A stretch of DNA of 64,000 nt, taken from the NCBI GenBank assembly GCA_964016885.1, contig OZ024741.1, positions 216,442,001 through 216,506,000 of the forward strand, written 5' to 3'. Below the pieces are notes generated by a model. That model was not told the origin of the DNA. It did not search any database and worked only from the letters and a program-made list of their open reading frames with translations. Of the stretch, positions 1 through 64,000 are shown in pieces. The position numbers were made by a program, and so were the translations under genes. This stretch comes from Eledone cirrhosa. Its lineage: Eukaryota. The stretch's first letter is position 1, and each line of letters opens with the position of its first letter.

Positions 1-69
1 CCATATTAAACAATTATTAATAAATGCAAATAAGGCTTCAAAAGTAACTAGTAGCGACTTCTCTTGAAA

Positions 70-443
70 ATGGACAAAATTTGGCATCATTGTGTTATCA
101 AGTATCTGCATGAAAAGGGCATGAAAAGGACATTCATGTTGACATGGTTGTTACATTAGGGGATGACGCTCCAGCTTTATCAACAGTGTAAAAGTTGGCA
201 GCTGAATTTAGAAGTGGAAGAGAGAGTCTTGAAGATTACCTAAAATCTGGACGTCCTGCAACTGTCACCACCGTGGAAAATATTGATCGTGTTCACCACA
301 TGGTGATGGATGACAGTCGATGGCCAATGTTATTAGCATATCCCGTGAGAGAGTTGAGAATATTCCACACAATGAATTTGGCATGATGAAGGTTTCTGCT
401 CCATGGCTGCCACGTCTTCTAACACCTGATCAAAAGTGCACCA
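70..443 (+). pseudogene. mariner-family transposase N-terminal (HTH) fragment, degraded
   Basis: Reads MDKIWHHCVIKYLHEKG..DIHVDMVVTLGDDAPALSTV*KLAAEFRSGRESLED..SGRPATVTT.ENID.VH.MVMDD, then ..KVSAPWLPRLLT. This is the typical mariner N-terminus with a WVP-like motif; it has stops and frameshifts. Confidence 0.85.
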
Positions 444-494
444 TGTGTGTGCGTATGTATGCGTGTGTATGAGTAATTATTTTTTCTTTTTTTT

Positions 495-2195
495 TTTGAC
501 TGGCCACCTTCCTGGTGGCAAGTTTGTGAAGAAAAGGAAATTGTCGCGTTCATTGTGTAAGCGTTCATCGTTTGAGCCGTAAGAATGTTTTATAGATTTT
601 GAAGATTCCAGATACCATAGCCATTTGTAGCTTATGAATTAAAGAGCAACGTTTTTTCTCCACAAATCCAAGTTGAGTTATACTTCGGCCCAGGCCGGTT
701 GGTATATAGCCTGTAGCTCCAATAATGACGGGTATGAAGTTGAACGTGTAGCCTAGACACTAGATCTGCAAACTCCTCATCTATGGTCCGTAGATATCCC
801 CCTTCTCTTGCATTTTTCTTACCACATTAACATCAATTGGCCAATTGACTTCCACAACAGGGCATGTCTTTAAAATATAACACGCCAAAATATATACCAG
901 AGAGATAAAAAAAAGTAAGCAAAAACAAAAGCCACCATCAATTCACCTCTAACCGGAAAATGAGATCGTAAAAGAGTAAATAAAAGAAAAAGAGAGGTTA
1001 TATGTCTTAATCGGTATGGTGAGCAAATGGGGTCCCACGTGCTAGCCTCCCCACAGCCCCGGCGGACGTGGTCTCAAACAAGAATATCAGTCTCGATGTG
1101 CTTTATTTTGGCGGCAGTTTTTATTCTTAAGTCCCACCAGTATTCCTTTGAGCGATCAGCTTCAACATTTTCCACCTTATTTGATTTGAATTTCGTCTTC
1201 CGTAATACATTTCTGATCATTCTCGCTACCACATTATTCCTCATGAAGAAGACATCCTTTCTCACTTAGTAATAATGTGGCTAGCGTCTCCGGTCTTTGT
1301 TTTATGCAGCCTACATTTATTATCAACTGATGACCTTTCTCTTTTGTACAGTAGGTACTTGGTGAGGATTTCTTGTTCTGGGGTTGCATGGAGGTATCAT
1401 TCACGTGGGTTGTTATGAACTTTTCAGAACACCATGTCAGGCTCTTTGTATGGTTTGTAGTCTAAAGTACCCATGTACAAGCTTCAAGGTGGATTGGTCT
1501 ATTTTTCTTTATTTCGTTCGAGCATTGAGTAATCTTCCAATGTTCCTGGGAGGGGGATTTGTATCAGCTTTTATTTTATGTCCTTCCTCTAGTTCAGTGG
1601 CTATCCTAACAATTTTATTATTTTCATGCAAATTAGGGTGGTGGGTTGGTAGTATCGGTAGAGGGTCGGACGCCATGCTTGCAGCATAGAATTACGGCCC
1701 TTTACGGTCTGAGTTCAAATCCCGCCGAGGTTCACTTTGCCTTTCATCCTTAAGGGGGTCGATAAAATAAAGTACCAGTAATGCACTGGGATATTTGCTG
1801 GCCTTGTGCCAAAGCTAGAAACAATTATTATTTTCATGCACATAAACCAGGGAAAGATGGCTGCTGACCTTTTTATTTACTGCTGAAGATGTTGCTTCAG
1901 TATACTATTCGTGTCTCGTATGATATTAATGTGGATTTTAGGTCCGGGCCACCCTCCTTGCATGAGAAATATAGCCTATCCACATAACCATTGATGTTAA
2001 ATTTTCCAGTATTATCTAGCAGTTTGCAATGACCAGTTCAGCAAATTAAATGTTGGAACCAGGATGGGCATAGCAAAAATATTAATGTCAATGAGCTTGC
2101 TGTACTCTCCCAAGGTATGCATTCCTCGTCCTCTTTTATTTATAGGTCCATCATATCTGACATTCTCATCCTGTCCAAGATAACTATAGTTTTCA
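495..2195 (-). mobile_element. R4/Dong-like RLE non-LTR retrotransposon, degraded 3' part with nested insertions
   Basis: Peptides EYWWDLRIKTAAKIKH, C.VVEVN.PIDVNVVRK.QEK.DIYGP and INIFAMPILVPTFNLLNW, homologous to the copies at 5.8-7.0 kb and 8-11 kb. 3' UTR hairpin and A-rich tail at ~480-525. Confidence 0.75.
1631..1824 (+). mobile_element. tRNA-derived SINE (family 1) with 16-bp TSD
   Basis: A box TGGTAGTATCGG and B box GAGTTCAAATCC. TSD ttattattttcatgca at 1615-1630 and 1825-1840. Many other copies in the window. Confidence 0.85.
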
Positions 2196-2289
2196 CATGT
2201 ATGTATGTATGTATGTATGTATGTATGCATGTATGTATGTATGTATGTATGTATGTATGTATGTATGTATGTATGTATGTATGTATGTA

Positions 2290-3657
2290 TGTCAGGTCGC
2301 TCTCGGGTGCTACTGGTAACATGTAACCCAGTACAACCTGTCTCAAGCTCGTTCAGCACATCGGTAGGAGTTCTCCTACATGGCTATAAAGTAGTGGCCG
2401 TACTCGAAAACGAGTTGGCAGCCACCATGTATGTGTGTATGTATGTATGTATGTATGTATGTGTGTATGTATGTATGTATGTATGTATGTATGCATGTAT
2501 GTCAGGTCGCTCTCGAGTGCTACTGGTAACATGTAACCCAGTACAACCTGTCTCAAGCTTGCTTGGCGAGGAGGGTGATATTTGGACACCCTGCGAGATG
2601 AAATACAAGACCCGGCAAAGGGCAGAGGAACTCAGCAGAACCAACGGCCATCCAAATAGTACTTTCTTTTTACCTGGGAGTGAAAGGCTCCCATTTGTTG
2701 TTACAACACCTTTCTAAGAAAGGGAAACTCTGGAAAAAAAACAACTGTTTCGGAAGCATCCGATGATGTTGACCAGTTCTCCTTTTCGGGTAGTGTTTTC
2801 GATACTCAGAGAGTGGGGTTGGTCGAGTGCAAGGCCTTTCCCCACTGAAAAGACCTTCAAAGCACAGGCATTGCTTGTTCAGGATTTGTTACAGGTTCAT
2901 GTGGCTCTCCGTAGCCTAAAAGTGTACCATTTTCTGTAATCTGACAGGCGATTGCAGTACTCTTAGCAGAGTTTGCAGACATCATGTATGTATGTATGTA
3001 TGTATGTATGTATGTATGTATGTATGTATGTATGTATGTATGTATGTATGTATGTATGTATGTATGTATGTATGTATGTATGTATCCCAGTACAACCTGT
3101 CTCATGGTCGGGTCGTTGGCGACTAAACTGGCAACCCCACCAAGGTTTCTTGGTGAGGAGGGTGACTTTGGACATCCTGCAGGACTAAAAACAAAACCTG
3201 TCAAAGGGCAAAGGAACTCTTAAGAGTCAATGGCCATCCAAAATCACCGGGAGAGATGACCCCTTAGCCTTTGTCAAGGCAGAATTCTAGGAGAAGGAAA
3301 ACTCTGATATAACACCTGCAACTCTGATGGTATCCAATGATGTTGACATGTTCTTCTTTTTGGTAAATATCATCTTGGTTAAGAGAGTGGGACTGGCTTT
3401 GTGCAGTGCCTTTGCTCACTATAAAAGCTTCACGGCACAGGCATTGCTTTATATCTGGAGATCTCTCTGCACTTGTCGTCACATGGTACCATGGGCCCAG
3501 CACTATGTGTCAATAATTGTCACAAGTGTAGTGTTTGTACCAGAGTGTTCAAGTCGCTGGCTGAACTAAAAAGTCACACTCGTTCAGCGCATCGGTAGGA
3601 GTTCTCCTACATGGATATAAAGTAGTGGCCGTACTCGAAAACGAGTTGGCAGTCACC
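2290..3657 (+). mobile_element. cluster of non-autonomous RTE-derived elements separated by (ATGT)n
   Basis: RTE-type 5' motif CTAGGAGAAGGAAAACTCTGA and a C-terminal C2H2 finger remnant (CSVCTRVFKSLA.LKSHTRS). 3' end cgagttggcagccacc followed by (ATGT)n. Confidence 0.65.
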
Positions 3658-3658
3658 A

Positions 3659-3743
<85 letters not shown>

Positions 3744-4530
3744 TTATGTGCATATGTATATGTGTTTAATGGGCAGTTGCAAAACTAAAAAGAATAGAAA
3801 AAAAATCTGGAAAAAAATTATTGTAGAAAATCTTTTTTCTCAAAATATATTTCAAGGGAGATAATATAATAATTTATTTTCAGAGTGATCTCCCGTGGAG
3901 TTTGTCGTTTGGTGTAGTAGTATTAATAGATATAAACTGTTAAATAAGGAAGAGGGAGATTTTCACTACTACTGTATAACAACAATGCTGGTAGCCTGCT
4001 GGTATATGCATTAGGGAATTGAATTAAGAAATCTCATTTTATCTATAGCAGTTTATATTAAATGGTAAAGAATAGAAGAGTTGATAGAATTAAGACTAAT
4101 AGGGAATGTTAATATGTATTTTGACAATCAAACGGAGATGGAGACAGGCGTTCAATCCTAGTAGCGTTCGTAATATGAAAATGTAGATTTCAAGCGATGG
4201 TTACAGTATAACGATCGCTCTATTCTGTTATATAATAAAATAAAATATTTTTGGATTTCAGGCACTCCCAAAAATTCTTATTTAGATAAAATAAGCCATA
4301 TACTCATTGTATTCTCATTAGAAACCTTCTATATACTTGTTGACCAGTAAATTGAATTGCCATCTGTCATAAACTATCCCCTCTCTTCTTCCTTTCTTAC
4401 AACTAATATAAATACTTCAATTTTTCTGATTTTTTCCAATTTATCCAATATCTCTGAAGAAGTGACAACTGATTATACATTTGCTATCGAATACTTGCTA
4501 ACATTATATGATTACGCAAGCAGCGATACA

Positions 4531-4570
4531 TAGGTATTCCGTCTGTTACAGAAACATATGTCAATACCTA
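4531..4570 (+). ncRNA. degenerate type I hammerhead (core partly deleted)
   Basis: Stem I taggtatt/aataccta, GAAA, palindromic stem III catatg and GUC site. CUGANGA and stem II are disrupted. Confidence 0.45.
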
Positions 4571-4655
4571 ATAAATTCCTTTATAAAAGCACTTTCATTT
4601 TATATTCATCTTTTCTGGTATTCTGTTTTATCTACACTAGTATTTAACTGGTACT

Positions 4656-5631
4656 CAATAACTGATCATCATCACCATCATCATCATCATCATCATCACC
4701 AACATCATCATCATCATTATCATCATACAAAAATGTGTTCATAGACTGGTGGTGCCCTATTTTATCGACCCTCAGTATTTGACTGGTACTTTAGTTTGTC
4801 AAACGCAATGCTTGACTGGTATTCTGTTTTATTTACCCCAGTATTTAATTGGTACTCTATTTTATCTACCCCAGTACTTAACTGGTACTTATTTCATTGA
4901 CCTCTACCCGTATTTGACTGGTACTTTACTTTATAAACCCTGAGTTGATCTCTGCGAGATTTGGAGTCAGAGTGACCCAGAGATCCGAGAGAAACATGAC
5001 ATGATATATGATCCTACGTAAGTGTCCAACATAAAAACAAAACACTATTTCCAGTGAAATGAACAAATAAAATATATCAGTTGTTTGATAATAAATATTT
5101 AATTATTTTCCCAGAATTAATATCGAGGATTTAATATAGAAGTTGCTCGGAAGATCAAATTGAACCGAATACGGATGTTGATACAACAAACAATGTGAGG
5201 CTTGTCACACTTATGGAGTTCGTCACACCAGATTTTAGTCCATCCAACCCCCCACCGCTTATTAAATTTTCCTAATCTATCTCCGACGAAATTTTATTGT
5301 AAGTGATTCGTATTGATACAGAAACTGGAGAATGTAATAATTATTTTATTTAACATTTAAAAAACATTATATATGACAAAAAAAAAAGAACATTAAAAGA
5401 AATCCCATATTTACGTACGTACACTATACAATTACCCATTTCCACAAGCCCGGTTTATTCCAAACCCCCGCTTATAGGAATTTAAGAAAATGTCCACACC
5501 CCGCTTATTCCAACACCCCCTATTATTTGGGACCCAAGACTACGTAAAAAGTACCAGTCAAGTACTGGGGTCGATTCTTTTTCTATATCTCACTCTCTAT
5601 CCTTTTCTGGTAGAAATCGGCTTTATTCAGA
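4656..5631 (+). repeat. left arm of ~1 kb inverted duplication
   Basis: Near-identical reverse complement of 14126-15167. Contains (CAT)n, ~36-bp SINE-tail repeats and a MITE-like end. Confidence 0.9.
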
Positions 5632-5789
5632 GTTACGGGTCTGCACATACATACATGCATACATATATATACATATATACATATATACATATATACATAT
5701 ATACATATATACATATATACATACATACACTTATACATACACTTATACATACATACGCCAACATTTGGTCTGCTGAACTGGTCATTGCA

Positions 5790-6970
5790 AGAACTAAGTA
5801 AGAACTTGCAAGCTTCTCAGTGTTACTGGAAACTTTATCATCAATGGTGATGCGGATATGCTATACTTCTCTCGCAAAGAAGGTGGCCGGGGTCTAGAAT
5901 CCATATTAGCATCATATGAGACTCAGATAGTAATACAGGAGGAACATCTTCAACAGAAGAAAAAGGTCAGCAACCATCTTGTCCAGGTCTATAATCATGA
6001 AGGAAATAATATCTTTAGGATAGCCACCGATCTGGAGGAGAGATGTGGAGTAAGGCCTGATATAAATCTCTCTCCGAGGGAAATTGGAAGATCCTAATCA
6101 ATATTCGAACAAGATGAAAAAAATGGACCAATTTACAAAGTTCTGCATGGGTACCTGAGACAAAATCACAGACCATAGAGAGGATAAATCATTCAAAAAA
6201 CCTGGCATGGAGTTCCGACAAGTTTATGACATCCCACCTTGAATGATATCTATATGCAATACAGGAATAAGAAATCCCTACCAAATATCTGCTACACAAA
6301 AGAGGAGGGCCATCAGTCGACAATAAATGTAGGCTTTATAAAATAAAGGCCGAAGATATTAGCCATATTGTTGCCAACTGCGAAAGAATGTTGTCTCGCT
6401 ACTACTTCCTTATGAGACACGATGATAACTAGAACCATCTGGAATGCACTTTGGAAAACAAAATTAAAAACAAATGAGGAGGAATATGTTGAGATAGATG
6501 GCACTAAAGAATATTGATGGAACTTGAAAATAAAACCTGCCACAAAATTAAAGCACAACCGGCTTGATATTGTTGCTTAGAACCACACATTGAAAACATG
6601 CTCTGTTGCAGAAATCAGCTGCCCACTTGATGTCAACGTTGTAAGAAAAATACAAGAGAAGGAGGACATCTACGGACCATTAATGAGGAGTTTGCAGATC
6701 CAGTATCCAAGATGCACCTTCAGCTTCATACCCAACATTATTAGAGCTACAGGTTATATACAACCCACTTGAACCAAAGTATAACTGAACTTGGATTCGT
6801 GGACAAAGAGAGCAGCTCCATAATTCATAGACCACAAAATGGCTGCGATAGCTGGCACCTTCAAAATTTGCACAACAATCTTGCGATTCAAGGGATGGCA
6901 AATTTTATCTCTTACAACCTTGCCATCAGGAAGGTGGCAGGTCAAAATTGTAGTCGAAATTAAGAGAAAG
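5790..6970 (+). mobile_element. R4/Dong-like RLE LINE 3' fragment
   Basis: LYFSRKEGGRGL, CCHC remnant (NKCRL..HIVANC), RLE motif K.K.N..DI..EISCPLDVNV..KEDIYGP and 3' hairpin gccatc/ggtggc. Confidence 0.8.
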
Positions 6971-6994
6971 AGAAACATATACATACATAATACA

Positions 6995-7630
6995 TGATGG
7001 CTGCAAATTCTGCTAAGAGTATTTCAATCGCTTGTCAGATTACAGAAAATGGTGCACCTTTAGGCTACAGCCAGCCACACAAACCTGTAACATATCCTGA
7101 ACAAGCAATGTCTGTGCTTTAAAGGTTTTTTTTAAGTGGGGAAAGGCCTTACGCTCAGCCAATCCCACTCTCAGAGTTTGCCTCTCCTAGAAAAAAAAAA
7201 CTACTATTTGGATGGCCTTTGATTCTGTTGAGTTCCTCCGCCCTTTGCCGTGTCTTGTATTTCACTCTGCAGGGTGTCCACATATCACCCTCCTCACCAA
7301 GCCAGCTTGGTGGTGTTGCCGGTTTAGTCACCGACGACCCGACCATGAGACAGGTTGTACTGGGTTACAGGTTACCAGTAACACCCGAGAGCGACCTGAC
7401 ATAAATACATACATACGTACATACATACATGATTGTTGTAACTCGATTTCGCTTAATGCCATCGCTTGAGCATCCCCTACGTGGCTTTTTAGTCCTGCGA
7501 GGGATTTGCCTATGGCCAGCAATGAAATACCGCAAAAAATGACACATATCCAGCGATGCCTGTGCTTGAAGACTTTTTAAGGGAGGAAAGGCTTTTACAC
7601 GGGGCCAATCCCACTCTTTAAACAACGACT
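6995..7630 (-). mobile_element. non-autonomous RTE-derived elements (two pieces)
   Basis: Reverse complement of the 2.3-3.6 kb family, bounded by (CATA)n. Confidence 0.65.
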
Positions 7631-7844
7631 GCATTTACTCAAAACATAGAACCGGTTTACATCATTGAATGTAAACGAAGTCGCCGGTTTTATATCAGAG
7701 TGACCTTCTAGAGAGATGTCTTAGTGAAAACTAGGAATCTCTCGCTTATCACACAAAAGAATGCATGCATACATACATACATACATACATACATACATAC
7801 ATACATACATACATACATACATACATACATACATACATACATAG

Positions 7845-10800
7845 TCAGTCAACGTGATCAGTCGCACATTTTGGCATCGGAGACTATTCATTAAATTGAA
7901 GATGAATACTATCTCCGAGAGTAATGCCACAACTACCAGTCATGTTGAATAACTGGGTATTCTTCTAACTATAGCCACGGAAGACACCTTTTATTCGAAT
8001 TCGTAGAGATATCCGACTTGATAGATAATTTATTTTACAAGGATTTGCTACAAACGGCATGACTGAACACAACATCAACAACAACATCAGTGGAATACCG
8101 AAAAAAAAACGAGAAAGGTAAACAAAATGTATTCAGTTGTAGCTACAGAAGAAACCGAAATTATAAATCGCATTTCTCTTGGAGTTGCGTACTTAAAGAT
8201 GATTTGTTTAATTGTTATAAAATGGCAAAAAACAATCCCTCCATTGGCTATATGAACAGAATGAAGCTACTCTCAGACTCAGACTCAGAAGTTCCCGCGT
8301 CTTGCGACGCATGAGGCAATCATAGTGTACCATCGCGTTCGGTCAGCAGCCAGTTGCACAGCGTCCCGCCATTGTCTGTTCGTCGCTCGCAGGTCCCTCT
8401 CAACTGTCTGGCGCCAGTTCATATGAAGCTACACTGGGACGAAATACACCCAGAGCTAAATCACTTCACAGCTAAACAATTACGCCAACAAGCGACGTTT
8501 GTTGAACGTAAAAATAAGATGAATATTATTAATTGTAAGTCCCCCATAACAAACATGGAATCAACAACACGTGCTACAAGTGGCCATGCTACTGGACTTC
8601 CTAGAAGCCAGGACGAACAGTGCTTTAGAATAATTATGCCTGTAAGAAATTTGACGCCACGTGTACCATCTAAGTCTACTTCGAATGCTGGGGAAATCCC
8701 TATCGATAATAATAATAATCAAAGAAATTTGACACCACGTGTACCATCCGAGTCTACGTCGACTGTTGTGGAAAATACTATCGATAATGATAATAATCAA
8801 AAGTATAAACAATTGAAATTTTCCCTCAACGAAATCTTCCAGAGAGAAATTAATTCATGTATAAATATCTCTCTTGCTGAACGTATTAAATCAACAATAT
8901 TTAATAAAAAACCAAATAATGAAATATTACGTGTTGTTGACAAAATAGGGGATGAATATTTACGACGGATAAAAACCCCAACATTTTGGCAAATCAACGC
9001 CTGTTTATATGCCTTAGCAACGTCAGTGAAGCATTATCTTGAAGATAGCATAGATATTAACAAAAACAGAACACCACCAAAAATACCATCATATATAACT
9101 AAAATAGAAAAAAAGATTGCTGGCCTACGAAAAACCATAGGATATATGACAATGCTCCTTATATGCAAACAAACACAAAAAAGCTTCACTCCTCACCAAC
9201 AAAGAGTGAAAAATAAAATAGAGACGATGTTTGGTAACAGTAGAACCAGAACTCTTCAATATAAGCTGATCACCCTCCAAGAAAACACCAGGAAGAGACA
9301 CGATTGTCGGCTACTGGTACAAAAAACTGATATTCTATCGGAGGTATCTTACTGACCTCTACCAACAAGTTCTTAAGGGAGATACACTTATACCAGAATG
9401 GTTGACATTAGCACAAATATTACTGGTCCCCAAGAACAAAAGACACCCAGCTGGCAAAAAACTACCGACCCATTGCTTGCCAGAACCTGATGTATAAGAT
9501 GTATACAGCCTGCCTGAACCTATTCTTCCAAGATCACAGTGAAAATAATAATATCATCACAGATGAACAAGCAGCTGGAAAGAAATGGGCTTGGGGATGT
9601 GCTGAACAACTCCTAATCAACAAAACTACGATGTCGGAGGTGCGACAGCTTAGTAGGAATATAGCTACAGTCTCGCTGAACTACAGGAAATCTTTCGATT
9701 CTGTTCCCCACTCTTGGATGATAGAGGCCCTTCGATTTGCTAAAGTCCCGAACATTATTATCAGAACCATAGAGAAGCTGTCTTCTTCTTGGGCTACTAT
9801 CCTAAAGTTAAAGACAGAGAAGGAGGACTATTTTCACTGATAAAATAAAATATTGCAGGGGCATATTTCAGGGAGACAGTCTCTCTGTGATATTATTTAT
9901 CCTGTCATTAAATCCCTTGTCCTTTTTGCTCAAGAAATGTGAAGGATACATCATTGGCTCACAGGAGGACAGAAATACGAACCTAACCCATAATTTCTTT
10001 GTGGATGATCTGAAACTCTATGCCAAGAACATGGATGGGATGAAGAAAAATCTTGACCTGGTTACAACATTCTCAAAGGATATAAGAATGGAGTTTGGCC
10101 AAGATAAATGCTCATATATGACTGTAAAGCGGGGAAAAACAACAACCCAATCTAGCAGCATTTGTATCAATGGCTTAACTGTTTCACCAATATCTGATGA
10201 GGACTGCTACAGATGAGAACATATCCTATAATGGTATCTGTAATAAGGAACGCGTAACCAGTGAATACTACACCCGATTAAGAAAGATTTGGTCATCGGA
10301 ACTCTCTGCGCAAAACAAAACAGTGGCTCACAATGTGTTTGCTGTGCCTGTCCTAACACCAACGTTTGGAATACTCAATTGGACAATAGACGAAATCCGA
10401 GCAGTTGATGTTGGAACTCGAAAAATACTAAACAACACCGGAAACTTCCACATCAACAGCGACATAGACCGCCTTTACTTGAAACGTAAGCAGGGAGGCA
10501 GAGGCCTAACATCAGTCCAGACAGCATTTGAATGTCGCATCATATCCCTCCGACAACGTCTACGAACCTCAAAGCGTAGGAGCCCGTCTCTCGAGCAAGT
10601 CTATCTGCATGAAACAGATAAGGTCATGAGAGTTGGGAAGGAACTCCTCGAGAGATATTCCCTGTGTGATAATCAAAAACTCACACACAGGGAAGTCGCT
10701 CAGCAGTATCGCAGTGAATCCATGGATGAAAAATTGCATGCTTATCAGTAAAAACTCATGCATGGATATGTTGCCAGGAAGCTCCAGAATGAGAGTAATA

Positions 10801-11045
10801 TAGATAAGGAAAGTAGTCTATCTTGGACCAACAACCGCTATATTGGCTCCCACTTTGAAGGATACGCTTTTGCAATCCAGGAACAGGAGATTAGCACGAA
10901 ATACCTGATTCACAAAAGAGATAGGGATGCAGGCAAAAACACCTAGATGTGATAACAAGTGTAGACTCTGTAGAATTAACATCGAAGATGTCACCCATGT
11001 CATCAGAAGCTGTCCAAAGATGTCATCGCAGTACTACTTACTACT
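7845..11045 (+). mobile_element. R4/Dong-like RLE LINE, internally deleted and frameshifted
   Basis: RT motifs YRPIACQNLMYK, QAAGKK..GCAEQLLI, YRKSFDSVPHSW, GIFQGDSLS and FFVDDLKL, followed by IDRLYLKRKQGGRGL and CCHC CRLC..EDVTHVIRSC. Confidence 0.9.
8271..8422 (-). mobile_element. 5'-truncated RTE 3' end inserted into the R4/Dong ORF
   Basis: 10-bp TSD atgaagctac at 8261-8270 and 8423-8432. Encodes NWRQTVERDL..W..A..LAADRTRW and ends in a (CTGAGT)n tail. Confidence 0.85.
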
Positions 11046-11054
11046 CGCAATACT

Positions 11055-12092
11055 ACTCTCTCTCTCTCTCGGTCTCATACAGGCTCTATACCCCCCTCTT
11101 TCTCCCCCTCTCTCTCTCATGCCTTCTTTCATTCCTTCTCCTCTCTCTCTCTCACACACACTCTTTCCCTCATTCTCCCCCTTTCTCTTACACCCTCTTT
11201 CCCTCATACCCTCTCTCTCACGCCCTCTCTGTCACACACGCTCCCTCTCTCCACCTTCTCCCCTCTCTCTCACACATGGTCTCTCTCTCTCTCTCTCCCT
11301 CTCTCTACGCCCTCTCTCTCTCTCTACCTCTTCTACCTCTCTACATTCTCAGTTCATATACCGTCTAATTCTACTTTGCCTTTCATTAATAAAGTACTCA
11401 CTCTGTCGATTCTTACTATAGATCGATAGATCGATCTAAGAAATCTGCCGTGGTCAAACCAAGAGGAGAGTATATATAGACGCAATTAAGTTTTCAATGT
11501 CACAGTAGGGCCGCTACCATTCCATCGGGTGAACCCAGAACGTAAGGATCCGGCACAAACAACACAACACAGATGGTGTAGTAATACCACTAATACAAGG
11601 AGAGAGGGAGGGAGAGAGTGTGTGAGAGAGAGAGGGGGGCGTGAGAGAGATGGGGAGCATGAGAGAGGCGGGAGAGAGAGTGTGTGTGGGAGAGGGGCGT
11701 GAAAGAGAGGGGAGAGGGAGAACAGGAAAGAGCGTATGTGAGAGAGAGAGAGAGAGAGAGAGAGAGGGCGTGGGAGAGAGGTGGAGAAGGAGGGAAAAAG
11801 AGAGTCTTTGTGTGTGAGAGAGAGAGAGAGAGAGAGGAGAAGGAGGGAAAGAGGGCGTGAGAGAGAGAGGGTGAAGGAGGGATATGGAGAACCTGTATAT
11901 GTGAGAGAGAGAGAGAAGGGGGAGAGGGCGTGCGAAAGAGGGGGAGAAGGGGGAGATATAGACCTTGTATGTGAGTGAGAGAGAGAGAGAGAGAGAGGGA
12001 GAGAGGGAGAAGGAGGGAGATATAGAGCATGTATGAGACCGAGAGAGAGAGAGAGCGAGAGAGAGAGAGAGAGAGAGAGAGGGGGGAGAGAG
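11055..12092. repeat. (CT)-rich and (GA)-rich low-complexity tracts flanking a 250-bp core
   Basis: Polypyrimidine tract 11055-11345 and polypurine tract 11595-12092. Confidence 0.85.
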
Positions 12093-12349
12093 ATCCAGCC
12101 ACAAAGAATACAACTTTCTCACAACTCTGACAAATGGTTGTCTATTGTATCTTTACAGATACTTAGTTGTGCATTCAGAAATCAAATTCAACCGAAATCG
12201 ATTTTACTTTCCATCATCTTCCCCTACCTCCCTTCTCTAGGATCGATACCAATAAATACTAATCAAGTTCCATAGTTCGATCCTACTGCCAGTTTTCATT
12301 CATAAAATATTTGGTCTTGTTCACTGCCGGATTAACATTTTAGCAAGAG

Positions 12350-13120
12350 TGTTTCTTGGTGAGGAGGGTGACTTTGGACATCCTGCAGGACTAAAAACAA
12401 AACCTGTCAAAGGGCGACTTTGGACATCCTGCAGGACTAAAAACAAAACCTGTCAAAGGGCAAAGGAGCTCTTAAGAGTCAATGGCCATCCAAAATCACC
12501 GGGAGAGATGACCCCTTAGCCTTTGTCAGGGCAGAATTCTAGGAGAAGGAAAACTCTGATGTAGCACCTGCAACCCTGATGGTATCCAATGATGTTGACT
12601 TGTTCTTCTTTTTGGTAAATATCATCTTGGTTAAGAGAGTGGGACTGGGTTTGTGCCGTGCCTTTGCTCACTATAAAAGCTTCACGGCACAGGCATTGCT
12701 TTATATCTGGAGATCTCTCTGTACTTGTCATTACAGGGTACAATGGGCCCAGCACTGTGTCAGTAATTGTCACAAGTGTAGTGTTTGTACCAGAGTTTTC
12801 AAGTCGCTGGCTGGACTAAAAAGTCACACTCGTTCAGCGAATCAGTAGGGGTTCTCCTACACGGATATAAAGTAGTGGCCGTACTCGAAAACGAGTTGGC
12901 AGCCACCATGTATGTATGTATGTTGGGTCACTCTTGGGTGCTACTGATAACAGGTAACCCAGTTCAACCTGTCGCATGGTCAAGTCGTCGGCGACTAAAC
13001 CGGCAACCCCACCAACTTTACTTGGTGAGGAGGGTGATTTTGGACACTCTGCAGGACAAAAAACAAAACCTGATAAAGGGCGGAAGAACTCATAAGGGTC
13101 AACGGCCATCCAAACGTGTG
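12350..13120 (+). mobile_element. non-autonomous RTE-derived elements
   Basis: Same family as 3085-3657, with an internal ~45-bp tandem duplication at 12370-12460 and the C2H2 remnant CHKCSVCTRVFKSLAGLKSHTRS. Confidence 0.7.
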
Positions 13121-14125
13121 TAAATATGTATATACACATGTACATATGTATGTTTACGTGTATGTATACATGGGTGCATGTGTGTGTATATGCGTGGGGA
13201 CATAGAAATAGTCGGGCTGGAAAACCGATCGCGTGGTTAAGCCACTGGGAGTGAAGGACCCCTAACCTTCGACCCTCTACCGATACTGCCGACCCTCTAC
13301 CGATACTGCCAATCCACCGCCCTTAGAATTAATGAATAATTATTAATAATGGTACATCGTGCAATGGCCATACACAATAACGAGGGGGCAGCCATCATGT
13401 ATGTGTGTATGTATGTATGAATGTATGTATGTATGTATGAATGTACAGACCCGTAAGTCTTGCTGGAGTTGCTGGGGCACCGTCGTGTCATAGGTCGTGT
13501 CTTCTGCACTTTAAAACTGTTGACCTTATCTTTACCCCAAATCTTCGAGAGAAGAGAGAGGGTGAGAGAGGGAGAGAGAAGTGGATAGAGAGAGAGAGAG
13601 AGAGTGAGAGAGGGGGAGAGGGGTAGAGGGAGAGAGGGAGATAGGGAGAGAGGGAGAGAGGGAGAGCGAGTGAAAGAAAGAGAGAGACACAGAGGCATCA
13701 GAAAGATATATAGAAGACGATTTAACCCCTTATACTGAACTTGTACTTGTTGTTATCGAACTCGAAAGTATGAGAGGCAAGGTTGACCTAGAAGGATTTT
13801 AGAATACCGAGAGCTGAAAAGTCTATCGTAAATCATTGTATCCGACGTTCTGACAACTCTGTCAATTTACCGCCTAAGTGATTTATACTGCTTTTAACCT
13901 TTAGGTTACATTAACAAAATTTAGGGCCACATTATATTAAATGTTCAGCTCCAGCACTAACTCCAGCATGGCTCTTCTGTCTAATTTACAAACTATCTAA
14001 TACTAAATACATATATAAATGTATGTGTGGACCCCTACCTCCTGAGGGAATCATAAGGGTGCCATATTGACATAAGGTGTTTGTAGGGCATTTTAAAACA
14101 CAGAGGAGCTCATATTCTCTCCAGG

Positions 14126-15074
14126 TCTGAATAAAGCCGATTTCTACCAGAAAAGGATAGAGAGTCAGATATAGAAAAAGAACCGACCCCAGTACTTGAC
14201 TGGTACTTCTTACGTAATCTTGAGTCCCAAATAATAGGGGGTGTTGGAATAAGCGGGGTGTGGACATTTTTTTAAATTCCTATAAGTGGGGGTTTGGAAT
14301 AAACCGGGCTTGTGGAAATGGGTAATTGTATAGTGTACGTTTGTAAATATGGGATTTCTTTTAATGTTCTTTATTTTTGTCATATATAATGTTTTTTAAA
14401 TGTTAAATAAAATAATTATTACATTCTCCAGTTTCTGTATCAATACGAATCACTTACAATAAAATTTCGTCGGAGATAGATTAGGAAAATTTAATAAGCG
14501 GTGGGGGGTTGGGTGGACTAAATTCTGGTGTGACGAACTCCATAAGTGTGACAAGCCTCACATTGTTTGTTGTATCAACATCCGTATTCGGTTCAATTTG
14601 ATCTTCCGAGCAACTTCTATATTAAATCCTCGATATTAATTCTGGGAAAATAATTAAATATTTATTATTAAACAACAGATATATTTTATTTGTTCATTTC
14701 ACTGGAAATAGTGTTTTGTTTTTATGTTGGACACTTACGTAGGATCATATATCATGTCATGTTTCTCTCGGATCTCTGGGTCACTCTGACACCAAATCTC
14801 GCAGAGATCAACTCAGGGTTTATAAAGTAAAGTACCAGTTAAGTACGGGTAGGGGTCAATGAAATAAGTAGCAGTTAAGTACTGGGGTAGATAAAATAGA
14901 ATATCAGTCATGTATTGGGGTTGATAAAATAGAGCACCAATTAAATACTGGGGTAAATAAAACAGAATACCAGTCAAGTATTGCATTTGACAAAATAAAG
15001 TACCAGTCAAATACTGAGGGTCGATGAAATAGGGCACCACCAGTCTATGAACACATTTTTGGATGAGGATAATA

Positions 15075-15109
<35 letters not shown>

Positions 15110-15167
15110 AGAGGTAGTAGCTGTTGTAATGACAAATATGATGATGGTGATGATGATCAGTTATTGA
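14126..15167 (-). repeat. right arm of ~1 kb inverted duplication
   Basis: Reverse complement of 4656-5631. Confidence 0.9.
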
Positions 15168-15199
15168 TTAGTTATTGATGAACACTTTCCTCATATATT

Positions 15200-16100
15200 G
15201 TGAACTTAATCCCTAAACACCAATGAAAGCGGGAAAAGCTCTGTCTTGTGGAGCCTCTGGGACTTGTACAGACTTTAAACTTGTAGTTGACTGGTGTCTT
15301 GTATTCTCAGTCACTTAGCACTAATGAAACTAATGAAATGGGATGGCACATGGCTTAGTGGTTAGAGCATCGGGCTTGCAATCGAAAGGTTGTGAGTTCA
15401 ATTCTCGGACCGGGGGGTGTGTTGTTTCCTTGAGCAAGACACTTTATTTCACTTTGTTCCAGTTTACTCAGCTGTAGAAATGAGATCATAGGACTGGGGG
15501 TCCCTATCATTAAATCACCCAAGACACCTCCAACGAGATATACCTTGGAGGATGCCAGCTAAACTTGCATAGGTTTGAGCTGTAATAACAACAACAACAA
15601 TGAAACCAGGATTAGCCCTGGCCTGATGAGGCATCAAGGCTTGGGACAGAATTCACCTCTACAATTGACTAGTATTCTGTCCAGGGGAAGCCTTGTTATT
15701 TCAGTCACTTAGCACTAATGAAACAGGAATTAGCTCTGGTCTGATGAGTTCTCAATGCTTGGGAAAGGCTTTAACCCTGCGATTGACTGGTGTCTTATCC
15801 AGGGGAAGTTATGCTCTCTCAGTCACTTAACACCAATGAAATCTGGATAAGCTTTAACCTGATGGGCCTCTGAGCTTCTGACATATTTTAAACCTACAAC
15901 TGACTCATGTCCTGTCCAGAGGAAGCCTTGTTCTCTCAGTTACTTAACACCAATAAAACCAGGATAAGCTCTGGTCTTGGAACAGACTTCAAACCTGTAA
16001 TGGACCGGCGTCCATTCAGGGGGGTGACTTGTACTCTCAATCATTTAACACAAATGAAATGGGGGTATGCTCTGGAGTGATGAGGCTCTGGAATTGTGAC
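15200..16100 (+). repeat. diverged ~120-bp tandem repeat resembling a V-SINE-like central domain
   Basis: About 6 units of cctgcgattgactggtgtc.tgtccaggggaag..ctcagtcacttaacaccaatgaaaccaggataagctctggtctgatgag, interrupted by a SINE head at 15341. Confidence 0.7.
15341..15485 (+). mobile_element. tRNA-derived SINE (family 2) 5' part
   Basis: A box TGGCTTAGTGG, B box GAGTTCAATTC and ccttgagcaagacactttatttcac core. A diverged copy lies on the minus strand at ~41745-41875. Confidence 0.75.
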
Positions 16101-16834
16101 AGACGTTACTTTTTTACATATATAAATGAAATCTTCCGTCATAAGCTCAACAAGAATTTGAAGATTCCAACTGTTATTTCCGAGGTTCCATACTTTGTGA
16201 TTGGATTCCACTTTCTTTGGCCGCCTTTTAACTGTTCGTTTCTTTTAGCGTTGCCAATGGCTGCCACTGTTCTTCGTCTCCATCATTGATTTGTCGAAGT
16301 GACGTCACTGATATATTCTGCTCTAGCATCAGCCATTTTACTTCTATTTTTAATCGATGTAATCAACGTTCTGTTAATATTTCTGTTGATAATTTAGTGA
16401 GAAACATGTTCATCCCCATCAGATGTTTTATATATAAAATGTACATTAACTATAGCTTAAACTTATCTCAGTACTGAGTGAGTGAACCTCACCGATGATA
16501 GATAAACATCCTGAAACATTGGCGTCTGGGGTTCTCACACGTTTACTGAGATGGCAGTAACAATGATCACAGCTTAAAACATACAGAGCGATATTTATAC
16601 ATGAACACATCGTATACACACTTCCAATATAAATCACGCTATGTTCTCTCTCGCACTCAGACTTTTTGTCTCCTCATCAGGATTTTAGCTAAAATATTTT
16701 ATTTGTTTACTTGAGTTCTTATCTTAAAATAGGCTTTTTAATTGTTCATATTTCTTGAAGCACTTTGAATGTGGTTGTTGTTTTGTCTTGCCTCTTACTC
16801 CACTGAAAACGTTTTGGCTTGTGTCAGACGCTGT

Positions 16835-16905
16835 GACCACCGGTGGACAAGCAGTACTGTTGGAAGGGGTCGAAACTGCCAGAAGTACATCTCGATGGCT
16901 GAAGA
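16835..16905 (+). ncRNA. candidate permuted (pseudoknotted) hammerhead ribozyme, family C
   Basis: gacc..ggtggac aa gcag-UA-ctgttgg aagg ggtc-GAAA-ctgc cagaa gtacatc tcgatgg-CUGAAGA. Stem I is wobble-rich. Confidence 0.5.
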
Positions 16906-17034
16906 TCTTGGAGTTCTGTGTCTTTCGTTTGTATTTTTTTTTTCTAAATATCTAAAAAAAAAATTTTTTTCAATTTGCCTTGTTTTCATTCGTTGTCTTA
17001 ATATTTACTTCTGCGTTCACAGATTGACTTTTTT

Positions 17035-17085
17035 AGTTTCAGAAGATCCCGTTAAGAGTGAAAGCAGCGATTCTTTGCTTAAACT
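17035..17085 (+). ncRNA. type I hammerhead motif with CAGAAGA core variant
   Basis: agttt-CAGAAGA-tccc gttaa gagt-GAAA-gcag..ttgc-UU-aaact. Same family as 58407 and 59581. Confidence 0.6.
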
Positions 17086-17192
17086 TTAATCTGTTATTTT
17101 AATAAATATTTGCTCTACGGTTCTTATATATTTGATATATATTTATCTTTATCGAGCCCACTTTGGATTTTAGTCTTCAAATTTATTATTAT

Positions 17193-17252
<60 letters not shown>

Positions 17253-17254
17253 AT

Positions 17255-18232
17255 GTACGGCCACTACTTTATATCCATGTAGGAGTACTCCTACCGATGC
17301 GCTGAACGAGTGTGACTTTTTAATCCTTCTCCTAGAATTCTGCCCTGACAAAAGCTAAGGGGTCATCTCTCCCGGTTATTTTGGATGGCCATTGACTCTT
17401 AAGAGTTCCTTTGCCCTTTGACAGGTTTTGTTTTTAGACCTGCAGGATGTCCAAAGTCACCCTCCTCACCAAGAAACCTTGGTGGGGTTGACAGTTTAGT
17501 CGCCAACGACCCAACCATGGGACAGGTTGTACTGGGATACATGTTACCAGTAGCACCAACTGGTGACCTGGCATAATACATACATACATACATACATACA
17601 TACATACATACATACATACATGGTGGCTGCCAACTCGTTTTCGAGTACGGCCACTACTTTATATCCATGTAGGAGAACCCATACCGATGCGCTGAACGAG
17701 TGTGACTTTTAGTCCAGTTAGCGACTTGAAAACTCTAGTACAAACACTACACTTGTGACAATTATTGACACATAGTGCTCGGCCCATGGTACCATGTGAC
17801 GACAAGTGCAGAGAGATCTCCAGATATAAAGCAATGCCTGTGCTGTGAAGCTTTTATAGTGAGCAAAGGCACTGCACAAAGCCAGTCCCACTCTCTTAAC
17901 CAAGATGATATTTACCAAAAAGAAGAACAAGTCAACATCATTGGATACCATCAGGGTTGCAGGTGTTATATCAGAGTTTTCCTTCTCCTAGAATTCTGCC
18001 TTGACATACATACATACATACATACATACATACATACATACATACATACATACATACATGGTGGCTGCCAACTCGTTTTCGAGTACGGCCACTACTTTAT
18101 ATCCATGTAGGTGAACCCCTACTGATGCGCTGAACGAGTGTGACTTTTTAGTCCAGCCAGCGACTTGAAAACTCTGGTACAAACACTACACTTGTGACAA
18201 TTACTGACACATAGTGCTGGGCGCATTGTACC
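17255..18232 (-). mobile_element. three tandem pieces of the non-autonomous RTE-derived family
   Basis: Reverse complement of the 3085-3657 modules, separated by (CATA)n. Confidence 0.7.
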
Positions 18233-18248
18233 CTATACATACATACAT

Positions 18249-18326
<78 letters not shown>

Positions 18327-18487
18327 TTATATATATATATATGTATGTATATATGTGTGTGTGTGAGAGAGAGAGAAAGTGTGTGTGTGTGTGTGTGTGT
18401 ATAAGCAGATAGAATCGTCAAATACCTAGATCTGAACGTATATATACCTAGAAAAAAACTAATTATTGAATGTCCCTATATGTAAAT

Positions 18488-18853
18488 AATTGTTTCTACT
18501 TTTGGCACAAGGCCAGTAATTATCCAGTGCATTACTGGTACTTTATTTTATCGACCCCCGTAAGGATGAAAAGCAATGTTAACCTTGACGGGATTTGAAC
18601 TCAGACCGTAAAGGGACGTAACTATGCTGGAAAGCATGACGTCCGACCCAATACGTAAATAATATACAATAACTGTTTCTACTTTAGGCACAAGGCCAGC
18701 AATTACCCAGTGCATTACTGGTACTTTATTTTATCGACCCCGTAAGGATGAAAGGCAAAGTTAACCTCGGCGGGATCTGAACTCAGATCGTAAAGTGACG
18801 TAACTATGCTGGAAAGCATGGCGTCCGACCCTCTACCGATACTGCCAATCCAC
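18488..18853 (-). mobile_element. two tandem family-1 SINEs
   Basis: Reverse complement of 1631-1824. Copies at 18488-18650 and 18672-18853. Confidence 0.85.
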
Positions 18854-19344
18854 ACACTCGGAAAACAAAACACCTGCTAGATAAGACAATAGAATTCCAA
18901 ACTCATCACTAGTACAATCAGTAAAACAAAACTACTTATGAACTAAATGTCTACACTAGAACCAAGACATTCTTCATAATCCTTACCTCAGACATCATCC
19001 ATATTTCCCAAACACTAATCCGCTCTAAATATGAATACAGGGAAGACGCATGTTTATAAGCTGCAGCCGTCATATTACGCAGTTTCTTTATAAGAATAAA
19101 CATTAAACAATATTATCTGCAGCAACTGTGACCCCATAGCGTAATAATCGATAACTAGACACATCACTATGACTAATGAATGAAATTATTTAGACGGTAG
19201 AGCCCAATCCCACCTAACATACCAACATCTCTGCGATAGACTATAGTTCAAAATTAACCCATCCTGAACCACTTACATTGCAAATACCTATCAAGTTCAT
19301 CAAACATACCTTACTTTAAAAACTGGATACTATGTATGTATATA

Positions 19345-19419
<75 letters not shown>

Positions 19420-19422
<3 letters not shown>

Positions 19423-19742
19423 GAGTGAGGTTTTTTTACAAAATGAAAAATAACTGAGGTGTCCTACACGAGTGAAAGTATAAAGAAAAAGAGATGAAAT
19501 CGAAAATGCAACTGGAGTCTTATTTTTTTTTTAAATATATATATTTATTTGGTTCCTTTACCGGTTTCGTAGTTCTTCTGCTTTTCAAAAGGTGAGTTGA
19601 GATGGAGGGTCTAAACCACAGACCCTCCATCTCAACTCACCTTTTGAAAAGCAGAAGAACTGCGAAACCGGTAAAGGAACCAAATAAATATATATATTTT
19701 TTAAATAAGACTCCAGTTGCATTTTCGATTTCATCTCTTTTT

Positions 19743-19749
<7 letters not shown>
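19420..19749. mobile_element. asymmetric fold-back element in (TA)n (Penelope pLTR-type)
   Basis: Arms 19479-19612 and 19620-19749, with the left arm extended. HHR in both arms. A solo copy lies at 27130-27280. Confidence 0.75.
19640..19677 (+). ncRNA. minimal type I hammerhead, U3-A8 variant
   Basis: cctt-UUGAAAA-gcag aagaa ctgc-GAAA-ccgg-UA-aagg. Mirror copy at 19555-19592 on the minus strand. Confidence 0.75.
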
Positions 19750-19795
<46 letters not shown>

Positions 19796-19800
<5 letters not shown>

Positions 19801-19926
19801 CAGTTAGTTCACCATACCGAGAACAATTTTTTCACCTTAGCGGATCCTCAGCTCGTAATGGGTATCCGAGCTGAGGATCCGCTAAGGTCAAACAATTGTT
19901 CTCGGTATGGTGAACTAACTGTTATA
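19796..19926. mobile_element. 130-bp fold-back in (TA)n made of two inverted hammerhead motifs
   Basis: ccgag-CUGAGGA-tcc gctaa ggt-(G/C)AAA-caattg-UU-ctcgg at 19866-19905. A partial copy with intact GAAAcaattgUU lies at 26685-26722. Confidence 0.7.
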
Positions 19927-20153
19927 TATATATATATATATATATATCGTTTCTGAATTTGTTTAGCAAGATTCTTTATCTGAAATCGTGTGTTGAAACC
20001 GATATTGTTATACTTTGGGAGGGTCATGTTGCCAATAAGAAACACACGCACCAGTTGCTTTCACTTCAATTTATTATAATAAATTTATAATCAATTTATA
20101 AATTTATAAATTTCTGGTTGGTTGGTTCCACAACCAGATAGTTGTTTATATAT

Positions 20154-20198
20154 AGTCATAGTTCTTTCGTCACACACTCTGTGACCTCTTCAGTGACT
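20154..20198 (-). ncRNA. minimal type I hammerhead in inverted pLTR
   Basis: Reverse complement of 24522-24566. Confidence 0.8.
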
Positions 20199-20398
20199 GG
20201 GGATTCCTTTCTTTGTTTCTGTGCCTCTCCTTTGTTCTGTCCTACGCCATTTTGTTTCTGTGTGTGTGTTGTGTGCTCAGTCTGCGCATGCGCCACATCC
20301 GGGTGTCTGTGTGTGTTTATGTTCATTTATTTATTTGTTTATTTACATGTTACTGGTTGGTTGTTTGTTCTATGTGTGTGTGTGTTTTCATTTTGTCC

Positions 20399-21133
20399 TT
20401 AATTGTAAGTTGTGATGTTGCTGTTCCACTCATATTTTCTATTTAATTTTGGTTGTAATTCTTTTATGTTTATTGCCTCTGTAATTTGTCTAAACATTGC
20501 GTCTTTTCTGTGTGTAGATTCTATTTTTATTTCTATGTTCTCTAATTTACTCTTGTGTTCTATTTTAGCATGCTGGTAGAGTACAGATGATTCTTTATTA
20601 TCTTGAAGGTCTCGCCAGTGTTCATTTATCCGTTCCCCTACACTACGAGCTGTCTCACCTATGTACACTATATTTTTGTCTCTACATTTTCCTTCAGTAC
20701 ATCTTATGCTATACACTACATTTCTAGTTTTACAGTTAATATGGGGGCTTATTTTACAGGTTATACATTTCTTATCTATACATGAGGGTCTTTGAAAAGG
20801 GTATGTCTTTCTAATAAGTGTTTTTACGGAGGTACCTGGTCTTTCTACTATCTTAATATTGAGTTTATGTTTATTTAGGGCCCTTCTAAATTTGTAAGCT
20901 AATTCACCTCTAGGGGTTGTATCGATGAACATTACACTCTGGTATTTATTGCTATCATACCATGAGTTTATTCTATTAGCCTTGTTCCTAGTTCTTTCTA
21001 TTCTATTCCAAAATTTGCTCCTATACAAGGGGCAGGTCCCATTTATGTCATTATTTACCATTTTTTCCCATTTGGTTCTGGCTCCTCTATACACTCTGAT
21101 TTTATCTCTCTGATTGTAGCCAGAGAACTGCAT
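20399..21133 (-). pseudogene. inverted copy of Penelope linker + GIY-YIG endonuclease
   Basis: 244-aa ORF nearly identical to the C-terminus of 22348-24321. Confidence 0.9.
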
Positions 21134-21136
21134 ACG

Positions 21137-24100
21137 GTGGATAGATACAAGATTGACGGTATAAATATGGCCGACACCTCATTAACAGAAGAGTTTAACA
21201 ACAACAACACAAATATATACGGTAACACAAGAATAGATAACGATGAGATGTCTGTGTTATGTTTACCCCCGAAATTTGCGACATTCAAGAAGGTAAATTT
21301 GTTTAGTTGTCTGTCAGAAATAGAAAAATCATTTACAAAACTACGCTGGAGCCTCAAAAACAAAAACAAAAACAAAAGCAACAATATACGCACACACATA
21401 TACAACACACATTCCAACAACAACAGACACATAGACACAAACAACAATAACAACAACACACACACCAACAACAACAACAATAACAACATACCCAGAAACA
21501 ACAACAACAGACACGCAGACACAAACAACAATAACAACACACACAACAACAATAACACACACGGAGACAACAACAACACACATCAACAACAGCACACATC
21601 AACAACAACAACACACACACATTCAATGCCTCTCACCACCACCACAATCTTAACAAACACACAGACACAGAAAACAAGTAATGACAGTAGCACAGAAATC
21701 ATAGAAATAAGGGAAAGTAATAGGATTAAAAAGAGAAGGGAGACTAAGACAAAGAGAATAACCAAGACGAACACACAGACACACAAAATAGGGTAGATAA
21801 CAACAATGAGCCAGTGGAAAGAGACAGGAGTAATTGTGAGAGACATAGAAACAACCATGAGGCTGTTGGTGGAAATAGAAATAGAAACAACACAACTAAC
21901 AATAACAATAGCACTAGTACACATAAAGCAGCAGCCTGGAACTCTACGTTTTATAATCCCTCCGATAAATCATTCGACCTGCGACGAGTCCACGCCACGA
22001 CTTTACCATTTAGCAAACGCAGGCAATTGCCGTCGCAGGTCGATGAACAAACAGAAGCACAATTTAGTATAGCTAGATCCGAACTTAGAAATATTATAGA
22101 ACAGTATAGCAAGAAGCATAATAGAATGGAGGCCCAGCAACTGGGAGAAAAATCTGCAAATGGCTTGCGTAAGCTCATGCAGCGCTCACGTAATGGAGAG
22201 ATAGCATGCTTTCCAACAGACAAGTCTGGCAGAATGTCGGTTGACAGCCTGCCAAACTACATCCAGGAAATGTAACCCCACATCACTAACACAATAGAGG
22301 TCACACCACAGGAGCATGAGGATAGAGAAAAAGCCCTCAATGCCCATATGGTGATGTGGACGAATATAATGCAGCCCAACAAAAGGACTGCCAACAACTT
22401 CCAGGCCTGGAACAATGACGTGCCGGCGTTGTATGGGCTTCGAAAAGACCATAAAACGGGCTGTGACCCTGTCGCGGGACCACCAACACGGCCAGTCTGT
22501 GGAGCTAACATTGATAGTAACTACAGACTGTCCTACTTCCTCTCCCTAATCATACGCCCCATCATTGATATGTCCCCAGATGTATGTGACAGCACGGAGG
22601 ACCTCCTCAGCAGAATCGGCGGGAGTAACCGATCTGGGGACCTAACAAACTGCATAATAGGCAGTATGGATGTTGTGTCCCTGTATCCATCTATTGACGT
22701 GGATTTTGCTGTGGAGAAATGCGTAGAAATGATCAGTGAGAGCAAGGTTGAGTTCCGTGGGATTGATACCAGTGAGCTGGGACTCCTACTTAAGCTTACC
22801 TATAGTAATAATTACCTAGACACATATGACCTTAGCAACCTGTGCCCTACAAGACCAGTAAGAGGCAGACCACCTACCATTACCTCAATGGCCAAGAAAA
22901 CCCACACAGATAGATGGAACGGGTGGACCAGAGCCATACGGACACCCGAAAACCACGATGAACTGAAGAAAATGATTGCACATGCGGTAGGGGCCAGCAT
23001 AAAACTAACCCTTAAGGAACATATGTTCAAATTTAATGGAAAAACATATGCCCAAGAGGAAGGAGCAGCCATTGGTGTTAGCATTGCAGGCGACATAGCT
23101 AACTTATTCATGGTATGGTGGGACAGTAGACTTAAACTTAAACTTAAAGAACAATTAGAAGACAGCTTAACCCTAATAATGTACTCCCGCTACGTAGATG
23201 ATATAAACATCGTAGTTAAGACACCCCCACTAGAGAACAGTCAAGAACTAGAGAAAAACACGATGGAAAGCATCCAGCAAATAGCAAACTCCATCCACCA
23301 GAGCATTAGAGTTACTATAGATTACCCAAGTAAACACCCCAACCATCGATTACCTGTACTAGACACAGAGCTCTGGTTAGATACCATTAACAACAAAAAA
23401 CAAATCCTCCATTCCCATTATGCCAAACCCATGACTTCCAAACATCTGATCCACCGAAACTCGGCCGTTTCGGACCATACCAAAATCAACATACTGATTG
23501 CGGATTTGGTACGGGTGATGAGAAATGTGTCCCGCATGTGCAACCTCGAAGAACTAGAGAGACACATACAACACTTCATCCACCGTATGCAGTTCTCTGG
23601 CTACAATCAGAGAGATAAAATCAGAGTGTATAGAGGAGCCAGAACCAAATGGGAAAAAATGGTAAATAATGACATAAATGGGACCTGCCCCTTGTATAGG
23701 AGCAAATTTTGGAATAGAATAGAAAGAACTAGGAACAAGGCCAATAGAATAAACTCATGGTATGATAGCAATAAATACCAGAGTGTAATGTTCATCAATA
23801 CAACCCCTAGAGGTGAATTAGCTTACAAATTTAGAAGGGCCCTAAATAAACATAAACTCAATATTAAGATAGTAGAAAGACCAGGTACCTCCGTAAAAAC
23901 ACTTATTAGCAAGACATACCCTTTTCAAAGACCCTCATGTATAGATAAGAAATGTATAACCTGTAAAATAAGCCCCCATATTAACTGTAAAACTAGAAAT
24001 GTAGCGTATAGCATAAGATGTACTGAAGGACAATGTAGAGACAAAAATATAGTGTACATAGGTGAGACAGCTCGTAGTGTAGGGGAACGGATAAATGAAC

Positions 24101-24321
24101 ACTGGCTAGACCTTCAAGATAATAAAGAATCATCTGTACTCTACCAACATGCTAAAATAGAACACAAGAGTAAATTAGAGAACATAGAAATAAAAATAGA
24201 ATCTACACACAGAAAAGACGCAATGTTTAGACAAATTACAGAGGCAATAAACATAAAAGAATTACAACCAAAATTAAATAGAAAATATGAGTGGAACAGC
24301 AACATCACAACTTACAATTAA
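21137..24321 (+). pseudogene. Penelope RT/GIY-YIG polyprotein (657-aa open part 22348-24321; upstream one TAA at 22273 and a frameshift)
   Basis: LCLPPKFA..E.E....KLRW, PTDKSGR, LYGLRKDHK, RPV, SMDVVSLYPSI, GAAIGVSI, RYVDD, LPVLD, VAYSIRC..YIGETAR...ERINEH and RQITEA..LNRKYEW. Confidence 0.93.
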
Positions 24322-24521
24322 GGACAAAATGAAAACACACACACACATAGAACAAACAACCAACCAGTAACATGTAAATAAACAAATAAATAAATGAACA
24401 TAAACACACACAGACACCCGGATGTGGCGCATGCGCAGACTGAGCACACAACACACACACAGAAACAAAATGGCGTAGGACAGAACAAAGGAGAGGCACA
24501 GAAACAAAGAAAGGAATCCCC

Positions 24522-24566
24522 AGTCACTGAAGAGGTCACAGAGTGTGTGACGAAAGAACTATGACT
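24522..24566 (+). ncRNA. minimal type I hammerhead in Penelope pLTR
   Basis: agtca-CUGAAGA-g gtcaca gagtg tgtgac-GAAA-gaac-UA-tgact. Confidence 0.85.
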
Positions 24567-24724
24567 ATATATAAACAACTATCTGGTTGTGGAACCAACC
24601 AACCAACCAGAAATTTATAAATTTATAAATTTATTATAAATTTATTATTATTTATTATAATAAATTGAAGTGAAAGCATCGGTGCGTGTGTTTCTTATTG
24701 GCAACATGACCCTCCCAAAGTATA

Positions 24725-24794
<70 letters not shown>

Positions 24795-25195
24795 AGATCA
24801 AAAGATGGTTAAAGGAGTTCCATGTATTTTATTATGCGCATTTCAAAAACAAACATCATCATGCAATAATATTTGTGTTTTCATCAGATAAAACAGGAGA
24901 ACATGATATGAAGGCTAAAAAACACTTGTGGATAGTGCAGTTTTAAATCAACATATCTGCACTATCCACAAGTGTTTTTTAGCCTTCATATCATGTTCTC
25001 CTGTTTTATCTGATGAAAACACAAATATTATTGCATGATGATGTTTGTTTTTGAAATGCGCATAATAAAATACATGGAACTCCTTTAACCATCTTTTGAT
25101 CTGATATATTTTGTATACTCCAGTCCTACAAACTGTAGAGTGCTTCTTATCCGATATCTGCATTCCTTTATTGTACTACAATAAAACTCACTTCC

Positions 25196-25199
<4 letters not shown>
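24795..25199. mobile_element. asymmetric fold-back element in (TA)n
   Basis: Arms 24795-24941 and 24957-25102, with the right arm extended ~100 bp. A related solo copy lies at 52745-52880. Confidence 0.8.
25004..25070 (+). ncRNA. type I hammerhead with palindromic stem III
   Basis: ttttat-CUGAUGA-long stem II-GAAA-tgcgca-UA-ataaaa. Confidence 0.8.
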
Positions 25200-25583
<384 letters not shown>

Positions 25584-25590
25584 TAGATAG

Positions 25591-26548
25591 ATTTTGAGTT
25601 TATGTTGGTTGTATACCAACACCTAAGTATGCAGGCTGAAGCACTCGACGAAGTGCGCAGGTTGGTTTGGTTACTCCGGAGTAGTGTAAAATAAAGTTAA
25701 ATAAAGGTCAAATGATTAAAATTTAGCTTCGTTTATTACTGCTATATATATTTCAGTGACAGCCATCTTTGGCTGTTACCTCTTCAGGCAGTTTGAATTA
25801 GTATGGTATAGACAAGTACATATGTTGTTTAGGTGTATGATATTGTCAATACTCTGATATGCCCAGTTCCTTGTTGGGTTGTTAATTCACTGGGGAAGTG
25901 GAGTCATATGAATTCAAACAAACGAATTTCAGTGTCACAGGTCCCCTTCTCCTCTCATTGGTCAGTTATTAGAACATTCCTCATTCTAAGTGTTGTTATT
26001 GTTGGAGTTAGCTTAAAAATTGATAAAATGGTAGAAGGGACAAGGTGTTAAAGGAACAAAATAAGAAAATAACAAAAAAAGTGTCAAACTTCCCATTGTT
26101 CAGTTCTGAGAGCATTCCTCAGTCAGATGCTCTCAGAACTGAACAATGGGAAGTTTGACACTTTTTTTGTTATTTTCTTATTTTGTTCCTTTAACACCTT
26201 GTCCCTTCTACCATTTTATCAATTTTTAAGCTAACTCCAACAATAACAACACTTAGAATGAGGAATATTCTAATAACTGACCAATGAGAGGAGAAGGGGA
26301 CCCGTGACACTGAAATTCGTTTGTTTGAATTCATATGACTCCACTTCCCCAGTGAATTAACAACCCAACAAGGAACTGGGCATATCAGAGTATTGACAAT
26401 ATCATACACCTAAACAACATATGTACTTGTCTATACCATACTAATTCAAACTGCCTGAAGAGGTCACAGCCAAAGATGGCTGTCACTGAAATATATATAG
26501 CAGTAATAAACGAAGCTAAATTTTAATCATTTGACTTTTATTTAACTT

Positions 26549-26554
<6 letters not shown>
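25591..26554. mobile_element. asymmetric fold-back element with ~430-bp arms in (TA)n
   Basis: Arms ~25688-26116 and 26126-26554, with the left arm extended ~100 bp. Confidence 0.85.
26450..26504 (+). ncRNA. type I hammerhead with palindromic stem III
   Basis: actgc-CUGAAGA-g gtcacagcca aaga tggctgtcact-GAAA-tatata-UA-gcagt. Mirror copy at 25738-25792 (-). Confidence 0.85.
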
Positions 26555-26592
<38 letters not shown>

Positions 26593-26789
26593 TTTAATAA
26601 TCTGCATTCGTTAGCTTAGCCGCAGCCTAAAGTTTCGTTAATGCTGTACTAAAATTTGTAAATATATATATAGATAGAAGTTAAGGTGAAACAATTGTTC
26701 TCGGTATGGTGAACTAACTGTTGTGTAACCTATTCTACCTAACTCGTCCCATGGACTACCACTACGGATATTACCTTCCAGTGTTCTAC

Positions 26790-26846
<57 letters not shown>

Positions 26847-26899
26847 AATAAGGGCGCTGCGGAGTTGCAAATGGGTTACATATGAAAAAAGTTTGTCCT

Positions 26900-26969
26900 T
26901 CATCAGTGATCTTCCAACCATCATAGGCATTTCATCGCTTTAAAGACCATATGCCTCCGGTTGGTGCGA
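26900..26969 (-). ncRNA. candidate permuted (pseudoknotted) hammerhead ribozyme, family A
   Basis: tcgc a ccaacc gg aggca-UA-tggtctt taaa gcga t-GAAA-tgcct atgat ggttgg aagatca-CUGAUGA. Confidence 0.65.
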
Positions 26970-27050
26970 GCAACGGCTAAAAAAAGTCGTTGGGACACGT
27001 AAATAAAGGGGACGCGAGGGTAAACAAACAAAATGGTGAAGCAACAGAAA

Positions 27051-27126
<76 letters not shown>

Positions 27127-27237
27127 AAAATGAGTTGTTTTTTTAATAAAAAAAACGAGATGTCCTACACGGATGAAAGTATAAGGAAAAGAAATCGAAA
27201 ATGCAACTGGAGTCTTTTTAAGAATATTTATTTATTT

Positions 27238-27275
27238 CCTTTACCGGTTTCACAGTTCTTATGCTTCTCAAAAGT
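27238..27275 (-). ncRNA. minimal hammerhead, U3-A8 variant
   Basis: ctt-UUGAGAA-gca taagaac tgt-GAAA-ccgg-UA-aag. Same family as 19640. Confidence 0.6.
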
Positions 27276-27619
27276 AGAATTGACATGGGGGGGTTGGGGT
27301 TTGTCCCACATCTGGCTCGTTTTCGAAAGTTCTTTCTGTTTTATGTGGAAAGGATGGCTCGAATTGCTGAGATTTTTTTTTAAAATAATTTTGTTGGTTG
27401 ATGACTGTCACGTGAATAAGTACAATACATTTCGCGCCATTTCGCGTTCCAAAGTTCTTATTGTATTTGCCTTAAAAAACGTGGCTCAAATTGTTGTTTT
27501 TTATAAATGTCATCAACCAACCAAATTACACTTATAAAAAAACAACAATTTGAGCCACATTTTGATGGCAGCTTGCTATTTTAACAGCTTCCTTGCGTTG
27601 AGTTTTTCCCATTATCCTA

Positions 27620-27656
<37 letters not shown>

Positions 27657-27785
27657 GTAATCGGAGTTTTTCGAATGTTAATAATAATATTCGATTCATT
27701 TGTAATTATGCAAACAAGCCTCATATTTAAAGCCATGTCAGTAGAATGAGCCCCTCATTCTTGTTCTTGTGTTGGTTTGTAAACA

Positions 27786-27835
27786 GAACTGCAGACACTA
27801 ATGTTTCTGGGTATCACCCTTCATCAGTACAGTTC
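27786..27835 (-). ncRNA. type I hammerhead
   Basis: gaactgta-CUGAUGA-a gggt gat accc a-GAAA-cattagtg-UC-tgcagttc. Confidence 0.85.
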
Positions 27836-28016
27836 ACTGTTCACCTGCCAACCTTCAGAGCTAGTGAGGATATACAATTTTTTCTAAAATATACAGTGAC
27901 TGATCGGCCTGATTTGCATATTAGCAGACTGGCTGATCAGTCAGATCTGCATATTAACAAATCCACTGATCAGCCAGATTTGCGTATCAGCAGACTTGCC
28001 AGTGAGTTTACTTTTT

Positions 28017-28125
<109 letters not shown>

Positions 28126-28134
28126 AAAGGTAAA

Positions 28135-28513
28135 CAGAAATAACAACACAATCGGTACAGTATATGGAAGGTATATATTAGATTAACGCTTGATATAGCA
28201 GGAAGAGGGTCTTAGCGTTTCGGATGCTAGTCCTTCATCAGAAGAAAGAATGATAAATAAAATAGAATGAGGGGACGGGCGGGTTTGAATTTGAAAAAAT
28301 GTCTTTAGATAAAAATAACAGGTTCATTCATGTTGACATCTCTTGCAAGTTGACATCTCTTGCAAAACTGTTGGTGCTGGCGTTTTGTGTATGATTTGTT
28401 TTTTTTAGAAAAGTGGATGATGGAGCGCGTCTACCTGAAATGGAAAAAAAAACCGTTTTGTAAAAAGAGCTATACTTGAGTATATACGTGCGTAAGCATG
28501 TGTTTGAGTGTGT

Positions 28514-28578
<65 letters not shown>

Positions 28579-29150
28579 TATTATAGGTCCGTACGAAGCT
28601 AAGAAGAAATGTATGTATATATGTGAGTAAAAGAGTGTGTGTGTGCATGTAAGTACGAAGCTATGAGCAAAAGTATGTTAATATAAGGGTGTGTATCGGC
28701 ATGTATTAGTAGTAAGAGAGAAGCTTCAAATGTTCGGCGAAACGGTCCGCCACACGGCGTCCCGTTTGTCCGATATATAAAGACCCGCAAAGGGAACACC
28801 GGAGGGCATAGACAACATGGGTGGATGTGCAGGCGAAGGAATGGCGGATACGGAAAGACCCGTTAGGGCCTGTAAGAGTGGTGAGGGTGGAAATAGAGGG
28901 ACAAGTGTTGCAGCGGGAACGGGAACAAGGATGAGAGCGGAGTGGAGTCGTAGGAGAGGACGAAAAAGAACTACGAACCAGGAGGTCACGGAGGTTTCGG
29001 GCGCGCTTAAAAGCAGTAATGGGTGGGTTTGGAAAAAAGCGAGAAGTGTCGGGGTCAGAAGAGGGCATACGGATGGAACGGAGGATGTGTCGCCGGAGTG
29101 GTAGGGTGATGGGATGGTAGGTGAGAGGGAAAGGAACACGGGTGAGGTGA
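28135..29150 (-). mobile_element. Penelope-like (Neptune-type) 3' fragment: GIY-YIG and pLTR with degenerate HHR
   Basis: AFKRARNLRDLLVRS..C...RC.TC..F.C.S..VVYALRC..C...YIGQTGR....RFAEH at 28706-29068. HHR remnant at 28210-28245. Confidence 0.85.
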
Positions 29151-29281
29151 GAGGGCTGTCATGCAGTCTGTTTCACGGGCGCGTTTATATATATGTGTAT
29201 ATATATATATGTATATATATATGAACATTTTCAAGACCCCGACGGCAGAGCTCAAACCGTTTCGACGGCTCACTTCCTTCG

Positions 29282-29329
<48 letters not shown>

Positions 29330-29534
29330 TATGCATAATGCCGATGTAAATCGGGAGGCGGCGACTGTCAAAAAGGGTACTCAACACGTTCGTAGTGTAT
29401 AGGTATATTCATTTTATTATAGAAATGACTTCTACGGGACTAGAACTGTTTCATTTGTCAGAAATCAGCTGGGAATATATATATATAAACAATTCTAATC
29501 CTGTTGATGTCATTTCCACAATAAAATAAATGAT

Positions 29535-29664
<130 letters not shown>

Positions 29665-29769
29665 ATAAAGAGAGAGATGCATACACACACAAAAACCGCA
29701 TGTATATTTGTGTGTGAGTATGCATCTCTTCCTTTCTCTGTCTATCGTTCTGCATATATATATATATAT

Positions 29770-29935
29770 AAACAATGAGTTATTTGATTTGTTGATTAAT
29801 TTATAACAGAGTGCTTCTAATCTGTTATAAATTAATCAACAAATTAAATAACTCATTGTTTACACTTAGCTCCTCTACGTCGAGTGCTTTACTCTATAAC
29901 TGATTATAAATCCATCTACTAATATTATTGGTATA
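29770..29935. mobile_element. short asymmetric fold-back next to (TA)n, no HHR seen
   Basis: aaacaatgagttattt..ataacaga inverted at 29770-29811 and 29820-29862. Confidence 0.6.
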
Positions 29936-29947
29936 TATAGAAGTCAT

Positions 29948-30133
29948 GAATTGGCAGTATCGGTAGAGGGTCGGACGCCATGCTTTGACGCATAGAGTTA
30001 CGGCCCTTGCCATTCTGAGTTCAAATCCCGCCGAGGTTAACTTTGCCTTTCATCCTTACGGGGTCGATAAAATAAAGTACCAGTAATGCACTGGGATAAT
30101 TACTGGCCTGTGCCAAATGTAGAAACAATTATT
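29948..30133 (+). mobile_element. family-1 SINE
   Basis: A/B boxes and body as in 1631-1824. Confidence 0.85.
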
Positions 30134-30354
30134 GATATATATATATATATGCATGTGCGTGTGTGTGTATATGTAAGTTATAGCATTTATTTAACTCCAT
30201 AGTATTAACCTCGATAAAATACATCCATTTAGCCGTCCATCTTCAGAAACACTTGCTTTTGATAATTTGCTCTCTGAAACGATCGTAAAACAATGGATTA
30301 AATAAGTACTAAACCTTGTCTCATTTGTTTTCCTTGTTCAACACCATGTATTAA

Positions 30355-30440
30355 GTTGTTGCCCGGTATTCGCAGGGGTTACGTTCCTAGTGCACCCGCG
30401 AAGAGTGAAAAACCGCGAATATTGGACGTGGTCCATAAAA
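30355..30440 (+). mobile_element. Tigger/pogo-like terminal fragment
   Basis: cccggtattcgcaggggttacgttcc...cccgcgaa...ccgcgaa resembles Tigger-type TIR/subterminal repeats. Confidence 0.5.
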
Positions 30441-31272
30441 AGGCCTATAAACGTCAAATTATAACATAAAATATAATAAAGAAATAGGTCGGCAAATATG
30501 GTATATTGTTATTAATAATTTAGCGTTAAAAAAAAATATATATATATTGTTTCTATTTTTGGCACAAGTTACTCAGTGCATTACTGGTGCATTTTGGCAC
30601 CAATTACTCAGTGCATTACTGGTACTTTATTTTATACATATACATTGCCACGAAAAAAGCCATAAAAGAAATCGCGGGATAATATGCTGTGTTTCCCATG
30701 AATAATTGTGTGTGTGTGTGTGTGTGTGTGTTGTGCGTGTCGGTGAGAAATTACAAAAACATCTCCACACTGTTGCTCCTTTTAACAAATAGACTGTAAA
30801 TATAGGATTCAAAGCATTTCCTTCAGCCAGTCTATTTCCCTCACTCTCTCTCTTTCTCTCTTTCTCTCCCCATCTATCTATACATATATATAAAACTGTT
30901 GTCTCTCTATGTGTGTGTGTGTTCATTCATTTATGCAAAGTCTATACAAATCCACATTTCTACTCCGATTGACGTCAAACTTGCACTTATATATTCCTTG
31001 CAGTCTAAAGATACTAACTTTTATTTTTCAATTTTCTGTTGTTTAAAGGGGTGTTAGGCGCCGGTTATCCATATCCGTCGAGCCCTTATAATATATGTCT
31101 GTATGTCTGCCTGTCTGCATAGCGACATTCTGACGAACACTTCATTGCTGACGTATTATCTTCGCTACATTCACACACACACACATATATATATATATAT
31201 ACATATATACTTATATGTACATATATACACATATATCCATATACACACACATATATACACATATGCATATAT

Positions 31273-31325
<53 letters not shown>

Positions 31326-31369
31326 CAATCGCATACACATACATATATACATATATATATATATCTATA

Positions 31370-31455
<86 letters not shown>

Positions 31456-32419
31456 CAATCGCATGCACATACATATATCCACATATACATATATATAAAT
31501 TAGTTTTGCGATATAAAAGACACAGAAGCGAAAAGCGAAAACCAACCAAACAGTGAGTGTGTTCTGTTATTAATTCTGGCAATATTACATAAATATGACC
31601 CTCCCCAAGTATAACATATATATAAATATACACGTAAAAATATATGTATATACACATACAGACACACACATATATATATATATATATGCATACATACACA
31701 CATATATATATATCTGTGTGTATATATATATATGTGTACACAGATACATTGCAGGTCGCTTTAACCCGTCTTTTATTATTAAAAAAACTTCTTGCCAATA
31801 AACATTAACCCTTTGTGCGCCATTCATCTAACTGTAGCCCAACAAATACCAACTAAGCGGAGCGTTGATAAGAACGATGGCAAATGAATCTTCGAGGTAA
31901 AGTTTCCTCCCGAGCTGTTAGTTCACGCGGGATTCTCTGCCTCACCTTTTTCGTAATAATACCGAACAACGTACTGCTGGTCACTCCTTCCTCCAAAAGC
32001 CGTACAAAGCGGACATGTGCATCGGGCAGATGGATTGGGTGCAAATCTACACCAGGCCTACCGAGAAATTCGCAAGGGACTGCACCGAGAGGGATAGAGA
32101 GAAAGAGTAACTTAGTGGAAAGAGCGCGAATGAACTTTTTAGGTAAGTACCCTACGCCTTACTGCTGTGACACTGGAACCTTCTGCCAACTTAACCTGTG
32201 ACTTTCTCTTTCACATTTACTCCAAAAGGCCAAAACAGAGGAGTATGAAAAGAAGGGGCTCAACAATATTTCTATGAACAATGCACGTAGACAGCTAAAC
32301 TGTACTTTCAACTTCTTAATTTTCTCCAAATAAAGCAAGTTTCTTGTCGGTATATTTTCGTGAGTTTTTAACAGACACTCACAAATAAACGTTTCTCATT
32401 GGAGGTGCTATTACCAATG

Positions 32420-32454
32420 TTCTTACCCGTGCAACGCCAGGATACACTGCTAGT
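32420..32454 (+). mobile_element. putative Helitron 3' terminus
   Basis: Imperfect GC hairpin acccgtgcaacgccagg followed by CTAG|T. Confidence 0.5.
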
Positions 32455-32487
32455 CCTATATATACATACATACATACACACACACAG

Positions 32488-33022
32488 GATGGCTGCCCCC
32501 TCGTTATCAAGTATGGCCATTGCTCAATGTACCATTATTATTAATTATTAATTAATTCTGTCGTGCAATGCCTGTGCATGAAGATATTTTTTAAAGTGAG
32601 GAAACACTGTGCACTGAGCCAATCCAACTTTCTGAGCGACAGTAGCTATAACCCGAAAAGAAGAAAAGATCAACATGATCGGTAACTACTGAGCCGCAGG
32701 TTTTATATCAGAGTTATCACAGTTTCCTGAGTTGCCTTCTCCTAGAAGAATGCCCTGACAAAGGCTAGGGATCCTTCCCTCCCAGTGGCTTAACCGCGTG
32801 GTACATGTGTATATACATATTTACACACATTTGGATGGCCTTTGAATCTTATGAGTTCTTCCGCCCTTTGTCAGGTTTTGTTTTTTGTCCTGCAGGGTGT
32901 CCAAAATCACCCTCCTCACCAAGTAAACTTGGTGGGGTTGCCGGTTTAGTCGCCGACGACCCGACCATGCGACAGGTTTTACTGGGTTACATGTTACCAG
33001 TAGCACTGAAGAGTGACCCGAC
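32488..33022 (-). mobile_element. non-autonomous RTE-derived element
   Basis: Same 5' module as 12920-13120 and a 3' end shared with 13340-13397. Confidence 0.65.
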
Positions 33023-33033
33023 ATATACATACC

Positions 33034-33087
<54 letters not shown>

Positions 33088-33165
33088 AAATATATTTTTC
33101 GTGCTATTTCCAACTTCACCTTTTCTCTATATCCACTGTTTTGTATAGAACTTTACTTCCATTTC

Positions 33166-33315
<150 letters not shown>

Positions 33316-33362
33316 TGTATATATATATATATTTATATTTATTTTATTTATTTTATTTATTT

Positions 33363-33428
33363 TATTTTATTATATATATTTCAAGGGCAACCAAGGCAAA
33401 TTAAGGTGCGCTTTCATCAGATAAAATA
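33363..33428 (-). ncRNA. type I hammerhead with palindromic stem III
   Basis: tattttat-CUGAUGA-aagcgcacc..ggttgccctt-GAAA-tatata-UA-ataaaata. Confidence 0.8.
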
Positions 33429-33599
33429 CAGATTTGTTTTATAAATAAATATTGACATACCCGGAAAAAAAGACAACCTTAACGGTTGGAGCTTCCTGGA
33501 TAGACAGGAAATGTTTATATATATATAAACGTTTGGAGTTAGAAGGCCAGAACAATGCAGGTATGGATATAGAATATAAATACAAATGCAAAAGATATT

Positions 33600-35575
33600 G
33601 CTGACAATTAGTCTTTTACCTTAAATTTATTTGAATATCCTAATTTTCGAGATAATATCTCTTCTTCGGGGGGTGGGGGGGAGGGGGGAGTAAAGAGGTT
33701 AATCCAGTGTTCTAATTAGCTTGCCAAGTCATGCTGACAGGAAATGGTATAGAAATTCCATTCTATTTCGAAGGTCAAAAAGTGAAGGTTAGGTGGATAA
33801 AGTGTTGTCTCCCTTTAAAAGAGGTTTGGGCATGTATGTTTAAGTGTGTGTGGGAGAATACGTGAAGGTGTAAGCGTGCGTGTGTGTGTGTGTGTATGTG
33901 TGAGTGTGAGAGGATATGTATATATGTAAATGTGGGGGCTAGATCCTCTATCATGTTAAAACTGGTCTTTGTGTGTGTATGTGAGAATAAGTGGACGTGT
34001 AAGCGTGTGTGTGTGTGTGTCTGTGTGCGTGTGCGTGTGTGTGTGAGAGGGGGTACGTGGCGGTGTAAGTGTGGGGCTAGGTGCTTTATCATGTTAAAAA
34101 TTGGGTGTTGAGTTCTAGTCTGTTATTGATTGGTGGTTGCGTTTTGTCTATAATCAGTGCTTCTTTAATTCTAAGATTGCCGAGGTTTCTTTCCTTAGCT
34201 TCTATCCTAACTATTATGTTTTTGTCGGTGTTTTTGCATTTCACTAGGTGTTTCTTAAATGAGGAAGCGTTAGTATTGAGGTGCTCTTTTATTCTTATGT
34301 GAAGTGGTCTGGTGGTGCTACCTATGTAGAAATTGCTGCATTTGTCGCACTCTAATCTGTGTACGGCTTAAGCCTGGTGCAATAGGTTTATCTCGTTGGT
34401 GGGGCAGTTGGCTAGCCTGCAGCGGCTGTCATGTCTGGTGGAGTGTCATTTGGTTAGCTGTCCGCGTAGAGAAGGTCCTGAGTGGGCTAGTTGGATATCT
34501 AGTCCCTCTCGTCTGATAGCTCAGCGGATATCTGTTTCGTCACTGAAGTGTGGGAGCTTCAGGAAGCAAGTGTTAGTGCCTCGGGTGTGGTGTCCTCTGT
34601 TATTTCTGGCACGGTTCGCAGTGGATGTCGAGTATTCGTTCAGTTTAAATACTTACAGGAAATGTGTGGTGTGTGTCTTGGTCTCTTGCGTCGGTGCATT
34701 TGTTCCGGATACGTGTAGTTCATTCCTTATGTATCCGAACTTAGCGCTGGCTGGGAGGGCCCTGCTGGCGGCTTTTTTTATAGAAGCAGGTGTGGATGTT
34801 GCCTTCCTCTGTTACCCTGAGTTGGAAGTACAATAGGGATAGGGATCCGCGGTCATCGGGGTGTTCCATGCTGAACTTTATACTGGCGTCCATGCTGGAG
34901 AATGTCGTGTATATTTGATCCGCTTCTTCACGGGATGATGTAAGGTATAGGAATGGCAGGTGTTGAGGGCTCGGCATTCTAGCTGGTTCATAGAAGTGAT
35001 GGCCAGTAGGCCCGATAGGCTGGATCCCATGGGTAATCCTGTTGTCTGTCTGTATGTGTGGTTGGGGATGGTGAAGTATGTGTTGTCCACTGTGAAGGAC
35101 AAAAGCTGGTGTATGTCCGTCGGATGGAGGCCGTAGGCATATCTATTTAGTTTAAGTTGTTCTGGCTGGAGTTGGAGTAGTTTACGTATGACATCGTCGG
35201 AGCTACTGACATGCGCGGGAAAGGTGGAGAGTAGAGGCTTGAGGACCTGGGAGAGGAGCCAGGAGATTTTGTATAGGGGTCGGTCCTTCTATGCTAGAGA
35301 CGATGGATCTTATTTGTGTCTTAGTACTATTCTTGTAGGTCTTGATGAGGTGATAGAAAGTGGGCAGTCTGCTATTTCTAGTGGTGTAGTTGAACTTAAA
35401 TTTATTTGGGAGTTGTCTTCTCCTACAGATGTCGAACCAGATGGAGTTGGCCTGTTTTTCAATCTGGGCTGCAGTTATGTCCGGGATCTCTGTATACAGT
35501 TCGTTGTCGCTTAGGTGTTCAAAGGCTAGGTTGTTGTATGGTTCGACATCTGTAGTAGAAGACAACTCCCAAGTA
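33600..35575 (-). mobile_element. Penelope-like (Poseidon-type) element, degraded
   Basis: RLPTFYHLIKTYK..RSIVS, NTYF....YRQTTGLPMGSSLS, IKFSMEH and a GIY-YIG remnant at ~34280-34370. Degenerate HHR at ~33638-33672. Confidence 0.85.
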
Positions 35576-35808
35576 AATTTCAGTCGATTGAACGTTTGAA
35601 AGTATATACTTTCCTTGTACGTATACATACTTATATTTAAGTATCAGCCGTACTAAGAGTGAGAAATGAAATTTCATTTTTTCCATTTATCGTTTTCGGT
35701 ACGCCCGGCTGACTAACTCACTCGATATGCAAATTAGGCTGCTCAGTCGTTAATATGCATAAGGAAAGTATATACTTTCAAACGTTCAATCGAATGACAG
35801 GAAGGTAT

Positions 35809-35851
35809 ACGGTGCTGATGACAGCTAATAAACTAGAAACTAGTTCATCGT
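35809..35851 (+). ncRNA. minimal type I hammerhead
   Basis: acggtg-CUGAUGA-c ag..ct a-GAAA-ctag-UU-catcgt. Follows the inverted repeat 35585-35616 / 35761-35793. Confidence 0.7.
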
Positions 35852-36317
35852 TCCTTTGTCAGTGTTGAACAAAAGGGCAACGATGGTTGCTGAACACTGT
35901 ATGGCTATTAATTCGGGCTGTTTGTTTACAAACAAACCGAACATTATAATAAATGTTCGGTAAACCCATACGTACATATATATATATGTGTGTGTGCATG
36001 TATCTATGTATATACATACTAATGTACGTCTGTATTTATATATGTATGTACATATACATACTTATATATATATACATAATGTATAATATATATAATATAT
36101 ATATAATATATATATGTAGAAGAGATATTTAATTTGTTGGAAATCCAACAACTATAGATGTTTACAACTGATTCAGAGCACTCGACAGGCTTCTGGAGTA
36201 AGTATTCAATGATATTAAATAAATGGAAACTATATTTACAAAACCACTTTCCAGGGATAACTTGAACCGTTAAGGTATATCATCCTTGGTCATGTCAAAT
36301 ATTTATAAAACATTTTG

Positions 36318-36379
36318 TATTTTATCTGATGATAGCTTACCAAAATTTTTGGTACCCTTGAAATATATATAATAGAATA
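36318..36379 (+). ncRNA. type I hammerhead (same family as 33363)
   Basis: tattttat-CUGAUGA-..tacc aaaattttt ggta..-GAAA-tatata-UA-atagaata. Lies inside the inverted repeat 36207-36246 / 36385-36423. Confidence 0.7.
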
Positions 36380-37120
36380 AATATGGTTTTATAAATATAG
36401 TTTCCATTTATTTAATATCATTGTATATATAATATATATATAATATATTTGCTACAATGTTTTCTATACCTTTCATTTATATATTTATACTCGGATTTCT
36501 TTCCTAGAGTGCTTAAATTATTTGTGACTAATCCCGATATTTTTTTATAAAAAACCGCGATAATATTGCTTTTTGCTGAACTCCTTATTGTAGAGTTTTT
36601 TTTTCGGAATGTTTTTTTACTGTTGTTTCTTGTAAACAAACATTCGTCTCATTCTGATGTCACCAGCCCGGTCTTTCCACATGTGCGTTTTATTTTTCAT
36701 AATCACGCATGATGATGAACTAGCCTGTTTTAAATTCCCTTTTTGGCATATTAATCAGTGAGAAATTTTTTAATTATCGAGTTGAGCTCTGCCGAGGATC
36801 GAATTCCAACCGTGTCCATCTCCACTGAAAGTTTTCGTGAAATAGTCTTTAAGACTATACAGAGCATTTGAAGTTTTTCCAAATTGAACGATGAGTATTT
36901 TAAACTTTATTTTATCATGAGTTAAGGCTCTATTGATTTTTCCATGGATTTCACTAAAATTTCTGTGGATGAATCTATATCCTGATTCTCTTTGAGTTGA
37001 GTTTGAATTATTTTTCCCACATCTTACGTTAATTATTTTTCCCATTTTGACGCTATAGTACCTTATATATTATGGAATACTGTTGGCTTCTTGCTACAAT
37101 AATTTCTATACCTTTCATTT

Positions 37121-37204
<84 letters not shown>

Positions 37205-37208
<4 letters not shown>

Positions 37209-39018
37209 CTTTGGGAGGGTCATGTTGCCAATAAGAAACACACGCACCAGTTGCTTTCACTTCAATTTATTATATATTTATAAATTTATAAATTTACAAA
37301 TCTACAAACTTATAAATTTCTGGTTGGTTGGTTGGTTCCACAACCAGATAGTTGTTTATATATAGTCATAGTCCTTTCGTCACACACTCTGTGACCTCTT
37401 CAGTGACTGGGGATTCCTTTCTTTGTTTCCGTGCCTTTCCTTTCTTCTGTCCTACGCCATTTTGTTTCTGTGTGTGTGTTGTGTGCTCAGTTTGCGCATG
37501 CGCCACATCCGGGTGTCTGTGTGTGTTTGTGTTCATTTATCTATTTGTTTATTTATTTACATGTTGTTGGTTGGTTGTTTGTTCTATGTGTGTGTGTGTT
37601 TTCATTTTGTCCTTAATTGTAAGTTGTGATGTTGCTGTTCCACTCATATTTTCTATTTAATTTTGGTTGTAATTCTTTTATGCTTACTGCCTCTGTAATT
37701 TGCCTAAACATTGCATCTTTTCTGTGTGTGGATTCTATTTTTATTTCTATGTTCTCTAATTTACCCTTGTGTTCTATCTCAGCATGTTGGTAGAGTACAG
37801 ATGATTCTTTATTATCTTGAAGGTCTCGCCAGTGTTCATTTATCCGTTCCCCTATACTACGAGCTGTCTCACCTATGTACACTATATTTTTGTTTCTACA
37901 TTGTCCTTCAGTACATCTTATGCTATACACTACATTTCTAGTTTTACAGTTAATATGGGGGCTTATTTTACAGGTTATACATTTCTTATCTATACATGAG
38001 GGTCTTTGGAACGGGTATGTCTTGCTAATAAGTGTTTTTACGGAGGTACCTGGTCTTTCTACTATCTTAATATTGAGTTTATGTTTATTTAGGGCCCTTC
38101 TAAATTTGTAGGCTAGTTCGCCTCTAGGGGTTGTATTGATGAACATTACACTCTGGTATTTATTGTATAGATAAGAAATGTATAACCTGTAAAATAAGGC
38201 CCCATATTAACTGTAAAACTAGAAATGTAGTGTATAGCATAAGATGTACTGAAGGACAATGTAGAAACAAAAATATAGTGTACATAGGTGAGACAGCTCA
38301 TAGTATAGGGGAACGGATAAATGAACACTGGCGAGACCTTCAAGATAATAAAGAATCATCTGTACTCTACCAACATGCTGAGATAGAACACAAGGGTAAA
38401 TTAGAGAACGTAGAAATAAAAATAGAATCCACACACAGAAAAGATGCAATGTTTAGGCAAATTACAGAGGCAGTAAGCATAAAAGAATTACAACCAAAAT
38501 TAAATAGAAAATATGAGTGGAACAGCAACATCACAACTTACAATTAAGGACAAAATGAAAACACACACACACATAGAACAAACAACCAACCAACAACATG
38601 TAAATAAATAAACAAATAGATAAATGAACACAAACACACACAGACACCCGGATGTGGCGCATGCGCAAACTGAGTACACAACACACACACAGAAACAAAA
38701 TGGCGTAGGACAGAAGAAAGGAAAGGCACAGAAACAAAGAAAGGAATCCCCAGTCACTGAAGAGGTCACAGAGTGTGTGACGAAAGGACTATGACTATAT
38801 ATAAACAACTATCTGGTTGTGGAACCAACCAACCAACCAGAAATTTATAAGTTTGTAGATTTGTAAATTTATAAATTTATAAATATATAATAAATTGAAG
38901 TGAAAGCAACTGGTGCGTGTGTTTCTTATTGGCAACATGACCCTCCCAAAGTATAACAATATCGGTTTCAACACACGATTTTAGATAAAGAATCTTGCTA
39001 AACAAATTCAGAAACGAA

Positions 39019-39020
<2 letters not shown>
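37205..39020. mobile_element. head-to-head inverted pair of Penelope 3' ends (same family as 20-24.7 kb)
   Basis: GIY-YIG ORFs at 37613-38146 (-) and 38230-38547 (+), junction at ~38165. HHRs at 37364-37408 (-) and 38752-38796 (+). Flanked by (TA)n. Confidence 0.95.
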
Positions 39021-39049
<29 letters not shown>

Positions 39050-39486
39050 GTTTATAACTGTGTGTGTTTATGAGTGTATATGTAGCCATTGAATAATTAT
39101 TACATATAATTACAAATGTAACAATGGTACTTAAAGTCGTGGTTCTTATGTAAAGAAAATCTCATGACATAGACGTCACGTTCTCTGAGATGAAAGAGGG
39201 GAGTTAACCTGGATATTATAATGTATTCTTTTATCTTATCATAAATCAAGAGAATATATGCATGGGCGCGCATATATGTGCCCGTGTGTCTATGCGTGTC
39301 TCTCTCTCTCTATCTGTGTGAGTGTGTGTGTGTGTGAGTGTGTGTGTGTTCTGGACTTCCGTCTGTTGCAACAATGATTATTTCATTTGTTTGAACAAGG
39401 GAAAATCCCTGTCTGAGAATTTAACACCTCATAGACGCGTGCACCTTTAATGTAATTATTCTCAGGGCGATTTAGCTTGACACAAT

Positions 39487-41700
39487 GTGTGTGTAGAGGG
39501 GTGTCGGTGTGTGGGGGGGTATGTGTGTGTAGGGGGTCTGTGTGTAGGGGGTGTCTGTGTATGTAGGGGGTGTATGTGTGGGGGGAGGGGTTATGTGTGT
39601 AGGGGGGGTCTGTGTGTGTGTAGGGGGTATGTGTGTGTAGGGGTGTGTGTGTAGGGGAGGGGGTTATGTGTGTAGGGGGGTCTGTGTGTGTAGGGGTTGT
39701 CTGCGTGTAGGGGGGTGTCTGTGTGTGTAGGGGATGCCTGTGTGTGTAGGGGTATCTGTGTGGGAGGTAGGTGTGTGTAGGGGGTGTCTGTGTGTATAGG
39801 GGTGTGTATGTGTGTGTAGGGGGTGTCTGTGTTTGTAGGGGGTGTCTGTGTGTGTAGGGGGTGTCTGTATGTGTAGAGGGTGTCTGTGTGTGTGAGGGGT
39901 GTATGTATGTGTAGGGGGTGTATGTGTGTGTAGGGGGTGTATGTGTGTAGGGGGTGTCTGTGTTTGTAGAGGGTGTCTGTGTGTGTAGGGGGTGTCTGTG
40001 TATGTAGAGGGTGTCTGTGTGTGTAAAGGGTGTCTGTGTGTGTAGGGGGTGTATGTGTGTGTAGGGGGTGTATGTGTGTGTAGGGGGTGTCTGTGTGTGT
40101 AGGGGGTGTCTGTGTGTGTAGAGGGTGTCTGTGTTTGTAGGGGCGTGTCTGTCTGTTTAGGGGGTGTCTGTGTGTATAAGGGGTGTCTGTGTGTGTCGGA
40201 GGTGTCTGTGTGTGTAGGGGGTGTCTGTGTGTGTAGGGGGTGTCTGTGTTTGTAGGGGGTGTCTGTGTGTGTAGGTGGTGTCTGTGTGTGTAGGGGGTGT
40301 CTGTGTTTGTAGGGGGTGTCTGTGTTTGTAGAGGGTGTCTGTATGTGTAGGGGGTGTATCTGTGTGTAGGGGGGGTGTCTGTGTGTGTAGGGGGTGTCTG
40401 TGTGTGTAGGGGGTGTCTGTGTGTGTAGAGGGTGTCTGTGTGTGTAAGTGGTGTCTGTGTGTGTAAGTGGTGTCTGTATGTGTAGGGGGTGTCTGTGTGT
40501 GTAGGGGTGTCTGTGTGTTTAGGGGGTGTCTGTGTGTGTAGAGGGTCTCTGTGTGTGTAAGGTGTGTCTGTGTGTGTAGGGGGTGTCCGTGTGTGTAGGG
40601 GCTGTCTGTGTGTGTAGAGGGTGTCTGTATTTGTAGGGGGTTTCTGTGTGTGTAGGGGGTGTCTGTGCGTGTAGGGGGTGTCTGTGTGTAGGGGGGTGTC
40701 TGTGTGTGTAGGGAGTATCTGTGTGTGCAGAGGGTGTCTGTGTGTGTAGAGGGTGTCTGTGTGTGTAGGGGGTGTCTGTGTGTGTAGGGGGATTTCTGTG
40801 TGTGTAGAGGGTGTCTGTGTTTGTAGGGGGTGTCTGTGGGTGTAGGGGGTGTCTGTGTTTGTAGGGGGTGTCTGTGTGTGTAGGGGGTGTCTGTGTATGT
40901 AGGGGGTGTCTCTGTGTGTAGGGGGTGTCTGTGTGTGTAGGGGGTGTCTGTGTGTGTAGGGGTGTCTGTGTGTGTAGGTGGTGTCTCTGTTTGTAGAGGG
41001 TGTCTGTGTGTGTTGGGGGTGTCTGTGTGTGTAGGGGGTTTCTGTGTGTGTAAGGGGTGTCTGTGTGTGTAGGGGGTGTCTTTGTGTGTAGGGGGTGTCT
41101 GTGTGTGTAGGGGGTGTCTGTGTTTGTAGGGGGTGTCTGTGTGTGTAGGGGGTGTCTGTGTGTGCAGAGGGTGTCTGTGTGTGTAGGGGGTGTCTGTGTG
41201 TGTAGGGGGATTTCTGTGTGTGTAGGGGGTGTCTGTGTTTGTAGGGGGTGTCTGCGTTTGTAGGGGGTGTCTCTGTGTGTAGGGGGTGTCTGTGTTTGTA
41301 GGGGGTGTCTGTGTATGTAGGGGGTGTCTGTGTGTGTAGGGGTTGTCTTTGTTTGTAGAGGGTGTCTGTGTGTGTAGGGGGTGTCTGTGTTTGTAGAGGG
41401 TGTCTGTGTGTGTAAGGGGTGTTTGTGTGTGTAGGGGGGGTCGGTGTTTGTAGGGGGGTGTCTGTGTGTGTAGGGGGTGTCTGTGTGTGTAGGGGTGTCT
41501 GTGTGTGTAGGGGGTGTCTGTGTGTGTAAGAGGTGTCTGTGTGTGTAAGGGGTGTCTGTGTGTGTAGGGGGTCTGTGTTTGTAGAGGGTGTCTGTGTGTG
41601 TTGGAGGTGTCTGTGTGTGTAGGGGGTGTCTGTGTCTGTAAGGGGTGTCTGTGTGTGTAGGGGGTGTCTGTGTTTGTGGGGGGGTCTGTGTGTGTTTGTG
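39487..41700. repeat. ~19-bp G/T-rich minisatellite (gggggtgtctgtgtgtgta)n
   Basis: Over 100 units. Accounts for the spurious 529-aa and 403-aa ORFs. Confidence 0.97.
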
Positions 41701-42449
41701 ACATGGCTGGATCTTTTGAATAACAGTCACAACACATTTTTACCATTTTGAGTGAACTGGAGGAACGTGAAATAAAGTGTCTTGCTCAAGAACAAAACGC
41801 ACCGCCCGTTCTGTGAATAGAATACATGACTTCACAATGTTAATAGCCTCATCCTAACCATTACGTCACACACCTACATTATATCAGGTATAACGCCTGA
41901 TATACCAACTCTCGGGTAGGTCGTTGTATCAACGACTGTATCGGGGCCACCTCACTATCACGTGAACAGCTCGACTGCTTTCTCTCTTTCATTCAATCTT
42001 TTCATCCCGTTCTCACCTTCACCGCCTCCGTCTCCGATTATTTTGTCCCTTTTCTAGATATCTCTCTATCTTTACGTACCACTTTAGAAGAAGAATGAGA
42101 GTGGAGAGAGAGGTACTGCACCCCAGTAACTTTACTGAAAGGTGGGTGAATGTGGAAAAAATGGCCCGAGTGATTGGGCCTTCTCTGTATATAAACCTGT
42201 AGGTTGAAGAAGAAAGCAAAAGGAAGAAAGGAGCACTTGCACAACATGCTCCTGGAGTTTTGGGTTGTTCTATCTACGGAGTATAAAACAACCCATTTGT
42301 AACGACTCCCCCCTATTGGGGATTTCAATTGTTATATTTTAATTTTAAAACTTTTTTTACACGACTGTATGTAAAATTCCCGCCATATGTCTTTGTATTG
42401 TCCCCTTTTCTTGTGAGCCCATGTGGCAAATAAAGAAATACATCTATAA

Positions 42450-42838
42450 ATCACTCTCACTACACCCTCTCTACTTCCATCTTCTACAAATCTACTGACT
42501 CCCACTTTTACCTCGATTTCAACTCCTCCCATGCAACCTATACCAAACTCTCTAAACACTACTCCCAATTTTTCCGTCTTCGTCGGCTCTGTAGCCAGGA
42601 CCACGATTTCGAAACTCATTCTCCTCGCATGGCCTCCCGCTTCATCCAGCATAGATATCCTCCGACCATGTTCCAAGCTGCCCTCACCCGCGCCCGTGAA
42701 ACTGATCGCGCCTCAGCCCTCTTATTTCACCACCGACCTCCCAACACCTTCTTTCCTTTCCTTCTAACTACCATCCCATCACCCGACTTCTCCGGCGACA
42801 TATTCTCCGTTTCTTCCGCAACATTGACGGATTCCCGC
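42450..42838 (+). pseudogene. Penelope (Neptune-type) RT thumb fragment
   Basis: FYKSTDSHFYLDFNSSH..YSQFFRLRRLCS..F..RF..R.YP. Confidence 0.75.
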
Positions 42839-42839
42839 C

Positions 42840-43252
42840 TACATTAGTGATCCCCTCTGGCTTCTCAACATTCTCTACCAGATATTTTGTTTTAGTCTCA
42901 TTCATTCTCAGCCCCACACTCATCGACACAGTCTCAACCTCCTGCATCAAATCCTCTGCCTCCTTCACTCTATTTGTCACCAAAACTATGTCGTCGGCAA
43001 ATTCAGCATCCGATATCTTTTTCACCTTAACTCTCCTGCTCTGAGCCGGTGCTACAGTAAAGCCAGAGTCGTGGTGTTTCTCCAGTGCAAGGCGCATACA
43101 ATAGTCCACTACGATGATAAAAAGGTAGGGAGCCAATGTATCTCCCTGGAGCACTCCAGCCAGTATCTCAAAGAACGTTGTCATCCCATCAGGTGTAATG
43201 ACTTGGGCTTTGGTTTTAGTGTAGAGCAGTGATATCAGGTCCACTATCTTCT

Positions 43253-43255
<3 letters not shown>
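42840..43255 (-). pseudogene. RTE-group LINE RT fragment
   Basis: AGVLQGDTLAPYLFIIVVDY..FADDI..GLRMNETKT. Confidence 0.9.
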
Positions 43256-43313
<58 letters not shown>

Positions 43314-43606
43314 AATACCAATTTTAACCAATCCTCTTGACAACTACAATCTTCCCATATAAGGAAGTACCCCCTTGAAAAGTTCGGCTATTTATTCACC
43401 AGGCTAAACATTCTAATTTAGTCCAGAAGAAGTTCGGCTATTTATTCACCAGGCTAAACATTCTAATTTAGTCCAGAAGTAGCCGTCGAAACGGCTTGAG
43501 CTCTGCCGTCGAGGTCATACTTTTTCCTATTTCCCACTCTACTACCCTAAGTATTGAGTACTCTGGTGCGTTATGGTCCATTTGGTTCTTTACCACAATT
43601 CCTTTG

Positions 43607-43666
<60 letters not shown>

Positions 43667-43667
43667 G

Positions 43668-46020
43668 TCCACCAAGAAGCTCCGGGACGTTATCCAGCCT
43701 TAACTTCTACAAGGCTAACTGGAAAAAGATTAAGAGAGTAATCCGGAAGCAAACATGGAGCGAAAACACCGCCACACAAGACACTAACACACAATTTAAA
43801 CATACACACAATGACAACGATACACATTATATGCAAAAAGTTTGTCCCTGAGAAAAAGGCAAACAGACACAAAAATCTTATTCCCAGAGATAGGAAAATC
43901 CTTATGAAACGTAGAACCAAGCTCTCAAACCAGTTGAATGCTCAACAAGAAAACAAAAACAAGAAGGAATCCTATTTGAAACGTGCACTACTTGGCACCG
44001 AGATTGCACTCAAACTTTCCCATGAAAATGAGAGGGCAAAGAAAGAGAACAGGGCCATAGAAAACATTAAAACAAACCCTAAGGCCTTCTTTAAATTTGC
44101 AAAAGAAACTGCCTCGGTACACTGCAAGATTGGGCCACTCTTCCATACAGACGGTTCATTAACTGAGAATCCCCAAGAGATATGTGAAATACTGAACGAA
44201 CAGTACAAAAGTGTGTTCACATGTCCACTGAAGCAGATGCAAATAACAAAGCCAGAGGAGTTCTTTGATGCCACAACACTACATGAAGAAATGACGACCA
44301 TCAACCACATAGACATAACGGAGGAGGATGTGGTGTACGCCATAGATGAAATTAGAACAGACTCAGCTGTTGGACCTGATGGATTCCCAGCAGTCCTCTT
44401 AAAAACATGTAAGCGGGCCTTAGCAACTCCACTGAAGATGCTCTTCAGAAGCTCCTTGGCTAGCGGTATCCTACTACCCAGGGAGCTGAAAGAAGGCACA
44501 ATATGCCCTATCCATAAAGGAAGTAGCAGAGCGGAGGCCAAAAACTATAGGCCAGTCTCCCTGACGTCGCATATCAGTAAGGTCTTTAGCGAGTCATCAG
44601 AAAGAAACTTATCACTTTCCTCGAGGAAAATGACCGCCTGACTAGTACGCAGCATGGCTTCCGCCCAGGAAAAAGCTGCCTTACACAGCTGCTACATCAC
44701 TACGACTGGGTATTGAAACAACTGCTAGACAGCTCACATGTAGACGTGATATATCTTGACTTTGCGAAGGCCTTTGACAAGGTTGACCACGGAATGATAT
44801 GTCACAAACTACACGGACGCGTCATAACTGGAAAAGTAGGTGAGTGGCTGCATGACTTCCTAAAGGACAGAAGCCAGACAGTCGCAGCAAACGGGGCCCT
44901 CTCAAAGGAAACACCAATAACAAGTGGGGTGCCCCAGGGGACAGTCGTGGAACCACTACTGTTTTTGGTGGCTCTCTCAGACATGCCCTCTGTAGAACAT
45001 ACAACAACATCCCTCACTAGCTATGCTGATGACACTAAGGTAGCACAGGCAATCAAAAACCCGGCTGACGCTGCCCTTTTACAACAAGATCTGGATGCCA
45101 TATACAAATGGGCGGAAGAAAACAACATGCAGTTTAATGCTGGCAAATTCCAAGCCCTACAATACAAACCTCCAAACAAACCTGCAAACACAAGTATAGT
45201 ACAACAAAACTACACAGGACCAGGAGGGACCGATATCCCCGTGTCAAAATCGATACGAGACCTGAGCATAGACATGAGCGATGATGCATCTTTTTCCTCA
45301 CACATCATGAAAGTGGCGACAATGTGCAGACGACTCGCTGGCTGGATCTTCAGGACTTTCCGGACAAGAGACCGAGACACCATGTTGACACTATGGAGGA
45401 CATTTGTCCTAAGCCGCCTGGACTACTGCTCCCAGTTGTTGTCACCCCATAGTGTCAAACTAACCACGGATCTTGAGGCAATCCAGCGAAGCTACACAAA
45501 GAGGATTGCCACGATGAAGGAGACAAGCTACTGGGAGAGGCTGAAAGAACTGAACCTCTACTCCTTGGAACACAGATGGGAGAGATACGCAGTGATCTAC
45601 ATGTGGAAAATCCTGGAGGGACTAGCACCAAACTTTGGCATTGGGAGTTGAACCAACCGTCGGACAGGACGTCACTGTGTTGTGCCAAAGGTCCCGTCTT
45701 CCACATCTAGAATAAGGAGCAGGTATTGCAATGGCCTGGGATTCAAGGGCCCTCAACTCTTCAACAAGCTGCCGAGGGATCTGAGAGATTTTCATGACGT
45801 GGAGGTGGATGTCTTCAAGAAACATCTCGACACCTTGCTATCCAGGTTCCCGGATGAGCCCACAGCAAGGCACGAGGGAAACCTAAGGGCAGCAGCAACA
45901 AACTCCCTCTTACAACAGTGGCCAACCTATACAGGCTGGAGATAAAATGTGTAGCAACAAGGGCGGAGCCCCAGCATGGCCTCAGCCGGATGGCTGGAAC
46001 AGGTAAAAGAGTAAAAGAGT
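43668..46020 (+). mobile_element. CR1-group LINE, 5'-truncated, frameshifted RT
   Basis: NYRPVSLTS, YLDFAKAFDKVDH, GVPQGTV, YADDTK, RLDYCSQL and SLEHRWERY, ending in a (gtaaaaga) tail. Confidence 0.92.
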
Positions 46021-46031
46021 ATGTATGTATG

Positions 46032-46078
<47 letters not shown>

Positions 46079-46081
<3 letters not shown>

Positions 46082-46790
46082 AATATCTTTAAGTCGTTTG
46101 GAAGCCTCGACAATGCAAATGGGTAAATCTACGGGTAACAAGATCCGGTGGTGGAGAGAGAGATGTAAGTGGGTGTACGTTGAGATGCGTGGTGTGTATG
46201 AGATGTGTGGAAGAATGAAGGAAAGAGTATAAAGGATAAAATAAAATAACAACACGAGAGAGAGTTACCTTGGGAGAGATTTAATAGTCCCTATATATTT
46301 CGGATTCACATCCATCAAATTCACATCCATTTAACAAACAGGCAGAGAATGGACTGACAGCTAGCGCCACCCCACTCCCTCATTCGGCCACTGACCTCTG
46401 CCCGACCGACCCCATTTCACGCGCATGCGCGCTCTGCCGAATACCTCAGATATTCAAAACAACAAACAGCAGAGGACGCGTTTCGCACTTGTCCGACAGA
46501 CAACCTTTCCCCCACCCCGGAAAAACCCCCAGTTGATGGATGTGAATCCGAAATATATAGGGACTATTAAATCTCTCCCAAGGTAACTCTCTCTCGTGTT
46601 GTTATTTTATTTTATCCTTTATACTCTTTCCTTCATTCTTCCACACATCTCATACACACCACGCATCTCAACGTACACCTACTTACATCTCTCTCTCCAC
46701 CACCGGATCTTGTTTGTCGAGGCTTCCAAACGACTTAAAGATATTTACTTATTATTCCACAATGCTTCAAGCAAACTTCAATACTCTCTT
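46079..46790. mobile_element. asymmetric fold-back element in (TA)n
   Basis: Arms ~46079-46318 and 46533-46750 around a GC-rich 210-bp spacer, with the right arm extended. Confidence 0.75.
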
Positions 46791-46829
46791 ATATATATAT
46801 ATATATATATGTATACAAACTATTATATA

Positions 46830-49800
46830 CACTCGTTTTTCCTTGGATATCTTCAAACAACCAAATAACCAAAAACTATTAACATCCTCAAACAACCAAA
46901 CTCACATCCATAAGAGCGAAAATATATATATATACACGATTCTTTAATTTCTTCAAATAACTGAAGTCTCACTCACGTATCAAATAACAAATATCTTAAA
47001 ACGCACACAAGGATAATAATAAACAAAAAACAAAAACAAAAATATGACTACTGACCAGCAAGCCCACAACGGACGAAATTGGTCTGAAAATGAAGTTGAC
47101 CTCTTAATAAACACATGGTTTTCTCTGTCACAAACATCAAACATTAACGCGTCATGTCTGAATGAAATTGCTGAAAAAACAGCCCAAACATTTACGACGA
47201 GATCTGCTAAGCAGATACACAAGGAACTAACACATGTAGAAGTCTCTTTCAAACTAATTCAAAACCATTTTGAAAAACTTCGACATATTTACTCCAATGG
47301 GCAAACACAACAACATTAACAACAACAACAGCCACAACAACAACAACAGCCACAACAACAACAACAGCCACAACAACAACAACAGCCACAACAACAACAG
47401 CCACAACTACAACAGCCACAACAACAACAGCCACAACAACAACTACAACAGCCACAACAACAACAGCCACAACAACAACGATAGCCAGAAAGCCAGGAGC
47501 AACCACTACTGAATTCAAGCATAATCGCTGAACTACTGAATGACAGTATCACTCAGCCACTCACTCAGCCATCATTAGCGCCATCACCATCATCACCGTC
47601 ACCATCTCCTGTCACATCTACATCTTCTGCCACACCAACTGCTAGTAATGGACCACTGCTCTCTCTCCCACCACAGTTGCCATCATCATCATCATCACCA
47701 CCAATGCTTTCTTCTCCCACATCACCACCACAACCATGCCATAGTCAAAATACTGAAACCCCCAAATATGCCGCTACTCACTACGTCAGAGGCTATGCAC
47801 ACGTAGCGACTGTATATTTACCCATTTACCGGGTACTAGGCGCACTAACACTGCCAGCCATCACCAAAGCACGCTGCCTGCACGTATAGGTCACAGTCCC
47901 AAAATCTGCCAACATTCCCAACGTGAGAGGCTATGTCTGCTGACTGACTGTCCCTTCACTCATCTTCCTGGGACACAACGCCCGAACAGAAAAGGGGCTT
48001 CATGCCAACCCACAAACCACAATAAAGCCACCCCCTGCTGCGGTAATGCTGCTCCAGTCTCCTCACAAAGACATGATTACAACAAGAAAAACAACAAAAG
48101 TAATGCAGCTCCAGTCTTGTCACAAAGACACGATCACAACAACAACAAAAATAACGCTGCTCCAGTCTTTTCACAAAGACACAATTACAACAAATACAAC
48201 AACAACAACAAAAGGGAACTGCAACCCTATCCAATGTTGTAACCACAAATCCAATCAAAAACTGCTCCCTGAACAAAAGAAAAATCTTTCTTTTTTAGCC
48301 ACCACACTAGCCTCCACATTCTTACTCAATACACAAGTTATCAGCCCATCGATCAATGCACAGAAATGGAAGATCCAATTCATTGAGGATTGGATTGGTA
48401 ACCATCCATTTCACATCCCCTTCTTCATTCTTACTGAGACCCACCTTGACAACTCCCACTTGGAGGCCGAAGTAAGAGTGAGAAATTTCACAACCATTTT
48501 CCTGTATGATTCCTTTACGGCAGATGGCAACACAACATTCTCTAATGGATACTGCAAATCAGTCACTGTGCACAATAAAGCCAATGACCTGACATTAGTT
48601 GGGCTCTATAGGCCGCCACAAACACCCATAATCTGTTTTAAAGAATGCCTCAACAGTATTAAATGCTTTATTAAACAGTGCCATTCTAGCAACATACTTT
48701 TGATGGGAGACTTTAATCTACCCTGTGTCGATTGGTCTACATGTAGTTTGAAACCAGGCTCCACAGCCTCAACCACTGACAAAGAGGCTGTCGAGTCACT
48801 TCTTGACTTCATGAATGAGTTTTTCTTGTCCCAACTTGTCCTTGCACAAACGAGGCATCAGAAGAAAATTCTGGATCTAGTGTTTAGTAACCACACTAAC
48901 ACTATACATAATATTACAGTGGAAAAAACCCTTCTCTCAGACCATGACATGGTTCTTTGTAACGTGAGATTCCACCAGCCGAAAGCTAATGCCAGGGTCC
49001 TCTCTCCAGCCCACCCATTTGATAACATGGATCTCCACAATGCCAACTGGGATGCAATTATGAACGAACTATTACATGTCGACTGGTCTTTTACACACGC
49101 ACACACTTCCACCAACATCAAAACAACTTGGCAGATCTTTGTAGACACTGTCACAAATATATGTACAAAACACACCCCACCAAAACCTGTGAACAAAACC
49201 AAGTGCAGTATCACCCAAAACAGAAAAACAATTATCAGAAAAATAAAAATAACAAACAAAAAAATTAACACACTAAAATACTGCCAACAGCAACACACAC
49301 ATTCAATGGCTATCGCCCTGCTTGAGTAAAAAAAAATAACCTCCAGCAATGCATGATGACCATCATCAATAACCAGAGAATAGCTGAAGAGAGGTGGGCC
49401 ATTGAGAAAATGAAACTCAACCCAAAGTGTTCTTCTCAATCGTTAAAAAACACAAGGTCACCGTCACCACTGTTGGCCCCCTAGTTGATGAAAATGGCAC
49501 ACTCCAAAACCATGGGCGAGATACTGCAGAAACAATACTGCTCTGTTTTCAGCAACCCTGATATGGCCGATCAGGGCCGTATCAGTGATATTAACCCCCA
49601 ACACACTATATCAGACATAACGTTTGGCGCCCCTGATGTCTTAGCGGCAATAAACGAAATTAAACACAATTAAGGAGTAGGCCCGACAGGTTCCCTGCTT
49701 GTGTCCTGAAGGTGTGTCGAAGGTGTGTCCTCTTGCTAATCTGTGGAGGAACTCACTGGACACTGGCTAAATTCCTGAAAACTTTCTGTCCCAGTCCGTT

Positions 49801-50893
49801 GTCCCTTCAAAAAAGGAAATAAGTCCCTTGCAGTGAACTACCGTCCGATCTCACTCACCTCTCATATTATCAAGGTATTTGAGAGGGTGGTGAGATCACG
49901 AATAAGCCACTTTCTTGAAAGCAACGGCCTGCTGAATGCCAACCAACATGGATTCCGTAATGGAAGGGACTGCCTAACGCAGCTCCTGCATCACTTTGAT
50001 GATGTTTTGAGAGCCTTGGGGGAGGGCTCCAACACTGATGTCATCTACCTTTATTTCAGCAAGGCCTTCGACAGGGTTGATCATAAGATTCTACTGAAAA
50101 AACTATCCAATGTTGGTGTCTCTGGAAGGTTAGTAGAGTGGATCAAATGTTTCCTGACAGGCAGAACCCAGCATGTTGTAGTTGAAAGAGTAAAATCAAG
50201 CCCTGCCAAAGTCAGTAGTGGCGTCCCACAAGGCACTGTGTTGGGCCCACTTCTTTTCATCATCTACATTAATGACATTACTGACATCATCAAACACAGC
50301 AACATCAGAATCTTCGCAGATGATTCCAAGCTCCAAAGGGTCATCAATGAGGTGGGTGACCGGACTTGCCTTCAGTCAGACCTACTGGCTGTTTTCCAAT
50401 GGGCAGAGATGAATAATATGCTGTTGAATGAGGATAAATTTGAACTAATCCACTTTAGAAAAAAGGATGCCCTGAAACTACCATACTCTCTTCCTTCGGA
50501 TCAAACTCTAGTAGCTTCCAATAACATCAGAGACCTGGGAGTAATTGTGGACAACAATATAAGCTGGGCCACTCATATAAACAGCAAAGTTGATATGGCC
50601 CGCAGAATGTGTTCCTGGATTCTCAGAACTTTCCAGTCGAGAGATATCCTTCTCTTCTCCACTTTTTCCCGACCCCACCTTGAATACTGTTGTCTACTGT
50701 GGTCACCCCACACGAAACAAAGTATCAAGAAATCCCGGATAAGCCTCCTACACCCGGATATGCCTCCGTAAAGAATAACTCTCTGTTCGAGTGGGCCATG
50801 GTGCCCAAACACTGATTTGTAAGACTTCGCCAGGTGGTGCTATTAAGTTAGACATGGCCTGGGACCATGTACCAAGGACCTCACACATTTTCC

Positions 50894-50895
<2 letters not shown>
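46830..50895 (+). mobile_element. near full-length CR1-group LINE (ORF1 + APE + RT), degraded
   Basis: ORF1 from 47044 (Myb-like, poly-Q/P, two CCCH fingers). APE motifs LTETHL, YRPP, GDFN, LDL and SDH. RT at 49833-50771 (KAFDRVDH, GVPQGTVLGP, FADD). Confidence 0.92.
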
Positions 50896-50947
<52 letters not shown>

Positions 50948-50974
50948 GTATATATATATACATATATACACATA

Positions 50975-51878
50975 CAAGTTGCTCGCACACTCTTCGGTTT
51001 GTTGTTTCCTGTTTTTTTTTTTGTTTTGTATTTTCGCTTTTTTCGCTGTTTTTCTCTTTTCTCTTTTCCATTTTCCCTTCTGTTATCCTATATTTTCTTT
51101 CCCTCTCTCTTTCGTTTTCCAAAATAACTTACCTAGTTATTGAACGCGTAGAAATATCCGCGATCCCCAGTAGACAACTGATGAAGACCCCCCCCCCCCC
51201 CACCCCCACCCGTTATTGCTTTCTTCTTATTCTTACTTTTAAGCATACCTCATCAAGCAACTATACAGCCAATCCTATTCTCCATATATTTTATCATGTT
51301 TCGCTATGACCAGTCTTCTCTCTCCTTCTACCTACCTATTTTGTTGCTATCTACTCTTCCCCCTCTTTCTTTCTCTCCCTTTCTCCCTCTCATTTTCACT
51401 CACCCTCTCTCTGATAGCAACCTCATTGTTTCCCTCGCCTGACCCTCTAGCAGTTCTTTTCTCACTCACACTCACTGGGATCAGACGTGTCTTTTCGCTC
51501 GTCCGCACGATCTAGAACTTACGCTCAGTAACGTCGTGGACTTGAATTTTCTTTCTTCAAGTTACCCGCACACTCTACGTTTTGTTATTTCCCGTTTTCT
51601 TTTTCGCTTTTTTTTTTGTTGTTGTTTTTATCTTTTCTCTTTTCTGTCTTTTTTTCCTTTCTGTTATCCTATATTTTCTTTCCCTCCCTCCTTCGTTTTC
51701 CCAATAACTTACCTAGTTATTGAACGCACTGGGGGTAGATATCTTGTCTTTAATGCGTAGAAATATCCGAGACCCCTAGCAGACAACTGATGAGGAAAAC
51801 TCGCCTCCCCTTCTTGCTTTCTTCTTATTCTTATTTTTAAGCATACCTTATCTAGCAACTACACAGCCAATCCACTTC

Positions 51879-51885
<7 letters not shown>
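50975..51885 (+). repeat. two direct copies (~310 bp) of a pLTR-like unit
   Basis: 50975-51290 and 51558-51885. The first copy has an internal deletion within the ribozyme-like motif. Confidence 0.8.
51724..51793 (+). ncRNA. candidate permuted (pseudoknotted) hammerhead ribozyme, family B
   Basis: acgc a ctggggg ta gata-UC-ttgtct ttaat gcgt a-GAAA-tatc cga ga cccctag c agacaa-CUGAUGA. Confidence 0.65.
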
Positions 51886-51911
<26 letters not shown>

Positions 51912-51918
<7 letters not shown>

Positions 51919-52180
51919 TAAACGGAATAGAAAATGCTGACAAATTGTTCACAGTTGAAAAATGGTTTAATTAGGAATAAAAGAGTATTAGTGATTGTAT
52001 GGGTTAGTATTCAGTTGTGGTTTAAAGTTTTTAAACCACAACTGAATACTAACCCATACAATCACTAATACTCTTTTATTCCTAATTAAACCATTTTTCA
52101 ACTGTGAACAATTTGTCAGCATTTTCTATTCCGTTTACCAATATATAATAACTTGTGTGTTACACCTCTATTCTTTTAAC
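51912..52180. mobile_element. asymmetric fold-back in (TA)n, perfect ~115-bp arms, no HHR seen
   Basis: 51912-52026 is the reverse complement of 52029-52145, with a right extension to 52180. Confidence 0.8.
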
Positions 52181-52360
52181 TATATATATATATATATATA
52201 CAATATAAAGAAATACACAGATACATGTGGATACATACATATACGTGCATATACGCACATATATCCCTGAATTTGTGTGGTGCCAACCTTAACCATTGTT
52301 GCTCCATGATTAATAGGGACAAACTAATCCGAATGAATTAGATTGACTCGATATCAGAGC

Positions 52361-52678
52361 TATATAATACATTATAAAAAAGAAGAAACATTAGACATAA
52401 ATACAAAAAATATAACTACCCAATATTCCTCTACGTTCTCGACTGCGGAGTTTCGTGGATACTTTGCAAAAACACTACATCATAGAGATGCAGTATTTCT
52501 GTGAGGTTTGCCAACTTATCAAGAGAATACCTCATATAAAGTTTCAAAATACGTCTGCAAGGCGCGAGAGAGAACCCGGAAAGGCGGAGGGGGAACTTAT
52601 CACGTGATACAGCGGTCACGTGATATTGGGTATTTATATTTTTTATTTATGTCTAATGTTTCTTCTTTCTTTATAATG

Positions 52679-52687
<9 letters not shown>
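52361..52687. mobile_element. MITE-like element with ~65-bp imperfect terminal inverted repeats
   Basis: tacattataaa.aagaagaaacattagacataaat..acccaatat and its reverse complement at 52623-52687. Confidence 0.6.
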
Positions 52688-52736
<49 letters not shown>

Positions 52737-52771
52737 AAGAAATTAAAAGATGGTTAAAGAAGTTCCATATA

Positions 52772-52837
52772 TTTTATTATGCGCATTTCGAAAATAACAT
52801 CATCCTGGCACAAAAATTGTGTTCTCATCAGATAAAA
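52772..52837 (-). ncRNA. type I hammerhead (family of 25004)
   Basis: ttttat-CUGAUGA-gaa..ttc-GAAA-tgcgca-UA-ataaaa. Confidence 0.75.
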
Positions 52838-53018
52838 TAAGGTAACATGATATCAGGCCTAAAAACACTTGTCAACAGGAAAGTGCAAAACCTACATATG
52901 ACAGATAATATCATTGTAAGAAAAAGATAGGAAAATACAAAAAAGGAAAAGAAGGAGAAAAGTGAAAAAGAAAGTGAAGGGAGGAAAAAAGAAAAAAAAA
53001 AAAAAGAAAGAAGGAAGA

Positions 53019-53106
<88 letters not shown>

Positions 53107-53869
53107 GAGACTTTTGATCAGGAACGCTGTCAAAATGAAAACAGCTGTGGATAACGCTTAAAAAGTAAATTGATGAGGTGTATGTGCGAATATTATAAAT
53201 GGTATTCAAATATTAGAGGTCTAAAATATATGAAATAGTTTCTATATTTATTTTTTATTATCTCTTATTTCTTCGATTCTGCACTGGGTGATGTGTTAAG
53301 AGAGAGGTTGAGCTGTCAATTGACCACCAGCTAGTTTACTGCAACCTATTAGTATATAACGTCAAGAAAATCCCACAAATCTGGCGGAAACGCTGGCGGA
53401 TAAGGAAATCAGTATAAGGAAGATCCAAATTGAGAGAAGTTCCTGAGCAAACTGAGGACGTTGAAAGGGAGCAGAGATTGTTTAACTTCCGTCATCATCA
53501 ACAGTTTCCTGTCCCAGTTGGTCAATGTATATAAAGTGATGTCTTCCTCTTGAAGTAATGTCACGAGTAAGTTTCCATAGCTATAACTGATACATTACCT
53601 CGCCTTACATATAGACACACACAAACAAACACACATTTACACACACTTACATACACGCACACACAAGCTCACACACAGGGCCTCCAAGAGGAGTTTTGCA
53701 AGGTGCTAAAAGACCCCATTGGGGCCCGAAGCAGGCAAAGATATTTCTCACAATGGTTGCTGTGTGGCTAGTGTGGGGCCTTCTTAGCTCTTGGGCCCCA
53801 GAACAAAGAACCTGCTGGACCCCACCCCCCTCGTAGGGCCTATTCATACGTTGTAATTGCCCGCCAACA

Positions 53870-54637
53870 TGTGTGTGTCTGTGTGTATGCATCTGTGTGT
53901 CTGTGTCTGTGTGTATGTGTTCGTCTATGTGTGTGTGTCTGTGTTTGTGCGTCTGTGTGTGTGTGTGCATCTGTGTGTCTGTGTACGGGTGTGTGTTTGT
54001 CTCTGTGTGTGCATCAGTGTGAGTGCGTCTATATGTGTGTGTGTCTGTGTGTGTGTGAGCCTGTGTGTGTGCGTGTCTGTGTGTGTGTGAGCCTGTGTGT
54101 GTGCGTGTCTGTGTGTGTGTGAGCCTGTGTGTGTGTGTGTCTGTGTGCATCTGCGTGTGTCTGTGTATGTGTGTGTGTGCGTCTGTGTGTGTGAGCTTGT
54201 ATGTGTGTGCGTCTGTGTGTGTGCGTCTGTGTGTGTATGTATGTGTGAGCCTGTGTGTGTGTGTGTCTGTGTGCGTCTGTGTGCGTCTGTGTATGTGTCT
54301 GTGCATGTCTGTGTGCGTGATCCTGAGTGAGTGCTACTGTGTGAGCCTGTGTGTGTGTGTCTGTGTGTGTGAGGCTGTGTGTGTGTCTGTGTACCTGCGT
54401 CTGTGTGTGTCTGTGTGTGTCTCTATCAGCCCCTCTCACTCCCTCACACTGCTATTGTATTATGTATGCAGTAAATGTGTGAAAATACTGAAATGTACCT
54501 GATAACCATCTAACGCTTTTACTTGTATGACCGACATATATATATATACTCATACATACATATATACAAACATACATACATACATATATATATATACATA
54601 CATATATACATACATACATATATATATACATACATAT

Positions 54638-54668
<31 letters not shown>

Positions 54669-54914
54669 CATATATACATATATACATACATACATACATA
54701 TATATATATACATACATATATATACATATATATACACATATATACATATATACAAACATATATACATACATACATACATATATATATATATACATACATA
54801 TATACATACATATATACATACATATATATATATACATGATATATATATATATATATATATACATACATACATATACATATATATATACATATATATATAT
54901 ACATATATATATAT

Positions 54915-54946
<32 letters not shown>

Positions 54947-55385
54947 ATACATACATATATACATACATATATATATATACATACATATATATACATATAT
55001 ATATATATATACATAGAGACATACATATATACTGTACATACATACATACATGCATACATACGTACAAAGAAACATAAATCCATGCATACATAGAGACATA
55101 CATATATACAGACAGACAGACAGACAGACACATAGAAATACACACGTACATACATACATACATGCATACACACATGCATACACACATACATACATACATA
55201 CATACATACATACATACATACACACACATACATACATACATACATACATACATACATACATACATACGTACATACGTACATACATACATACATACATACA
55301 TACATACATACATACATACATACATACATGCATACACACATGCATACACACATACACACATGCATACACACATACACACATACAT

Positions 55386-55422
<37 letters not shown>

Positions 55423-55627
55423 TACATACATACATACATACATACATACATACATACATACATACATACGTACATACGTACATACATACATACATACATA
55501 CATACGTACATACGTACATACATACATACATACGTACATACGTACATACATACATACATACATACATACATACATACATACATACATACATACATACATA
55601 CATACATACATACACACATACATACAT
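53870..55627. repeat. compound (GT)/(GTCT), (TA) and (CATA) microsatellite block
   Basis: Direct reading. Confidence 0.95.
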
Positions 55628-55741
55628 GTAGAAGAATCAGTGAGAATAAATAAATATATCAGCCACACGACTTTCTGACATTTTTACAAACCGCACCACA
55701 CCCATCCACCATGGAGTTCTGATTAATTTACATCCAATTTA

Positions 55742-57938
55742 TATGCTGCAGGCGTGGCTGTGTGGTTAAGGAGATGCTTCTACAACCACCCGGGTTTTGG
55801 GTTCAATCCCTTTGCGTGACATCTTGAGCGAGTTTCTTCACTTCACATGACGCAGGCGTGACTGTGTGGTTAAGGAGATGGCTCTACAACCACCCTAGTT
55901 TGGGGTTCAATCTCTGCGTTAAATCTTGAGCACGTTTCTTCATTTTGCATTCAATTTGAATGACGAAGTGATCGCTGTGTGGTTAAGGAGAGCGCTCCAT
56001 AGCCATCCGGGTTTTGACTCGGGCATGGCTGTGTGGTTAAAGAAATGGCCCCACAACCACCCGGGTTTGGGGTTCAATCCTTCTGCGTGACATCTTGAGC
56101 GAGTTTCTTCATTTTGCTTCCAATTTATATAGACGCAGGCGATAATTTGAGTGAGTTTCTTCCCTTCATATGATGCAGGCGTGGATATGTGGTTAAAGAG
56201 ATCGCTCCACAACCACGCAGGTTTGGGGTTCAATCCCCCTGCGTTACATCTTGAGCGAGTTTCTTCATTTTACATTCAATTTGTATGACGAAGTGGTGGC
56301 TGTATGGTTAAGATGATCGCTCCACAACTATTTGAGTTCGGGGTTCAATTCCCCTGTGTGACATCTTGAGCGAGTTTCTTCACTTTATATAATGCAGGCG
56401 TGGCTGTGTGGTTAAAGAGATCGCTCCACAACCACCAGAGTTTGGGGTTCAACCCCCCTGTGTGACATCTTGAGCGAGTTTCTTCATTTTGCTTCCAATT
56501 TATATAGACTTAGGCACGGCTGTGTGGTTAAAGATATCGCTCTGCAACCACCCGAGTTTGGGGTGCAATCCCCCTGCGTTACATCTTGAGCAAGTTTCTT
56601 AATTTCGCATCCAAACTATATAGACTCAGGCATGGCTGTGTGGTTAAAGATATCACTCTGCAACCACCCGAGTTTGGGGTGCAATCTCCCTGCGTTAAAT
56701 CTTGAGCAAGTTTCTTCATTTTACATACAATTTGTATGACGAAGTGGTGGCTGTGTAGTTAAGGAGATCACTCCACAACTATTTGAGTTCGAGGTTCCAT
56801 TCCCATGTGTGCGAGTTCCTTTATTTTACATTCAATTTATATGACGCAGGTGTGGCTGTGTGGTTAGGGAGATCACTCCATAACTATCTGGGTTTTGGGT
56901 TCAATCCCCTTGCGTGACATCTTGAGCAAGTTTCTTAATTATATAGACTCAGGCGTGGCTGTGTGGTTAAGGAGATCGCTCTGCAATCACTTGGATTTGT
57001 GATTCAACCCCCCTGCATTACAACTTGAGCGAGTTTCTTCATTTTATATGACGCAGGCATGCCTGTGTGGTTAAAGAGATCGCTCCATAAACACCCGGAT
57101 TTGGGGTTCAATCCCCCTGCGTTACATCTTGAGCAAGTTTCTTAATTTCGCATCCAAACTATATAGACTCAGGCATGGCTGTGTGGTTAAAGATATCGCT
57201 CTGCAACCACCCGAGTTTGGGGATCAATCTCCCTGCGTTAAATCTTGAGCAAGTTTCTTCATTTTACATACAATTTGTATGACGAAGTGGTGGCTGTGTG
57301 GTTAAGGAGATCACTCCACAACTATTTGATTTCGGGGTTCAATTCCCCTGTGTGCGAGTTTCTTTATTTTATATTCAATTTATATGACGCAGGCGTGGCT
57401 GTATGATTAAGGAGATCGCTCCATTACCATCCGGGTAATCCCCTTGCGTGACATCTTGAGCGAGTTTCTTCATTTTGCTTCCAATTTATATAGGCGCAGA
57501 CGACATTTTGAGTGAGTTTCTTCACTTTATATGGCGCAGGTGTGGCTGTGAGGTTAAGGAGACCACTCCACAATCACTTGGGTTTGGGGTTCAATCCCTC
57601 TGTGTGACATCTTGAGCGAGTTTCTTCATTTTACATCCAATTTATATGACGCAGTCGTGGCGCTGTTGTTAAGGAGGATATCGCCACAACCATTCGGGTG
57701 TTGGATTCAATCGATCCTGCATTACATCTTGAGCGAGTTTCTTCACTTTGCATCCAAACTATATAGACTCAGGTGTGGCTGTGTGGTTAAGGAGATCGCT
57801 CGGTAACAACTTAATGTATTGAGTTCAATTCTCCTGCGTGACATCTTGAGCGAGTTTATACTATAACCTCCAGTTAACCAATGCTATGTGAATGAAATTT
57901 CTTAGACGGTGACAGGGTGGAAGACCCGTCATCTATAT
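55742..57938 (+). repeat. tandem array (~19 x ~110 bp) of a tRNA-derived SINE head, ending in one SINE body
   Basis: Most units have A box TGGCTGTGTGGTTAA and B box GGTTCAATCCC. The last unit continues into a SINE-like body at 57855-57938. Confidence 0.85.
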
Positions 57939-58283
57939 AAGGGGCTAAGCTGAAACTTCGATGTCGCTGTAATTTTTCTAGTTAGAAGATATATTTATGT
58001 ACACTACCTAACAGTATTGAGTACTCATTCAATTAATGATTGAATATTTTTTTTTAATACTTAACATATTACAATAAATAAATATAGGTGTGTGTACATG
58101 TATATATATATATATATACATATTTCCACCACCCCCTCACACCCTCGGAACTCTTTTCCTTCCCACTTTTCTCCTGCCAAATACGTCGTCCCCTACCCCC
58201 ACTCTCAAGCGTGAACCTAATACCACACTGTTCGTACTGCACTCTTTGTTATTGTTTTCGTTTTTTGTTTTTTGTATTTTACT

Positions 58284-59741
<1,458 letters not shown>

Positions 59742-59783
59742 TCTCTCTCTCTATATATATATATATACATTATACATATATAC

Positions 59784-59830
<47 letters not shown>

Positions 59831-59832
<2 letters not shown>

Positions 59833-60193
59833 CAACTAGAAATTGATTAACATATAAATAAACATGAATAATCACAGGAGATAATTTTTACAAGTGTGTA
59901 AGCACACATAGCTATGGAAGATTACTCATATTATAAGGTATCTATTTTTGAAGTTCTAGTTAACTTTATTTAGTTACCTACCTAGCTTTGTGTGCTTACA
60001 CACTTGTAAAAATTATCTCCTGTGATTATTCATGTTTATTTATATGTTAATCAATTTCTAGTTGTTATAAAATGCTCGGACCTATTCATTAGAATCTTAG
60101 AGCTTATTTTGCGGGTGATATGGCGCATGCCTTTCTGGCATGACACCCATAATTTTGATTTAGATTAAATTCATTTTGATTTATCTTAATTTT

Positions 60194-60195
<2 letters not shown>
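59831..60195. mobile_element. asymmetric fold-back in (TA)n
   Basis: Arms 59831-59914 and 59983-60068, with a right extension. Confidence 0.75.
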
Positions 60196-60237
<42 letters not shown>

Positions 60238-60267
60238 TATATATATATACATAATATATATATATCG

Positions 60268-60299
<32 letters not shown>

Positions 60300-60300
<1 letters not shown>

Positions 60301-61302
60301 AAATAAATAAAATATAGAGTTATTAACTGATATACTCATATTGATACCCTGCAATTAAAAAGCTCAAAGTATAAATACTGAGCATTATATTATTAACATA
60401 TGTAGAAATAAACATATTTACTGTGTTTATTTCTACATATATTAATAATATAATTGTTTCTACTTTAGGCACAAGGCCAGCAATTACCCAGTTCATTACT
60501 GGTACTTTATTTTATCGACCCCGTAAGGATGAAAGGCAAAGTCAACCTCGGCGGGATTTGAACTCAGATCGTAAAGGGACGTAACTATGCTGGAAAGCAT
60601 GGCGTCCGACCTTCTACCGATACTGCCAATCCACCACCCTTTTATTATATTATATTAATTATATTATATTAATATTATATTAATATTATATTAATAATAT
60701 AATTGTTTCTACTTTTGGCACAAGGCCAGCAATTATCCCAGTGTATTACTGGTATTTTATTTTATCGACCTCGTAGGGATGAAAGGCAAAGTTAACCTCG
60801 GCGGGATTTGAACTCAGACCATAAAGGGCCGTAATTCTATATATATTAATAATATAATGCTCAGTATTTATATTTGAGCTTGTTAATTGCAGGGTATCAA
60901 TATGAGTTAATAACTCTATATTTTATTTTATTTCGGCTCCCTATCTGGTGATCTTATAAGATGAGTGTAATTAGGCTATTATTTCTAGCCTAACCACTCA
61001 CACCACGTATAGCTTTCAACCCACGGGGTACATTATTCATTTTCGTGAGTTTCTTGTTAGATGTGTTTTGTTTCATTTAATCTAATCTCTCGCTGATGAA
61101 ATGCCTAAGGATTATCTGTTACAAACACAATTTTCAGGGCGAAACAGATTAAATCTTTAGTCTGTCCGAGAGATGAAATCGTTATTGATACGGTATGTAT
61201 AAGAAATCTTGTATCTTACTGTATGCTTCAGTTTAAATATATAAAACATTTGTAGTAAAATCTACCCTCATAATTTTAGACGCAGAATTTACTGTTTATT
61301 TC

Positions 61303-61305
<3 letters not shown>
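60300..61305. mobile_element. asymmetric fold-back in (TA)n, interrupted by two family-1 SINEs (60452-60640, 60701-60838, minus strand)
   Basis: Arms 60301-60400 and 60841-60933. The right extension carries an HHR. Confidence 0.75.
61085..61174 (+). ncRNA. full-length type I hammerhead
   Basis: atctctcg-CUGAUGA-aat gcc..ggc-GAAA-cagattaaa tc tttagtctg-UC-cgagagat. Confidence 0.85.
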
Positions 61306-61343
<38 letters not shown>

Positions 61344-61344
61344 G

Positions 61345-61399
<55 letters not shown>

Positions 61400-61425
61400 T
61401 ACATATATATATATATATACGATAC

Positions 61426-61456
<31 letters not shown>

Positions 61457-61474
61457 TACATATATATATATACG

Positions 61475-61544
<70 letters not shown>

Positions 61545-62283
61545 ATCTATAAAAAAACACCATAGCTGAGCGGATACATTTATTAATCATTGTATTTTAA
61601 CTCTTCTTCCGGGACTTAAAAGAGAAGGGGGGACTGAGAGGGAGAGAGAGACGGGAGTCTGAGAGGAAGAGAGAGAGGGGGGAGAGAAAGAGAGGGGGAG
61701 TGTACAAAAAGAAATACACAAAACGAAACAAAAAACAGTGCTATTATTCAAAGAAATGAAACGGAACCAGAAGTACTTGTCTCCAAACTTGTCTCTTTTT
61801 CAGTTATGTTGTATTGGTCATTATATGATGTTATCTCTTCAAATGCCGGTTCTACACAACACTTCTCCCTTATTCTTCATTAATTGTGTTACAAAAACAT
61901 GAAATGACATGAAATTTACAGCTGATACCCATTCAGATTTAGCTGGCTTCCTACGACGTCCAATCCCATACAAAGTTTCTAGGGTGTTTTCATTATAAGG
62001 GACCCAGTTCCTTTTATCAGTTTTTTTATTGTTGCAGCTCACACCTACGCAGACTTAGCTGACATTCTAAAATCTCTTAAACATCATCTATATCTTCATC
62101 TACATCTTCGGGAAAAACTTTACATGATGTATATAATTGGTTAATGCATTTATATTCTAAAGGTAAACCCATACAATTTCTCTATCTTTCTGATTTTTGT
62201 TAGTTAAATCATTTATTTAATGTTATGTTATTGTTTCATGTATTATAAACACTTCTTCTGTATATGTATATGTGTATATGTAT

Positions 62284-62477
62284 ATGCTCCTTTGGGAGCC
62301 CCTACATGGACACACTAGAAGAGGAAGACCAAGGTTAACGTATGTTGATGCCCTAAGGACAGACACTGGTCTGTTGGAGACGCAGGACATGGCAGCGATA
62401 ATGAGGGACAGAGACCGCTGGAGAGAACTCGTCCATGGATCTCGGGAATTTTACCCGCCTTAGATAGATAGATAGAT
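62284..62477 (+). mobile_element. RTE-X-like LINE 3' end with (TAGA)n tail
   Basis: LLWEP.HG..RRGRP..TYVD.L..DTG.....A..MRDRD.W. Confidence 0.8.
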
Positions 62478-62486
62478 ATGTATATG

Positions 62487-62544
<58 letters not shown>

Positions 62545-62545
62545 C

Positions 62546-62870
62546 ATTTTGAGAAAAAGCATGTGTCTCTTCAATCAGCCACTTTGAAGAATATATATAT
62601 ATATACATATATATATGCATAGATATATTCTTCAAAATGGCTGATTGAAGAGACACGTGCTTTTTCTCAAAAAATATTTTCCTGTTCCTTCCTCATCTCA
62701 GTCTCTATCTTTCTATTTCATCTTTTATTTCTCATTCTATTTTCTGATGATGGCCTAATGTCAGAAACATAAAGACACTATTCTTCCTATTATATCAAGC
62801 TCTAAACTAATTTATTTCTTCATTGTACTGTGTTATTTGTTTTGTTATTTCCATTTATTTCTTGTACACA
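62546..62870. mobile_element. asymmetric fold-back in (TA)n with degenerate HHR at 62740-62775
   Basis: Arms 62546-62595 and 62624-62675. tttt-CUGAUGA-tggc ctaat gtca-GAAA-ca-UA-aaga. Confidence 0.65.
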
Positions 62871-62911
62871 CACGCGCGCGTGCATGCATGCACACACACA
62901 CGCACACACAC

Positions 62912-63010
<99 letters not shown>

Positions 63011-63163
63011 TAAGATGTATGGTAGGTCGTATGTGAATCGCGATGATCACGTCTGACCTACCAAATATGTGACGGTAGCTAGTTAAGCTCTATGCGTATA
63101 CGCAGAGCAGAAATATTAGTGAAAAAGAACAAAGGAACTATTATGACATTATAACAAGTTTAT

Positions 63164-63210
63164 TGCCGACAGCCGTTTCGTCCGACCCCATGGTGGGACT
63201 TATCAAGGCA
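63164..63210 (-). ncRNA. type I hammerhead, U3-A8 variant
   Basis: tgcc-UUGAUAA-gtcc..ggac-GAAA-cggctg-UC-ggca. Confidence 0.8.
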
Positions 63211-64000
63211 TATAACATGTGATTGCAAGATCATTGTTTACATCAACGTATCACTCATGGCTAGCAGTTTGAAATTGTTGTATACATCAGCAACTCCGCT
63301 TTAAGGGGGGCTCTTTTATATTAGTTGTCGGGGTCAGGGATTGAAGTTTAAAAATTAGACAAAAATATATAATTTACGCATCAACATTAAACTAAAAGAC
63401 TTGGGGTCCCACAGAAGCACCTTAGAAAATCCCTCAATGAGTGCATAAAGCTTACAGGCTCCAATAAACCTATTAGTCTAGAAGAAAATTAAGAGGCTAA
63501 TAAAATAAGAAAATAAAAATATAAAGTTTCCCTAAAAAATATATAAAGTTCCTATGAAATTTCTTCTAGAGAAAAAAAATTTTTTCCAAAATGAAAAAAA
63601 CCTTCTTCCCCCGAGATCACGTTTACAAAATTCAGAAAACTGAATTGAAAACTAGGTTGAAAGAAACTAATCAATTAGAGGTTAATTCAGAGAGCCTTCC
63701 ATAAATCTCTCAGAAAAGGCCCCTTTAATATTTCCAATAGGAACTTCTTCCGAGAGACCCTTCGAAGAATTAAAATTTTAGAGAGCCTTTAAGGATAAAT
63801 ATAAAAACGAATTGAGGAAAATTATACATTAAAAGTTAAAAATTAAAAATTACGGTATTTGGGAAATCCGAGGAATTTTCAAAGGGCTGCTTCAACAGAT
63901 ACAATTTAGGCATAATAGATACAATAATCTAAGCAATTTAAGTAATTTAATTAGGGAGCAATTCAAGGAGTTTATCAAGTAAGGCAAGATTAAAGAAAGT

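Follow-up and report, generated by a model that had tools for sequence, protein, structure and literature searches.

A candidate hammerhead variant in rearranged order within a high-copy repeat of Eledone cirrhosa, most likely of retroelement origin

What do the conserved words of a hammerhead ribozyme specify when they occur in the wrong order? The question is raised by a locus at 16797-16914 (+) of a 64,000-nt window of the Eledone cirrhosa genome (the whole stretch of DNA analysed here), animal-type DNA that is rich in microsatellites and contains several fragments of retroelements. The locus falls outside the canonical hammerhead types I-III, as its cyclic order is reversed and it has no match in Rfam. 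The explanation that we regard as best, and as probably correct, is that of a decayed copy of a hammerhead variant, likely self-cleaving, which came from the 3' end of a retroelement; this element was most likely a Penelope-like element of the Naiad type.

Core letters and helices at 16797-16914

A direct check of the sequence located all segments of the preliminary description, and both its segment list and its block order, site (S), GAAA (G) and CUGANGA (C), were borne out with every element in place. The core letters CUGANGA, GAAA and NUH are complete at 16899-905, 16872-75 and 16854-56, respectively, and stems I and III lie on either side of the core in the proper register. All segments lie on the forward strand. 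The stem II' 5' strand (16835-38 in the window copy, 16835-16840 in the majority of family C, the repeat to which the locus belongs) pairs with 16866-71 and supplies a G10.1-C11.1-like pair. It is followed by 16842-16850, comprising the 5' strand of the outer helix P0 (16842-48 with 16885-91, one mismatch and one G-U) and the 2-nt side of a kink-turn-like loop. Block S (16851-16863) contains the stem III 3' strand, the GUA triplet and the stem I 3' strand; stem III pairs 16851-54 with 16876-79, the triplet at 16854-56 sets the predicted cut after A16856 (U16855-A16856), and stem I pairs 16857-63 with 16892-98. The four G-U pairs in stem I and the single outer-helix mismatch are present as first read. 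A linker and block G (stem II' 3' strand, GAAA and stem III 5' strand) occupy 16864-16879, succeeded by a 3-nt bulge, two non-canonical pairs and the P0 3' strand at 16880-16891, in a register of 4 bp, 3 nt and 9 pairs that is common to three families of the window (A, B and C), and by the stem I 5' strand with the CUGAAGA core at 16892-16905.

A helix is thus present next to G12, in the position of stem II, with a strand derived from upstream; this stem II' measures 4 bp in the window copy, against 6 bp in the family majority. The 4-nt linker given in the preliminary description applies to the window copy, whereas in the majority the linker is 2 nt. The fold described there stands as far as it went, but helices P4 and P5 and the kink-turn-like loop had been missed, the extent was too short, and A9 had been left unlinked to stem II. 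Immediately 3' of A9, 16906-16914 forms the 3' strand of P4, of which the 5' strand is 16797-16805; 16797-802 pairs with 16909-14, and G16805 with 16906 at the junction. P4 has six Watson-Crick pairs in the window copy, with pair probabilities of 0.72-1.0. The P5 hairpin (16806-16834), decayed in this copy, lies directly 5' of the stem II' strand. In total, the layout has seven helices.

Against the strand preceding GAAA, the bases after A9 form 0, 0 and 1 bp in families C, B and A, respectively; in all three they pair instead with the upstream strand as P4, in the order P4, hairpin P5 and stem II' strand. Core, P4, P5 and II' meet with 0-1 unpaired bases per side in families A and B and at two further loci, L065 and L129. 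A predicted four-way junction thus takes the place of the canonical stem II. P4 and P5, which are part of no search pattern, were assessed by shuffling the upstream 60 nt in 1000 trials; shuffles matched the observed P4 and P5 in 0 cases for B, 13 for A, 0 each for L065 and L129, and 2 for L073. The window copy of family C is within chance in this test (529 of 1000 shuffles as good), whereas the family C majority, whose letters repair P4 and P5 pairs, does show the two helices above chance. Over C, B, A, L065 and L129, paired cells amount to 20/20 in stem III, 30/30 in stem I, 20/20 in II', 27/30 in P0, 27/30 in P5 and 25/25 in P4, with registers that were set by hand because MAFFT could not align four unrelated families; pair types differ among the five while the pairing holds. 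Two other roles were considered for these segments and rejected: the upstream strand as a duplicated, vestigial CUGANGA block (its bases form the P5 3' arm, and the repeat is absent in A and B) and G8-A9 pairing with stem II' as an off-switch (not conserved).

On the other side of the core, stem III in A, B and C consists of 4 bp plus an A-U, followed by the 3-nt bulge and a 9-pair helix which opens with G.A/A.G in A, G.A/A.U in B and A.A/A.A in C (A.C in the majority). The two key kink-turn adenines (1n and 2b) are present in A, B, C and L065. Compared with published kink-turn descriptions, family A and L065 match the standard type (3-nt bulge, then G.A and A.G) and family B resembles the Kt-23 type with G.A and A.U, whereas family C has A.A and A.C/A.A in place of the standard G.A and A.G, and coral-type copies carry a long stem III with a plain bulge and no kink-turn. 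Eckert et al. (PMC10085705) raise as a geometric puzzle that the I-II helix is joined to stem III by short links; a sharp bend at the loop, as proposed here, would solve it.

Copies of family C and two unrelated families with the same fold

Four of six public runs of the organism, representing at most three samples and two studies, were matched to 16560-16990 at 80% likeness. Family C proved to be a high-copy repeat of about 180 bp, found in 879 contigs of run X1, 854 contigs of run X3, and 229 and 242 reads of two RAD runs. Depth in X1 rises from about 4-10 in the flank to 170-7000 between ~16770 and 16950 and behaves similarly in X3, depth being no measure of copy number; from this rise the window copy extends approximately over 16770-16950 (+), without attached coding sequence. 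The locus is single-copy within the window, and the expectation that it would be multi-copy in the genome is confirmed by the runs. The further proposal that the motif is very common genome-wide holds for family C and is shown for no other family. Each run gave one tandem (129-nt) and one inverted joint. A separate repeat, of which copies at 17000-17196, 58383-58492 and 59547-59742 are 95-97% identical, starts 50 bp past family C.

Among the 40 of 148 differences listed, 11 positions in 16797-16914 have an X1 majority letter unlike the window. Eight of these lie in helices, and all eight turn a mismatch or wobble into a Watson-Crick pair, none breaking a pair: 16807 and 16809 in P5 (C in 66% and G in 59%, regaining pairs with 16833 and 16831), 16839 in II' (C in 81% of depth, giving the 6-bp stem), 16858, 16894 and 16896 in stem I (C in 65%, A in 67% and C in 63%), 16887 in P0 (C in 80%, repairing the mismatch) and 16906 in P4 (C in 77%, pairing with G16805). 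The remaining three (16841, 16849 and 16864) are in linkers or a loop. The anticipation that a consensus would restore pairing is therefore upheld at three of the four stem I G-U pairs and at the outer-helix mismatch. In the same listed set, the GAAA positions show no difference, and the core differs only at U4 (16900, C in 26%) and N7 (16903, T in 42%).

Loose-end sequences carry C4 and U7 together, which suggests that family C has two subfamilies, U4/A7 and C4/U7. The A at N7 would then mark a subfamily and not decay. The U4C change is reported to lower activity in vitro yet to permit viroid infectivity (PMC3088659). In the DNA data, ends do not accumulate where the cut is predicted. The window copy is the worst-paired of the three in the window, as the preliminary description had it in calling it more decayed than A and B, but at the family level the comparison covers C only. 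As eight of its pairs are weakened, this copy is probably slow or dead, and we consider it unlikely to be active.

The block-order descriptor (S-G-C) was built after viewing the family C locus; of its three matches in the window (16855+, 51742+ and 26951-), only the latter two are therefore independent of it. By chance the descriptor yields 0.023 matches per window in 300 simulated windows, and a fuller descriptor 1 in 300. Family A (26894-26997, -) has unrelated sequence and the same fold, with standard kink-turn pairs and (TA)n on both sides of the insertion; family B (51695-51800, +), likewise unrelated in sequence with the same fold, is the best-paired copy of the window, and a second B copy (51117-51190, +) lies in partial tandem and lacks its site block through internal deletion. 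The three families share only short words (best local scores 12-23), and have in common the block order, the GAAA-to-CUGANGA spacing and a G12-to-C3 spacing of 27 nt. A spacing-only pattern found the three loci and the deleted family B copy, compared to 0 in 100 shuffles, which is circular for the three. An Rfam scan of the window gave nothing at gathering and locally four chance matches at E<=10, with no hammerhead model among them. Single-strand folding was unremarkable (z -0.25 to 2.2), and nested folding of the family C copy gave P0, III and I a probability of 0.00, the program being unable to form pseudoknots. The layout at 16797-16914 is real, conserved and not a product of chance, and the preliminary reading is supported; that it is a conserved fold of RNA we hold to be highly probable.

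Several other elements were observed in the window. A Penelope-like element with an ORF at 22276-24321+ (reverse transcriptase (RT) plus a C-terminal GIY-YIG-like region) has canonical minimal type-I hammerheads in its repeats (20193-, 24527+, 37403- and 38757+), and seven more canonical candidates lie at 25010+, 24887-, 52831-, 33420-, 26455+, 25787- and 27827-, making eleven type-I candidates by the computed list, plus one by eye at 28241-. A 118-bp tandem repeat of 3.2 copies at 15593-15974 (+) contains GAAA and CTGATGA words that fit neither descriptor. A dispersed repeat at ~32900-33030 (+) adjoins (ATGT)n or (TA)n tracts and contains a CUGANGA-like word at 33006; it has look-alikes near 12900, 17400-17570 and 2300-3200 and may be a further ribozyme family. 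A fragmented non-LTR RT element with RVT_1 matches occupies 8315-11421 (+) and is, judging by motifs, presumably R4-like. The tandem array at 55744-57857, with units of 104-116 bp, gives the impression of possible tRNA-derived SINE heads.

Known hammerheads and the carrier element

Six hammerhead permutations were described by Eckert et al. in 2023 on the assumption of uninterrupted blocks, of which types SGC and CSG were validated for cleavage in vitro; the non-circular types were reported from no genome of a known organism (PMC10085705). Type SGC (HRIMA-1 and variants) has the same order of site, GAAA and CUGANGA as the layout described here, and both possess a short linker between the 3' strands of stems I and II, an additional helix that connects the opposite sides of these two stems, and a short connection from that helix to stem III (PMC10085705). 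However, type SGC presupposes an unbroken block C in which CUGANGA is followed immediately by stem II, a position at which 0, 0 and 1 bp form in C, B and A; here, unlike in type SGC, the stem II' strand precedes all the blocks and is separated from the 5' side by a hairpin, and P4 takes up the nucleotides that follow A9. The sources also differ, as type SGC comes from metatranscriptomes (PMC10085705) and the layout here from animal retroelement DNA. The layout would work as type SGC does but lacks the unbroken block C, and we therefore place it outside type SGC, as a new variant in the hammerhead class set apart by the broken CUGANGA-stem II link. Type CSG, represented by five soil-DNA sequences in the same article, shares the reversed cyclic order and the I-II helix, but its stem II directly follows A9 without a four-way junction. 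The minimal type-I hammerheads in the pseudo-LTRs of canonical Penelope-like elements (Cervera and de la Pena 2014, cited in PMC8557442) have the same 3'-end position and a presumed role in processing tandem transcripts, as proposed here, and differ in their canonical order, three-way junction and lack of a tertiary helix. In the openly readable literature, we found no earlier description of such a rearranged hammerhead or of a Naiad ribozyme. A preprint on retrozymes and Penelope-like elements, in its available part, names Naiads only as a clade (10.64898/2026.07.22.740005).

Naiads were reported to be without canonical hammerheads (Craig et al. 2021, PMC8557442), and that article annotates core words in their 3' regions as 'HHR_core' and 'HHR_half_core' that fit no descriptor. 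These are the same core words as in our layout, in the same 3' regions, and the authors saw no fitting fold. The 54 published Naiad consensi (PMC8557442, File S5) were inspected by eye in excerpts, mostly the last 300 nt, so that counts are lower bounds. The full layout was recognised near the 3' end of at least nine of the 54, from four animal phyla: Amil, Aacu and Anas (near-identical, from corals), 3_Chem, 2_Movir, Plae, EuTe, Obim and Ovul; two more, Esco and Bfor, show it more weakly. Two Octopus consensi have, by eye, the 27-nt spacing of family C and its 6+1+9+4 upstream register. At least seven nematode Naiads (1-3_Nbra, Hcon, Hpol, Asuum and one Pristionchus) carry by eye the type-CSG order with a I-II helix. 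The layout was not seen by eye in the excerpts of bivalve, hemichordate and fish Naiads, some of which appeared twister-like; spider and ostracod Naiads have a CUGANGA word in a context that fits no parse. Among these excerpts, 1_Movir and the mussel Naiads contain twister-like words as compared by eye with the twister consensus, and oyster and hemichordate Naiads have another conserved 3' motif in common.

The fold was also found outside the organism. A metagenome scan that covered 6 of the collection's 64 parts returned at least 118 loci; 12 of the 118 passed the helix descriptor, compared to none of the 33 pattern matches (18 and 15) in viral contigs. Eighteen hand-picked metagenome loci included L065 and 15 copies of one family from two assemblies, near-identical by eye to the Acropora Naiad tail. 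In the alignment of 14 of these copies (L101 was dropped as truncated), 92% of cells pair; two-sided changes occur at 4 of 49 pairs, with 304 of 500 shuffles as high, and covariation within this family is weak. L065 (1821-1941) is unrelated in sequence and has every helix and a standard kink-turn. The final codons of a LINE-type ORF, which encodes RT and a zinc knuckle, fall within this fold, with the stop codon in the P5 loop. Protein relatives of this ORF occur in bivalves, lancelets and fish, and none of its C-terminal domain was found in the viral or prokaryote contigs searched. That domain resembles a restriction-like endonuclease, and the element resembles HERO/NeSL. Judged from this ORF, L065 may represent a second carrier class, a retroelement other than Naiad, for the fold.

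Which element carried family C is accordingly the point on which an alternative fares best. Provided that the fold is real, family C could, with the same ribozyme, instead represent a short non-autonomous element, or else the tail of a non-LTR element that has a restriction-like endonuclease, a possibility that deserves weight while remaining the less probable one. It draws on the overlap of the L065 fold with an RT and zinc-knuckle ORF, on the stem II' strands and the 12-nt exact match that L065 and family C have in common, and on the size of family C, only ~180 bp with no ORF attached. Naiads are characterised by an ORF with RT and an N-terminal GIY-YIG; a motif scan of the window found no Naiad coding motif (including RT) beside A, B or C, and the parentage of family C is therefore inferred; the copies are short, so that this result does not exclude a Naiad link. 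Against the non-LTR alternative, the T/G-rich flanks of family C and its end ~40 nt past the core resemble Naiad tails, and (TA)n flanks for A and B, a partial tandem for B, and one tandem and one inverted joint per run for C may correspond to the (TA)n targets, partial tandems and inverted ends described for Naiads (PMC8557442). On balance we lean towards a Naiad origin of family C.

Predicted cleavage and its alternatives

Based on the predicted fold, stem II' would take the stacking position of canonical stem II beneath G12-A9, and P4 and P5 would stack on each other as a side arm; because of these two stacks, the chain would leave the core at A9 and re-enter it at 10.1. The 2-4-nt linker from stem I to stem II' and P0 may together clamp the two stems, replacing the usual loop-loop contact, with the 3-nt-bulge loop kinking P0 back from stem III so that it could reach stems I and II'. 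Hammerheads cleave by transesterification. Intact members of the layout would cut by this usual chemistry after the NUH triplet (A16856 here), and self-cleavage by such members is predicted with considerable confidence. Cutting may trim read-through or tandem transcripts of the element; a role in transcript processing has been hypothesised for other Penelope-like hammerheads (PMC8557442). The same layout in the tails of Naiads reported without hammerheads makes it a likely self-cutting RNA of these elements.

It is improbable, in comparison, that the layout descends from a hammerhead but lacks catalysis and is conserved as an RNA of another kind, for instance a reverse-transcriptase binding element or a 3'-end signal. 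The hammerhead articles consulted offered no precedent for a break between A9 and stem II, and the likely presence of a U4C subfamily would fit such a loss of function. However, CUGANGA, GAAA and NUH are kept in unrelated families while the helices vary, N7 being the variable position, and in the excerpts seen, the corresponding position in other Naiads holds type-CSG or twister-like motifs, which suggests that cleavage is under selection. Less plausible still is an ordinary type-SGC hammerhead whose stem II arises from the nucleotides that immediately follow CUGANGA, or one to which the adjoining unit of a tandem or circle adds the missing part. One contig per run has the 129-nt tandem joint, and the stem II' 3' strand of family C would be able to pair with the bases that begin at G8; such pairing would use up G8 and A9, a downstream stem II has a length of 0, 0 and 1 bp in C, B and A, and the post-A9 bases pair within P4 in all five families. 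A chance arrangement of short words in repetitive DNA, to which the four G-U pairs and several mismatches of the window copy and its ordinary folding z-scores might be ascribed, is already largely refuted and of negligible probability because the majority letters restore pairs, and is opposed also by the rarity of simulated matches, the shuffle tests, the pairing in five families and the independent occurrences in metagenome loci and published consensi.

Returning to the hammerhead variant as the preferred reading, we consider it rather probable that the layout adds a seventh architecture to the natural hammerheads, one in which the CUGANGA-stem II block is split, a four-way junction is present and a kink-turn is frequent. 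This architecture would serve as the ribozyme of many Naiads in at least four animal phyla and would also have been picked up by a LINE, with nematode Naiads using type CSG. Current hammerhead descriptors would then miss a possibly large class. If true, the CUGANGA block would prove separable from stem II, contrary to the stated rule, and non-circular hammerheads would extend from uncultured RNA to animal genomes, where they would be abundant, and not rarities of metatranscriptomes. It would also explain the apparent absence of ribozymes in the very successful Naiad clade.

Follow-up and report, generated by a model that had tools for sequence, protein, structure and literature searches.

The available part of Eckert et al. 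(2023, PMC10085705) traces non-circularly permuted hammerhead ribozymes to metatranscriptomes, metagenomes and one doubtful bacterial case. It arranges them in a scheme of six permutations in which block C is assumed to be uninterruptible, gives only two type-CSG sequences (both metagenomic), and flags as unexplained those SGC cases in which helix 'I' is joined directly to stem III. The words 'kink' and 'k-turn' have 0 occurrences in its text and supplement as available (supplementary figures aside). The type most like the motif reported here is type SGC (HRIMA-1 and variants; PMC10085705): as far as this source describes it, the block order S-G-C and all core words are common to both, both have a short linker between stems I and II with helix 'I' joining the other strands, and helix 'I' of types SGC and CSG corresponds to what we call the outer helix. 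Type SGC, however, has an intact block C, whereas here the 5' strand of stem II is found where the RNA begins. The motifs of Eckert et al. are metatranscriptomic; ours come from repeats in an animal genome.

Penelope elements are described as carrying minimal type I hammerheads (Cervera and de la Pena 2014, PMC4209133, in the part available). There too the hammerhead core is in the terminal region of the element, but those motifs have the order C-G-S and a tiny palindromic stem III, whereas the present motif is non-circularly permuted and has a full stem III. The Naiads, which are Penelope-like elements, are described in the accessible part of Craig et al. 2021 (PMC8557442) as lacking a canonical hammerhead and having a (TA)n insertion; some carry unexplained 'HHR_core' or 'HHR_half_core' words near the 3' end, for which that part gives no structure, and some carry SECIS elements. 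Among openly licensed papers and preprints, judged by title and the start of the abstract, we found no kink-turn (K-turn) in a natural hammerhead and no permuted hammerheads in Naiads. A 2026 retrozyme preprint has, in its available part, type I hammerheads only, and PMC12510878 names no hammerhead K-turn in the 12 of 17 places examined.

The motifs and their setting

We analysed a window of 64,000 nt of Eledone cirrhosa contig OZ024741.1 (positions 216,442,001 to 216,506,000; all coordinates below are those of the window). It consists of microsatellite-rich animal-type DNA with retroelement fragments. Three motif families in it, A, B and C, are hammerhead-like with the block order S-G-C, and we predict from their sequences that they are self-cleaving RNAs. 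Rfam gave 0 matches at gathering score over the 64-kb window, and none of the Rfam hammerhead families matched element A at E up to 5.

Several other structured repeats were observed in the window. Ordinary or minimal type I hammerhead-like cores are found at 28241-, 27827-, 33420-, 52831-, 25010+/24887- and 26455+/25787- (the sign gives the strand), and more type I-like cores at 24527+/20193-/38757+/37403- and 16680-; some of these type I-like motifs are in inverted duplications. Before the 24527 set lies a single ORF of 681 aa (22276-24321) of the RT plus GIY-YIG-like kind. Long near-perfect inverted duplications at 25780-26520 and 51980-52140 have a pattern described for Penelope-like insertions (PMC8557442, in the available part). 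Five degenerate 118-nt tandem units at 15540-16100 (plus strand; 71% column identity) have GAAA upstream of a CUGAUGA-like word; their upstream helix covaries between units 2 and 3, they form a rod with a purine-rich loop, and no clear stem I was found in them. About 18 tandem copies of a 104-116-nt unit at 55740-57860 (plus strand) look tRNA-derived.

A hammerhead layout with a split block C

CUGAnGA, GAAA and the UH core word are present beside stems I and III in A, in C and in the B copy B1. The strand preceding GAAA finds its partner at the 5' end of the motif and not in the bases after CUGAnGA, directly 3' of which only 0-1 pairs of a stem II are possible in A, B1 and C. The chain order, which rests on sequence and covariation, is: 5' stem II strand, outer helix, loop, stem III, cleavage triplet, stem I strand, stem II strand, GAAA, stem III, loop, outer helix, stem I strand, CUGAnGA. 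Both of its ends fall between core A9 and position 10.1. Because block C is split in this way, the motif lies outside the six-permutation scheme of Eckert et al.; it appears to work like a type-SGC hammerhead without that type's intact block C. Since A and B align without gaps and keep the pairs of the upstream strand, the outer helix links stems I and II at their far ends; it also abuts stem III end to end, both of its strands running on into stem III through a 2x5 loop. The G10.1-C11.1 closing pair of stem II is absent in A and B (U on both sides is also found in Hydra-clade motifs) and present in C, where the upstream strand supplies it. All three families escaped a generic three-block hammerhead scan in which stem II has to follow the core, and this exposed the split layout. 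The supply of a stem II strand from the RNA 5' end, like the probable kinship with Naiads described below, was absent from the original prediction for this locus.

Family A is represented by an element at 26845..27055 (minus strand), a short repeat that is here a single copy between two (TA)n runs; a pyrimidine-rich tract lies upstream of the motif, and the motif ends ~55 nt before the 3' (TA)n. On the minus strand, the stem II 5' strand comes from upstream (26965..26970; 4 pairs with 26935-26938, one compensatory change relative to B, and a variant at 26939 that gives a fifth pair). It is followed by the outer helix 5' strand (26958..26964; the NC side of the K-turn pattern, with 3n = G at 26958) and, as read from the sequence, by G2n-A1n of that pattern (26956..26957). 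Block S (26944..26955) comprises the stem III 3' strand (26955-26952), U16.1 (26951), A17 (26950) and the stem I 5' strand (26949-26944), with the predicted cleavage site between 26950 and 26949. Block G (26926..26939) comprises the stem II 3' strand (26939-26934), GAAA (26933-26930) and the stem III 5' strand (26929-26926). Next come the 3-nt bulge UAU (26925-26923), G1b-A2b (26922-26921), the outer helix 3' strand (26914..26920; 3b = U at 26920), the stem I 3' strand (26912-26907) and the CUGAUGA core (26906-26900), with no stem II after the core. The full loop of A is thus a 4-bp stem III, the UAU bulge, G1b-A2b facing G2n-A1n, and then 7 pairs. These 7 pairs, the helix 'I' of Eckert et al., are all kept between A and B, 4 of them by compensatory changes.

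Family B is found as a tandem pair. B1 (51723..51793, plus strand; core at 51787) is a gap-free homologue of A (52/87 identical), with the outer helix at 51729-51735 paired with 51773-51779, UA at 51736-51737, the bulge CGA at 51768-51770 and GA at 51771-51772; the helix lengths around its loop are as in A, 2n is U and 3b-3n is C-G. The second copy, B2 (51144..51184, plus strand; core at 51178), has an internal deletion that takes out the segment between the two stem II strands and keeps GAAA, the bulge plus GA, and the core. This deletion (51144-51155, plus strand), a single case, looks as if it came from a template jump across the proposed paired stem II, with a short shared sequence as the alternative explanation. 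The motif of family C (16835..16905, plus strand; core CUGAAGA at 16899) has the layout and helix lengths of A and B, and its loop has AA (16849-16850) facing a 5-nt A-rich strand (16880-16884). C is a single copy and may be decayed.

All 22 helix pairs compared between A and B are kept (stem II 4, outer helix 7, stem III 5, stem I 6), 8 of them with changes on both sides and 3 with a change on one side; the count omits two end positions of stem II, both mismatched in A and one of them in B, and uses A and B only because MAFFT aligned C out of structural register. A descriptor of the S-G-C order with stems I and III of at least 4 bp found 3 sites in the window versus 2 in 300 dinucleotide shuffles (0.007 per window), and with the outer and 5' helices added it found 2 sites (A and B; C fails on a mismatch) versus 0 in 300 shuffles; since it was composed after the motifs were seen, this result shows non-randomness only. 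Among 127 metagenome/viral contig loci containing core words, the descriptor matched none: a pattern scan of metagenome contigs gave 7 loci, none with an S block, and viral contigs gave 120 loci for a loose pattern (1/64 parts) and 0 for a tight one. The z-scores for folding as a rod are -4.1 for A, -1.5 for B and +0.3 for C.

Two other structures were considered for A. A box C/D snoRNA was rejected, at 16.8 bits versus a cut-off of 65 (E = 4.7) and with no box C upstream of the GA strand. A SECIS element at the A loop was likewise rejected, on orientation. SECIS elements have an apical stem beyond the GA pairs; the A-type helix at that place is open-ended instead.

Sequence variation within family A

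In four runs compared at 80% likeness, A matches 1992 contigs in X1, 39 in X5, 2 in X7 and 1489 reads in X15, numbers expected for a high-copy repeat that is also present in other organisms; the match depth is centred on 26860-27005. None of the runs listed as containing element A is an RNA run, a result that is uninformative about expression. The variants are unphased. The stem III pair 26953/26928 is G-C in this copy and A-U in most X1 depth, with the A-U letters in 577018/589972 (98%) and 351106/461999 (76%) of depth. In X1, A makes up ~75% of depth at L1 (U here) and ~28% at 3b, whereas 3n has U in 17% and A in 7%. Among 40 of 74 difference rows there is no variant at any of the four GA positions, at -1b or at the 12 core positions. 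With 15 variable of 71 positions in those 40 of 74 rows, this absence has p = 0.38 for GA and p = 0.04 for the core; the GA invariance is therefore not significant alone.

Split hammerhead-like layouts in Naiad elements

We surveyed by eye the last ~300 nt of 53 of the 54 Naiad consensi (PMC8557442 File S5), together with motif-word matches; the survey was not computed and is not exhaustive. The split layout was found in sense orientation in 11 of the 54 consensi, from six phyla: Bfor, 3_Chem, Amil, Aacu, Anas, 2_Movir, Plae, EuTe, Obim, Ovul and Esco (degenerate). Core words, cleavage triplet and four helices are retained in these 11 consensi, and in 10 of them the G10.1 that faces C11.1 comes from the upstream strand. 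Helix lengths range from 4 to 12 bp for stem III and from 5 to 16 bp for the outer helix.

At the joint between these two helices, the near-identical Obim and Ovul, which represent a single octopus lineage, show the standard K-turn pattern, with a bulge of AAU or AGU and U.U at 3b.3n. A U.U at 3b.3n is typical of box C/D K-turns. The three coral Naiads have a 7-nt one-sided bulge and a stem III of 12 bp, Plae and EuTe have bulges of 3 nt and 1 nt, respectively, a hairpin is inserted in Bfor and 3_Chem, and Esco has a 6x1 loop; in 2_Movir a 5-nt bulge is on the opposite strand, which might be a reversed K-turn. In the octopus Naiad motif (Naiad_Obim/Ovul), stem III is 4 bp long, the bulge reads purine-purine-U and tandem GA is present, on stems unrelated to those of A and B. 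This motif shares common dimensions with A, B and C (4 bp / 2x5 loop / 6-7 bp), and by eye the stem sequences of all three differ from its own.

From layout and position we infer that A, B and C belong with the Naiads, and the repeats are likely to be the 3' ends of Naiad-type Penelope-like retroelements. A and B1 reach (TA)n 55 and 88 nt past the core, which is a weak Naiad sign, as (TA)n runs are everywhere in the window. No Naiad-type ORF (N-terminal GIY-YIG, C-terminal RT) of at least 110 aa is found beside A, B or C in the window.

Other Naiads carry other layouts. Seven nematode Naiads (Ppac, 1-3_Nbra, Hcon, Hpol and Asuum) end, by eye, in an intact type-CSG layout with helix I, and Smim and Ptep, also by eye, have S-G-C with helix I and a weak stem II. 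Judging from these consensi, non-circular hammerhead layouts are frequent in Naiads. The bivalve and hemichordate Naiads (CGi, Sglo, Olur, Tgra, Pmar, 1/2_Skow and 1/2_Pfla) have a different conserved, apparently structured 3' motif; these consensi are without hammerhead words, and the motif is a candidate for another ribozyme. Six Naiads (1_Movir, Mgal, Bpla, Mphi, Scon and Mmer) end in what we take to be twister-like words.

The loop as a probable kink-turn

The original prediction drew the three loops as a standard K-turn pattern in A, a non-standard one (2n = U) in B and an A-rich 2x5 loop in C, and these drawings and their coordinates were confirmed. A 3-nt bulge after a Watson-Crick C helix is found in A, B1, B2 (one strand only) and C. 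The pair G1b.A1n with A2b.G2n is present in A and in 2 of the 11 split Naiad consensi; B has U at 2n, and C does not have it. By the standard definition (PMC5061560, in the available part), A and the octopus Naiad have the standard K-turn pattern and C is not a member. The 3-nt bulge, G1b.A1n and A2b.G2n make A and the octopus Naiad like Kt-7, U4 and box C/D K-turns, from which C differs in having A at both 1b and 2n; C does retain A1n and A2b, the two adenines that make the cross-strand contacts of K-turns (PMC5061560). B is non-standard like Kt-23 of T. thermophilus (2n = U; PMC2790904, as available), but the next pairs of Kt-23 are non-Watson-Crick and matter for folding, whereas B has a Watson-Crick C-G. 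The conservation of the GA dinucleotides across families, on which the original prediction counted, holds in A and partly in B, but not in C, which lacks both guanines, nor in 9 of the 11 split Naiads, which lack the standard tandem GA; this counts in part against that prediction.

Nearest-neighbour folding, with programs that have no K-turn term, draws the A and B loops as 1x4 loops, with A1n paired to L1-U in this A copy and an A-U pair at 2b-2n in B; the K-turn is thus one possible drawing of the A and B loops. The competing A1n-U pair is removed in most A depth, where L1 is A. The 3b.3n rule (PMC4382518, in the part available) predicts ion-induced folding where 3n is G. By this rule A, with U.G, should fold in Mg2+ alone, and B, with the poorest-folding type (C-G), should not; box C/D-type K-turns fold only with L7Ae according to the same source, and tertiary contacts are able to fold weak K-turns (PMC5061560). 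L7Ae reads G1b and G2n (PMC5061560); because B lacks G2n and C lacks both, protein help, which is possible for A and the octopus Naiad, would not be general. The suggestion that folding is assisted by L7Ae/15.5K proteins is not directly supported, and the 3b.3n rule predicts protein-free Mg2+ folding of A.

It is likely that the A loop folds into a true K-turn. The placing of a K-turn pattern at this joint is supported by the octopus Naiad, an independent family in which the pattern recurs with unrelated stems. As only 2 of the 11 split Naiads have it, the others having bulges, a hairpin or an uneven loop, the K-turn appears to be a lineage-specific hinge and not a class feature.

Geometry of folding in cis and in trans

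Both tails emerge from the outer helix at its far end, and from there they have to get to the loop that stem III closes. In the hammerhead, stem III points away from the direction that the tails need. A K-turn, with an included angle of ~50 degrees, would supply the U-turn in A, probably in B, and in the octopus Naiad: the kinked outer helix would swing back, so that one RNA could build its own catalytic core and cut itself. The predicted requirements of such cis self-cleavage are Mg2+ and tertiary contacts, not protein, and the cut would delimit the 3' region of the element RNA or serve in its processing. Where the joint is a bulge or a three-way junction, as in the other lineages, the mechanism may be a different one.

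We examined this arrangement with a coarse helix-axis model that uses general-knowledge helix parameters and best-case strand phases. In the model, the best cis gap at the K-turn angle is -3.7 Å for A, +4.4 Å for B, -11.6 Å for C and -7.0 Å for the octopus Naiad, versus +13.9 Å for A as an unfolded plain bulge; ~1% of the sampled A geometries close. With both helices intact, Plae (+16.8 Å) and EuTe (+20.2 Å) do not close in cis, and EuTe-like lengths do so only with the 5-bp outer helix melted. The coral Naiads have a gap of +11 Å at the K-turn angle and +1.8 Å at a free angle, and Bfor, 2_Movir and Esco are able to close at a free angle. A planar reciprocal two-unit ring takes 45-60 degree kinks and a 45-60 degree bend per core.

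The proposal that the kink folds the outer helix back and so enables the connectivity stands in part: the loop lies at the required turn and in the coarse model A closes only when kinked, but B misses by ~4 Å and most of the split Naiads lack the K-turn. Kink and dimer had been put forward as alternatives, which does not hold, as they are not either/or. A reciprocal dimer needs a bend of equal size, and a kink is thus compatible with monomer and dimer alike; nor does the coarse model decide between the two.

Alternative explanations

Sequence and model together lead us to prefer, tentatively and at somewhat below an even chance, the reading in which the A-type loop is a real K-turn that lets one RNA fold and cut in cis. 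A serious but doubtful competitor is action in trans, in which the stem III loop of one copy would pair with the two tails of another (in tandem or in a second molecule), and the K-turn would close a reciprocal two-unit ring or be dispensable. Lunse 2017 reportedly provides a precedent for dimeric action. In the coarse model, the relatives with a near-continuous stem III and outer helix are unable to close in cis and a planar two-unit ring asks just the 45-60 degree bend per core; Naiad helix lengths vary freely, B is present as a tandem pair, and dimeric action has been proposed for the Penelope minimal hammerheads (PMC4209133, in the available part). These points are countered by the fixed helix lengths of the K-turn-bearing families, which fit cis closure, by the occurrence of A as a single copy here, and by the ability of EuTe-like lengths to close in cis if the outer helix melts. 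It seems quite unlikely that the K-turn serves chiefly to bind 15.5K/Snu13 or some other member of the L7Ae family, a protein that would gate folding and cleavage or package the RNA. The purine at L2 and U at L3 in A and the octopus Naiad would suit such a site, as would the box C/D-like U.U of the latter, the C-G at 3b-3n of B, which is of the protein-requiring type (PMC4382518, as available), and the helper protein that Eckert et al. suggest for slow SGC ribozymes (PMC10085705, likewise); yet the guanines that L7Ae reads are missing, G2n in B and both in C, L3 differs from U in B1 (A), B2 (C) and C (G), and the main 3b.3n of A (U.G) predicts protein-free folding.

We consider it rather improbable that the loop is a flexible uneven break between helices and its GA match incidental. 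Tandem GA plus a 3-nt bulge are found at the same joint in A/B and in the octopus Naiad with all stem letters different, and C keeps A1n and A2b, which argues against this explanation even though six other kinds of break occur at that joint in Naiads, folding programs draw 1x4 loops, and the GA invariance in A has p = 0.38. We judge it very improbable that the copies in the window are relics without activity, or that they form a structure of box C/D or SECIS type and are not a ribozyme. A and B do lack G10.1-C11.1, the sole Rfam match near A is the weak box C/D snoRNA (16.8 bits), and SECIS elements occur in some Naiads (PMC8557442, in the available part), but core words, triplet and four helices persist across six phyla in the 11 Naiad consensi, the 12 core positions of A are without a listed variant (p = 0.04), and beyond the GA pairs the helix has an open end where a SECIS would have its apical stem.

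Implications

With the cis-cutting K-turn as the preferred reading, the main new points are, as far as the sequences go, the split wiring and the link to Naiads; the predicted K-turn appears to be specific to a lineage. A more far-reaching proposal, which we regard as unlikely in its entirety, is that this would be a seventh natural hammerhead wiring, opened inside the CUGAnGA block, with a theta shape that a true K-turn closes, which would make it the first self-cleaving ribozyme to contain one; that it would be the missing ribozyme of Naiads; and that binding of host 15.5K/Snu13 would switch cleavage on in this lineage. A ribozyme that contains a K-turn would offer, as it stands, a switch that responds to protein. 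The natural series of joints (K-turn; 1-, 3-, 5- and 7-nt bulges; three-way junction) makes monomer versus dimer action testable with RNAs of ~75 nt, and it bears on the puzzle of Eckert et al. in which helix I is joined directly to stem III. If the motifs cleave, permuted hammerheads would be common in animal genomes, in a wiring beyond the published six.

Follow-up and report, generated by a model that had tools for sequence, protein, structure and literature searches.

A hammerhead ribozyme core with its strands in the order S-G-C, and with the 5′ strand of stem II set upstream and apart from CUGAUGA, is present once per ~600-nt unit of a mobile element in the genome of Eledone cirrhosa and is likely to self-cleave after C51743 (we put this reading at roughly 0.7). 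The copy analysed lies in a window of 64,000 nucleotides (assembly GCA_964016885.1, contig OZ024741.1, positions 216,442,001 to 216,506,000, forward strand), and all positions refer to this window. The parts of the reading differ in strength: conservation of the fold is close to certain, self-cleavage at the level of the family is probable, and the chances that the aged window copy would cleave efficiently are about even. The place of the cut is predicted by analogy with hammerheads. Coordinates are collected in Table 1.

Table 1. Predicted ribozyme domain, its parts and its carrier in the 64,000-nt window.
Feature	Position	Strand	Basis
Full predicted ribozyme domain, six helices	51695..51800	+	alignment, ViennaRNA fold
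Helix X, 5′ strand, closing the domain; partner 51794-51800	51695..51701	+	MFE and centroid fold
Hairpin Y, predicted to stack between helix X and stem II of the four-way junction	51702..51722	+	fold, alignment
Stem II, 5′ strand, apart from CUGAUGA; partner 51754-51759	51723..51728	+	covariation
Bridging helix I′, 5′ strand; partner 51773-51779	51729..51735	+	covariation
Block S: stem III strand, AUC triplet, stem I strand	51738..51749	+	covariation
Block G: stem II 3′ strand, GAAA, stem III strand	51754..51767	+	sequence, covariation
3-nt bulge and GA between stem III and helix I′	51768..51772	+	alignment register
Block C, first half: stem I 3′ strand and CUGAUGA	51781..51793	+	sequence, covariation
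Helix X, 3′ strand, immediately 3′ of A9	51794..51800	+	fold, alignment
Penelope-type, retrozyme-like insertion flanked by (TA)n runs; 1.5-mer of the non-coding ~600-nt unit	50975..51882	+	sequence
Upstream ribozyme copy with 29-nt deletion, cleavage block gone; predicted inactive	51114..51191	+	sequence
Family A copy of the six-helix domain, in a 5′-truncated ~210-nt insertion between (TA)n runs	26894..26997	-	sequence, fold

Read directly from the letters, 51724-51793 holds block S, then block G, then block C, and every strand of the permuted hammerhead that the initial annotation had proposed there was found in its place. The 5′ part of the core consists of ACGCA (51724-28), CTGGGGG (51729-35), TA and GATA (51738-41). 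These are followed by the region of the cleavage site, with U16.1 at 51742, C17 at 51743, TTGTCT at 51744-49 and then TTAA. TGCGT (51754-58), A, GAAA (51760-63), TATC (51764-67) and CGAGA form the middle, and CCCCTAG (51773-79), C, AGACAA (51781-86) and CTGATGA (51787-93) the 3′ part. The equivalent of position 10.1 is 51723, in the 5′ strand of stem II, and the pair 51723/51759 of this stem is A.A in the subfamily of the window copy. A search against Rfam gave no hammerhead match, the only matches being microsatellite-driven miRNA families under the gathering score.

The 70-nt boundary of the original proposal (51724-51793) omits two further helices of the predicted domain (51695-51722 and 51794-51800), and the domain is therefore taken as 51695-51800. 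Unguided folding of the window copy with ViennaRNA predicted helices X, Y, I′ and III (z -3.9; 1 of 200 shuffles); stems I and II are pseudoknots, which lie beyond what ViennaRNA predicts. Among 11 aligned rows of a single clade (A3), 90.9% of 143 cells of X and Y were paired, compared with 32-55% in slid registers. The sequences of X and Y are unrelated between clades and families, and the two helices abut with 0-1 nt between them. X or Y was not found in register by script in 3 of 18 rows, and just 2-3 pairs of X were found in three further rows. In the modelled fold, X and Y would meet the base of stem II in a four-way junction. It could be argued that the four-helix version is the whole ribozyme and that X and Y are merely flanking structure, as the four core helices contain all catalytic nucleotides, covariation of X and Y inside A3 is modest (3 of 13 pairs, a count reached in 139 of 500 shuffles), and cleavage of SGC constructs was faster in short than in extended versions (PMC10085705, accessible text). 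We consider this unlikely: in unrelated families and in coral, crustacean-section and octopus Naiads, X begins 0-1 nt from A9 and Y ends with 0 nt left to stem II, and without X and Y there would be no link between A9 and stem II.

The 3-nt bulge and GA were in register in 17 of 18 rows. Judged from the sequence, positions 51768-72 would form a k-turn-like internal loop with 51736-37, possibly with k-turn geometry; kink-turns have a 3-nt bulge and, after it, tandem G.A and A.G pairs. The strand opposite the GA of the bulge reads GA in 5 rows, UA in 10 (including the window copy) and UC in 3; a U is tolerated at that place of the opposite strand of kink-turns. One subfamily of family B (e.g. 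G000:C1:167388542) carries additional nucleotides in this loop and begins stem II at a shifted position, yet it keeps the core.

Covariation was assessed in an alignment of 18 copies: both copies in the window, another two from family B, and 14 out of 30 loci from a search for further families, these 14 having been picked for an intact upstream part. Fourteen of the 18 rows were retrieved by a pattern fixing TAAWGCG, GAAA and CTGAYGA, so that the invariance of these motifs there is by construction. U16.1 and H17 were in no search pattern; U16.1-A15.1 was found in 17 of 18 rows, and position 17 had no G in any of the 18. Across the four core helices of these related families, 88.4% of 432 cells were paired, against 30-44% in slid registers. 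Changes on both sides were observed in 17 of 24 core pairs, a count that 0 of 500 shuffles reached, the shuffles ignoring relatedness. By helix, pairing was 87% for stem II, 83% for helix I′ and 96% for stem I (51781-86 side), with both-side changes in 3 of 6, 6 of 7 and 5 of 6 pairs, respectively (18 rows). These counts bear out the proposal that the helices keep pairing across families. The accompanying statement that all four helices differ in sequence from those of family A is not fully right for stem II, which has CGC/GCG and the TAAWGCG strand in common between the two families. Speaking against activity, 6 of 18 rows, the window copy (A.A) among them, have no standard pair beside G12, a pair usually conserved in hammerheads.

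Chance pairing within a high-copy repeat would explain such a layout if the short helices and the relatedness of the sequences, which inflates shuffle tests, had produced it. We regard this as negligible. A four-helix S-G-C descriptor matched three times in 150 locally shuffled windows, compared with two matches in the real one, at 51787 (+) and in family A at 26906 (-); the both-side changes point the same way, and the layout occurs in other phyla. Elsewhere in the window, two CTGATGA motifs lie 118 nt apart at 15600-15760 (+), each with GAAA ~20 nt upstream; the descriptor did not match there.

Arrangements with a canonical order were also considered. Helix X was rejected as a canonical stem II, its 5′ strand having no GAAA after it, and so were a stemless minimal core with the GAAA after A9 and a dimeric canonical hammerhead. 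More broadly, a hammerhead of canonical type I/III, or a minimal one working as a dimer, could form in trans between units or molecules, given that Penelope minimal hammerheads act as dimers (PMC7229834, accessible text) and that the units here are tandem. This is very improbable: the strand 3′ of CUGAUGA was unable to pair with the strand preceding GAAA in all copies compared, so that a canonical stem II is not regained whichever copies are combined, and the GAAA within the post-A9 strand is missing from families A and E and lacks a partner for stem III.

If templates end at the cut, insertions should begin upstream of it less often, and we mapped their 5′ ends on a scale on which the G of GAAA is 0 and the predicted cut falls at -17/-16. 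For family B, the first 100 of 176 matches were used. After 27 rows that were intact or carried internal deletions and a single duplicate had been dropped, 72 ends remained: 42 fell within -21 to -5, 13 over the 30 nt upstream of this zone and 17 over the 19 nt downstream of it. The zone from -21 to -5 was chosen after the family B rows had been viewed and was set beforehand for family A. The first 100 of 730 family A matches, less 9 removed, were classified by eye; of the first 30 rows, 26 were kept, and a script assigned 25 of these to the same zone. By eye, 25 ends fell in the 37 nt upstream, 33 in the 17-nt zone and 33 in the 18 nt downstream. The step from upstream to zone was thus replicated in family A (p 6e-5), whereas the excess of zone over downstream in family B (p 2e-4) was not (33 vs 33, p 0.46). 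In both families, 5′ ends were 3-6 fold rarer just upstream of the predicted cut. There was no single-base spike at the cut, -17 to -15 holding 9.8 of 82 ends, the chance level in a 25-nt window; the commonest ends lay at a TA-like -7/-6, and TA microhomology blurs the site. The step is an indirect hint of cleavage and would fit a share of the templates ending at the cut and being joined by microhomology; stalling inside the structure may be an alternative source of it.

The same data bear on whether the fold is selected but hardly, or not at all, catalytic alone, being instead a signal for binding or priming of the reverse transcriptase (RT), or needing a protein on the k-turn-like loop. Such a role would fit the broken block C, the non-standard pairs beside G12, the location of the ribozyme 50-100 nt from the 3′ end, the expected place of a mobilisation signal, and the passage of most copies through the predicted cut; in addition, cleavage failed in 8 of 9 retrozymes predicted in Xenopus (10.64898/2026.07.22.740005, accessible text). 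We nevertheless hold it to be quite improbable, as CUGAnGA, GAAA and UH are kept in place across families and phyla while the helices turn over, as nematode Naiads bear the CSG form, a tested type, of the same circle (PMC8557442 and PMC10085705, accessible parts), and as the number of 5′ ends falls off at the predicted cut.

The carrier at 50975-51882 has CTGATGA at 51178 and 51787, 609 nt apart, and its repeated arms are identical at 261 of 303 positions. The directly duplicated ~310-nt unit of the initial annotation corresponds to the overlap of a 1.5-mer, the unit itself being ~600 nt. The loss of an interval from the upstream core, also described there, is real, but the deletion extends over 29 nt (matching 51726-54) and includes the cleavage triplet. 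The insertion sits in a (TA)n run, just left of which ends an RT fragment of LINE type (49779-50771). On its right side it is adjoined by a perfect 118-bp inverted repeat with a 3-nt loop (51909-52147), and at 55727-55991 there are three ~105-nt tandem copies with tRNA-like box motifs that resemble a SINE.

Genome-wide, the exact core pattern gave 15,578 matches and a search for further families gave 343, with 0 in the control in each case. The best 40 of 3,409 family B candidates, the window itself aside, were 87-94% identical, and the best 40 family A matches 99-100%. Cores in tandem arrays are spaced 530-700 nt apart. Copies share the ribozyme end, most stopping 40-100 nt 3′ of CUGAUGA, and are 5′-truncated, tandem or 5′-inverted (inverted junctions 19 of 91). 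No coding frame was found in the ~600-nt unit. Units of families A and B aligned over 591 columns at 58% identity, and with the ribozyme left out the bodies still aligned with a score of 108, compared with at most 80 in 3 x 300 shuffles. A and B are therefore relatives, and family B is not the independent origin that had been suggested.

A Penelope-type carrier, as initially proposed, is supported by the tandem 1.5-mers, the inverted 5′ pieces, the (TA)n targets and the occurrence of the same fold at the ends of Naiads. According to the accessible parts of Craig et al. (2021, PMC8557442), Naiads prefer (TA)n targets and have no canonical hammerhead, some bearing the labels 'HHR_core' or 'HHR_half_core', and those of cephalopods are inactive remnants. 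We judged the Naiad consensus sequences of that supplement by eye, without a script, and line-wrapped motifs were missed. The 19 CTGATGA matches in the file comprised 8 in the split layout, 2 in type CSG, 2 unparsed and 7 in ORFs; the eight split-layout 3′ ends were from two octopus, three near-identical Acropora, Beroe and two other entries. X and Y were partly visible in the end from the ctenophore Beroe, and in coral, crustacean-section and octopus Naiads X follows A9 by 0-1 nt and Y precedes stem II by 0 nt (PMC8557442). The CTGACGA and CTGAAGA matches listed include at least three more of type CSG in the nematode section and several unparsed. By eye, five nematode-section ends were of type CSG, with an intact block C and the same bridging helix, and spider- and ostracod-section entries of the same supplement had the core words in unparsed arrangements, possibly further openings of the same circle.

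The mobilising partner of the unit is, in our judgement, probably a Naiad. Targeting of (TA)n, partial tandems, inverted 5′ pieces and a ribozyme layout found near several consensus 3′ ends are shared with Naiads, while the latter encode an N-terminal GIY-YIG and an RT and the ~600-nt unit has no ORF (PMC8557442, accessible parts). An intact Naiad was not found in the genome, although family A copies are 99% identical (top 40), and the adjacent Penelope ORF looked for on the suggestion of the initial annotation was absent in ribozyme orientation at the loci examined. With the window's Penelope-type proteins as queries, tblastn at the loci of the copies matched unrelated neighbours only. Naiad-like ribozyme patterns gave 1 and 4 matches in the genome, none with an ORF. 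Rare decayed copies (L121, L295, L296, L297) have a ribozyme nearer to the published octopus Naiad end than to families A and B, and no ORF nearby.

It is possible, though doubtful, that the units are mobilised instead by another Penelope clade, of the type with a C-terminal endonuclease (e.g. 22276-24321). An RT motif pattern for Naiads had 0 matches in the genome, the genome contains a Penelope-type element with a long ORF and near-identical copies, and cephalopod Naiads have been called inactive (PMC8557442). However, a single exact degenerate pattern is unable to prove absence of Naiads, the 22276-24321 element has its own canonical type I hammerhead (24527), and both the fold and the target preference match those of Naiads (PMC8557442, accessible parts). 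This element spans 21748-24600 (+), with a 681-aa frame for RT and C-terminal GIY-YIG and a canonical-order hammerhead containing CTGAAGA; it has an inverted piece near 20193-21178 (-) and copies near 37403 and 38757. A second Penelope-type fragment (GIY-YIG end) lies at 28241-29158 (-), with a canonical-order hammerhead core at 28241.

A Naiad-linked ribozyme would operate as follows. The cut after C51743 would divide multimeric transcripts into unit-length RNAs. An RT and endonuclease of Penelope type, probably from a Naiad, would then copy these RNAs and insert the copies at (TA)n, so that the model involves cleavage, circularisation and mobilisation in trans. On the simplest reading of the fold, the circle of types SGC and CSG would have a third opening, at the A9/10.1 step, a site that already has a bulged U in type-SGC RNAs (PMC10085705, accessible text). 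X would stack on Y, and together they would hold A9 to stem II in a four-way junction; stem II would stack on tandem G.A pairs as in other hammerheads, and at the k-turn-like loop the extension of stem III would bend back towards the distal ends of stems I and II. If true, the published rule of an indivisible block of CUGAUGA and stem II is broken, and if the block is divisible, the six-permutation hammerhead scheme is incomplete and descriptor searches miss a large class. Non-circular permutations would shift from environmental RNA to animal genomes, at high copy number, and there would be a direct answer to why Naiads seemed to be without the ribozyme of other Penelope-like clades.

A search of the accessible literature found no published description of a hammerhead layout with a split stem II. 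A literature search for insertions between A9 and G10.1 found no precedent, so the precedent drawn on here is that of the HRIMA-1 alignment. Hammerhead types I, II and III have the circular order C-G-S and no core pseudoknot, which S-G-C does not match. Non-LTR retrozymes resemble the present element in their non-coding tandem units, single ribozyme per unit and Penelope-like link, and circular RNA has been shown for them, but they use a type I hammerhead in a ~300-nt unit, whereas the layout here is another and the unit is ~600 nt (PMC7229834; 10.64898/2026.07.22.740005, accessible parts). In the accessible text of the retrozyme preprint of Li et al. (2026, 10.64898/2026.07.22.740005), searches used type I models only.

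The closest comparison is with types SGC and CSG, both of which cleave in vitro (Eckert et al. 2023, PMC10085705; statements on these types follow its accessible text). Type CSG, published from two metagenome sequences, is another opening of the same circle of blocks, with block C intact and no X/Y junction. With type SGC (HRIMA-1 and the SGC variant) the present fold shares the S-G-C order, the full catalytic core (CUGAnGA, GAAA and UH with stems I and III) and the pseudoknotted topology, including a short linker between stems I and II, here of 4 nt, and a helix joining the far sides of these stems (PMC10085705). In type SGC, however, the stem II strand follows CUGAUGA at a distance of 1-2 nt at most, separated in HRIMA-1 by one bulged U, and is itself followed by the strand of the bridging helix, whereas here both (51723-35) lie 5′ of block S, with X and Y, which are not a type-SGC feature, inserted at A9/10.1 (PMC10085705). 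Breakage of block C was assumed impossible by Eckert et al., and here the strand after A9 pairs with 51695-701 and block C is not intact. Type-SGC RNAs are, in that text, from metatranscriptomes only, whereas the present layout has more than 15,000 matches in an animal genome. On its sequence, we would class it as functionally like types SGC and CSG, yet outside type SGC by its block C.
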